From: Felis catus | Taxonomy: Eukaryota | Direction: 5' to 3' | DNA length: 64,000 nt | Assembly: GCF_018350175.1 (NCBI RefSeq) | Contig: NC_058368.1 | Location: 99,574,001-99,638,000, forward strand | Shown: piece after piece, positions 1 through 64,000 of the stretch | Position numbering within the stretch: position 1 is the first letter of the stretch | Layout of the letters: every line of letters starts with the position of its first letter | Notes under the pieces: model-generated | Told to the model about the DNA's origin: nothing | The model's database searches: none | The model's input: only the letters and a program-made list of their open reading frames with translations | Position numbers and translations under genes: made by a program

Positions 1-2520
1 ACATCCATTCATGATTGAAAAAAAAAAAAGGTTTTGAGGGAACACACCTCAACATAATAAAGATTATCTATGAAAATCCCATAGCTAACATCATCCTCAT
101 TGGGGAAAAACTGAGAACTTTTCCCCTAAGATTAAAAATAAAACAAGGATTCCACCCTCAACACTTTTATTCTACATAGTACTGGAAATCCTAGCCACAA
201 CAATCAGACAACAAAAGAAATGAAAGGCATCGATCCACATCAGCAAAGAAGTCAAAATGTCACTGTTTGCAGATGACGTGATACTATATATAGAAACTCT
301 AAAGAGTCCACCAAAAACCCTACTAGAACTAATAAATGAATTCAGTAAAGTCGCAGGATACAAAATCAATGTACAGAAAACTGTTGCATTCCTATACACT
401 AATAATGAAGCTGCAGAAAGAAATTAAGAAAACAATCTCATTTACAACTGCAACACAAATAATACGATACCTTGGAACAAACCTAACCAAAGGGTGAAAT
501 ACCTGTACCCTGAAAACTATAAACACTGATGAAAGAAGTAGAACATGACACAAGAAATGAAAAGACATTCTGTGCTCATGGATTAGAAAAGAGATACTGT
601 TCCCATGTGTGTATTATCAGAGCAATCTACAGATTTAAAGCAATCTCTAACAAAAGACCAGCAGCATTTTTCACATAACTCGAAGAAACAATTAGAAATT
701 TTATATGGAACCAGAAAAGGCCCTAAAGAGATAAAGCAGTCTTGAAAAACAAAAGCTGGAGGCATCGCATTTCAAGACTTGAAGTTATATTACAAAGCTA
801 CAGTCATCCATACACTGTGGTACCGGCCCAAAAACAAACACACAGATCAATAGAGTATAGTAGACAACTCACAGCTGTGTCATCAATTAATCTTTGACAA
901 AGCAGGAAAGACTATCCAATGGGAAAAAGATAGGCTCTTGAATAAATAATGGGAAAACCAGATAGCAACATGCGAAACAAAGAAACTGGACCATTTTCTT
1001 ACATAAAAATAAATCCAAAAAGGCTTAAAGATCTAAATGTGGATCTGAAACCATAAACATCCTGCAGGAGAACACAGACTATAACCTCTTAAAAATCAGC
1101 CACAGCAATTTTTTTCTAGATATTTCTCCTGAGGCCTGGGAAACAATAGCAAAAATAAACTATTAGAGTTACATAAAAATAAGTGCATGGCAAAGGAAAC
1201 AGTCAACAAAACTGAGGGTCACCACATGGAGTGGGAGAAGGTATGACATATCTTATAAAGGGTTAGTATCCAAAATGATATCTATCCAGAATGAGATAAA
1301 GAACTTAGAATACTCACCACCCGAAAACCAAATAATCTAATTTAAAAATGGATAGAAGACATGAACAGATTATATCTATATCTATATAGATATAGATATA
1401 TATGTTATACACATATATTATATATATAGATATAGATATATATTATAGATATATATATATATCTATAATACAGGATATATTAGGTATATAATATACCTAA
1501 TATATCCTATAATATATTAGGTATACAATATACCTAATATATCCTATAGGATATATTAGGTATATAATATAGGTATATATTATATATATATATATATGTT
1601 ATACATATATATTATAGATATATATACATTATATATATTTTACATATATATTTATATATAAAATATATATATTTTTATATATAAATATATATATATATAT
1701 TTTAAAGAAGACCTACAGATGGCCAACAGACACATGAAAAGATGCTCATGATCAATGATCATCAGGGAAATACAATTCGAAACTACAATGAGATGTCACC
1801 TCACACCTGTCAGAATGGCTAAAATCAACAATACAAACAACAGGTGTTGGTGAGGATGTGGAGTAAGGGGAACCCTCATACAGTGTTGGTGGGAATGCAA
1901 ACCGGTACAGCCACTGTGGAAAACAGGATTGAGGTTCCTCAAGAAGTTAAAAATAGAACTACCCTAAGATTCAGCAATTGCACTACAGGGTATTTCTTCA
2001 AAGAACACAAAAATACCAATTCAAAGGGATATATGAACCCCTATGTTTATAGCACTATTATTTACAATCGCCAAGATATGGAAGCAGCCCAAGTGTCCAT
2101 CAAATGATGAATGAATAAAGATGTGGTATACATATACAATGGAATATATTCAGCCATAAGAAAAAAATGAAATACTGCCATTTGCAAAGACCTGGATGGC
2201 GCTGCTAGAGAGTATACTGCTCGGCAGTATAGTCAGTATAGTCAGAGAAGAACAAATACCATATAGTTTCATTCATATGTGGAATTTAAAAAAGAAAACA
2301 AAGGAGCACAGGGATAAAAAGAGAGAGAGGGACAAACCAAGACACAAACTGGTGGTTATCTGAGGGAGGTGGGTGGGGGGATGAGTTAAATAGGTAATGG
2401 AGATTAAAGAGTGCACTTGTCATGATGAGCCCTGGGTGAAATGTGCCATTATTGAATCACTATATTGTACACATGAAACTAATATAACTGCGTTAAACAT
2501 CAATTTGAAAGCTAAAAAAG
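1..2520 (+). mobile_element. LINE-1 3' part (ORF2 C-terminal region and 3' UTR), carnivore-type, decayed
   Basis: Typical ORF2 sequence (actgtttgcagatgacgtgatactatatatagaa; caaaatcaatgtacagaaa; gagatgtcacctcacacctgtcagaatggct), then a 3' UTR and A-rich end near 2515. Confidence 0.95.
1369..1702. repeat. AT-rich microsatellite/palindromic expansion inside L1
   Basis: (TA)n and (TAGA)n tracts, plus alternating ggatatattaggtata / tatacctaatatatcc units. Confidence 0.95.
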
Positions 2521-2649
2521 AGAAGTAAAAGATTGTTAGATTTGACTGATAAAAAATAAAAGTTTTGACAAATGTATATATTTATGCCCATACTGTCATA
2601 ATCGAGATAAATTTTCCATTCCCCCATTCAGTTCAAAATGATTCATCAC

Positions 2650-5460
2650 CTCTCATGATTGTTTAAATTTTGTGGATTATTTAAATTGTATTGTCTAATT
2701 TCAAAATATTTTCACTAGAGGTACCACTCTTTTTTGTTGTTACTCTTGTTGTAGGTTTTTGTTTTTGCTTTTTTTATTTCAGGTATCAGCCCTTTGGGGA
2801 GGGTCCCTGTTTTGTATATTTTCAGTTTTAAAAATGTATTGATGTTTGTTTTATATCCAATTATATGGTCTATCTTGGTAAATGCTCTCTGTAGCACTAA
2901 ATTGTTATGCTGCTTTGTCACATGAAGCATTCCATTCATGTTGGTTGATAATGTTATTTAAACCATCTGTGCTCTTGGGGAGTTTCTGCCCATTTGTATC
3001 AGTAATTGAAACTGGAGAACTTAAAACTCATTTATAATTGTGGATTTGTCCATTTTTTTCATCAGTTATAACAGGTGTGATTCATGTGCGCTAACATTCC
3101 TTTATCACATTTATATGTACTTTTAGGATTGTCAAGCTGTTGTGATGACTTGAGCACTTTAGCATCATGAAATGTCACTTCTTATTCATGAATATATTTC
3201 TCATCCAAGAATCTGTTTTGCTGATATTATACCAGATTTCTTGTGTTTAGTGTTTGCACGGAGTATCTTTTTCTCCAGTTTACGTGTAACATATCAGTGG
3301 CTTTACAGTGAAACTAGATCTTTCGGAAGCACGTGGTGTTGCATCTTGCTCTTTGATCTTATTTTTATCTCTGGTTTTAGTTGGGTATTTAGACCTTTTA
3401 TGTTTAATTTTGTAAATTGACATCTTTGGAATTATGGTTTTAGTTTTGCTTTTGGTTTTCTTTCTGTCTCATTTGTTATTTGTATGTTTCAAACTTTTTT
3501 CTGGTTCTTCATTGAGTGGAGAGTTTCTGCATGCTTTTTAAATCCAAATTGTATTAGATTATTTGCATTATGACTCTTAATGGATTGCTATAAGTTTAAT
3601 ACAATCTATATAATTAATATACCTTCAAATAATTTCATACTTCATAGATTTTTTTTTTTAATTTTTAAGGTTTATTTATTTTTCAGAGAGAGACAGAGTG
3701 TGAGAGGTGGAGGGGCAGAGAGAGAGGGAGACACAGAATACAAGGCAGGCTCCAGGCTCTGAGTTGTCAGCACAGAGCCTGACGCAGGGCTCAAACTCAC
3801 AGACCACAAGACCATGACCTGAGCCGAAGTCGGACGTTCAACTGACTGAGCCACCCGGGCACTCCTTTACTTCATAGATTTTTTTTTAAGAAACTTACAA
3901 CAATAAACATCTCTTTTCCCACTCATCCTTTGTGATACTATTTTCATCCATTTTATACATTTGTTATGAACCCATATTAAGGTCTTGTTTGCATTAAACG
4001 GACACTTGTTCTTTAATGAAATTTAAAATATGGAAAAAATGTTTTTATAAGTACTCACATAATGGTTGTTTCCTGTGGTGCTCATTCCTTAGCATGGGTC
4101 CACATTTTTTTGTTCTGGCCTGAAAAGCTTTGTGTAAACTTTCTGGGATGTTTTTTGATGACAAATGCTATCAGCTTTTTATTTTTTTAGCCTTAACATT
4201 TCACCTTTATTTTTGAGATATATTTTTATTGTTTATAGAATTGTGTTGACAGTTCCCACCTTTCCATCCCCACCCCCCATCATTGGAAGATATTGTTTTG
4301 TTGCCTTTGGCTTGCACTATTTCTCACAAGAAATGTATTGTTATTTATGTTCCTCTAAAGAATGTCTTTGGTCTTACTTGAGATTCTTAGAACACTATGA
4401 TTATAATTTTCATTAAATGTTAAAATCTTTTGACTCTTTGATACTCTAAAATCTGCCTTTTCTGTTGCTATAGATTACCATATACTTTTATTTTTTTTTA
4501 ATTTTTCTTTTTTTTAAATATTTTGTCTTTATAATGCCTTTGTTTCATTTTCATACATTCTACTGCTAGGTCTTAAAGTTACTAATCTTTTGCATTGTCA
4601 AGTATACTGTTGATTTTCATTCCTGGTACTGTGTTTTCATGACTCACTGTTTAATTTGTGCTCATTTAATATCTTCCATTTCTCTTCTTTTGCATTTCTT
4701 TCTCCACCTTTTTGACATTTTGACCATATTTATAATAACTTTTTGGACCTCCTTGTCTTACAGTTTCTCCATTTATGTCATTCTTGGGTCTGCTTTTATT
4801 GATTTGTTATCTCTTGATTATGGGTCACATTTTCCTATTTATTTTTATGAGTGGTAATTTTAAATCCTGAACACTCTAAGTTGTACATTATTGGATGCTG
4901 CAGTTTGCTGTTTTTCTAAATGAGTACCAGACTGTCTTCTTCTATCATGCAGTTAATTGGAATCCATTTAACCCTTTTCAAGCTTTTGTTTGTTGAACAC
5001 ATTGAGAAAAGCTTAATTCAGAGTTAATTTTGAACCCCTACTATACTATCTTTTAGAATATGTTATCCCAAACTCATGTATTCTGGCTTATGGAAATATA
5101 AACATTTCCCAGTCCTTTGTAAGCTCTAAGGATTTTTCTACCTACTTCTTTGTGATAGTTCTTTCCTGAATGTGAGGTTTCTTGTCATACTTGCCAATCT
5201 TAGCACACAGTCAAAACTAGAAGGAAGCTTTTATCTCCAAAGATCTCATTGGGGTGTGAACCTCTCTACTTCTGGCACTCAGTCTCATAAATTCTGGTCA
5301 CCTTTACCTGCTGAGACTCTTCTTTCTCTTAAATTCGTCAGAATTGGTGAGTTTGCTTGGAATTTACTTCATGCTGTGGAAACTGCCTTCAGGTGATGCA
5401 ATTATAGAGTTTTCTTTTCTCTTCCCTCTGCTAAAGAATAACAGTCCAGGTTACCACCAA
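2650..5460 (-). mobile_element. Old L1 (L1M-type) 5'/endonuclease-region fossil
   Basis: T-rich antisense L1 signature (atatggtctatcttggtaaatgctct; ataattgtggatttgtccatt). The minus ORF fragment AFTKIDHIIGYKTNINTF resembles the L1 endonuclease. Confidence 0.75.
3652..3865 (-). mobile_element. CAN-SINE (felid SINEC)
   Basis: Reverse complement of the tRNA-derived head, (GA)n and poly-T; target-site duplication (TSD) acttcatagattttt. Confidence 0.95.
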
Positions 5461-5489
5461 CTGAAAATTTGTTTAAAAAAAAAAGTATT

Positions 5490-5719
5490 GGGGCACCTGG
5501 GTGGCTCAGTCAGTTAAGCGTCCGACTTCAGCTCAGGTCATGATCTCGCGGTCTGTGAGTTCAAGCCCCGCATCGGGCTCGGTGCTGACAGCTCAGAGCC
5601 TGGAGCCTGTTTCAGATTCTGTGTCTCCCTCTCTCTCTGACCCTCCCCCATTCATGCTCTCTCTCTGTCTCAAAAATAAATAAATGTTAAAAAAAATAAC
5701 TAAATAAAAAAAATTAAAA
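5490..5719 (+). mobile_element. CAN-SINE (felid SINEC)
   Basis: ggggcacctgggtggctcagtcagttaagcgtccgacttcagctcaggtcatgatctc, (CT)n and an A tail. Confidence 0.97.
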
Positions 5720-6204
5720 TAAGTATTTTATAAATTTTGTCTGGTTTTCTATCCATTTGGGACACAAGGCTAAATCTATTCTCTGTTATGTGATCGCCCT
5801 AAAGGATAGTTGACAAGTGTGTGTATACTTGATATCAACATAATTTTGTCCTAAATTCCAATTATTTTACCCTCTCATGAAAATAAAGCTTGGCTCTTGC
5901 TTTTTTTTAATTCCACACCTTTTACTAGATGATGCAGGAATTCACTGTATGGGGGTGGGTAGTCCATTAGCCTTGAGTCTACATAGTTGCTAGGAAAGTT
6001 TCCCTCAGCCAAGATATTTTCACCAGCCCAATGTATTTTTTTGTGTTTTTGTGTTTTTGTTTTTTTTTTAAGATTTTGGATTATGCTTAAGATTCAGAAA
6101 TTTGACATATCCTTTATGCCTGGCTTATAGTGTAGCCTTTATAGTGACTCAGCAAAATAAAATTTAAAGTTGAATTTAAACATACTGCCATGTAATTATT
6201 TTAT

Positions 6205-6440
6205 TCAAGAACTTTCTAAACCTCTTACTATATGTCAGGTTTTGCTATAACTATTAACCAATTTAATCATCACTGCTATCCAGTGAAGGAACTATTATCA
6301 TCCACATTTTATCAATGAGAAAATAGAGCTTCAGCAAGGCATACTGACTTGCTTCCTAGTCTTGCAACTAATCAATAAAATAAATAGGATTTGTACCCAG
6401 GAAGTCTAGCTCTAGGATTGGGGGTTGTTGATCATTTTAC
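6205..6440 (-). mobile_element. MIR SINE fossil
   Basis: MIR core-like tattatcatccacattttatcaatgagaaaatagagcttcag..ggatttgtacccagg. Confidence 0.7.
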
Positions 6441-6479
6441 AGTATAGCTTGAGATACAGTTAAAGCCATATTTAGATGA

Positions 6480-7500
6480 ACATTTTCTGAAATGCATATA
6501 TTAGTAAATTAAATAAAATGAAAAGTGAATTAAGAATTCAACTGAAGTTAGAACAAGAAGATTAAAATGAAGCATAACAAAGCATAATAAAGGTAGAAAG
6601 AAAAAATTAGAAAACAAAAGTAAAAGGGCAGCATTAGTAAAGTAATGCAAGAATTTGACCTTTGGTAGGAGCAGGGGAATGATAAACCTTCAGATAATAG
6701 AGTACAAAAGGAGGAAGAAACCATAAATCACAAAATAAATGCTAATAAGGAAATAACCACACACACAAAAGCTCGCTAAAAGAATCCTATTGATTAACTA
6801 TACAAATAAATTTTGGAATATGAAATGAAATATATAACTTTATAGGCATATGAAATGATCAAATCTGACCTCAGAAGACAGAATGCAAACTCACTAATCA
6901 CAATAAATTAAATAGAGAAGGGAGCACCTGGGTGGCTCAATTGCTTGAGTGCCTACTTTGTCTCAGGTCATGATCTCACAGTTTGTGGATTCAAGCCCCA
7001 CATTGGGCTCTGTGCTAACAGCTCAGAGCCTGGAGCCTGCTTTGGATTCTGTTGTCTCCCTCTCCCTTTGCCCCTCTCCCACTCGTGTTCTCTCTCTCAA
7101 AAATAAATAAATGTTAAAAAAAATAAAAATAAATAAGAGAAAATTATTGAGAAACTACTCTGCAAAAGAGCAACAAACCCAGTTATTTTAATGGGGCAAT
7201 TCTATTAAACTTCCAAGAAATAAAAACGTCAGTTGTATTTAAATTATTTATAGTTTTTTTAAGCTGCTGAACTGACATTGGTATCAAAACCCAACAAAGA
7301 CAGTATAAAGTGGACAACTACAGGTGGTTATATCATTCCTTTTAGAATGCTTTTTAATTAAGTGGGGCTTATGCTAGGAATTCTAAAATTATTCAGATAA
7401 TTTTCTGCATTAATGAAAAAAAAACCACCTATTTTTATCTCCATAGGTGTTAAAAAGGCACTTTGTAAGTTTATCTGGCAGTGGTTGAAAACTTCTAAAA
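6480..7500 (+). mobile_element. Very old L1 ORF2 fossil
   Basis: A-rich degenerate ORF2 motifs (caattctattaaacttccaagaa; acattggtatcaaaacccaacaaagacag). Confidence 0.6.
6920..7130 (+). mobile_element. CAN-SINE
   Basis: gggagcacctgggtggctc head, (CT)n and an A tail. Confidence 0.95.
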
Positions 7501-8737
7501 ATGAAACTATATATATTCTGAGAAATGTTTCCCCCCCCTCTGGAGAGTACCTAGGGGTGCTCACATAGTGCTTGTCAGGCATAGAGACTCAGCTGCTTAC
7601 AGGAACATTCTCTTTTCTTTTTGGCTGTCCCTCAAAGCATGCTCCTCTCCTCTGTTCTTCTAGAACATTGACCAGTATTCTTCACAGTGGGTTTCAATTC
7701 TGATAGGACTAGACATTGATCAAGAAGCTATGACTCTGTGCCACTGCAAAATATTACTGCAACAAGGCATGCTGAGCAGAAATCTCAAGAAATATAGGAT
7801 GAAGCAATCAATGTGCACGGTCTTCGCAGTCAGTCAGCCTGCTTCAGTTACTTAGAACGTGAAGTCCCACATCTATGCCTAGTATTTAAGCTTTGCATTA
7901 TGTGTCCCACCTCCTTATTTCCAAGCTTGCCATATTTCTTACTAATATGAGGGGTTTGTTTCTATTCTTTCCCTTCTCTAAACTTCATTTATTCACCTTT
8001 TAACCTCAGAATCTCCAAACATCGTGTGAAACAGCATTCGGAGTACGTCTTGAAATGTTTCACTGACAAAGCTAGCTCACATTGATCATTGTCCTCCTTG
8101 ATGGCTTGGAGCTCCTATGTTGTAAGCTTCCACTTGGTAAATATATTTGAAAACTATTTAGCGAAGTCTTATATTTCCTGTTTTGGCGTTTAATGCGTCA
8201 TTTCTATTTTTAAGAAAACCTACAGTGTTAGATATTTTGTTTCCTTCAGCATGTAGTAGGGCTCATGTATTTCCAATTCCTTTGTCTTTGTATTTTTTTA
8301 TGATTTTGAAGATGACCACTAAAATTTGTTGATCATTTTTAATGGTTATATCTATAATCTCAGGCTTAATAAGCTTTAGGCATAAGTATAATGCCTAAAT
8401 AATGAAATTATCTGTGCGTAAGTAGTCTTTCAATATACAGATCCTCTAATCTTCTGGGCACTTTGTCCTGGGGGCATTTTTTTCATTTCAGGTTCCATTT
8501 GGATATGAAGGTAATCTCTCTGTGGTTTGCTAGGAAAATCTTTTATATAACTGGCTTGAGTGTATGTTGATTTAGCATTTCTGCATATTTGTTCATTTAG
8601 CTACTTCTGACCACTTAATTTTATTAAATCAGTATGCTTCTTCCTTAGAACTTATTACAACTTCCCTTCTGCATGTAGAATGTGTTGTAAAGGTTCTCCT
8701 GGTCTAAGGATACTAGATCTCACTCTCCAAATAAGGG

Positions 8738-8947
8738 AATGTTTATTTTTAGAGAGAGAGACAGCACGAGCAGGGGAGGGGCAGAGAGAGAGAAAGAGAC
8801 AGAGAGAGGAAGACACAATATCCGAAGCAGGCTCCAAGCTCTGAACTGTCAGCACAGAGTCCAATGCAGGTCTAGAACTCAGGAATCGCGAAATCATGAC
8901 CTGAGCTGAAAACCAACACTTAACCGACTGAGCTACCCAGGCACCCC
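8738..8947 (-). mobile_element. CAN-SINE
   Basis: Antisense SINEC; TSD ctccaa(a/g)taagggaa. Confidence 0.95.
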
Positions 8948-11002
8948 TCCAAGTAAGGGAACTTTGGATAAGCTGCTCCAGAGTCTCAACTTACTCTGTG
9001 TGCTGTGCCAATCTGTATCTGCTGTAGCTATTCTCCTTTAATTTGGTCCAGATTTCCTTACATTCATCCCTTACTCTAAGTATCTTGTTGTTTGGCACAC
9101 GGCTGTCCTAATTTTTTTCTCTTTATCCTCTTTATTGATTTTCAAAAAGAGCATGCCATATACAAGCTTTATGTTTTTTTTTTTTTTCGCTATCTCATCA
9201 ATTTATTGTAGTGCATATTGTCTTTCAGTTTGATTTCTTTTTGCCTCAGATTTGTCTTGAGTTTGAGTTTCTAACCTCAAGTGTGGTAACATGTGGATGG
9301 AAATGTTACTGCTAGATGAGTTGAGAACATTGATGTATGACTATCACATATTAATTTATGTATTCAGTTTTTCATATATGACAGATACATTATGGATCAT
9401 TCTCATTTTGGTGGTTAATGTGTCATCATTTTCCAATGAATAACAAATGATGTATAATTATACATGTTATTAATTACAATCATTTAATTTATTTCTTCAC
9501 AGCAAATGAGAACAAGTACAAAGTGGAAACTCATTATTGAGAATAATAAGTGTGTATCTTCAAAATTCATTATCGATTTCCACTTTGTCCATCTCTTTTT
9601 CTTTCCTAACAGATATCATTTTAAGGAAACAACCTAAAAATCTCTGTTAACTTCTTACAGTTTTATATAGATTTAACTTCTCTCACATTGTCCCACCACA
9701 TTTGTATGGATTTTTTAACTAATGTGTTTCTCAAGAGGCAAAAGCAGTATATTCTTTGCTTCTGTTTATGAACAGAATTTAACAGGATCTTAGGTTGTAA
9801 AATCTTTTATATGTTTTTATTGTTGTGTCCGTAAACGTGAGCATTTTTTATACTACTTTAGCCAAGGACCCTATCAACAGTAAGTTCTGATAAATTTCTG
9901 TTGCAGCAACAGCCATGAACTTTCTGAAGCATTGCCTAGTGTTGCAATATTTTTAACTATAAGCGTAATGTACAGAGGATAGCTAGAATTTATTTATCTT
10001 GTGAACTGAAACTTTATATCCATTCAACAGCAACTCTTCACTTCTCTCCTCCCAGCTCCTGGTAACCACCATTCTGCTTTCTGCTTCTGGGAATATTACT
10101 ATTATTGATACCTCATATAAGTGGAATCATATAGTATTTGTCCTTATGTGACTGCCTTATTTCACTTCACATAATGTTCTCAGGATTCATCCATGTTGTT
10201 GCATATATAAGGATTCCCTCCTTTTTGTGGCTGAATAATATTCTACTAGGTGTATATATCATTTTTCTTCTTATTTTGGGGGGGATACCATTTTCCTTGT
10301 TTTCTTTATTTCTTCATTCTCTATATTACTTCCTTTCCTCCCTTCATCTGCCCTTCCTTCCTACTCTGTAAGCAAATTTTAAGTAGGTAATACATTTTTG
10401 TTAACTATAATCACATTGCTATATATGAAATCTCCAGAATTTGTATAAATAAAACTTTGGACCTTTTGATCAATATCACTCTATTTCCCTCTCTTGGCCC
10501 CAGGCGACTGCCATTATACTCTCTGGTTTTATGAATTTGAGTCATTTTGATTTCACACTAAGTACAGTTTCCTCCAGGTTCATCCATTTTGTTGCATGCA
10601 TTTCCTTTAAGGCTGAGTAATCCTTAAGGCTGAAAATCCTTAAAGGATTTCCTTTAAGGTTGAGTAATCTCCCATTGTGTGTGTGTGTGTGAACAATCAC
10701 CTTTTCTTTATCCATTCATCCACTAATGAACACTTAAGTGGTTGACATAGTTTGGCTATTGTGAATAATGCTGCAGTGAATTTGGAAGTGCAGATTTCTC
10801 CCAAAAACTTATTTAATTTCCTTTATATGTGTACCTAGATATGGGATTACTGAATCACAAGCTAGTTTTATTTTTAATTTTTTGAAGAACCTCCATACTG
10901 ATTTACCTAATGGTTGTATCGATTTCCATCCCAATGAAAAATATGTAAGAGATCCCATTATTCCACACCCTCACCAGTATTTGGTATCTTTGTCTTTTTT
11001 TT

Positions 11003-11628
11003 AATTTTTTTATTTTTAAAAATTTACATCCAAATTAGTTAGCATATAGTAAAACAATGATTTCAGGAGTAGATTCCTTCATTCCCCTTACCTATTTAGC
11101 CCATCCCCCCTTCCACAAACCCTCCCATAACCCTCAGATTGTTCTCTATTTTTATGAGTCTTTTCTGTTTTGTCCCCCTCCCTGTTTTTATATTATTTTT
11201 GTTTCCCTTCCCTTATGTTCATCTGTTTTGTCTCTTAGAGTCCTCATATGAGTGAAGTCATATGATTTTTTGTCTTTCTCTGACTAATTTCACTTAGCAT
11301 AATACCCTCCAGTTCCATCCACGTAGTTGCAAATGGCAAGGTTTCATTCTTTTTGATTGCGGAGTAATACTCCATTGTGTATATATACCACATCTTCTTT
11401 ATGCATTCATCCATCAGTGGACATTTGGGCTATTTCCTTACTTTGTCTATTGTGGATAGTGCTGCTGTAAACATGGGGGTGCATGTGTCCCTTTGAAACA
11501 GCACACCTGTATCCCGTGGATAAATGCCTAGTAGTGCAATTGCTGGGTCGTAGGGTAGTTCTATTTTTAGTCTTATGAGGAACTTCCATACTGTTTTCCA
11601 GAGTGGCTGCACCAGCTTGCATTCCCAA
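11003..11628 (-). mobile_element. Young 5'-truncated felid L1 inserted into older L1
   Basis: Clean ORF2 C-terminal peptide [23 protein letters not shown] ctttgtcttttt on both sides. Confidence 0.92.
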
Positions 11629-11800
11629 GCTTTGTCTTTTTGATGGTAGCCATCTTACTGGTGTAAGGTGATGATAACTCACTGTTGTTTTGAGTTTCCC
11701 AGCTGATTTTTGGTGTTGAACAGCTTTTTAAATACCAGTTGGCCATTATATGGCTTCTTTGGAGAAAGGTCTATGCAAATATTTTATGTATTAAAAAAAT

Positions 11801-12006
11801 TCTTTTTTCTAACGTTTATTTATTTTTGAGACAGAGAGAGAGCATGAACAGGGGAGGGTCAGAGAGGGAGACACAGAATCTAAAACAGGCTGCAGGCACT
11901 GAGCTGTCAGCACAGAGCCCAACACGGGGCTTTAACTCACGGACCGCTAGATCATGACCTGAGCTGAAGTCGGACGCTTAACCAACTGAGCCACCCAGGT
12001 GCCCCA
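11801..12006 (-). mobile_element. CAN-SINE
   Basis: Antisense SINEC ending gagccacccaggtgcccc. Confidence 0.95.
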
Positions 12007-13676
12007 ATTTGTATGTATTTTTAAATAGGGTTACTTGGTTTGTGCTTTTGAGTTGTAGGAATTCCTTAAATAATTTTGGAGATTAACATATCAGATAGGT
12101 GGTTTGCAAAGACTTTTTCCCATTCTGTAGATTGTCTTTTCACTCTGTTGACTGTTTTGATTTGAATAAATATGCTCTGATATAATCCCACTTGGCTATT
12201 TTTTATTTTTGTTGCTTGTGCTTTTGATGTCATATCCAAAAAACAAATGTTTTCCAGGTCACTGTCATGGGGCTCTTTCCTTATGTTTTCTTTTAGTAAT
12301 TTATAATTTTGTATCTTAAGTCTTCAGTTCATAATTGGGTTGATGTTTGTGCATGCTTCTGATATCATTCTTTCACGTGTATGTCCCGTTCTCCCAGCCT
12401 ATAGAATAAAAGGGTTTATCAACCCTAAGACATGCACACCATTTGCTGTTAAATCATATTTAACTTTTTATCCCTCATACACAATGAAGTTCTCACAAAA
12501 CTGAGTATGATATGTTCATTCAAATTTGCTAATCTTTGTTGTTAGTACTTCTGTTTCTCTTGTAAACTCATCTTGAGCCTCTTTTTTTAAGCTCTTAGTC
12601 ATTCCTCCAGTTCCTGCTGAAATAAAAAATTCTTTCGAAATTCTTTCCATAACTTAGTCATTAGTCCTGCTCTTTAACATCCTGCAATATATTGATAGTT
12701 TTGCCTCTGTGTTTGCCCTTACCAACTAGATAGCAAGACCTTATATTGTCAGGTCCATAAATGATATATCTTTACATTTTTCTACCAGGTCCTTTATAGC
12801 ATAAACACAGTAATAATAGTAATCATAATAACTCGCTTTTATTAAATTCTTGTTACATGCCAGAGAATAGTGAAAACTTTTAGGTTTATTGTTATAAATG
12901 AATAATGTGAAATGGTGCTTTCTGAGTTGGACAATAAAAATTAAACACTTGAGTAATTTCCAAGACTTGCCAGTTAGATTTCTGTGAATACTGCATACAT
13001 GTGTATGTAAACTAACAGACAGACTGCACTTAATAGAAATTAGTATAATTCTCATCCCTGTGCTGTTCTGGGTGAGTTGGCTGATTTCCATAGATATGGA
13101 AATTTCCATAGATAGGCATATTCATCAGCTGTACATCACCTTCCCAGACCCCTGATAAGGAAAGTTAAACTCGAAACATAACAGAGAATCTCTTAGTTAA
13201 AATTGGCTGGTCAGTGTTCTTCTGTTTGAAGCTCACCATACACTTTTCTTTCTTGCACAGGCCCCTTTGCTTAAGCTAGTAAATGAAGAGACTCTTATTT
13301 TCTAGCACATCTGTGCCAACAACATTCACTAGTGAGAACTCTGTATACACTTTTTGCTCACGAGAGACCATGATTGTCTTAGATCTGCACATATGTGCGA
13401 AGAACTTATCTTTTCTTAGCTGATAGCAATGTTCATGTACCCGGAGGCAAATGTGACCCATACCTATATGCACACGAAAGTAATCAGAGGCTGAACTTAG
13501 GCTAATACTACATTAGTCCAAGGTCAGGCCTACTGAAGCTAAGACACTGTGAATCCTGGGCAGATGTAAAGAAACTATAGAAGCTGCTAGACTCTCTTTG
13601 GTGGGTCTCATCTCACTGATGTCATCTTACATCAGATGAACAGGGTAAGAGGAAGCAATTAGAAATTTTCCCCATT

Positions 13677-13850
13677 GGGGCACCTGGGTGGTTCAGTCAG
13701 TTAAGCATCTGACTCGTGATATTGGCTCATGTCGTGATCTCACAGTTGTGAGATCGAGCCCCTCGTCAGGCTCTGCACAGAGCATGGAGCCTGCTTGGGA
13801 TTCTCTCTCTGCCTCTCTCTCTCAAAATAAATAGTTTTTTTACAAATAGA
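13677..13850 (+). mobile_element. CAN-SINE
   Basis: ggggcacctgggtggttcagtcagttaagcatctgactc head and (CT)n. Confidence 0.93.
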
Positions 13851-14304
13851 AAAAGAAATGTTCTCCGTTAATCAATCCAAACTGTGTTTCATGTTCACAA
13901 AAGATGTTTCCCTAATATGCAATGCTGTGTTTTGAGTATGTGAAATAAAATTATCTTCTCATACTGAAATGGTGAAATCCAACTATATCTGAGTGCTCAG
14001 ACAGTTCCAGAAGGATGCTGTTGAAAACAAATAAGATTACAGAAAATACTCCATAGTAAATATTACCTTTGTTTTGACATCTGTTAATAGGGATAAAAAT
14101 ATAATACAGATTTTTCTGGTAGGAGGAAGGCATCTATTTATTTAAATGAATTATTTAAATCTTTTGAGAAAAAATACTATCTTCATAAACAGCTCTTTTT
14201 ATACAAAGCAATTTGTGTTGAGATCATAAAGTCATGTGAAATATGCTTGGTACTCAGTTTTGCTTTGTAGTTTCAGTTTCAGGTTGCAGAAGAGAAGGCA
14301 GTTT

Positions 14305-14480
14305 GCTCCAGTTCTGAATTACTGAGTGACAGGCTACCCCAAAACACGATGGCTTAAAATAACCACCGTCAGGTTTTATCTGACACTTGGGTGAATCAGG
14401 AACTTAGGCAGGGCTCAGCCAGGAGGTGGTTCTGTTCCACGTGGTATCAGAGGTTTTGGAATTCTACATGACTCATTTAT
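14305..14480 (-). mobile_element. MaLR (MLT1-like) LTR fragment
   Basis: taccccaaaacacgatggcttaaaataac..gtgaatcaggaacttaggcagggctcagccagg resembles antisense MLT1. Confidence 0.65.
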
Positions 14481-14637
14481 GTGCCTTGCTTTTTAAAAGC
14501 CATAAGGTGTACACTGAATTGATTAAATTACAAATAAATTAATAACTTGGCATCTATTTTATATCAGACACTGCTGTAGCTACTAGAGAAAGATGAAAAA
14601 AACAAAATCTGTGCACTCAAAAATGTCACAGTGACAT

Positions 14638-14913
14638 TTTTGACCCTTGAACTCTGAGAGGTTTAGGGATGCTGACCCTCCAGGCATTCGACAGTTGATC
14701 TATAACTTGTGATGCCCCAAAAAGCTAACGAATCATACTGTATTCTTACAATGAAGCAAACTAGAGAGAACAAAATGTTATGAAGAACATCATAAGGCAG
14801 AGAAAATACATTTCTAGTACTGTACTCTATTTACCAAAATAGATTGCTGTGTAAGTTCAAGCTTTACAAGTTCACTGTGTAGTTCGAATCCGTGTCATTC
14901 AAGGGTCAACAAT
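14638..14913. mobile_element. Tigger2-derived non-autonomous DNA transposon
   Basis: Terminal inverted repeats (TIRs) ttgacccttgaa ... ttcaagggtcaa; internal atactgtattcttacaatgaagcaaactagaga. Confidence 0.8.
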
Positions 14914-15889
14914 ACAATGAAATGAGATGGATATATAAGCTGTTAATAGGAGAACAGAGTGGCAAATATCTTCTTACTCTTGGACCTTACTTGTGTATTG
15001 AATTAAACCATAGGAAAAACGTGGCAGATGTTACTCTGAATGTAAAGATGTATAGATGTATAGAATTGAATGCTTGCCTGTTTGAATTTTTCTGTGTTAG
15101 CAAAGGCTAAGTTTGGCTTTCCTTAATATTTTGTTACCAAAAGTAATTGTGAGAGAAATTTAGTGCAGTTACCTCTTTGACAATTATTTACAAACTTATA
15201 CTTAGTGATTTTTTTTAAATTAAAACTATTTACTACCCTTTGCAGTGAAGTCATAAGATCAAATAAATGTAACAAATACCAAGACTACACCTTTGAAAAG
15301 TTTGCCAGGTCCTAAGACACGTTGTTGAGCTATAACCATTATTAATTCAACTACTGAATTATAGGTACTATTAAATATTTCAATATTGTTGTTTCTTTCA
15401 CTAGGGACACTAGGAAATTGTATTAAAAAGTAATTGGGTACTGTTCCAAAATACTTCAGAAATAACATTGTAATTAAAACAGTCGTCATGGCAACTTTGA
15501 TAATTAAAGCTTCCTACCACATTTCCCAGCACCTACCTGTTTTCAGATGCTTATTTTCAAACACCTAACCTTCTCATGATTGGAACTCTCTCTGTTATAT
15601 GGCCTAACTTGCCTAGTCTACAAGGGGAAAGCAGCACATTTGGGAGATTTAGCCATTTTGACTCTATTGAAATTATTGACTCTTATGGACACTGTACAAA
15701 ATCGTGGCCTGTTATTTTTAAACCACATGTAAATCTTGTTGCCACGTGTCCACATTGTGGGGAGTACGAATTAGGAACTTGAATCTAATCCAAAGACATC
15801 AACGCGCTGAGCTCCTGCTTCCTTTAGTGTTAATCTTATTTTTTTTTCTTTTTCCTTCTTCAAAAAACACAACAAAACAACAACAACAA

Positions 15890-16053
15890 AAGTTTATTTA
15901 TTTTGAGAGAGAGAGAGAGCACAAGGAGGGGAGGAGTAGAGAGAGAGAGGGAGAGAGAGAACCCCAAGCAGGCTCCACGCTGTCACCACAAAGTCCAACG
16001 AGGGTCTTGATCAAGAGTCAGATGCTCAACTGACTGAACCACCCAGGTGCTCC
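15890..16053 (-). mobile_element. CAN-SINE (internally deleted)
   Basis: Antisense SINEC with (GA)n. Confidence 0.9.
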
Positions 16054-16374
16054 TCTTTTTCCTTCTTATGTAAAATTTTCCTTCATCCTCTAAGGTATGA
16101 ATCACTGCCCAGTTCTCCTGTCACTGCCATTGGTCAAGTGCAGAAATACAAGCACACCCTTCTGGGTCTTCATTATCTCATTCTGTATCCGTGGCACGTT
16201 GGCTGTGTTCCTCTGCCTCAGCACTTCTTACATGATTTTGTCATTGCCCTTAGGGCTGGGGGTCAACTCTTAAAGACCACATGCTTTTATATTATAAAGG
16301 TTGAAAGAAAAACACTTCTTATATCATTTTTCATTGATTTTACTTTAGTCAGTGCCAAATTCAAATACAATTTC

Positions 16375-16575
16375 ATAGTTCAGGGTTCAAATCCCAGCTT
16401 CAACACTTTTGTAACCCTGGGCAAATCATTTGACCTCCAAGTTTGAGTTTCTCATTTGAGAAATTTGGGATAACAAGAGTCCTTGCTTTATTGAGTTCTT
16501 GTGTGGGTTAACTCGACCAGTATATAAACAATTGGTACCTGATACAGAGAAATACTGTGTGTATTCACTATTAGT
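16375..16575 (+). mobile_element. MIR SINE fossil
   Basis: gggttcaaatcccagct..accctgggcaaatcatttgacctc..agtttctcatttgagaaat. Confidence 0.8.
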
Positions 16576-17739
16576 AATAGTAATGTACTAAGGATAGTAA
16601 ATTGCTAGTAAATATTCCTTTACTCCTATGTTTAAAATTGAGCCTTTAAGGATCCATGGCATTCATCTGTAAGAATGAGAGAAAATACTTTCGTTTTTTC
16701 ATCTATCGATACCTAGCAAATAGTCCTTATGACCCACCATTAGGCTGTGAACTTGTTTTTGAGAGTAACTATTTTAGGTTTGCCACCCCTGACTTACAAT
16801 CTTGAGATGCTACCAGTGGACTTCTGGTAGTAACTCCAGAGATTTGCTGATGAACTGGGGAAGCCGGAATGTCACTGAGGTTGTGTGTGCCACAGCCGGC
16901 TAGTCAGAGACTTGATACTATAGACCCTCCATACCTGTAGGAACTTAGTAACTACTGAGATTTCTTCGTGTACTTCAGGCCGGGATCATCTTCTCCGGTT
17001 CCCCTAGGAAGTCAAGGAAACCAGAGGAAAGCTTATCTCCTTCCTCTGCCACAGATTCAGTGCCAGTAGCCTGAGCGTCAAAATGTCTCAACTTGTCCCG
17101 TCCCCCACCCTCCCATGTATTGTCACCACAGTAGCAGAGTGGCTAAATTGTAAGTTTAGAAGATTATGCTCCCATTTTGTGCCAGAACCTATCATTTTTT
17201 TTTCTAATACTTAGACTTCGGCTCTAAATCCATCCATAGTGACCCACACTCTACAGCTCCAGCAGAGAAGTTTCTCCCCTGAGATCTGAGGTCCTTTCCT
17301 CTATAGGACTTCAGATATGTCCTGGTTATATCTTTGAAAAATCAATACTGATCCCTGAACCAATCTTTTATTTCTTTGGGAATAAGTCAGTCTCAATTTC
17401 ACATTTTAATCCTAACAATAGTGAAGCACACTGTCTTTTTACCTTGCTATAGTTCGAACATTTGATATTATTTTATTTCTAAGGTTTATCAATCTAGCTT
17501 CCTTGAAAAGAATTAAACAATATAATATTCAACAATGGAGATGACAATAAAAACTTTTGGGTGTTCATAAAATGTAATGCTAAGCAGTAATAAAAATAAT
17601 GACTCAAATTTGCATTTATTAATATGGAGATATTACCATGATACATCATTTGAAAAGAGTGTGGCAATGACGGGCAGAAATTGATAACCTCATTTACCAC
17701 CAATCAATATTTAGATATAGATGTAGAAAATTCTAACAG

Positions 17740-17970
17740 TAACAACAGTAATATTTATTACACATCCACATGCCAGGCAATGCAGGAAGCATTTTACATT
17801 GTCTTAGTCAATCTTGACTCTAACCTTAGGGAGTTATATGTGGGCAAAACAAACCCTAAAATTTAAAAAGAAATGCTAAATAACATACACAAGTACACCA
17901 AACTATTGGGTGTTAGAACAAGGACTTAAAGAGGCAGTCACATCTCAGGGCATATACTTTCAAACTCTAG
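17740..17970 (-). mobile_element. MIR SINE fossil
   Basis: Degenerate antisense MIR (atgccaggcaatgc..ttttacattgtcttagtcaatctt). Confidence 0.55.
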
Positions 17971-18279
17971 TGGAGACTGAAATGTTCAGAGGTTCTCACT
18001 GAAGGATAGGGTTATCTGTGAATTTACATCAACTATTTTTTCCTTATATTTTTTATCTGCATGTGTCACAACATGACATGCTTTCTTCAGGAATTGATTA
18101 AGTCCTAAGAATGACTATTTTTTTTTATCAAATTATCTAATTATTTATTCATTCTAGAAATTGAGCCAGGATCAAGATGATGCTGATCAGGCTACAATTT
18201 CACAATATCTTGTTTGATTTCTTCTACTTAGCATTACAAAATACGCGCTGCACATGCATGTGTGGATTTTTCACCAGAA

Positions 18280-18790
18280 AGTATTTATTGTTCACCCATT
18301 CATGTCAGGTGGTATTCTAGGCATTGGGGATAAAGAAATTTACAAAACAGGTAAGATTTTTTTGTGTGCATGTGAAGCTTATATTCTAGTAGAAGGTAAC
18401 AGACAAAAATAATCCTAGAAATGAAATATATATTTCTTGCTCATTAAGAAAAACTAAGCAGAATGCTGTGACAGGTTGAGTAAAGGACAGTGAATTAAAT
18501 GGTTGAGGAAGGCTTTTCTGGGGATGTGATGTTGCACAATGAACTGGATGTTTAGAAAGAGCCAGCCTTGTGAAGACTGGTAGATCAGCATTTCAGAGAG
18601 AAGACAGAAAAAAATGTAAAATGTCTTTTTAATTTTTTTTTTCTAACGTTTATTTATTTTTGAGACAGAGAGAGACAGAGCATGAACGGGGGAGGATCAG
18701 AGAGAGTATAAAATGTCTTAAGTAGAAATGGGTTTGACAATTTTGAGGGGAAAACTTAATCTCTAGACTTCAGTTTTTCAGTGCAGGGGC
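18280..18790 (-). mobile_element. L2 3' fossil containing a truncated CAN-SINE (18627-18707)
   Basis: L2 tail tatttattg..atgtcaggtggtattctaggcattggggata; the SINE stub is flanked by taaaatgtctt. Confidence 0.75.
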
Positions 18791-19779
18791 TGCGAAGAGA
18801 TAGGAAGTATTTAGAGAAAGGCCTTAAACATGATCATAAATACCTCTTTATTAGAAGTCTAAGGTTAAACAAATAAATTTGTTTTAACAAATATAGTGCT
18901 GTCAATTAGCCGTGTCTTTAACAAAATTAAGTAGTTCTTTCCATAATCAAAGGAGAAAGAAATTCAACATGCAGAGCACTCCACATTAACATAAGAACCA
19001 AAATTCTGGCAAGGCCTCAAGAACTTGATAAAAAAGAAACAAAAGGGAAGCATGTAAAAGCTGTCCTCATTATCATCGCATATTAACTCTTTTGTTCAAT
19101 TATATTGGCAAAAGAGACTTGAAAAACCAAGCAGATTAATGATTTTAAAAGTTTCAGCTCCTTTATCTTCAAACTACAGAATGATGTGTGTTCTGCCTCC
19201 ATCTGGTCTTACTGCGTTTTATCTTATTTATTTGTCATCATGTATTCAGTATTCAGTTACTTCAGTGAGGAGCAAATTTTTAAGCAAAAACCTCACTGTT
19301 TCCAGCATAATGAGGGAACAGTGCAGTTCAACAGAGCCTTTTGATGTTTGGTTTTTACGTGTGAATTTGCAAGGAGAGTCTCACCCTCTTCCCAATACGG
19401 TTGGTTCAGCTTATCCTGCAGAAAGTATTATATTTTCTAACTTGGAACTTAAGCACTTCTTCACTTGCAAAAATTGATGCAAATCAATTTCGCCCATTAG
19501 TGACACAGAGTATATGAATTTCTTCTTGGTTATTTTAGCCTCAAGCACCGAATTTTGTTTTTCTTATTCTGTGATGTATATGTTGCTTGTGTTTATTTTA
19601 ATTCCAATGGACCATATGCTTTTCTTTTCATGCTTTTTCCCCTCATTTTACTGAAAAATAACTGTATAAGTTTAAGGTATACAGCGTGATGGTCTGATGT
19701 ACATATACTGTGAAATGATTAAAATGGGTTTAGTTCACATCCATCATCTCATGTAGATATAATAAAAAGGAAAGAAAAA

Positions 19780-19992
19780 GGGGTCCCTGGGTAGCTTAGT
19801 CGGTTGAGCATCCGACTTCGACTCAGGTCATGATCTCATAGTCCGTGGGTTCTAGCCCCACTTGGGGCTCTGTGCTGATAGCTCAGAACCTGGAGTCTGC
19901 TTCAGATTCTGTGTCCCCCTTTCTCTCTGCCCCAGAACTTGTATGCTCTTTCTCTATGTCAAAAATAAGTAAACATTACAAAAAAAAAAAAA
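19780..19992 (+). mobile_element. CAN-SINE
   Basis: SINEC head, CT tract and poly-A. Confidence 0.93.
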
Positions 19993-20055
19993 GGAAAAAA
20001 AATTACCTGCATGATGAAAACTCGTAGGATCTACTCTTTTAAACACATTCCTATA

Positions 20056-20265
20056 GGGGCGCATGGGTGGCTCAGCATGTCAAACCTCTGACTCTTGATT
20101 TTGGCTCAGGTCATGATTTCGTATATGGTAGGATCAAGCCACGACCTCGCAATTCATGGGATCGAGCTCCATGTCCAGCTCCGTGCTGCCAGCTGCTTGG
20201 TTTCTTCTCTCCCTCTGCTCCTCCCCTGCTTGTGGCCTCTCTCTCTAAATAAATAAATAAATACC
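20056..20265 (+). mobile_element. CAN-SINE
   Basis: SINEC head, (TAAA)n tail; TSD acattccta. Confidence 0.9.
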
Positions 20266-20821
20266 CTTACAATTTTTTTTTAATTAAAAACATTCCTACA
20301 TATCCCAGAGCAGTGTTACCTGTAGTCATCATACACATTATATATCCCTAGTACATTTTTTATCTTATAATTGGAAGTTGGTACCTTCTGACTACCTTCT
20401 TCCCATTCCTCCTCCCCACACCCCCCACCCCTACTGACCACAAATCTAATATCTTCTTCTATGGGTTTGGTGTGGCGTTTTGTGTTTACTTTTAGATTCC
20501 ACGTATAAATGAGATCATACAACATGTCTTTCTCTGACTTTTTTTTTACTTAGCATAATGCTTTCAAGGTCTGTAATATTGTTGTAAATGGAAAATTTTC
20601 CTTATTTTTTATAGTTGAATAATACTCAATTGTACTTTTACCTAAAATTGTCCTTATTCATTCATCCATTAATGGCCATTTAGGTTATTTCCATGTTTTG
20701 GCTGTTGTCAAATAATCTGCTGTGAACATGGGGTGTAGATATCTTTTCAAGTTTGTGCTTTGTTCCATCTGTATATATTCTCTGAAGTGGAACTGGTGGA
20801 TCATATGGTAGTTCTAGTTTT

Positions 20822-21030
20822 ATTGTTTTTAAGTTTATTTATTTATTTTGAGAGAGACAAAGGCAGTATGAGTGGGGCAGGGGCAGAGAGAGAGGATGGG
20901 AGAGAGAATCCCAAGCAAACTCTGCACTGTCAGCATGGAGCCCAATGTGGGGCTTGAACTCAGGAAACCGTGAAATCATGACTTGAGCCAAAATCAAGAC
21001 ACTTAAGCCATTGAGCCACCCAGATGGCCT
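20822..21030 (-). mobile_element. CAN-SINE
   Basis: Antisense SINEC; TSD tggtagttcta. Confidence 0.92.
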
Positions 21031-21474
21031 GGTAGTTCTATTTTTAATTTTGAGAGACATCCATTCTCTTTTCCACAGTGACTGTACCCATTTACATTCC
21101 CACCAACAGAACACAGGGGTCTTTTCTCCACATCCACAGCAGCGTTTGTTATCTCTTACCTTTTGATGATGTCCATTCTAACAACTGTGAGGTGGTATCT
21201 CATGGTAGTTTTAATCTGAATTTCCCTGATAACTAGTTACCATCTTTTCTTGTGCCTCTAGGCCATTTATATATCTTTTTTTTGGTGGGGGGGAAATGTT
21301 GATTAGGGTCCTTCTCCCATGTTTAAGTTGGAGATTTGTTTAGTTTTTGAGTGATATGAATTCATTGTACATTTCAAATATAAAACACTTAGTGGATATA
21401 TCATTGTAAATATTTTTCCCACTTCCAAAGGTATTTTTCATTTTGTTGATGCTTTTTGTTTGCTGTGAAGAAGC

Positions 21475-21678
21475 TTTTTTTTTAACGTCTGTTGATTTTT
21501 GAGAGAAAGAGCACAAGCAGGGAAGGTGCAGAGAAACGGGGGGGAGAGAGGATCCCAAAGAAGGATCTGCTGTCCGTGCTGACAGCAGAAAGTCTAATGC
21601 AGGGCTTGAACTCAGGACCCATGAGATCATAACCTGAGCTGAAGTTGGATGCTAAACTGAGCCACCCAGGTGCCCCCA
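21475..21678 (-). mobile_element. CAN-SINE
   Basis: Antisense SINEC. Confidence 0.92.
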
Positions 21679-21961
21679 GTCTTTTTAGTTTGATGTAGTT
21701 CCACTTGTTTATTATTGCTGGTTGCTTGTGCTTTTGGTATGATTTCCAAAACATTACTAATACCCAGGTCAAGGAACTTTATTTCTATGTTTTGTTTTGG
21801 GTTTTTTTTCTCCCTAGGATTTTTTTGGTTTCAAGTCTTAAATATAAGTCTCATCCATTTCAAGTTACTTTTGTAGTGGTGCAAGATAGGGGTCATTTTC
21901 ATTCTTTTACACGTAAATATCCAGTTTTGTTAGCACCACTTATTTAAGAAACAATTGTCTT

Positions 21962-22172
21962 GGGACGCCTGGGTGGCTCAGTCAGTTGAGCGTCTGACTT
22001 CAGCCCAGGTCATGATCTCACAGCTTGTGAGTTCAAGCCCCACGTCGGGCTCTGTGCTGACAGCTCAGAGCCTGGAACCTGCTTCAGATTCTGTGTCTCC
22101 CTCTCTCTCTGCCCCTAACCCACTCTCATTCTGTCTCTGTCTGTCTCAAAAATAAATAAACATTAAAAAAAA
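21962..22172 (+). mobile_element. CAN-SINE
   Basis: SINEC; TSD acaattgtct. Confidence 0.95.
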
Positions 22173-23499
22173 GAGACAGAGACAATTGTCTCCACTGAGT
22201 AATTTTTTAACTCCCCTATTAAATATTAGTTGATTATATATACTTGAGTTTATATCTGGGCTCTGAATTCAGCTCCATTGTTCTAGTTGTTTTTATGCTA
22301 ACACTACACTGTTTTCATTACTGCAGCTTGAATGTATATGTTGATACTTCCTGCTTTTTTCTTCTTTCTTAAAATATCCACGGCCAGGGTCTTTTGTGGC
22401 CCTATGCACATAGGAGGACAGTTTTATTTCTACTTCTGTAATAAACACCATTGTAATCTTGATAGGGATTGTATTAAAATTCTGGCTAGCTTTGGTTGTA
22501 TTGCATTTTCTTTCATTTCTTCTTTGATCCATTGGTTATTCATGAGAGTGTTGTTTAATTTCCACATATTCATGAATTTTCCAGATTTCCTCTTGTTACT
22601 GATTTCTAGTTTGATGCCACTGTGGTCAGAGAAGACATTTGACATGATTTCATTCTTCTTGAATTTGCTGAGTTGTTTTGTAGACTAACATATGGTATAT
22701 CCTGGAAAATGTTCTAAGTGCTCTTCAGAATAATGTATATTCTGATGTTGAATAGAATGTTCTGCATGTGTCTTCTAGATCTGTTCAGTCTGCAGTGTTA
22801 TTCAAATCCTTGGTTTCATTATGGATTCTGTGTCTAAATGGTCTATCCATTGTTGAAAGTAAGGTATTAAAGTACCTCACTGTTTTTGTATTGCTGTTTA
22901 CTTATCCTTCTAGCTCTGTTAGTTGTTGCTTTATATATTTAGATGCCCCAATGTTGGAAAGAAAGATACTTACAGTTGATATATCTTGATAGATTGACCA
23001 CGTTATCCCAGGATAATGACCTTAGTTTGTCTATTTTTCCATTTTCAATTTAAAGTCTATTTTGTACAAGTAGAGCTACCCCTGTTTTTTTGTTGTTGTT
23101 ATCATTCGCTTCATATATCTTCATCCATCCCTTCACTCTCAGTCTATGTGTGTTTAAGTTTCAAATGAGTCTCTTGTGGGCAACATAACATGGATTTAAC
23201 TTTAACCATTCAGCCATTCTGTGTTTTGATTGGAGAATTTAATCTTTTTAAAGTAATTTATTGATAGGTAAGGACTGACTCTGGCTCTTAATTGTTTTCT
23301 GGTTGCTCTGTAGATCCACTGTTTCTTGTTTCTTATGCTTTCGTTGATCATACTTTGATGTCTTTTGGTATTTGTAGGCTTGGACCTCTTTATCATGTTC
23401 CTTTGTGTAACTGCTCCAGGTTTTTCCTTGTTGTTACCATGAAGCTTACATAATGTATTTAAAAGTATAACGCTATTTTAAGCTGATAGCAACTTAATT

Positions 23500-23704
23500 T
23501 AAAATTTTTGTTTTAATTTTTTTTTTTTTGAGAGACAGAGCAGGAATGGGGGAGGGGCAGAGTGGGAGGGAGACACAGAATCTGAAACAGGCTCCAAGCA
23601 CTGAACTGTCAGCACAGAGCCTGACACAGGGCTGGAACATGAACTGTGAGATCATGACTTGAGCTGAAGTTGGACGCTTAACCGACTGAGCCACCCAGCA
23701 CCCC
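23500..23704 (-). mobile_element. CAN-SINE
   Basis: Antisense SINEC; TSD tagcaact(t/c)aattt. Confidence 0.93.
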
Positions 23705-23865
23705 ACTAGCAACTCAATTTTAATAGAATTCCTAAGCTTTATACTTTTACTATTTAACCCCCTTTTAGGTTATTTCTAATACAGGTGACATATTTTTTAT
23801 ATTGTGTGACTAATAACATATTATTGTGGCTATGATTACTTTTACCAGTTCTTTATTTACTAATA

Positions 23866-24046
23866 TTTTTTAATGTTTATTTTTGACAGAGAGTGAGCAC
23901 AAATGGGGGAGGGGCACAGAGAGAGGGGACAGAGGATCCAAAGTGGGTTCTGCACTGACAGCAGACAGCCCAATGTGGGGCTCAAACTCACGGAGATCAT
24001 GACCTGAGCTGAAGTCAGACACTTAACTGAGTCATCCAGTTACCCT
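23866..24046 (-). mobile_element. CAN-SINE
   Basis: Antisense SINEC. Confidence 0.9.
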
Positions 24047-24728
24047 AGTTCATTTTTTAATTTTTAAACTAGAATTTAAGTGTATTATGTATCATCATTA
24101 TCATATTATAGAATATATGATTATATATACCATTACTAGTAATTTTTATTCTACCTTTTATGCTCTTGTGTCAATATGTCTTTCCTCTCGGAGAACTCCC
24201 TATAGTTTATCTTGTAAGACAGGTCTAGTGTAATGAATTTCCTCAGATTTTTTTTGTTTGGAAAAGTCTTTATCCCTCCAATTCTGAAAGAAAGCCTCAC
24301 TGGATAGACTTTATGGTTGCCATTTTTTTTTCTTTGAATATTTTGAATATGTCATCTCATTCTCTCCTAGGTTAAAAAAATTTCGTTGAGAAATCTGCCA
24401 ATAGGTGCATGTTTGTAATTTTTCTCTTATTCCTTTTGAAATTAATTTTTTTTTCTTTTTGAGTTTTGTGAGTTTGAGTCATGTGTCTTGGTGTAGCCCT
24501 ATTCAGGTTCTACCTATTTGCAATGTGTTGGGCCTCAGTGATTGGAATGTGCATTTATTTTCACAGGTATCACAAATTCTCAGCCATTATTGCTTTAAAT
24601 ATATATTCTAAACTTTCTCTTTCTCTTCTTCTGGAATTCCCATAATGCAAATTCAGACATACCTCATTTTATTGTACTTTACTCTCTAGTGTTCCACAGA
24701 TAGTGAATTTCTTTAAAATTGGACATTT

Positions 24729-24950
24729 GGGGGTGCCTGGGTGGCTCAGTTGTTACGCGTCCGACTTCGGCTCAGGTCATGATCTCACGCGGTAGGTGAG
24801 TTCGAGCCCCGTGATGGGGTCTGTGCTGACAGCTCAGAGCCTGGAGCCTGTTTCAGATTCTGTGTCTCCCTCTCTCTCTGCCTCTCCCCTGTTCATGCTC
24901 TATCTCTCTCTGTCTCAAAAATAAATAAACGTTAAAAAAAGTTTTAAAAA
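24729..24950 (+). mobile_element. CAN-SINE within Tigger1
   Basis: SINEC; TSD taaaattgg(a/g)catttggg. Confidence 0.95.
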
Positions 24951-25189
24951 ATAAAATTGGGCATTTGGGGCAACCCTGCATCAAGCAAGTCTCTTGGTAC
25001 CTTTTATGTTCCAACAGCATTTGTTCACTTGTTTCTATGTTGCTTTTTGGTAATTATCACAGTATTTCAAACTTGTTCATTGTCACTATATTTGTTACGG
25101 TGGTCTGTGATGAATGATTTTTGATGTTATTATTCTACTTACTTTAAGGTACCATAGACTGTTCTCATAAAAAATGGTGAACTTAATTT

Positions 25190-25375
25190 CTTCTATTTAT
25201 TTACTTTGAGAGAGAGAGGATGAGTCCGGAAGGGGGGAGAAAGAGAGAGAGAGAGAGAATTCTAAGCAGGGCCCATGCTCAGCACAGAGCCCACTGTACA
25301 GCTTAGTCCCACGAACTGTAAGATCATGACCTGAACCAAAATCAAGAGTTGGACACCTAACCCACTGGGCCACCC
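25190..25375 (-). mobile_element. CAN-SINE within Tigger1
   Basis: Antisense SINEC; TSD aaatggtgaacttaat. Confidence 0.9.
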
Positions 25376-26201
25376 TTCAAATGGTGAACTTAATCACTAA
25401 ATGTTGTGTGTGTTCTGACTGCTGCACAAACCACCGTCTTCCTGCTCCCCCAATCTCTCCCTCTCCTTGGGCTTCATACTCCATGAGAGACAACAATATT
25501 GAAATTAGGCCATTTAATGCCCCTACATTGGTCTCCAAGTGTTCAAGTGAAATAAAAAGTTACACATCTCTCACTTTAAATTAAAAGTTAGAAATATTTA
25601 AGCTTAGTGAGGAAGACATGTTGAGAGCCGAGACAGGCCCAAACCTAGGCCTCTCAAGACAAATGGTTCTTTTGTGAATGCAGAGGAAAAGTTCTTAGGG
25701 AAATTATTAGTTCTACTCCAATGAACACATGAATCATAGAAAAGTAAAATAGCCTATTACTGATACAAAGTCTTACTGGTCTGAATAGATGATCAAACCA
25801 GTCACACCATTCTCTTTATCCAAAGCCTAATCTAGAGCAGGGCCCTAACTTTTTTCAATTCTGTGAAAGCTAAAAGTGTTGACTATCCAGAAGAAAAGTT
25901 AGAAGCTAGCAGAGATTGGCTCATAAGGTTTAATGTAAGAAGCTATCTCCATAACATAAAAGTACATCATAAAGCAGTAAGTGCCAATATAGAAGCTGCA
26001 AGCAAGTTTTCCAGAAGATCTAGGTAAGATGTTCATGAGGGTGCCAACACTAAACAACAGATTTTCAATGTATACAAAATAGCTTTTATTAGAAGATGCC
26101 ATCAAGGACTTTCATAGCTAAAGAGAAGAAGTCAATGCCTAGTTTCAAAGCTATGAAAGACAGGCTGACTCTCCTGTTTGGAGTTACATACGTGGGGACT
26201 T

Positions 26202-26410
26202 TGGGAGCACCTGGGTGGCTCAGTCAGTTGAGAGTCCGACTCTTGACTTCAGGTCAGGTCACGATCTCATAGTCTGTGAATTTGAAACCTGTGTTGGGCT
26301 CTGCGCTGACAGTGCAGAGCCTGCTTGGGATTCTTGCTCTCTCTGCCCCTCCCCTACTCCCTCATACCCTCCCCCCGCCTCCTTCAAAATAAATAGACAC
26401 ACAAAAAAAT
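26202..26410 (+). mobile_element. CAN-SINE within Tigger1
   Basis: SINEC head and A tail. Confidence 0.92.
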
Positions 26411-29400
26411 AAAGGCTGACTCTCTTGTTAGGGACTTAGAGAGATGATGACTTTTCGTTGAAGCCAATGCACATTTCCATTTCAAAAATCCTAAGACCCT
26501 TAAGAATTATGCTAAAAATAGTCTGTGTATGCTCTTTAAATGGAACAACAAAGCCCTGGGTGACAGAAAACCTGTTTCCACCATCGTTTACTGAATATTT
26601 TATGCACACTGATATTTTGTGGACACTGCTTTTTCATAAAGTACCTGGTCACCCGAGAGCTCTGCTGGAAATGTACAAGATCAGTGTTGTGTTGATTCCT
26701 GCTAATGTAGCATGTATTCTTCAGCCCATGGATCAAGAAGTAACTTCAACTTCCAAGTCTCATTTTTAAGAAACACGTTTTGTAAGGCTATAGCTGCCAT
26801 AAAGAGTTATTCTTCTGATGGATATGGGTAAAGTTAATTGAAAACCTCTTGGAAAGAACTCATCATTCTAGATGCCATTCAGAACATTTGTGCCATCCAG
26901 AACATCAGAAGAGGTAAAAATATCAAAATTAACAGGAGCTTCAAAGAGGTTGAGTCCAACCCTCAGGAACGACTGAGGGGCTCAAGACTCCTATGGAGGA
27001 AATAGCTGAAGATGTGTTGTTAACAGCAAGAGAACTAGAATTATACATGGAGCCTGTCACTATAACTGAACGATTGCAATCTCATGGGGAAACTTTAATG
27101 GATAAGGAATCGTTTCTTGTGAATGAGCAAACAAAGTGGTTTCTTGAGGTGGAATCTACTCCTGATGAAGACGCTATGAAGATTTTGAAACAACAGAGGA
27201 TTTCAAATATGACATAAACTTAGTTGAAAAGCAGTAGGCAGGTTTCAGAGATTTGAATCCAGTTTAGAAAGACGTAGTATTGTGGATAAAATGCTATCAA
27301 ACAGCATCACATGCAAGAGAGATTGCTTGTGAAAGGAAGAGTCCGTCAGTGCAGCCAACTTTCTTGCTATCTCATGTAAAACAAATTGCCACAGCCACCC
27401 AACCTTCAGCAGCCACCATCCTGATGGGTCAAGAGCCACCAACATGAAAGCAAGACCTTCTACCAGGAAAAAGATGACAACTCACTAGCTCTGATGACAG
27501 GTCACATTTTTGAGCAATTAAGGATTTTTTTAACGAGATACGTACATTGTCTTTTAAACATGATGCTATTACACACTTATTATACTAACCTGTACTGGCA
27601 ACATAACTTTTATATGCACCAGGGCGCCAAAAAGTCCCTTTGACTAATTTTACAGCAATATTCGCTTTCTTGTGGTCTGGATCTGAATGCACAGCATCTC
27701 TGAGGTATGCCTGTATGTAATTACCTAAATTTAAAAAAAGGAAGCATTATACCATGTTTAAGAATAACTGCACATAACACCTATACTTATCTGGCTAGGA
27801 TATTTTGACATGGTTTGTGGGAAACAGAGCTACCATTTTTCTCATGACAGTAGCTTTTTTCCTCTTTTGTCATCAGACACTAGAAGACAGTAGACTTTTC
27901 AAAGAGATTTGCAATCTATAAAAAAATAAAGCGTTCAAAAATGATAGATACTTCCGTGAGATTGCATACTTATCAGCTGTGTATGTAGATACTTAGGCTC
28001 GTTTGCCAGTCCAAGTTAAGTTTGACAAGGAGCAAAACGCTTTTTGAAAAAGAGAAAATATTATTATATCAAATCGGTATCCTAAATGGGAAGTTGAGTC
28101 TATCATCCAACAGAAAGAATAACCACTGGTACCTTTTATTCACATAACAGTGGATGTTTTCTAAAAGTGATTCACACTGGTTATTCCATAAATACCCACC
28201 TGACACAGCTTCTCCTGGGTATGGTGCCTTATAGTCCACAGTTTTCACTCATGCTTTTGGTTTTAACTTAAGGTATCTTTGCAGAGATTCTGGGACTGTG
28301 TTAGCCTCCTTATTCTAAAGTTGGTGGCCTAGAGGCTACATGAAGTAAGCAGCCTGCCCACACTCAGCTCCTAGAGGATCATGGGGAGCAGGCTAACCAG
28401 GCTGAACCCATAGTTTGATGCTTGTACCATTCCTTGTCCCATGCACGTGAGCCTCTAAATCGCTGCTGCTGTGTTCCAAGGGAGTTCAGCTCCAAATGTT
28501 TGTGATCCAGTTATTAGGAACACAGAGAATTTTCCGAAGTCCACAGCATTATACAAACTATATCGTAGAGAATTCGAATTCACCCATCCCTATGTTTACA
28601 GTGTTTTTTCACTGGTAAATTACATTTCATATTCTGGCTGTGGAACAGGATTCGTCCCCACAGAGGACCATTTAATGACTTAGAATTTTTGAAACATCAC
28701 ATCTGGATGAAAATGGAAACTCATCCAACTCAACATTCTTCTGGTTTGTGACACCAAGGCATAGAGAGGATAAAGAACTTGTTTACTCTGACTTTGCAGT
28801 GCACAAACAATTTTAGCCTCCTGGGCAGAAAAGAGCTGAAATCCAGCCTAATTCCACTGGGCAAACTGTGTGGCTTGGCTCAGAGCCAGCCGCCTGAAAA
28901 GAGATCTTTTTTTTTTTAAGGTACCAAGTTACGTGCCTGTGGGGGATGAGTCTGTCCGGGGTTGAGGCCTTTTCCTAATGTGCATGAAGGAGCTGTATAG
29001 TTCTGTCTAAATGTATTCACACTCTGGATTGGCCTTGCTCCTTTGCTGTTGGGTCTGTGAAGTTCCTTCCCTGATGAATACAGCTATGTGTGTTCACTGT
29101 TAAGGTGCCATAACATTCTGGGGAATGAATGCAATGAAATCTGTTCACTGTTTGCTTACAGATATTTGGGTTATTTCCAGTTTTAGGTTATTACAAATTA
29201 TGCTGTAAGCAATATCACATTCACATTCATTTTGTCATATTATCAATGTTTCCTGAGTATAACATTTAACATGACTTTGAGGTTTGCCGACACCTGAAAT
29301 TTGAAAATGAGTTTCCAGGGTCCTATCTGTAGAGTTTTTGAGTCAGTAGATGTGGGTTAGGTCTCTACAATGTATATCGGTGACAGTCTCTAGGTCCTGT

Positions 29401-30246
29401 GTTAGCTCTACTAAAATCACGTCCTTGGTGTTCCCATTGAGTGAATGGGATATGTTTCTTGCTGGCACTGGGATTCCTTTAGAGCGAGTATCTTTCAGTT
29501 ATACACCAACTGTAAAAACTAGCTTTAGCTACTTTGGTTGGTTTTTGAAGAAAAATCAGTACTACAGTATGTGCACTTTAATACTTGGAAGAGTTCAAAG
29601 TATATGTCATAGTCTGCTGTCTTGGGATGTCTTGGCACACCTTGGTGGAAGTCTGTGCAGCCCAAGGCTGAATTGTTTGCACTTCACAAGGGTGGAGAGG
29701 GGGAGTGACAGAAAGAAGAGACAGTGGGCAGTTTTAGGCCCCCTTCAGCCCATGTTTCACTACTAAACATGGGACACAGGGAAATCACCAACCTCTCTTG
29801 TCCAAAGATCCCGCCTTCACTCTCTGCATGCTCCCTGACTGTGATCTGAGAGGTTACTCAGAGAAACTCTGGAAGAAAATGAGGTTAGCCCTCAATGCCC
29901 ATTGATAATTAATGTAATTTTGATAGTATCAATGGAAAAAAGTTTATATGCAGGTGTCTAGGTCTTTTGTTTTATGTACTCAAAATAGTAGTAACTTTTT
30001 TTAAAGGGTAGCTGAAGTTTTCAGTAGTTAGAGCTCAAAGAATTTTTTTGTCTATGTTTTCCAGTTATTAGTCCTGAAAATAAAGCAAAACGGAAAAGAT
30101 CTTAGCTTGGATGAATATGGCAATGAATCGTCCATTATTCAGGCACCACTGGGTATTGATAGAAGGCTCCTAAATCAACATAGTTTATATAAACTTTTCT
30201 CTCTTACCAAAGCAGAGGAGTAAAACTTTAAAACCACAAAGCTACC

Positions 30247-30450
30247 AGGGGTGCCTGGGTGGCTCAGTCAGGTGAGCATGTGACTTCTGTTCGGGCCATG
30301 ATTTCAAGGTTCATAAGTTCCAGCCCCACGTTGGGCTCTGTACTAGTGTGGAGCCTGCTTAGGACTCTGTCTCTCTCACTCTCTCTCTCTACCCTCCCCC
30401 ACTCATGCTATCTCTCAAAATAAACAAATGGACTTTAAAGAAAAAAAATA
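30247..30450 (+). mobile_element. CAN-SINE
   Basis: SINEC head, (CT)n and an A tail. Confidence 0.93.
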
Positions 30451-31588
30451 CACAAAATGAAAATAGTTTAGAAAGTAAAGCACATGAAGCTGTAACGTGT
30501 AGATGGGTGGTAGAGAAGCCGCTGATTGCTCCGCCCACCTCTTCTCCCCACACACTATGTGAAAGGCCAGAAAGCGGCATTTAAACCCGCAGGTGTGAGT
30601 ACCAGGGCTCGCACAATGTCTGGGAGGAAAAAAATACCCACACTCCCATCTGCTTCATTTACTACTACCAGCCAGGGAACCTAGAAGCAGAAGGGTAGGT
30701 CACGTGTGAAAGTATAAACCAAAAGTTTAAGAATGGCCGTTGGAAGAAATGTCCTTCATGTATTCTACAACGAATACAATCCACAAATGAAAGAAAATAA
30801 TAGCATGTGGAACCATATAAAGGTATTAGGCTCTAATGTGAAAATGCACTGCTGATCTCCTTGACTACTTTTAAGCTAGCTCTGCCCCTCTGTTTCCAAA
30901 TTTCAAAATATTAAGATCTGAAACATATATCTTAAACATGAAGCACCAGGTAGCTATAATATTTCCATATACGTATTTAATGTTTACAGGGTTAGTTCTG
31001 CTTTTAATAACCATAGATACTGTTTTACATGGGGAAGAAGTCAAATGAGCATTAAAACCTTAAATTATTTTTTATCATGTCTTTTCTCTATGAAGTTCAT
31101 CTATTAATATGTTCATATAATTGAGAGGACAAAGGAACTGTAATAAAGTGAGAGAGATTATATTCATGTCGTATTTTCTACTCAAATCTTTTATAAATGA
31201 ATGGCTAATGTTCTGGAGTATTACTCTTACAAAGTGCTTTTAAAACAGAAAATTAAGAAGGCATCCTTCTTCTCTAATATCTAAGCTTTACTGCATCCTT
31301 GTTGGTTACTTTGGAGACTTCCTTCTCCAGATGGAACAGTTACCCACCACCCAGTACAGGGGGGAGAACAGGAGGGAGATGGAAAGAGGGGGAAATGCTA
31401 TCTTAATATTGTGTCTCTAATGATACTGTGTTGGGGGAAAAAATTCTTGGTCGTTGTTCTGATGCCAGTCAACATAAATTTCTTTTAATAGTTTTTCTTT
31501 AAAAAGACCTTAGGTTCTTCAATAATCACATGATACAGCATAGCACAATAGTTTAGTAACTATATTGCAAATTAAAATGAAGGCTTAC

Positions 31589-33121
31589 CTCTAGGATCAG
31601 AGAATGCATTACATTCTATACAAGCCACATTGTGTTGTCAACATCCAGTGATGGTAACTAGCCATCTTTTGAGCTACTCAAGGTCACTGGGAAACCACCT
31701 CACCCAGAGAATCAATGGTGCTAGACAGAAATGAGTACCAAAACTATTTTATCATCTCTTGCTGAGTCTAACCTGAAGAGTGTTCCTTCTCTGAATTAAT
31801 TTCATATAAAGAAATTTATTTCATATAAATTTCAAATATTTATTTCATATAAAGAAACCAAATCATTGCTGCCACCCTATACCCTTCAACAAACTAGGTT
31901 GAGCTAAAAACCAGTCTTGGTCCCTCAGCAAGGAGTCTTCTGGTGAAAGAAATTATTTTAATGAGGGAACAATGTCAAGACAGATGATAACTTGAAAAAT
32001 CTGTTAATTACATAGCTTTATTTCTCTTAATGTCCTATTTCATATTACAATGAAATTTCTGTTGCTCAACAGATGACCTTAAGGGACAAACCTTTTACTT
32101 TTTTCTTCTATCAGAAGGTAATATATGCTCAAAAAAAGAGAACTTAGGAAGAGAGGGGCACACCTCCCCCATGTTCCCCACATCATCCAAAACTGTCACC
32201 CAGAAACAGCCACTGTTAATACTGTGGTGTGTGTCTTCCTTGTTTCTTCTCTGTATATATGCATCTATGCTAACACAAAGAATCATACTCTGTACAGTAA
32301 TAAGCTTTTTCTTTTGGTGTGTATTGTTCATGTTTTTCCATATCACCAAATACTGTTTTATAACCTTTTTAATTATAATAAAGGATTCCATCATATAAAT
32401 TGCATTGTCCTTATAAATAAGTAGGAAGGGATGCCTTGCCTATTTCTACTCAGGAGTTTCACAAAGCACATGATTCTAAGGATATTATTAAAAAGTTAAG
32501 ACATATTTCTAAGTCAGTTAAAACACTTTGGAAAACAAATAGTGATGGATGTTAAATTCAAGTAGAAAAAAAAAGACTTCATATGGACATTCTAGTGAAA
32601 GAGCTCAGATGAGGACAGAACAGGGTAGACTCTTCAACATGAAATGATAGAACAAGTCTAGGTGGATTTCCATCATGGTGGCTCCTGAAAAGGAGGCTGT
32701 GTTCTGATACGATACACTAGTTCACATATAACTTTCAGGAAGCAAGTTAAGCTTGCCTATGACTAGCCTTAAAAGACAATAAAGCACTTTTCTTCTTGGA
32801 CTGTACTTTTGCACTTAAAGAGTATTAAAGCGGACTTACCATTATGAACCGATTTTACCTTACTAGAGGTTCTTCCAGCAGAAACATAGTTGCATTCTTC
32901 CCTCACAAAGAATGATAAACAGGATAACATTGATTTTTCTGTCTGACAAGAAAGGAACAACACTATTTTGAGAATAGGTATACTGAATCAGATGGGCAAT
33001 AAAATAGTAATGGTTTTCTTTCATTTAGAATGTTAGGCACAATGTATTCGAACATCCTACAAGCAGTAACACGTAAGGGAATACGAGTGCTGAGCATCAA
33101 GAGGTGAAGTTACTAGACCAT
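31589..33121 (-). pseudogene. Three exon-like segments (33061-33121, 32840-32942, 31589-31720) of an unidentified, apparently disabled gene
   Basis: Each segment has an AG acceptor and a GT donor (two are GTAAG). Joined peptide: DGLVTSPLDAQHSYSLTCYCLQKNQCYPVYHSL*GKNATMF../..PLILWVRWFPSDLE*LKRWLVTITGC*QHNVACIECNAFSDPR. It contains stops and needs one frameshift. Confidence 0.4.
32060..32410 (-). mobile_element. Old L1 (L1ME-like) 3' end
   Basis: cacccagaaacagccactgttaatactgtggtgtgtgtcttcc is typical of antisense L1ME 3' UTR. Confidence 0.65.
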
Positions 33122-33394
33122 CTACTAAATGATCAAAAGTAGGAATGATACATATTGGGGGCAGGAGGGAAAAGAGTAATGACTTAAAAAAATCAGAATA
33201 TATTTCATTGATTTGTCATTCACTTTGATCTTCTCAAGTATCTATTTTTTAAACCATGAAAGTATATTATGAGTTTATTTGATTTCACTATCCTATCAGA
33301 ACTTACCAATTCAGTTCAGTGAACATTTACCTACGACCTACTACGTGCCCAGTGCTGTGCTAAGTTCCAGACAGGGAGTGTGCTCCATCTGTCT

Positions 33395-33628
33395 GCACTA
33401 AAAGGCCAGTTCATGGTTAGCATTTTTTTAGCAACAAAGAATTTTTTTAATTAATGTATGTACATTGTACTTCTAGACATAATGCTATGACAGTTAATAG
33501 ATGACAGTATAGACAAGCATAATTTTTGTGTGCACTGAGAAACCAGAAAATTTCTCTTGCTTTATTGTGACATTTGTTTTATTATGGCGGTCTGGAATCA
33601 AATCCCCAACACCTCCAAGGTATACATA
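33395..33628 (+). mobile_element. Second Tigger1 3' end (solo ~230 bp)
   Basis: Homologous to 27485-27713 (gttagcattttttta..tgtacattg..gtctggaa..ctccaaggtatacata + TA). Confidence 0.88.
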
Positions 33629-33629
33629 T

Positions 33630-34790
33630 ACTGCTGTTTATCCCATAAGGCCCTTAGGCTCTTTCTTCTTTTTTCTTCTCCTCCTTCTCTTCCTCCCCCC
33701 CTCTCCTGCTACTCTAATTATAAATGCCATATTCTCCAGGTCACTGATTCTTTCTTCTGGATAATCAAATCTTCTGCAAGTCTGTATGGAAGTTTTCAGT
33801 TACTATATTTTTCAGCTCTTAGATTTCTGGTTTTCTTTTTGGTGGTTTCTGTTTTTTGATCAAACTTGGTTTTTTTCATGTGTTGTTTTCCAAACTTTCT
33901 GTTGTTGTCTGTGTGTTCTTATAGTTTGCTAAACTTTCTTAGGATTATTCTGACTTTCTTGACAGTTCACATATACTCATTTCCTCGGGGACAGTTATCG
34001 GAACTTTATTCCTGTTCGTGGTGTCATATTTACTTGAGTTTTTGTTTTTCTTGTTTTACATTGATAGCTGAACATTCGGGGAATAGGGCTCCTCTTCCAG
34101 ACTTTACAAGTTTGCCTTGGCCAAGATCAATCATCATGAGTCAGTTCGTTTGGGTGTCTGGGAATGAATGCTGATGATGTCCTGGACAGGCAGGTCAGCT
34201 ATTGTGGTGAGGTGACAGAGCCCTGATGTTGGTGATGGAAGGGTGTGCCACTGGATGAGAACAGTTGAACAAGACAGCTGGCTTGGTTCCATACCCAAGC
34301 GAAGCTGTAGGATGTTGCCGTAGTTGCCTGAACTTTCTGGTCAGGTGTACGAGAGGGTCAGGACTGGGTAATACACTGAATAAGAATGGAAATAAGAATT
34401 TGCTTCCCTGTCCTGACAAGTTAGCAGGACTGGACCCCTCAGTGCCTATAAGGCTCATTGTTTGGGGTTGCAAATCTGTTGAGTGTGTACTGAATTACTT
34501 GGTCTGATGAGGTCATTGGTTTTGCACTGCAGATAGGGAAAGCTAGGGGCTGTGCTCTTTATTCAAGTGACACTGTAAGTAGAGCTATTAGATGGGTGAC
34601 ACAGCTTCTCGTAGCCTGGTTAGGTTTCCTGGTTGGGCAGGCTGAAGGCTGGATTCAATGATGGGTAGGGTTGAGTGTAGGGCTGAGGGCTCAGGGTTTC
34701 CCTGAGTGTAGTAGGACCATCTCTAAAGTCACTGAAACTATTTGTTGTCTCAATCTACTCTGTACCCCAAATTCTCCAGCTAAATAGGCC
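33630..34790 (-). mobile_element. L1 5' region (ORF1 start and 5' UTR), probable continuation of the L1 ending at 24653
   Basis: tcccataaggcccttaggctctttc..ctccaggtcactgattctttcttctg is collinear with the uninterrupted equivalent at ~45830-45950. Confidence 0.7.
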
Positions 34791-34818
34791 TTTAGTGATA
34801 ATGTTGGGGTGATAATGT

Positions 34819-34970
34819 GGGACACTCAGTCAGTTGAGTGTCCAACTCTTGATTATGGCTCAGGGCAAGGTCTAACTGTTCATGGGTTTGAGCTGCACAT
34901 CAGGATTCTTTCTCTCCCTCTCTCTGCCCCTCTCCCATCTCTCTTTCTCAAAATAAATAAACTTTAAAAA
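34819..34970 (+). mobile_element. CAN-SINE (degenerate)
   Basis: SINEC body, (CT)n and aaaataaataaac. Confidence 0.85.
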
Positions 34971-36475
34971 ATTGGTGATAATGTTTAAAACACTAGAAGA
35001 TATTGAATGATGTTTTAATCTTTCTTGGGATTAAGTCTTATTTAAAATTTGAAAGTAAAGTCAAAGGTAGGGAAAAAAGATCAGTTCCCTGTGCCCGTGT
35101 AGCTGTAGTATAACAGAAATTGCAGAGGAGTGTGTGATATTAAAGAGGCAAAAGTAGGCTATGTTGAAAGCGCAACACTTCCATTAGAAGTTACTCAGAA
35201 GGTATTGGTGGGCAAGTTATTAAGTATTATGTCCGTCCTCTTTGAGGAGAATATCGAGCCATATCTAGCTTGTGACCCTTAATTTCATCAAAGCCCAAGG
35301 TGTAACATTTCCTGACTACTGATAATCTAGTTGATGTCTACTTCTGTAAATCTGTTAATCATTGTTACCTATGTAGTTCCACAAGCTTCCTAATTCCTAT
35401 GTCCTCTAAAAGTTATTTATGGTATTTTACAATAAAGAAACATTTTCCTGATGACATCTTTTCCATTTTAGCTCTTCAAGTAAGTCTTTTCCTCTCTTAA
35501 GTCTTTTGTTACCAGGAAGACAAAATTTCTTTTTTTTTCCTATCTATTGTATAACTTTATAACAGTTAACCTCTTAATGGTGAACAAACAAAACAAAATA
35601 GCCACAAATATCAGGATTCTCTGAGATTCATACGTTTTAAGTCGAGTTTTTCCCTCTCTCACTGTTGCCCTATAACATTGATCTTATTGCCAATTAATTG
35701 TTTGTATCTTCCATTACAATCCTCTACTTTCTCTTGATCCTGGTATGGGCCAGAACCTTCAGGACAAGTTTACATAAAAGTTGTGATACTGACATTCCTG
35801 TCCTTTTATTTTTAATGCAAAGAATTTTAAAATTTTCTTTATGAGTAACTTTGCTCAGGATGAGGGAGATGGGCTTTCTGTTCATTAAGAGCTTGTTCAT
35901 AAATAAGACTGAATTATATTAAATATTTTTTGCATCATTAAAAAGAGTATTCTTTTAACTTTAATCCTAATATTTTTATTTGCCTATTACCTTTTAGTCA
36001 TTCTTGTCTTTCTCAACTATAATATGAATGCCTCAGTGTAGTTTTTTTAAAACTGCTGAATTCATTTTGAATGTGTATTTATAAAATGTGATCATTGTGT
36101 TGATTTTCTTTATTGACATTCTATTTTTTTCTATACAACAGTTCTGTTTTTCACTCACTTCCTTCTTTTACCTAGAATCCATGCTTCATCACTTCACAAA
36201 GATTTTGACCATACTCTTAAACTCTGTTGCTTTAACCTCTTTCCAACTCATTCAGCTTGCCAAATTCTAACCTCACTAGATTCTCCCATCCACTTTCTCT
36301 TAATTAAAAACAGTAGGACAAAGTCCCATTGCACAAAGTTGTTTGATAGACTGCTCTTACCATAAATTTATAATCTTCAAAGTCAACTGAACTCAAAGGG
36401 ACTGTGCCTATCATTCATACAAAATCGTACTAGTCAACTCGTATTCCTATACTGGGCCATGTTTGTTTGAAACTT

Positions 36476-36500
36476 TGTGTGTGTGTGTGTGTGTGTGTGT
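36476..36500. repeat. (GT)n microsatellite
   Basis: Read directly from the sequence. Confidence 0.95.
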
Positions 36501-36504
36501 AAAA

Positions 36505-36743
36505 GAAAACTGTACCAGACACTTGTTAATATTCAGGACTATTGCAATAGGAGTGAGAAATTGAACTCAACTCTGCTGAAACACAAAGAAGACAGATTTT
36601 AAGTGTGAGGGTGAGCTAATGGAAAAGTACTGGAGAACAGTGGAAGGAAATTAGTCATCTATATTTCCTTTTTAAAAATAGAGATTTATATATTTATTGA
36701 TATACATATTTATATACATTATATGTGTATATATATATGTATG

Positions 36744-36799
<56 letters not shown>

Positions 36800-36860
36800 T
36801 AAACATACATAGACACCCCCCTGCTGGTTTTGTTCCTGTGAAGAACCCTGTATAATCAGT
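36505..36860. mobile_element. ERV LTR fragments, including an MLT2-like 3' end with a (TA)n(CA)n tract
   Basis: cctgctggttttgttcctgtgaagaaccctgtataatca after TA/CA repeats resembles the MLT2 terminus; 36510-36660 resembles another LTR. Confidence 0.6.
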
Positions 36861-37189
36861 AATGTTGGCTATGTTAACATATATGTATACATCCACATAA
36901 AGACACACATACAGACATACATCTATCTATCTAGTAGGCTCAGTGCAGCCATTGACATGAATGAGTTTTACTGCCCACAGTTAAAACTAGGATGATGGCC
37001 AAGTGAACAGATCAACCTTTCAAGAAAATACCATCAACACTCTGATTGTCTCTAGATTTCAAATTCAGGATTCAAGAGAGAAGGCAATGATGTCAATTGA
37101 ACGCTGAAGTCTCTTTCTTCTCTGTGAAGGAAACAAATGGGGGAAGGATTCAATTTGCCTTCCAGGTTCTCTAGGAGAGCTTTCCCATT

Positions 37190-38270
37190 TGCCTGAAAAA
37201 TGTGGAGCGTTATGCTTTCAGATTTGCTCTTTCTTGAGATTGCTTTGGTTTTCCGAAGTCTTAGATGGTTATGTACAAATTTTAGGATTGTTTTATTTCT
37301 GTGAGAAATTACAGGAATTTCGATAGGGATTGTTTGGAATCTGTAGATTTCTTTGGATGGTATGGACATATCAACCATATTAATTTTTCTAACACATGAC
37401 CACAAAGTTTCTTTCCATTGATTTGTCTTATTCAATTTCATCAGTGTCTTACAACTTTCATTGTAGAGGTCTTTCACATCCTTGGTTAAATTTATTCTTA
37501 TTTATTTCACTTTCTTGGTGATTCTGGCTCAAGTTTTATCCATTTTGCTTATCTTTTCAAAGAATCAGCTCTTAGTTTCACTTACCTTTTCTATTAGCAT
37601 TTATTTTGTATTTTTAAATTTGAGCATTGTTTATTTAAATTTGAGCATTGTTTATTCTTTTTACAATTCCTTGAGGTATAAAGTTAGGTTGTTGGGTTTT
37701 TTTTTTCTTTTTTATTGATGTAGGCATTCATTACGATGAATTGCCCCAGTAGAACTGCTGTTGCTATAAGTTTTGATATGTTGTATTTCCCTTTCCACTC
37801 ATTTCAATTATTTTGATTTCTCCTTTGACTCACTCTTTGGAACAGCAGGTGGTTTCATCTCTACATATTTGTCATTCTTCTAGTTTCCTCTTGTCATTAA
37901 TTTCTAGTTTCATACCACTGTAATCAGAAAAGATGCTTGATAAGGTTTCATTTTACTTAAAAATGTTAAGATTTGTTTTAGCACCTAATGTAAGATCTAT
38001 ACTGGAAAATGTTCTATGTGCATTTAAGAATGTACATATGTTGTTTTTGGAAGGAGTGTTATGTATATAGCTGTAAAATCCATCTGGTCTAATGTGTCCT
38101 TTTAAGGCCAATGTTTCCTAATTGATTTTCTATCTGGATGATCTACCCTTTGATGTAAGTGGAGTAGTAGAGCCCCTTCCTATTATTATATTGCTGTCCA
38201 ATCTTTCTTTTAGGTCCATAAATATTTGCTTTTTATATTTCAGTGCTCCTATGTTAGGCACAAAAAATAC
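37190..38270 (-). mobile_element. L1 ORF2 fragments
   Basis: The minus ORF MKDLYNESCKTLMK..IYRFQTIPIEIP is L1 ORF2-like. Confidence 0.88.
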
Positions 38271-38989
38271 TTAAAACTGTATGGTGTATGCAGAGAGCCC
38301 CTAGGAGAGCCTGTTCCTCCTTACCATCAGGTACCAAGTATTTTTTGGCATGGAAATTTTATCCTTGGCGGTTGGCCATTCACCTTTGGCAAAGGGAGAC
38401 TAACTTCCACAATTTGCCTATGTTCCAAGTTCAGGCTACAACATATCACAGAAGCAGAAGCAAAGACTAGGATCTCTGTCCCCAAAACCAAAGTCAAAGG
38501 ACTTCATTGAGTTAGCCCTCAGTGGCTCGCAACCAAATTTCTATGCATTAAAGGTTATTACTGGCCTCAAAGGAGGACTCCTAAAGTGGACAGCAGGAGA
38601 CTGAGTTGGGGATTTAGACCCTAGAAAGCAGACTATGAGTCTGGTTTTCTTCTCAGTATATGAATGAACCTTCCAAGGTGTTTGGACTTGGACACCCTGA
38701 CAGAGACCCTGGGTTAATGGAGAGTGGCTGTGCATGTGAGTGGAAGCTCAGGAAGTGAGGTGGATCATATTACCTGTTCAAGAACTTGACCAGGAGAGCA
38801 TCTCCACAGCAATTAACCATTAGGCCTCTGCAACCGTTAAAGCTACTGTCTGTGGCAGTGAAGACTGCAATGTTGTAATGAAGAACGTACTGACCATATG
38901 TGAATCAAGAGCTTGCAGTTTACAGCTGTGTTTTTGACGTTTGGGGGGGGGGGTGCGTGTTAAAGGATAGGCAGAGCATGGATATAAAA

Positions 38990-39021
38990 ATTTTTATTTT
39001 ATTAATGTTTACTCACTTTTT

Positions 39022-39054
<33 letters not shown>

Positions 39055-39213
39055 CAGGGGATGGGCAGAGAGAGGGGGAGACAAAGAATCTGAAGCAGGT
39101 TCCAGGTTCCAAGCTGTCAACGCAGAGCCAGACACACTGCCCAAACACATGAATGCAAGATCATGACCTGAGCTGAAGTCAGATGCTCAACTGCTTGAGC
39201 CATCCATGTACCC
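38990..39213 (-). mobile_element. CAN-SINE
   Basis: Antisense SINEC with long (GA)n. Confidence 0.92.
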
Positions 39214-39416
39214 ATGAAAAGATTTTTGAAAAGAAAATATATATACACCCAAATCCATAAATAATGAAAAATTAAAATTTTATGGTCAGTTCTTCAGGGG
39301 TAAAAATGGCCAAGTATTTTCCACTGAGGGCATCTCAACACCATATTTTGTGGTATATAACTATCGGGACATCAGAATCATTATTACTTTGTGGCATTTT
39401 TAATAACAATTTTGTA

Positions 39417-39868
39417 CAATAGCCAAATTATGGAAAGAGCCTAAATGTCCATCAACTGACGAATGGATAAAGAAATTGTGGTTTATATACACAATGGAGT
39501 ACTACGTGACAATGAGAAAGAATGAAATATGGCCCTTTGTAGCAACATGGATGGAACTGGAGAGTGTGATGCTAAGTGAAATAAGCCATACAGAGAAAGA
39601 CAGATACCATATGGTTTCATTCTTATGTGGATCCTGAGAAACTTAACAGAAACCCATGGGGGAGGGGAAGGAAAAAAAGAAAAGAGGTTAGAGTGGAAGA
39701 GAGCCAAAGCATAAGAGACTGTTAAAAACTGAGAACAAACTGAGGGTTGATGGGGGGTGGGAGGGAGGGGAGGGTGGGTGATGGGTATTGAGGAGGGCAC
39801 CTTTTGGCATGAGCACTGGGTGTTGTATGGAAACCAATTTGACAATACACTTCATATATGGAAAAAAA
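39417..39868 (+). mobile_element. Young 5'-truncated felid L1
   Basis: Nearly identical to 63177-63628; perfect TSD ataacaattttgta. Confidence 0.96.
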
Positions 39869-42062
39869 TAACAATTTTGTATTTATCTTTTAGATCAGCT
39901 ATAAATACAATAAAATCAGTGCAGACAAATGCTGAAAAGGCCTTTTCTCCTCTCGTTCATTTCTTTTCTGGTAGTTGAGCAGAATGGATATAAGTGATCA
40001 GTTGCCTTTGATATTGAATTAGCCCTCTCATTCACCTATCATTCTTCTCTTTCTCTAGTTATTAAATTTTTGTCTTTAAAACTTCCAATTCTCTGCCTAC
40101 ATTACCCATCTGTAAGGCATACTGTCTATTGTTTTCCATTAGAGTCCTTAGCATATTAATACTAGTTTTTAATTCATAGTCTGATCAGTTCAACAGCCTG
40201 ATCCTGATGCTTGCTCTCTTAGCAGTGTTTACCTTTTACTGTGCCTTCTCCATTTTTGTTGCTGTTGTCGAAAGGTAGACATGATGCACTACATAAAAAG
40301 GAATTGTACTAGATAGGCTTTTAGTAATGCAGTCAGAATATGTGAGGAAGAGAGCATTCTATATTCCTATGATAAATCTCAGTCTTTGGGTAAACCTCTG
40401 TCCCAGGGCTGTGAATGTAACCATGGGGTTTCAGTGTCCACCCACTGTGGGTATGACAGGATGGCCAGAGGCAGATAGAGTCCTATGCCTTCCCCATGAG
40501 GCTCTGATAAAAAAAATTACTCCTAAGGGCAGGCCTTGCTAAGAAGAACAGAGTTTACTGGTATATTTCAAAATGATTGATTTTCCCCTCTCCCTGCTAG
40601 AGTCAAGAGGAGATTTTGCCCTCATGTTCTCTGTAAGAAGCTGATTAAGCTTCTGGAGGTAAAAACTCAAAGCCATATGCTTCCCCTCCTTCGGTGATTG
40701 GACCCCCTTGCTGTTTATCTCACTGGCTCATCACACACTAAGCTTCCAGAAATTTGTCAATTAGAGTTCAGGTCTTCGTACCGCTGTACGGGTTGCCACA
40801 TACATTTCCACCATGGGGTTCATGCTTTGGTAAGTTGTGAAAGTCTATATTCCCCTTTTTGTCCCACCAATTTGGGGAGGCTTCTTTGTTGCTATAGTAC
40901 TATATGAGTTCTTTATATAGTTTGGTTATTAACCCCTTATCAGGTATGTATTTCACCAATACTTTCCCCAGTTACTGGGCTGCTTTTATCTTTTGTTGAG
41001 GATTTGCTATGGTGTACAGAACTTTTTAGTTTGATGTATTTATCCACTTGTTAATTGAAAAAAAAATGTTTATTTCTGAAAGAGGAGAGAGAGAATCCAC
41101 TTATTTTTGATGTTGTTGCCTTTGTTTTCGGGTTCACAGCGAAAATATCATTGCCAGGACCTCTGAGGAGCAGCTGCCCACCTATGCTGTCCTCTAGGAC
41201 TACTGTTTCAGGTCTTACCCCCAAGTCTTGTATCCCTTTTGAATTGAAGTTTGCATATGGTGTAAGATAGTAGACCACCTCATTCTTTTCCATGTGACTG
41301 TCCAGTTTTCCCAAGACCATTTGTTAAAGACACTGTCCATTCCCCATTGTGTATTCTTACCTCCTTTCTCATAAATGAACTGGCCATAAATGTATGGGTT
41401 ATTTTTAAGCTCTGTTCTTTTGATCTGTGTGTCTATTTTTATGATGATAACATACTGTTTTGATTAGGGTATCTTTGTAATCTAGTTTGAAATCAAGGAG
41501 TGTGATGCCTCCAGCCTGGTTCTTTTTCAAGATTTTTTTGCCTATTTCACACCCCCTGTAATTCCGTACAAAGTTTAGGATTGTTTATTTCTGTGACAAG
41601 TGCCATTGGAATTTTGGTAGGGACTTCATTGCATCTCTGGATTGCTTTGGGTAATATGGACATTTTTACCATATTAAATCTTCTAATGCATAAGCACAAA
41701 AAATCTTTCCATTTACTTGTGGCATCTTTATTTCACCAGTGTCTTAGAGTTTTCATTATACATGTCTTTGACCTCCTTCATTAAATGTATTCATATATTT
41801 TATGCCTTGAGGGAGGTGCAAATGGGACTAATTTCTTTTCCTGATAGTGCATTATGAGAATAAAGAACAGATTTGTGTACATTGATTTTGTATCCTTCAA
41901 CTGCTGAATTTATCTGTTATTTCTAACAGTTTAGTGGAGTATCTTGAGTTTTATATATGTGGTATTACATCATATGCAAATAATTTTACTTCGTCCTTTC
42001 CAATGCCTTTGGATGCCTTTTATTTCTTCCTTGCTTAATTGTCATTGCTAAGACTTACCATA

Positions 42063-42738
42063 CAGGCATATCTCAGAGAGTTTAGTTTGAAACCCTTCAC
42101 AATAAAACAAATATCACCGTAAAGCTAGTCAAATGAACTTTTTAGTTTCCTAATGCATATACAAGTTAGGCTTACAATATACAGATGGCTATTAAATGTG
42201 CTGTAGCATTATGCCTAAAGAACAATGCATACCTTTGTTTAAAAAAAAAACAACAAAACATGTTAGGGGTGCCTGGGTGGCTCAGTCAGTTTAACATCTG
42301 ACTTTGGCTCAGATTATGGTCTTGTGGTTCGTGAGTTTGAGCCCCGAAGCAGTCTCTGTGCTGACAGCTCAGAGCCTGCTTTGGATTCTGTCTCTCCCTC
42401 TCTCTCTGCCCCTCCCTTGCTTGCACTCTGTCTCTCTCAAAAAATAAAACATAATTTTTTAATAATAATAAAAATACCTTTATGCTAAATAGTGTTAAGC
42501 TTAATCTGAACTTCCAGTAAGTCACTGTCACGGATCACAGATCATCATGCCAAAACGTAATAGAGTTTGAAGCATTGCAAGGATTACCAAAATATACAGA
42601 GAGAGAAAGCAAGCAAATGATGGTAGAAAAATGGCACTGAGAGATTGGCTCAGTGCAGCCTTGCCAGAAAACTTCAATTTGTAAAAAATGCACTATCTGT
42701 AAAGCATAAGCAAGTGCAATCACATTAGTTGTGCCTAT
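42063..42738 (-). mobile_element. Internally deleted Tigger1 derivative with nested CAN-SINE (42266-42465, +)
   Basis: Begins TA+caggcatatctcagaga (reverse complement of the Tigger1 3' end) and ends with a degenerate reverse-complemented 5' end (agtgcaat..gtgcct). Confidence 0.82.
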
Positions 42739-44555
42739 GTTGTACAGAAGTGGCAAGAGTGGGCATGTTTTTACCTTTCTGCTATTGATTATCAGGTTAA
42801 CTATATGTGTGTTATACCTGGCCTTTTTATGTTGGGATACATTCTTGCTATGCCTAATTGTGAAGTGCTTGTATCATGAACAACTGTTCCATATTGTCAA
42901 ATACTTTGTGTGTGTCTGTCGAGAGATCAAACAATGTAATGGATCATATTGGTTGGTTTGCAAATGCTGGGTCATCCTTGCATTCTAGAGATAAATCCCC
43001 CTTGATCATGGTGAATGATCCTTCACTACGCTGCTGAATTCTGTTTGCTAGCATTTTGTTGATTTTTTTTTTCTTTTATACTCATCAGGGATATTGGCCT
43101 GTAGTTTCCATTTCCAGTAGTGTGCTTTGCTGAAGTTGATACTGGGGCAAATCTGGCCTTGTAAAATGAGGTTGAAGTATTGCCTTCTCTTCACTTTCTT
43201 GGAAGAATTTCAGAAGGATCGGTGCTAATTCTTTAAATGTTTGCTGAATTTCATCCAAGAAGCCATTTCGTCCTGGACTTTTCTTCCTTGGGAGGGTTTT
43301 GATTGATTCGTTCTCTTACCAGTGATTGGTCTGTTCACATTTTTTTGTCTTTCTATTCATTTTTGGCATATTGTATGTGTCAGAGAATTTTTCCATTTGT
43401 CTAGGTTATCCAGTTTGTTTTATAGTTCATAATCATCTGTTACAATTGTATTTTTGTGGTATCACTTGTCTCCTTTATTTATAATTTGGTGATTTGGATA
43501 TTCTCATTTTTCCTTGGTATTCTAGCTAAAGGTTTGTTAATTTTATTTTTTTAAAGGACCAACTGTTAGTTTGGTTAATCTTTTCTACTGTTTTCCTTTT
43601 CTCTATTTCATTTAGAGCTGCTCTAATTTTTTTTAACCTTCCTTGTGCTTCCTTTGGGTTTGGTTTGTTACTCTTTTTTCTAGAATTCTTTCAGGGGTAG
43701 AGTTAGGTTATGGGGGGTATTCCTTCTTAATGGAGGCATTTTTGGCTCTAAACTTCCATCTTAGGAATGCTTTCGCTGCTTTCCCTAAGTTCTCATATGT
43801 CGCTCTTCCATTTTTTGGTGTCTAAGGAAACTTTATTTCCCCTTTATTTTCTTCTTTGATTCATTGGTTGCTTGGGAGAATCTTGTTTAATTTCCATGTA
43901 TTTGTGAATTTTCCAGTTTTCTTATTTATCAGTTTCTGGTTTCATACTATGGTCAGAGAAAACACTTTGTATGGTGTCAGTTTCTTGAATTTTCTAAGAC
44001 CTGTTTTGTGGCCTAAGATATGTTCTGCCCTAGAAAATGCATCTTGTGGACTTGAAAGGAAAGCATATTTGGTTGTCAGATTATGTAATCAGTTTTCACT
44101 ATCTAGAAGTTTGCTTTGTGCCACTGTATTTTTATGAGAGACCTACCTGTGTGCACCATCCAAAAGAAATACAAATAGACTTATCACTTTTATGAAATGG
44201 TCATTGCACCTTCACTTTATGCCATTTCTGCTTGCTAAAGATTTCTTATTTTAGGATAGTGGACAGGGGGGCGTTGGGAGCACAATGTGTTTCTGTTAGG
44301 TCCATTTGTTCTACAGTGTTGTTCAGTTCTCTTTGATTATTGATTCTCTATCTGGATGGTCTTTCTCCATTGTTCTAAGTGGGATGTTAAAGTCCCCTTC
44401 TATTACTGTATTGCCGTTTATTTCTCCTGTTCGCTCTGTTAGTTTTTGCCTTATAGATTTAGGTACGCTGATTTATGGGTGCGCAGGTATTTACAACTGT
44501 TATATCTTGGCTTGAACCTTTTATCATTATACAATGATACTCTTTTTTAAAAAAA

Positions 44556-44757
44556 CTTTTTAATGTTTATTCATTTTTGAGAGAAAGAGACAGAGCTTGA
44601 GCAGGGGAGGGGCAAAGAGAGAGGGAGACACAGAAGCTGAAGCGGGCTCCCATCTATCAGCACAGAGCCCAATGGTGGGGCTCAAACTCACGAGCTGTGA
44701 GATCATACCCTGAGCTCAAGTTGGATGCTTAATGAACTCAGCTACCCAGGCACTCCT
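44556..44757 (-). mobile_element. CAN-SINE
   Basis: Antisense SINEC; TSD tacaatgata(c/t)tctt. Confidence 0.93.
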
Positions 44758-47309
44758 ACAATGATATTCTTCATCTTTTTTAAAGTCTATTTTGTGTGAG
44801 TGTAACTATCCTTGCCTTTTTTTGTTGTTGCTTAAAATATCTTTTTCCCTCTCTTCACTCTCAGTTCCTGGGTATCATTAAGGCTAAAGTAAATTTCTTT
44901 TAGGCAGGATATCACTGGATGTTGTTTTCTTTTCCATTCACAGTCATTCTATCTTTGGTTGAAAATTTTGAAGTATTATTTTTTTGTAGATCCAATGTTC
45001 CTTTCTTTTTATCTGATGCCTTATTTTGTGTTTTGATGGCTTTTCACATCAGTATAGTTTATCATGTTCTTTGATAAAATTGCTACCGGGTTTTCCCTTG
45101 TGTGTATCAGGATGTATACATAAAATACCTTAAAATTATATCACTGTGCTAAAATGAGTAAAGTGATGTATACTTTGTCATCTCCTGCCCCTCATGTTTA
45201 AGATTACTAATGTTACAATTTACTTTTTTACATTGCATAACTAACAAGTTATTGTAATCATGTTTTTATTTTTACTACATTCATTTTTCACTTTAAGTTA
45301 GACTAGAAACTGAGTTGTACATCACCAAAGCATGTTAAACCTAACTTTGACTATATATTTACCATTACCAGGGAGTTTTATGCAACCTTCTTATGTTTTT
45401 ATGATGTTACTTATTTCTTCTCCAATCTCCTTAGGAGTTCTTTTATGGCAGGTCCCGTATTAAGTTTGGGAAAGTCTATTTCTCCTTTATTTCTGAACTA
45501 CAGCTTTACGGGGTATAGATTTCTTGCTTGACATATTTGAATATGTTATTCTATTCTCTCCTGGTCTGAAAAGTTGAAAAATCCAGTTCTTTGTGGGGGG
45601 GGTGGGGTCCCTTATTTGTTACTTCTTTTGCTGCTTTTTAAATTTTCTTGTTTTTGATTTTTGACAATATAATTAAATATGTCTCAGAATAGCCCTATTG
45701 ATTTCAACCTTTCAGCTATTTTAGACCTCATCCATCTGAATGTTTATTCCTCTCCCTACAAAGGTAAAGTTTTAAGCCACTATATATTTATATATTCAAA
45801 ACTTCTGTCCTTTCTCCTCTGGGATTTTCATAATGCAAATATTGTTTCTTTTCATTTTGTTACATAGGTCCCTCAGACTTTGTTCACTTTTTCTTTATTT
45901 TTACTTTTTGTTCTTCTGATTGGATAATTTCAAACAGCCTGGTTCTTCTGCAAGGTTATATTTACCTTTGAAATTCTCTCTTGAAATCTACAGTTCAGGC
46001 ACTGTATTTATTATTTCAACTCTGAGATTTCTGTAGTCTTGTTGTTTATGGTTTCTGTTCCTTTGTCAAACATCTTATATTCATGCAATTTTCCTAATTT
46101 CATTTTAGTTGTCTGTGTGTGTGTTGTTGTAGCTTGTAGGGTCCCTGGTTTGTGGTCTTATCTGACCCACACCCTATGTTTCATGACTGAACAGGGCCAC
46201 TGACTCTGCTCTGCAGACTGTCTGCCGTGCCTGCTCAGATCTTGGCTTGAGTGTTGCTGAATTATACAGCTTCCAGATGTTGTCACTAGCCCTCTGCTCA
46301 GAAGGGACTGGGGAGCCAGGGTCTACTGTGAGGGCTATGTTTTAATTCCATGTCTGGGCAAGACAGGGAGGGGCTTCTCAAGGGAACTCCCAACTTTCAC
46401 AAAGGAGTTTTATGGCATCAGGGCAGTAGCTACTCTCAGCTTCAAATGAGGCTGTGGATTAATTCCCCTTCCTAGACCCAGCAGGGGAACCCTCCTCCAC
46501 CCCTATTGGCTTTGTCATAGCTGTGATCAGCTCTACTTGCCCAACTCCCAGCAATGCTTTAGTATGTAACCTCCTTGTGTTCTTGCCAATCCTTCTAGAC
46601 AGACGGGGCCAGGAAATATTCTCCTTACAATTGTGGGGCTTTGATTTCCCTCTTGCCTGAGCACATAAGGTGTAGAGCTGGAAAAATTCCTTGTTTGAAT
46701 GCCCACATGGGCCAACCTTTATCACCTAGACTTGTTCTATCATTTTATGTTGAAGAGTCTACCCTGTTCTGTCCTTATCTGACTCTCTAGACTCTCCATA
46801 TGAAGTCTTTGTTTAACATCCATCACTACTTGTTTTCCAAAGGGTTTTAATTGACTTAGAAATAGGTCTTAACTTTTTAATAATATCCTTAGAATTATGT
46901 GCTTTGTGAAACTCCTAAGTAGTGCCACCATTTGTCCTGCAGATGAGCAGAACTGTTGGTTGGGACTGCTATTTTGGCTCTGCAGGTTTAAACTCCATCT
47001 GCCCGGATCTGAGTGGTGGTCATTGCAGGCCCCACCCCCTTCAGTGTCACAATCACCTTCCAAGTAGTGGAGCTCATAGATTCTCCCTCAGTCGGCATGG
47101 GGCAAGATCAGAGTCTTTGTTCCCCTAAATGACCCACAGCACTAGGGGGGGGGGCACAGGATGTCCCCCTCATGCTCTTTTTTTCAAGGGAAAGAACCAT
47201 AAGCTCAGGGGAAACCACTCATTGTGGTGCTATACCAGCCTTGTTGGAGGTGCAATGCAGTCAGTGTGTAGTGACTTCTCTTACTCTTCTAATGCACACG
47301 AGCCTCACA

Positions 47310-49880
47310 ACACTGATCAGGTATAAATGTCACTGGAAAAGGTAAATATGTACTAAAATTCAGAATAATTTAATGTTGTAGAGGTTGTGGTTTAAAGACC
47401 AAAGATGTAACTATAATTATTAGCTAAGGGATACACGAGATAAAAAGATGTAAAACGTGACATTAAAAATATAAATTATGGCCAGGGGAAGAAGAGTAAA
47501 AACGCAGAGCTTTAGAGTACATTTAAACTTCAGCTGTTACGGCCTTTAAAAAGACTGTTATAAATGTAAGTTGTTATAGGTAAGCCTCAGGTTAACCGTA
47601 AAGCAAAAACCTATAGTAGATGAACAAAAGATAAAGTACTCTAAGCATACACTACAGAAAATCATGAAATGACAAGAGAAGAGACAGAAGTACAAAGATA
47701 ACCAGAAAACAATTAGCAAAACAGCATTAAGTGCATGCCTATCCCTAATTTATTTTTTTAATGTTTATACGTTAATTTTAAGAGAATTCCAAGAAGGCTC
47801 CACATTATCAGCACAGAGCTGGACTGGAATGTCGATCTCACAAAGCGTGAGATCATGACTTGAGCCAAAAATCAAAGGAGGGACACTTAACTGAGTCACC
47901 CACACACCCCTCCATAATTACTTTGAAGAATTCAGTCTATTTATTTATATTTAATCAAAATACACAGGGTAGCTGAATGCTGCCCCGTGAGAGATTGACC
48001 TTAGATCAAAAGACCCACAGAGACAGAGAGAAGACCCAAAATGAGGCATGAAAGAAAAATCTTAAAAGTAATACCATAGAAATGCAAAAGATTCTAAGAG
48101 GCTACTACAAACAATTATATGACAACATAATGACCAGCCAAGAAGAAATGAATATGTAGATTGCATGTTTCTGGGAATTTAAATCACGAAAACAGGAAAG
48201 CTGAACAGGTTTTTAAGCAAGGAGATTAAATCAGTCACCAAAAACCTCCCAACAAACAAAAGTCCAGAGATAGATGGCTTCATTGGTGAATTATATCAAA
48301 TGCTAAAGAAAATACTAATCCCTCTCAAACTCTCCCCAAATTCCCAACTCATTTTATGATGCCAGCCTTAACCTGATATAAAATCCAAGCAGGGATGCCA
48401 CCAGAAAAATTCAGTCCAAATTCCTGATTAATATAGATGCAAAAATCCTGAATAAATGATAAGCAAACCAAATTCGAGAATGCATTAAAAGGCTTATAAA
48501 CCATCATCAAATGGGACTTATTCCAGGGATACAAAGATTACTCAACATCTGCCAATCAGTTGTCGTGACTGGTACACCATATTAACAACATGAAGGAGAA
48601 AATCATGTGATTATTCCAATAGATGCCAAAAAAGCATGGTACAGAATTCAACACAAATTTAGCACAAAAACTCTAAACAAAATGGGTAGAGAAAGGATGT
48701 ACCTCAACATAATACAGGCACAGTATAGGACAAGCTGATAGCTAACATGCTTCTCAATGGTGAAAAGCTGAAAACTTTTCCTCAAAAAATGAAGAATGAC
48801 ACAAGAAGTATGCCTATTGTCACAACACAGCTCCGGAAGTCCACCCAGAGCAATTAGGCAAGAAATATAGGAGACAGCAAAATTGGAAAGAAAGAAGTGT
48901 AGTGTCACCATGTGCAGACGACCTGGTATTACATCCATAAAACCTTAAAAACTCCACCAGAAATAGTGAACTTATTTATTAGTTCTAACAGTTAAATTGC
49001 ACGTTACACAATGTACAAAAACCTGTTACTTTTCTATACACCTATAATGTACTATCAGAGAAATTATTAAAACAGCCTCAGTTATAATTGCATCATAAAG
49101 AACAAAATACTAGGAATAAATTTAACCAAGGAAGTGAAAGACTTGTACAACCAAAGTTTTAAGATGCTGATGAAAGGAAATGAAGAAACAAATGATTGGA
49201 AAGATATTCTCTGTTCATGAATCAGAAGGCTTAATATTGTTAAAGTGTCCCTCCTACTCAAAGTCAGCTGTAGACTCAGCAATCCCCATCCAAATTCCAA
49301 ACAGAAATAAAAGAAAAATCCTAAAATTTGTACATAACTACAAAAGACCCCGAAAAGACAAAGTAATCTTGAGATAGAAGGACCAAGCTGTATAGATCAC
49401 ACTCTCCAATTTTAAATTATATTTAAAAACTGTAGTAATCAAAACAGACCCATAGAACAAGGGAAGAGACTCCAAAGCCCAGAAAAAATCCCATGCATTT
49501 ATACTCAATTAACTTAGGACACAGGAGGCAAGAATATACAATAGGAAAAGGACAGTCTCTTCAACAAGTGGTTGTGAAAAAAACTGGATAGCCACATGTA
49601 AAAGAAGAAAATTGGAATGCTTCCTAGTCCAAACAGGAAAAATCATCTCAAAATGGATGAAAGACTTGAATAGAAGACCTAAAGCACTATTACTCCTAAA
49701 CAACCACATACGCAGTCAACTCTTGGACACAGGTCTCAGCACTTGCACACAGGTCTCAGCAATGACTTCTTGGCTCCAATACCAAAAGCAAACCCTATGA
49801 AAGTATCAATAAATGAAGAGGACTACATTAACTAAAATACTTGTGCACTGCCAGAGGAATAAAGAATGATTAATCTAAAA
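47310..49880 (+). mobile_element. L1 fossil (inter-ORF region and ORF2)
   Basis: ORF2 motifs aaaacctcccaacaaacaaaagtccag; atagatgcaaaaatcctgaataaa; aggaataaatttaaccaaggaagtgaaagacttgtac. Confidence 0.9.
47750..47910 (-). mobile_element. CAN-SINE (degenerate)
   Basis: Antisense SINEC. Confidence 0.82.
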
Positions 49881-52368
49881 AAAAAAAAAAGTAACAAACC
49901 ATGTTCCCTTTAGGGATAAATGCAGGCACATGAAGTGCGCTGCGTACAATAAACACATTAATTGGAATATTGGAGTTGTTGGTGAGGATAGAAGATTAAG
50001 TAGGAGAGAGGCTCAGACTTCTAATAGTATTAAGGAAGTAACAATTTCTCATTTTTCCTTTTAGAACCTACCCACGTTTTAAAGATCTTCCACATTCAAC
50101 TAGTTTATAATGTAAGATTTAACTTTTGTTTTTATTAAATATTTCTGAGATAATCTACCTGTATATTCACACAGTAGAATCAAATCTGTACTGCATTGTA
50201 CATAGAGCCTAACAAACCTGTTTGAATTTTCAGTTTCCATGATTTTACTCCTGCTTTCCTAACCCATGTCCCTCTCCACGTAGATATTGTGAAAGAGTCT
50301 ATCTAATATTTGTTTGTAACACTTTTCTTCTGTAGGTTTTAAAAAACAACTGCATAAAGCAGTCATTATACAACTAAGTTGTGTGGCTCTAACACAAAAA
50401 GTGGTAATTCGTATGGCGGTAATATGACAGAAGAGAGGTAAGGACAGCGGCTTAATCAAGCCCAGTTTTCATATAATATTGGTATAAATTAGAATTAATC
50501 TGAATTTTGGTTGTTTTAAATTAAGATGCTAATTGTAATTCCCAGGAAAACCATTAAGAAAATAAGCCAAAATGCTTAATAGCAGTGACATCAGCATGAG
50601 ATGGCAGCATCAGTCATTCTTTTCTCTCCCTTTTTATTTGCGACTGAAGTAGTCCTTTGTAACCAAACAAAGGTGCCTCTGCACAGTAAACTGGAGAACT
50701 TAGATTTCCTCCTACCTGTGCTACAGGAAGTGGGTGGATGGGACTTTGATGGGGCTGCACATTCAAGGGAGTCGCTGAGACTGCCGCACTCCTAGTCATT
50801 GCAATTTGAGTAAAAGCAAAACTGGTGAGTGCAAAACAAGGTGAGCCTGCAAGACAAAAGCAAAATTTGTGGGTGTCCAGCTGGCCTGATGGGAAAACCA
50901 GGTATGTCACTGGAGTGCAATGTCAAGACAGATCTCAAGGAATCTGTACCCCTCCCAAGGCAGCACTGCAAACTGCTGCGCTTTTGCTGGTGGTGACCAC
51001 AGTCACCTATCTCATAGAGGAGGTGTAAAGGCAAACTGGTGAATGACTGGTTTATGGTGCACAAGCAATATGACTTCTAAGGAGGGTCCTCTGACTGGTG
51101 GGGAGAGAAAGGAAAGGAAAATGCACAACAAGAATAACAAAGACTTGAGAAGGAACATGCTCCCTGTTTCCAGCAAGAGTTCTACCCATGGAAATGTGGG
51201 AGGGTCCTCATACCACACAGTGGGCACCCACAAAGCTTCAGGTGTTCAACCCAAACTTCTCCTGCCAACCAGCTCTTTTTTAAAACACATGTTCAAGAAT
51301 GCAGCCCCAGAGGCAACTCAGATAAAGAGAAGCCAACAACTTGAGCTATAATGCCATCTTCTGCAAAATGAAAGAAGGGTTCTTAATGGCTAGTCTGATG
51401 AACTGTAACAAAGTCAACAACTAATACAGGTTTGTACTACTTAAAATGAGATGGCAGAGAAATATTCCATCAAACGCTATAAATGCCAGAATAATATGAT
51501 ATCATAAAAAATAATAATTCTCCCGGAACCGAAACCAAAAGCATGGAATATTTTGATCTAACTGATAAAGATTTCAAATAACTGTCATGTAGGCATTCAG
51601 TCAGCTACAAGAATACCCAGAAAGGCACTTGAGTGAACTCAGAACCAGACAAAATCTGGAGTTTATGAATTTAATGAATCAGATGAAGAATGCACTAGAA
51701 TGCCCAATTATGAAATTGGGCAGATCAGATCAAACAAATAATAAGCAATCTGGAAGGTAAGAATTTAGAAATGAGAGCACAAACTAAGATTTTTAAAGAA
51801 GTCAAGAAATCCTACAAGAGTTATCGGTATTGATGAGAAAATGCATATTTAAGAGTAATGTTTATACCAGAAAAAGAAGAAGCAAAGAAGGGAAGAGAGA
51901 GTGTATTTAGGGAAATAATAGCTGGGAATTGCCCAAACACTGGGAAAACAGTGGACATACCAGTTCATAAAGCTAACAGAAAACACTATTATTCAACGTA
52001 AAAAGACCTCCAAGATGTAATATAATGAAACTATGATCAATGATAAACATTTTTAATGCCAGCCAAGTGAAAAAGAAAGTAGCCTACCAGAGAACCCCCA
52101 GAACACTGAGTGGATTTCACAGCAGAAACGCAATAGGCCAGGAGAGAGGATAGTGACATATTCAGAGTATTGAAAGATGAAAATTGCCAGCCAAGATACT
52201 TTATCTGGCAAAGTTAACCTTCAGATATCCAAGGGTAAGTCTGTCCCAGACAAACCAAAAATGAAGGAGTTCACCACCACTAGACCTGCCTTGCAAGAAC
52301 TGCTGAAAACAGTTCCTCAAACTCAAATGAAATGACACAAATTACTACATAAAAGTCAGAGAAAAGTG

Positions 52369-52870
52369 CAGGTGGTGCCTCAATTATAGTGGTTGACTTC
52401 CAATTACTCAGTTGTACAGTGGTGTGAAAGCAGTACACATGCAGTAGAAACAGTACATTGAGTATTGAATTCTAGTCTCCTTCCGGTCTAGTATTTTGTG
52501 ATGTGATCATCTTTCATAATATTGGCAAGCCGCAGTGAGCGATAATTCTCAGTCAGCCATGCAGTCATGAAGGTAAACAACATACTTGCTTAAAACCACT
52601 CTATATCCACACAACCATTCGTTTTTCAACTTTCAGTAGAGTATTCAATAAATCACCTGAGATATTCAACACTTTACTCTCAAATAGACTTTGTGTTAGA
52701 TGACTTTGCCCAGATGGAGGCTAATATAACTATTCTCGGCATGTTGAATCTAAGCTAAATTGAGCTATGTCTGGTACGTTAGGTGTATTAAGTAAATCTC
52801 TTTTAGGATTTTTTCAACTTAAAGTGAGATTATGTCCCAATAACCCTGTTTTAAGTAGAGGAAGCTTTGT
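52369..52870 (-). mobile_element. Tigger-family MITE (MER6-like)
   Basis: TIR-like ends caggtggtgcctcaattata ... taagtagaggaagctttg+TA; internal gtattcaataaat..gagatattcaacacttta..tttgtgttagatgactttgccca. Confidence 0.7.
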
Positions 52871-54692
52871 AGACAGCACTCTAGCAAAGGTAAAATATGA
52901 ACCATCTAAATTCAGAGAATTCTGTATTAGGATGGTGTGCTAATGACTTTAGTTATTATGTCTTCACATTCACAATATAAAAAGAGGCCAATTGTGACAT
53001 CAAAAACATAAGACCCAAATAGTATAAGCGTGGAAACTGTATAAATGAATAAAGATAAGATCTAGAGTCATACACATACAAACGGAGATCAAGCAAATCA
53101 CCATGGAAGACCACCATTTTGCAAAGGTGGACAGACACAATGAGAGTAAGAAACCCATGAAGTACAAAACAACCAGAAAACAGACAGTAAGATGGCAATA
53201 GTTAGTCCTTACATATTAGTGATCACTCTCAAGATAAATGGATTGGATTTAATCAAAAGTCACTGAGTGGCTGAATGGGTTAAAAAAAGAAAAAAGACCC
53301 AACCATATATTGCTTTTAGGAAACTCATTAGGTATAAAGTACACAGAGGATATTCCCAAAGAAAGCAGGTGTAGCTCTACTTACCTCAGGCAAAACAGAT
53401 TTCAAGCCAAACACTTATCAAGAGGTCATTATGTAATAACAGTAAATGGTTCAATGCATCCAGAAGATACAATAATGGTGAATATATATTTTGGAGGCCC
53501 CAAATAGACAACAAAATAATAGAAGATTTCAGTACCCAACTGCCAACAATGGAAAGGTCATCTAGTCAGAAAACCAACAAGGCAATATTGGAATTGAACT
53601 GTGCTTTAGACCAGATGGACTTAGCCTTATATAAAGCATTCCATCCAACAGGAGAATCCACATTCTTGTTAAGTGAGCACAGAACATTTTTCAAGATAGG
53701 TCATATGACAGGGCACAGAACACATGTCAGGATATTTAAAATTGAAATCATACCACCTATGTTTGCAACAACAAGAGGCGACTTGGATGATATACAAATT
53801 AGGGGAAACAAAGAATATAGTTCTGAACAATCAGTGGGTAAAAGAAAAAGTCAAAAGGGGAAAATTTCAAAATAAATAAAAATATAAACACAGCATATCA
53901 AACATTAAGGGAAGCAGCAAAAACAGTCCTGAAAAGGAAGTTTATCAAACTATATAACCCACCTATAAAAAGACAACAAGTTATGCCCAAGGTAGCAGAA
54001 AGACAGAAATAATGTAAATAAAAATCAGACAACTAATAACTTGATCCATTCTTGTCTTTCAAAAAGATAAAATTGGTAAACCTGTAGCCAGAGAAGACTC
54101 AAAATCAGAAATTAAAAAGGAGACTTTACAACAGATACTACAGAAATACATAGCATATAAAATTGTTCACAATAGTCTCTTAAGGTCCTAACAAGTTAGA
54201 CAACCTACAAGAAATGAATAAATTTCTAGAAATACACGAGCTAGCAACACTGCTACCAAGAAATAGAGAATATGAACAGATCACTACTATGCAAGATGAA
54301 AAAAAAACAAAAAACAAAAAATCAGCAGTCAAAAACCTCCCAACACAGAACATCCCAGGATCAGATGGATTTATTAGTGAATTCTACCAAACATTAAAAG
54401 AAAAGTTAAATCCAATCCTTGTCAAACTCTTTGAAAGAATTAAGAAAATACATCCAAACCTATTTTATAAATCCAACATGACCGTGATACCAGGTAAGGG
54501 CACTAGAAGAAAAGTATAGACCAATATTCCTAGTGAATATAGATGGAACAATTCTGAACAAAGTATTAGCAATGCAAATTAAAAAACATACCAAAAGGAT
54601 TATAGACCAAGACCAAGTAGAATTTATCCCTAGGATGCAAGGATATTTTAACATAGACAAATTAATATAATATATTAACAAAATTAAAGATG

Positions 54693-54895
54693 GGGCACCT
54701 GGGTGTCTCAGTTGGTTAAGCTTCAGACTTCAGCTCAGGTGACAAGCTCGTGGTTCACAGGTTTGAGCCCTGCATTGAGCTCTGTGCTGACAGCTCAGAG
54801 CCTGGAACCTGCTTTGGATTCTGTCTCCCTCTCTCTCTGCCCCTCCCCTGCTCATATTCTGTCTCTAACAAAAATAAAATAAATATTAAAAAAAT
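54693..54895 (+). mobile_element. CAN-SINE
   Basis: SINEC; TSD ttaaagat. Confidence 0.93.
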
Positions 54896-55469
54896 TTTAA
54901 AGATAAAATTCCTATGATCATTTCAATAGCTGCAAAAGAAAAACTGGCCCTATACAACATCTTTTCATGGTGAAAACACAGCATTTTGAATATAGAAAGA
55001 ATATACATAAACAAAATACTGAAAACTTTTCCTCCAAAATCAGGAGCAAGACAAGGATGCCCCACTCTCACCACTCTTATTCAATATAGTACTGGAAGTT
55101 CTAGCTACAGCCACTAAGCAAGACAAAGAAACAAAAGGCATACAAATCAGGGAGAAGGAATTAAAACTCACTACTTGCAGATGAGGTGATTTTTATATAT
55201 AGAAAATACAGAAGACTCAACCAAAACAACTGGTGGAATTAAGCAATGAATTCAATTAAGTTGCAAGATAAAAAAAATTAACAGATGCCAATTAGTTGCA
55301 TTTCTATATACTAAGGACAAAACATCTGAAAAAGAAATAAAAACTATTCCATTCCTAACAGAATCCAAAACAGTCAATACTAGACTTACTGAAATTGTTT
55401 TACACCTGAAGCTAATGTCATTACGTCAGTTATATCTCAACTAAAAATATGTAATCAAACAAAAGGACA

Positions 55470-58400
55470 TTAAAATACATGCAGCAAATCCTGACCTAAC
55501 TGAAAGGATCAATAGACACGTCACTATTTTTGAAATGAGACTTACATACCTCATTTTCAATAACGTATCGAATAAATAGGTATTAGAACAGCAGGTAGGT
55601 AAAACTCTTGAACAACCCTATAAACCAAGTTGACCTAACGTCAATTTAATATTTCACCCAACAGCAGAATATGCTTTTCAAGGGTACATGGAACATTGTT
55701 TATATCATCCGTTATGTTATAACAAAATCCTCAATAAATTCAAAAGAAATGAAATCACACAAGGGATAGTCTCTAACCACAGTGGAATAAAATTAGAAAT
55801 TATAGTAAAAAATTGGGGGGATGGGGCACCTGGGAGGCTCAGTCAGTTGAGCATCTGACTCTTGATTTCGCCTCAGTTCATGATCTCACCATTAGCAAGA
55901 CTGAGCCCTGGATCAGGCTTCCCACTGAGTTTGGAGCCTGCTTGAGATCCTCACTCTCTCAAAAAGCAAAAATAATAAAAAAATTGAAAACCCTTTAAAT
56001 ATATGGAAATGAAACATTTATAAATAGTATGTCAGAGGATGAAGTAAAAGGAAATCAGGGGGAAAAAACTGAGATGACAACAAAAACACAACCTACTGAA
56101 ACTTACCAGATGCAGTGAAGTAAGTTTTAAGGGAAAATTTAAAGCTGTAAATTTTTTGAAAAAAAAATAAAATTGAAAACAAATACTCTAAATCCCCACC
56201 TTGAGAAGCTATCAAAGAAGGAAATAAGAAGATTAGAAGGTAAATTAATTAAATAGACTAGGGAAGCAATACAGAAAAATCAGTATAATAAAGTTGACAA
56301 AACTTAAATATTCCAATGCAAACAAGACTCAAATTGCTAAAATAAACAGAGACCATCATTAGACCTTATGGAAATAAAAGGGACAACAAAGAAAGAGCAT
56401 AAACAACTCTATGTCAAAAAATGGGATTACTTAGATGAAATGGACAAATTGCAAAAGATACAAGTTACCAATAGTATTCAATAAGAAATTATTTGAATAG
56501 GCCTATAATATGCAAAGAAATTGAATTACTAATAAAAATCTAACAAAAGAGCAGAATTAGTTGGCTTCAATGATGAGTTCTACCAACTATTTAGTAAAGA
56601 GTCTATACCAATTCTTCAAAAATATTTTAAGTTGATTTATTTATAACACAAAACCATTTAATGGCCTGAAATATCACAGCCAAAATTCAAAAGATGGATT
56701 ATTGCCTGAGGGTTGATACCTCCCAGCTCCTTTTATTAAGTCACTATCACTTTGATGCCAAAATTAGACAAAGATATCCCAAGTAAAGAAAAACACAAAC
56801 ATCCCTTATGAATTTAGATGCAGAAATTCTTATAAAAACTAGCAAATTGAATTCAGCAACTGATGAAAAAAGTTATACATCATGACCAGGTGGGATTCAG
56901 CCCCACAACATGGGGTTGCTTTAACATCTGAAAATCAGTCAAATGATCACAGTGTAAAACTAAAGAACAATAATCACATCATCATCCTTACAGATGTAGA
57001 CTAACACCCTTTCCTGATAAAAACCTCAACAAATAGAATAAAACTTTCTCAACTCGATAAAGAGCATCCATAAGTAATCCTCAGCTAGTATCATACTTAA
57101 GAATAAATGGATGTTTTCCTTCTATTATCAGGAACAAGCCCACCCTTATGAGTTCTATATATAGAACATCCCAGGAAATCAACTAAAACACTGATTAGAA
57201 TAAACTAGTGTAACAATGTGGCAGGATAAATGATCGATATGTAAAAATCAATTGCACTTTATACATTAGTAAAAGAGATGCCTAATTTGTACACTGAAGA
57301 CTATAAAATACTGAATAATACTAAACGAGATCCAAACAAGACACATCTCATGTACATGGACTCGAACATTTTAAAATGGTAATAACCCCCAAAATGATCT
57401 AAAGATTCAACATAATTCCTATCAAAAATCCCAGCTCTTTCTCTTTTGTTCATAAATTGACAATTTAGTCCTAGAATGGCTATGGAAGTAAACAGAACAG
57501 TCTTAGAAAAGAAAGGTGGGAAACACAATTTCCAATTTCAAAGCTCCAGTAACTGAGACACTGTGGGAGTGATAAAAGTATAGGGCTACATACCAATGAA
57601 ATAAAAACAAACATTCAGAAATACACTCACATTTATCAATGATTTTTAATCAATGTACCTAGAAAGTTCAGCGGGGAAGGAATTATCTTGTCAACACACA
57701 GTGCTGAGACAACTAGATACCCACATGTGTAGAATGGATTTGGGCCTCTACCTCACACCTTGCACAAAACTCAAAATAGATCATAAGCTTTAATGTAAGA
57801 ATCAAAACTATAAAGCTGCTTACAGAAAAAAAAATAGGAGTAAGTCATAACGGCCTTGTATTATGCCATATTTTTTTTTAGATATGACACCAAAAGTACA
57901 ATCATTAGAAGAAAAAAACACATTCACCAAAATGTAACCTTTTGTGCTTCAAAGGATTCCAATGAGAAAATGAAAACAAGCCTAAAAATGGGAGAAGACA
58001 TGTTCAAATCACCTATTTGTTAGGGACTGGTTTCCAGAATATATAAAAGTTTTTACCATCAGCAATAAAAAGTCAACCCAATTACCAAGAGCACACTGTA
58101 TACACTGTATGTTAGCCAACTTGACAATAAATTATTTAAAAAAAAAAGACAAATAACCCAACTATAAACTGAATGAGGGATTTGAATAGACATTCCTCCA
58201 GAACACATATGCAAATGGTCAGTAAGCACATGAAATGATGCTCAGCCCTACTAGTCATTATGGAAGTGCAAACCACATCTACACGGAGATTCCACTTTAC
58301 ACTGTAGGATATTTAAACCCAAAATACAGATAATAACAAGTGGTGGGGAGGATGTTCAGAATTTGGACAGTTCATACATTGCTCGTGAGAATGTAAAATG

Positions 58401-58745
58401 GTACAGCCACTTTGTAAAACCTTCTAGCAGTTGCTCAAAGTGTTACATATATTTATGACACAGCAATGCCATTCGAGCAAGTTACATATGCAAGAAAAAT
58501 AGAAAATGTCCACTGTACATGAGTGTCCCTAGCAACATTATTCCTAATACCACAAAAGTAAAAATAGCCTAAATGTTCATCAACTGATAAATGAGTAGAC
58601 AAAATGGTACAGATTCAGAAGGATATGGGACAGGAATGTGGAATGACTCCTAATGTGTACAGGCATTTTTTTTCCTTGAGATGTTGAACATGTTCTAAAA
58701 TTACATAGTAGTGACAGTGGTATAAATCCATAAATATAAAAATGA
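55470..58745 (+). mobile_element. Older L1 (L1MC/L1MD-like) ORF2 and 3' UTR, with a CAN-SINE (55823-55985) and a young L1 3' tip (~58103-58148)
   Basis: Degenerate ORF2 through the 3' UTR (tgttctaaaattacatagtagtgacagt). Confidence 0.85.
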
Positions 58746-58769
58746 ATAAAAGAATGAATGAAAGAGACT

Positions 58770-58971
58770 TTTCTTCTAACTTTATCAATGAGATTCAGCT
58801 CTCCTATCTTCAGGCCTAGAGATGGTAAAGGCTAGCCCAAAGTTACTGCTATGCTTTGCTGTTACCTTATTAAGCCATCTTAGTAAATCATCATTTTATA
58901 AATCAATATTCATTAAATTATCCAGGTTTTATAACACCTTCGATTTTTCTTTTGGATTCCCAAATGATACA
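58770..58971 (+). mobile_element. Old ERVL-type LTR 3' fragment
   Basis: Ends ..attaaattatccagg..ttttcttttggattcccaaatgataca, a typical LTR terminus; it truncates the Gypsy-like pseudogene. Confidence 0.55.
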
Positions 58972-58974
58972 CAG

Positions 58975-61620
58975 TACTGTGATCTATGAAGGGGAGGGTG
59001 GAACAACACAAGTTTGTATTCACCACATTAGGACCAAGAAGTCAAGGCTTTCCTGAGAACTAAGACACAAAAGGATATTTTCCTGAGTTTGTTGAAACTA
59101 CGTCATGTAAGGGGCACCTGGGTTGCTCAGTGAGTTGGGCTTCCGACTCTTGATTTCAGCTCAGGTCATGATGTCATGATTCATGGTAGCGAGCCCCTCT
59201 GTCAGCTCTGCACTCACAGCACAGAGCCTGCTTAGGATTTTCTCTGTCCCTCCCGCTCCTTCTCTGTCCCTCTCTCCCATTCATATTCTCTCTATACAAA
59301 ATTAAAATGGGTAAGGAAAAAAAAAAAACTACATGAAGTGGCTTTCTCAGTTGATAGATTTATTGGTACCACATTTCATTTAATTCTATTGTCTCGTATC
59401 TGTTCTACCAATCTGCATTAGGTAATCAGAACTTCAACCTGAACATTATTATTGCTAGTGTGGCCAATGTAAAGAATATAAAAGGCATGGTACCTTACCA
59501 GTTATGGTACATGGTATAGACAATAAACAAATACAGGAAGACCCATGTTTCCCGAGACAGAGAGGGATTTCTTGGGATTGAACAGTTACTGCTTGTGTCA
59601 ACAACTCCCAGAGATAGTATGTCTCCATATCTTATAAAGATGAATATCTCTGTTGTGTGGCTACTAGACTATTTTACCTTCGTGGGAATTAGACTTTTAA
59701 ATGCCACATCAGAGCCAAGATTAATTGTTCATGGAGCTATTGAGCATTCAAAATTTATGACCTTCCCAATTCCCTTAAAAGAATTTGTTTCTTTACAAAT
59801 CGTAAGAGACCAAACCTTTCCTGGTGGATTAAATGATAACTCATGGAACGTACTCCTGTGTATAATAATCCCATCCATACTAGCTGGAACACTCAAAGGG
59901 ATAATAAAAAATTTGTTCCCCATTTGGGCCAGCAATGGTAATGATAAATTCCATTCTCTTGGGGCATAACAAACAAGTTTATATTTATCAGCCAGTCTTA
60001 TAAAAAAATAACAGAATAGCATTGATTGCCTTTGGCCCATGGGTGGGGGCATCTATGCCAATGCTAATACTCCATGCTAAAAGAAAATTCAATCTGGCTA
60101 GGTCCTGCAACACGAATATTGATTACAGAGTACTAAGTACTTCTTTGCATTCACTGTCCTCACAGGTGATTCAAGCTTCAGGTTAATCAGCATTGAAAGT
60201 GAAAATGAGAACTACCCAAGTGACTTTATCTTCAAGCAATTTGGCAAGAGTGGTGGACTTGTGACAACCCTTGAAGCACTCTCCTGGGTTGACTTAGCAC
60301 TGAAAACAAAAAGAAGTTCCCATACTTCCAGGAAATGGCTGACTGTTTTAGAGCCATAGTAAAAAGTAGCCATCAGAACCAGTTTCAACCTGATTCAATA
60401 ATAAATGACAGCTCTCTACAGCCTTGGGAACAAGTACTTTGAGAACTGGATTTTAACAGCTAAACTTATCCTAGTGCATAAACCATAGGAAGTTCCTTGC
60501 AATGATAGTTCCTTACTTCTAATTTTGGCCAATCAAAGAAGAACTCACTCCAGTGCACAGCCAGCTTCATGAGCATGTGATTAATAAAGGACTTTGCCCT
60601 CTGAAAAGGTCCAGTGCATGGCATTTAGTGATCTATGGTTATTATCTTAGAATTATTAATTTTATCCTTAAATGTGTATTCTATAAATGAAGTCCATTGG
60701 ATCAATGAAGCATAAGTTAGCAGCTTGGATCCTTGGCTCATGTGCAACCCCACTACTCACCACCACTCTGCATTCTTAGGGCAGATGGTAGCTGAGAACC
60801 TTCCTAATCCCATTCGACCACCATTGCCAATTTCAGCCTCCCTAATGAGGGCCTCGGGATTGTTAGGAATTGGGTCCAAATACTAGGCCTAAGATTCCTA
60901 TAAGGGTCTATGTTTAGGCTTTCCTATAAAATGTGACATTAGATGGCAAAACAAAAATGCCATGACAGATCACCAGACAGACCACGGAAGAAAGGAAAAT
61001 GGGGTATCCCCCCCTGCTTTTTGAAAAAAAGGATATCACATTTTAATGTTGGAATGGGCTTTTAAAGTATGGAGCTGGTTCTGTTCCAATGAATCCATTT
61101 CTCAATGCCAACCAATGAGCAGCCCTGTGCTTCTACCAATGACATCAACTCATTGATGTCAATGAAAGCCAGCCAATCCCTGAAACACTGTACTCCAGAA
61201 AATCCTTTCATAAAATCAGCAATCTGCTCATCTGTGAGTAATTATGCCTGGAAAACATAACTTCTTATATACGTTTCAAAAAAATGCAGTTTGGTGGGCT
61301 TCTGGATGTCTGTTATCTCCAGTATTGTGCAATGGTCTCCTAATTTGACAGAACCAACATTTTGCTATACGAGGATGCCAGAGATCTGGTATATTTCCAG
61401 TTCTTTGACACTGAAAAGAATTTTTTGAAACAGAGGGTTGTTAGAATTGGTAAGATGTGCTAAAAAATACCATTGATAGTCTTCTCAAAAATATTTTTCC
61501 CCTATATACCAGGAAAAAACTTTATCGCTGAATTCAAGAATTTGGCTTTCATAACATTATCATTCCCGGTTCAGAAGGCAAACTAAGAAAAACTTTTCCA
61601 ACCTGATTACACTATGTAAT
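58975..61620 (-). pseudogene. Decayed Ty3/Gypsy (Sushi-type, PEG10/RTL1-like) gag-protease-RT sequence
   Basis: Manual minus-strand translation gives collinear domains. Gag CA-like: LEKFFLVCLL..DKVFSWYIG..DYQW..NNPLFQ..VKELE..ETYIRSYVFQA*LLTDEQIADFMKGFS..DINELM. Degenerate knuckle: FLFCHLMSHFIGKP. Protease-like: VVGLHM..SFIE..ITIDH*MPCTGP..VHWSEFFFDW..VYALG. RT-like: SISIGIDAPTHGP..FFIRLADKYKLVCYAPREWN..LPLL..SFNPPG..FECSIAP..FIFIRYGDIL..LFI..IIM..K..ADW. About 23 stops and 3-4 frameshifts counted by eye, plus a SINE insertion. Confidence 0.85.
59111..59328 (+). mobile_element. CAN-SINE inserted in the RT region of the Gypsy-like pseudogene
   Basis: SINEC head, CT tract and poly-A; imperfect TSD aaactacgtcatgt / aaactacatgaagt. 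Confidence 0.93.
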
Positions 61621-62763
61621 TGCCAAACAGCAAGTGTTTAATAAGTATTCAATTGAATAAATTCATTTATTCAAGAACACATTAATGAATCATTGATTGC
61701 TCCTCACAACTCCTAGTTGAAATCACATTTGAAATGGAAGCAAATGGAATGCAAAGTCTAGAAAACCAAAAATTTTAAATCCCAGCACTGTGGTACAAGT
61801 AAAATAAAAATGTACTGGAGGTTTCTAAATGTAAATATATATTAAAGACTCTAGACCAAACAGGAAGTATCATAAAAGCAAGAAATATATAAGAGAAAGC
61901 TTATCAATAGGACTGATTAGAAATTTAAGACAAAGTCAAGAAAGTAATAGAATTATGGCCCAAATTTAACATCTACATTATCAGCTTGAGCTTACTGTAA
62001 ATCAGTAAAAAAAAAATAGTATCCAGAAATGTATTTTCACATGCATACTATAAATTTATATATAATGGTTTGAGAGGAATAATAAAGCAAATGTTTAGAT
62101 GATATTGCATATAAATCCAACTTGTATTATTTATTATCTCTTCCCATACTATGATGTCAAAATAAATTGGTAATAAATGTGTAAATTTATTTTGCCCTAC
62201 CATTAATATACAAAATATTGAGATATTTATTATCCCCAAATTATGACATGAATCTGTTACTCTACACTTTCATTATTTTATTATTAACCAAATTCTCACT
62301 TTAATATAAAATTCAAGAGTGTCTAAAATAAAACTAGTTAGAATGGTATTAACCATTCTGTGTTGGTATTTTACTGCTATTTCTCATCTAATATTTTCAG
62401 TAATGAACTTGACTGTAAGACACTATTGCTGCTGTAAATGCATGGTCTGTTAGTTTAATACGCTTATTGTCATTGGCATTTATTTTTCCTAGTAGGGAGA
62501 GCATTTTAGCATATCATAAAATACAAATAAACGAAATAATAGAAATCATAGATTCTTTTGTTGTTTTGCAACTTTTTTGTTTTGCTGTGCTTAGATTTCG
62601 TTTATAGTTTGGTAAAATAAACAGAAAAGAAGAAAGCTGAGATCACTGATCATGTAATAGTATCATTTAATCCTACATATGCATATAAGTAGATGTCCTG
62701 TCTTTGGGAGTACATGTTAATCTACTCTTTGAAAAATACCGTTAAAATTAAAGAGATGTTCAT

Positions 62764-62930
62764 GGGATGCCTGGGTGTCTCAGTCGGTTAAGCGTCCCAC
62801 TTAGGCTCAGGTCATGATTTCACTCTGCTGTCAGTTCAGAGCCTAGAGCTTGAATTGGATTCTAGGTCTCCCTCTCTCTCTGACCCTCCCCCACTCATGC
62901 TCTTTCAAAAACTGAATAAATGTTAAAAAA
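62764..62930 (+). mobile_element. CAN-SINE (internally deleted)
   Basis: SINEC head and tail. Confidence 0.92.
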
Positions 62931-63628
62931 AAATGAACAAATCAGGAGACTATAGATGCTGGAGAGGATGTGGAGAAATGGGAACCCTCTTGCACTGTTG
63001 GTCAGAATGCAAATTGGTGCAGCCGCTCTGGAAAGCAGTGTGGAGGTTCCTCAGAAAATTAAAAATAGACCTACCCTATGACCCAGCAATAGCACTGCTA
63101 GGAATTTATCCAAGGGATACAGGAGTACTGATGCATAGGGCCACTTGTACGCCAATGTTTATAGCAGCACTCTCAACAATAGCCAAATTATGGAAAGAGC
63201 CTAAATGTCCATCAACTGATGAATGGATAAAGAAATTGTGGTTTATATACACAATGGAATACTACGTGGCAATGAGAAAAAATGAAATATGGCCTTTTGT
63301 AGCAACGTGGATGGAACTGGAGAGTGTGATGCTAAGTGAAATAAGCCATACAGAGAAAGACAGATACCCTATGTTTTCACTCTTATGTGGATCCTGAGAA
63401 ACTTAACAGAAACCCATGGGGGAGGGGAAGGAAAAAAAAAAAGAGGTTAGAGTGGGAGAGAGCCAAAGCATAAGAGACTCTTAAAAACTGAGAACAAACT
63501 GAGGGTTGATGGGGGGTGGGAGGGAGGGGAGGGTGGGTGATGGGTATTGAGGAGGGCACCTTTTGGGATGAGCACTGGGTGTTGTATGGAAACCAATTTG
63601 ACAATAAATTTCATATATTAAAAAAAAA
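62931..63628 (+). mobile_element. Young 5'-truncated felid L1 (intact ORF2 C-terminus and 3' UTR)
   Basis: The uninterrupted 154-aa [35 protein letters not shown].. is the L1 ORF2 cysteine-rich end; G-rich 3' UTR, aataaa and poly-A follow. Confidence 0.97.
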
Positions 63629-64000
63629 TAGGAGAAGTTCATATCATATTGAAGTGAATAAATGAACAAGAAAATAACTGCCAAGAGATCCTGGAAAGGA
63701 CCCAGTATTTTTCTTTTCACTTATGCAAAAGTAAAAAATAATATAAATGCAGAGTAAACAATCTTTTCATCATATAAAATATAAATAATTTTAATGTAAG
63801 AAATATGTTGTTTAACATACTATCTTATATATTCTGTATGGTTATTTTCATCCAAGGTCTAAGGTTGAGTTGTCTGAAATAAACATGGAACACCTTTTTT
63901 CTTCTTTTATGAAATCAAACTAAATATACACTTTGGCAGTTGTGTCTTGTGAAGGAGAGTACTTTCTAAGATATTTATGTACAACAAGAATGATAAAAAT

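Follow-up and report, generated by a model that had tools for sequence, protein, structure and literature searches.

Here, we describe a block of about 9 kb that interrupts one old antisense L1 element, which ends at 24653 and picks up again at 33629 of the window (the whole 64-kb stretch of DNA analysed). The block consists of a near-full-length Tigger-type pogo transposon (T1), followed by 5.7 kb of non-coding DNA (the cargo) and by a second, solo Tigger 3' end of 232 bp, and it is the relic of an ancient event in which host DNA was moved or copied. Our preferred reading, to which we give a probability of roughly 0.45, is that a break in the Tigger within the L1 was repaired with a switch to another Tigger copy, and that synthesis continued past the end of this copy into 5.7 kb of flanking DNA before end joining closed the gap. 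The features are collected in Table 1.

Table 1. Features of the interrupted L1, the block and the comparison copies in the window
Feature	Positions	Strand	Details
L1a, left half of host L1	22174..24653	-	collinear matches to other L1 copies; ends at 45840 of intact copy
Left target-site dinucleotide	24652..24653	+	TT; intact L1 copy reads TA here
T1, near-full-length Tigger-type (pogo) DNA transposon, decayed	24654..27713	+	terminal repeats; DDE_1 and CENP-B_N matches
Cargo	27714..33396	.	5683 bp; begins with TA; non-coding; 38% GC
Solo Tigger 3' end, about 232 bp, terminal repeat decayed	33397..33628	+	comparison with other Tigger 3' ends
Right target-site TA	33629..33630	+	directly after solo 3' end
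L1b, right half of host L1	33629..34780	-	aligned to intact copy over 33637-33928
T3, internally deleted Tigger inside a different L1	42063..42738	-	comparison of Tigger ends within window
Younger inverted copy of cargo 32446-32664	46723..46922	-	189/200 aligned bases identical

The 5' terminal repeat begins at 24654, preceded by TT at 24652-53. The inner 3' repeat has its last base at 27713 and the second 3' end finishes at 33628, and TA comes next in both cases (at 33629-30 in the latter). The outer 5' and 3' termini lie in direct orientation around the Tigger and the host DNA, at one TA of the L1. Re-examination of the terminal repeats and of the adjoining dinucleotides returned the block coordinates of the first-pass annotation (24654, 27713 and 33628); the solo 3' end that it reported is also present, but its start was re-placed from 33395 to about 33397. 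A TA target-site duplication is a criterion for Tigger/pogo elements (PMC9219625). In this case TA stands behind both Tigger 3' ends, but TT on the 5' side, where the intact L1 has TA, and a simple insertion modified later would leave the same TT/TA mark at the L1's TA as the insertion of the whole unit.

The continuity of the host L1 across the block can be read from an intact L1 copy in the window. The left piece aligns to this copy up to its position 45840 (223/296 aligned columns identical) and the right piece aligns from 33637, equivalent to 45856 (189/263 columns), giving identities of 72-75%. Because the intact copy has a TA at 45840-41, the break in the host L1 falls on a TA. Between the two alignments, the six bases at 33631-36 correspond to 14 bases in the intact copy, a shortfall of 8 nt. 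The alignment scores of the flanks, 156 and 113, beat 200 of 200 shuffles (maxima of 55 and 59). Thus, the earlier proposal of an L1 split by a Tigger-cargo-Tigger block agrees with flank halves that adjoin at one TA of the intact copy, and the equivalent L1 stretch is indeed contiguous elsewhere in the window, as that annotation had it, with the halves adjacent within 8 nt. L1a carries later SINE insertions and probably continues to its 3' end near 19640, while L1b beyond 33928, where alignment scores are weak, would be the 5' part of the host L1.

T1 has a length of 3060 bp, or 2364 bp once three SINE insertions and their duplications (238, 207 and 251 bp) are removed. It combines a DDE_1 transposase match (E 4e-9, above the cut-off) with a match to the CENP-B-type DNA-binding domain (CENP-B_N, E 0.004, below the cut-off). 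At E<=0.001 there are 268 relatives, and two of the 10 clusters looked up are named 'tigger transposable element-derived protein 1-like'. A second protein search gave one whale protein with a matching segment, which does not name the element. T1 has terminal inverted repeats: the 14-letter motif of the inner 3' end is found at the 5' end with two mismatches and in T3 with one, the six matches of this motif in the window being not above chance (17 of 100 shuffles). T1 is probably a Tigger1. The length of 2364 bp fits this name, the Tigger1 consensus being 2418 bp (PMC8277862 supplement).

The two 3' ends of the block share 141 of 201 columns (70%), against 73% with a third copy. The three-way comparison is star-like, with pair-shared sites of 24, 28 and 23 among 178 ungapped columns, figures that rule out a recent duplication of one 3' end. 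Since the two ends are no closer to each other than to the third copy, the event is ancient or it joined independent copies. The first-pass annotation was right that they differ at many positions, but this does not establish independent insertions, as a duplication of a young element would look alike now. T3 consists of a 5' arm fused to a 3' arm of about 240 bp, with one SINE within. In T1 coordinates, the first base of the solo end is near 27484 and that of the T3 3' arm near 27475, so that they lie within about 10 nt, although T3 is the single copy available for this comparison and the alignment is weak (anchored scores of 23-31). The bases upstream of the solo end gave a match to the T3 5' arm, but the alignment was not lengthened. 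It is suggestive only, from these alignments, that the solo end may be the 3' arm of a T3-like short Tigger family. A double inversion is not supported within the window: it would leave an inverted Tigger without its last 232 bp downstream, and T3 keeps both ends and its own site.

The cargo is genuine DNA of this species. Its words are present at 0.99 in 14 of the 24 listed sequencing runs, and it reaches 0.99 in seven runs (three studies) that are not flagged as a possible source. RNA-labelled runs contain 0.20-0.73 of the cargo words, possibly from genomic DNA, and are therefore not evidence of expression. The cargo contains one young SINE (about 30248-30450) and old repeat fragments, presumably L1ME-, MER5- and L2-like. 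No Pfam family was found in any of its six frames and no Rfam match in the window; a rough splice scan gave exon-like candidates, among which 32942-32840 and 30619-30539, both of the minus strand, ranked highest. A search for a Tigger remnant or 5' arm gave 12 of 12 piece-by-strand scores inside the range of 20 shuffles, so we reject the idea that the cargo conceals the 5' arm of a second Tigger.

No long paralogue of the cargo was found within the 64-kb window. A 200-bp piece of it has been copied more recently to a site 14 kb away, and templated insertion thus appears to occur at this locus. Searches further afield gave no match among plasmids. The terminal-repeat motif occurs at five loci in viral contigs, which have no DNA match to the window with the low-complexity filter and, in a sensitive run, only weak matches of 64-65% away from the Tigger copies; its one locus in bacterial genomes is taken as chance. 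In metagenomes, two of 38 candidate stretches of cargo translation passed at E 3e-4, which we also ascribe to chance because they have no DNA similarity to the window. Similarity searches with an ORF-like stretch near 59.5-61.5 kb of the window gave no matches. The block and its cargo have no evident function today.

How could such a block arise? Under templated repair, an ordinary Tigger would have inserted at a TA of the L1, as the split and the TA show. While Tigger copies were nearly identical, this copy would have broken, or its excision gap would have been in the course of refilling, and the left broken end may have paired with a Tigger copy elsewhere. Copying would then have run through the donor Tigger's 3' end and onward over 5.7 kb of donor flank, until end joining to the right broken end retained only the last 232 bp of the original Tigger, and the L1 would thereby have gained a copy of that flank. 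Judged from the junctions, this gives in one step a plausible origin for one 5' end, two 3' ends and a cargo that begins exactly at the inner end and its TA. The near-common start of the solo and T3 arms would fit a common stop point of aborted gap repair.

In the first-pass annotation, the block was ascribed either to composite transposition by way of its outer ends or to a recombination event involving two Tigger copies. Together the two readings hold most of the probability, the former unproven and recombination or repair slightly ahead. This preference comes from three considerations: repair needs no pre-existing solo end, and the cargo has no 5' arm for one; the solo end and the T3 3' arm start within about 10 nt; and gap filling subsequent to insertion gave rise to most of the single-copy Pack-TIRs of animals, being the leading model of their capture in the survey of Tan et al. 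2021 (PMC8277862), where 91 of 97 primate Pack-TIRs had an orthologous element without the capture. Repair would require a copying tract of up to about 8 kb here, and mammalian long-tract gene conversion, which likewise involves homology-started repair, several kb copied beyond and an end-joined finish, copies up to about 10 kb and may terminate by end joining (PMC5104497). Against repair, that figure comes from sister-chromatid reporters in cultured cells and not from an ectopic germ-line repeat donor, as we infer here. In addition, a donor copy is not seen within the 64-kb window, and the right end shared 232 bp of homology with the copied strand; ordinary annealing would trim the cargo, so a minority outcome is required.

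It is also possible, at somewhat lower odds than repair, that the transposase made the block. In the macrotransposon form, excision at the outer ends would have taken out a complete Tigger together with its flank and a second 3' end close by, and the L1 would have received them as an 8-kb unit; in the composite form, 5' and 3' ends from two elements or sister chromatids would have been co-inserted, and the trailing DNA broken and fused. The outer ends do face each other across the whole unit at one L1 TA, and the star-like 3'-end pattern would fit an event in a young Tigger family. In maize, the same anatomy is seen in Ac/fAc composite insertions, which measure 14-23 kb and contain a junction formed by end joining (PMC4270019), and Ac/fAc macrotransposons of 10 and 28 kb move or excise (PMC9910405). 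However, the 2-bp duplication cannot separate a whole-unit insertion from a simple one changed later, we did not find a natural mammalian case in the literature, and most single-copy captures are described as transposition-independent (PMC8277862). A pure macrotransposon, moreover, must skip the inner end and lose the second element's 5' part, of which the cargo holds no trace, whereas the composite form also explains the truncated solo end in one step. A multi-step host rearrangement seems unlikely to us. In this reading, unequal crossing-over between direct Tigger copies, or the recombinational integration of a circle, would have duplicated or moved a larger segment, and a later deletion would have taken out the DNA in between along with the greater part of the second Tigger. 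It yields identical junctions, and the two 3' ends act like independent copies, but it takes at least two events and a large deletion stopping 232 bp from the Tigger end, and no duplicate of the cargo or of L1a exists in the 64 kb. Less credible still is that L1 fragments of separate origin came to lie here by coincidence, or that repeats were joined wrongly in the assembly. The L1 halves match the intact copy at only 72-75%, but they are co-oriented, they adjoin at a TA to within 8 nt and each is bordered by a transposon end, for which a rough chance estimate would be 0.1-0.2%. An assembly error is at odds with the presence of the cargo in the unflagged runs, and repeats 30% diverged are not usually a cause of mis-joins.

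Compared with known systems, the block resembles animal Pack-TIRs but falls outside their definition. Both have single-copy host DNA between termini of one TIR family, and the carriers on record include Tigger1, which occurs 21 times in Supplementary Data 1 of PMC8277862. Here, the outer termini are present, yet the left part is already complete, with the cargo behind it, and the 3' end is doubled. At 5683 bp, the cargo also exceeds the survey window of 100-5000 bp; the largest human case listed is 3585 bp, and a 10-kb cut-off is stated to have given no further human cases (PMC8277862). The definition includes a unique parental copy at >=90% identity without flanking TE, parents with TEs in their flanks being left out (PMC8277862); no full parental copy of the cargo is present within the window. 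The two cat rows of the survey are MER20 and MER5B, not this locus (PMC8277862). As in a macrotransposon, outer 5' and 3' termini in direct orientation enclose an element and host DNA. The maize Ac/fAc structures, of a similar size class, likewise join a complete element to flank that it captured and to part of a 3' end, in their case within one target-site duplication, but they belong to the hAT elements, duplicate 8 bp and were followed as they happened, whereas ours is a fossil pogo with a 2-bp TA in a mammal, read from sequence (PMC4270019, PMC9910405). In P-element end-bypass transduction, the element likewise travels with its downstream flank, but a chance downstream sequence acts as the end, in contrast to the outer end seen here, which is a genuine second terminal repeat that still carries 232 bp of element (as summarised in PMC8277862).

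The significance of the block is limited by its being a single fossil locus whose cargo is without gene or function and whose mechanism we infer. Both leading models imply that, early in mammalian history, Tigger ends served to relocate or duplicate several kb of host DNA, and the host L1 preserves the empty site, a record seldom to be had for events so old. A more tentative idea is that Tigger transposase moved or assembled an 8-kb unit of which 5.5 kb are host DNA, by acting on ends that belonged to two elements or chromatids. If true, a mammal would here have a macrotransposon or composite insertion of natural origin, preserved as a fossil and belonging to a class without a mammalian case in the literature that we found and one that the filters of the Pack-TIR survey may, by its own account, miss (PMC8277862); interrupted older repeats would then be a systematic route to further cases. 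Because the anatomy of a complete element, flank and second end lies outside the published Pack-TIR filters, a screen of older split repeats could gauge how far DNA transposons have reshuffled mammalian genomes.

As the first-pass annotation had proposed, an antisense L1 is split by a Tigger-cargo-Tigger block: it reaches position 24653 and continues after 33628. Tigger termini, one 5' and one 3', sit at a single TA of one L1; the interval between them contains a further 3' end along with foreign DNA. The equivalent L1 stretch had been described as contiguous elsewhere, and both flanks do match an intact copy near 45.8 kb, 8 nt short of exact adjacency, at a TA. Aligned alone, the left piece ends at 45840 of this copy (223/296 columns identical), and 33637 in the right piece corresponds to 45856 (189 of 263 columns identical); each alignment scores above 200 of 200 shuffles. 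The intact copy has TA at 45840-41. In the interrupted L1 the last two bases on the left (24652-53) are TT and the first two on the right (33629-30) are TA, after which 6 bases take the place of 14 in the intact copy. Two pieces in shared orientation that meet to within 8 nt at a TA would rarely arise by chance (roughly 0.1-0.2%, a rough estimate). This adjacency depends mainly on one reference copy, since a second copy (~52 kb) supports the left flank to 24632 and gives a gappy, overlapping right-flank alignment, while a third region (4-5 kb) yields low scores only.

Coordinates of the insert, its parts and the comparison Tigger
Feature	Position	Strand	Description
Whole insert	24654-33628		8975 bp; ~8 kb without SINEs
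T1 (near-full-length Tigger)	24654-27713	plus	Terminal repeats match each other
Cargo (DNA between T1 and solo end)	27714-33396		First bases TA
Solo end	about 33397-33628	plus	Tigger 3' end
T3 (internally deleted Tigger)	42063-42738	minus	5' arm joined to ~240-bp 3' arm; SINE inside; sits at TA of another L1

T1 closes with a 3' end of its own at 27713, in agreement with the earlier reading. Once three SINE insertions (238, 207 and 251 bp) are taken out it measures 2364 bp, near the Tigger1 consensus length of 2418 bp given in a section of the Pack-TIR survey supplement (PMC8277862). Its transposase is decayed, with a DDE_1 domain (E 4e-9) and a CENP-B_N match below threshold. A total of 268 relatives reach E<=0.001, and of 10 clusters examined, 2 bear the name Tigger-derived protein 1-like. 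A whale protein, 'nuclear RNA export factor 3-like', contains a segment that shares 59% identity with the C-terminal region of the transposase; this segment is probably a Tigger fragment that became an exon or was mis-annotated. The SINE in the transposase region has an imperfect ~40-bp duplication on both sides (26162-26210, 26413-26450), which exceeds the usual target duplication length.

A six-frame Pfam search of the cargo gave no match, and no Tigger pieces were found in it on either strand. Its composition (GC 0.38, CpG depletion 0.21) resembles that of nearby unique DNA (0.36/0.24 and 0.33/0.21). The presence of 0.99 of its sampled words in 14 of 24 listed sequencing runs from 8 studies, 7 of those runs (3 studies) not being flagged as a possible source, shows that the cargo exists as DNA of the cat species; word presence covers the cargo itself, not its junctions. 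Candidate exon-like segments at 32942-32840 and 30619-30539 (both minus) have high scores in a rough splice-site scan, and another at ~30060-30110 (plus) was spotted by eye.

With T3 as a yardstick for divergence, the 3' ends of T1 and the solo end are 70% identical, in line with the earlier remark that they differ at many positions, and each is 73% identical to that of T3. In the three-way alignment of 178 ungapped columns, 92 are the same in all three and 11 differ in all, with pair-only columns of 24, 28 and 23. These identities and counts give T1 and the solo end no history in common beyond what both share with T3; the two would be independent copies, or else were duplicated while the element was young. 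Sections of PMC1914374 put Tigger1 at about the time when the mammalian orders diverged, and depict one interrupting an L1MB3, so a Tigger within an old L1 is ordinary.

Cargo positions 32446-32664 have a 200-bp inverted copy 14 kb away, at 46723-46922 (minus; 189/200 bases identical, 94.5%), apparently inside the 5' portion of a different L1, with no evident target duplication. This copy is probably a younger local templated insertion; alternatively, it would be a member of a low-copy repeat. If it was made locally, the cargo would already have been in place then, much later than Tigger activity.

We favour, at a probability of about 0.45, an origin by repair with template switch between Tigger copies, because it takes a single step and requires no pre-existing solo end. 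Repair of the L1's Tigger after a break, or of the gap left by its excision, would have used another Tigger copy as template, with synthesis running past the donor's end into its flank, and the copied flank would then have been end-joined to the remaining 232 bp of the L1's Tigger. Passages of two papers report that mammalian long-tract conversion extends up to about 10 kb and can be terminated by end joining (PMC5104497), and that capture came after insertion in 91 of 97 primate Pack-TIRs (PMC8277862). In one comparison, the starts of the solo end and of the T3 3' arm lie ~10 nt or less apart in T1 coordinates, a hint of what may be a common stop point. Against repair, no donor copy was seen, and available homology should usually have eliminated the overshoot.

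The anatomy fits equally well a block made by transposase. Such a block could be a macrotransposon, or else a composite insertion like those of maize Ac/fAc (PMC4270019, PMC9910405), which the insert resembles in look; the composite form would also account for the truncation of the solo end. We regard this origin as possible, but the second element has left no 5' arm trace, and the literature searched (PubMed Central CC and bioRxiv) gave no mammalian precedent. Because movement as a unit is only putative, we do not class the insert as a macrotransposon. Unequal crossing-over or circle integration, followed by deletion, seems unlikely to have built this arrangement, and it is very improbable that coincidence or mis-assembly did. 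Copying during repair and movement by the transposase are the two main candidates for the mechanism.

The surrounding window is repeat-rich mammalian DNA with a GC content of 29-45% per kb and abundant tRNA-derived SINEs, presumably of the cat-family type; an Rfam search of it returned 0 matches. Among the listed sequencing runs, every full match is labelled 'organism A', and one partial match has the label 'feline metagenome'. Two young L1 3' ends (39395-39940 and 63153-63699) share 90% identity across 553 columns, and a low-complexity, AT-rich and palindromic tract lies within an L1 at 1342-1704. At 59500-61500, a plus-strand open frame of 149 aa overlaps a minus-strand one of 107 aa, and the remaining frames are broken; this stretch had no match in Pfam, PDB, a protein search or the ESM Atlas, and it is possibly a decayed pseudogene or a very old retroelement.

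Like Pack-TIRs, the insert holds host DNA within TIR ends; however, it falls outside their size criterion, its 3' end is doubled and its parent is not known, and for these reasons we do not class it as one. Parts of the Pack-TIR survey state that cases with a TE-linked parent may escape it, and the supplement section holds two cat rows, both with other elements (PMC8277862). TIGGER1 is listed in a portion of PMC5753468 that names no short Tigger1 derivative family. The insert bears no sign of function; it is a real, well-preserved fossil rearrangement.
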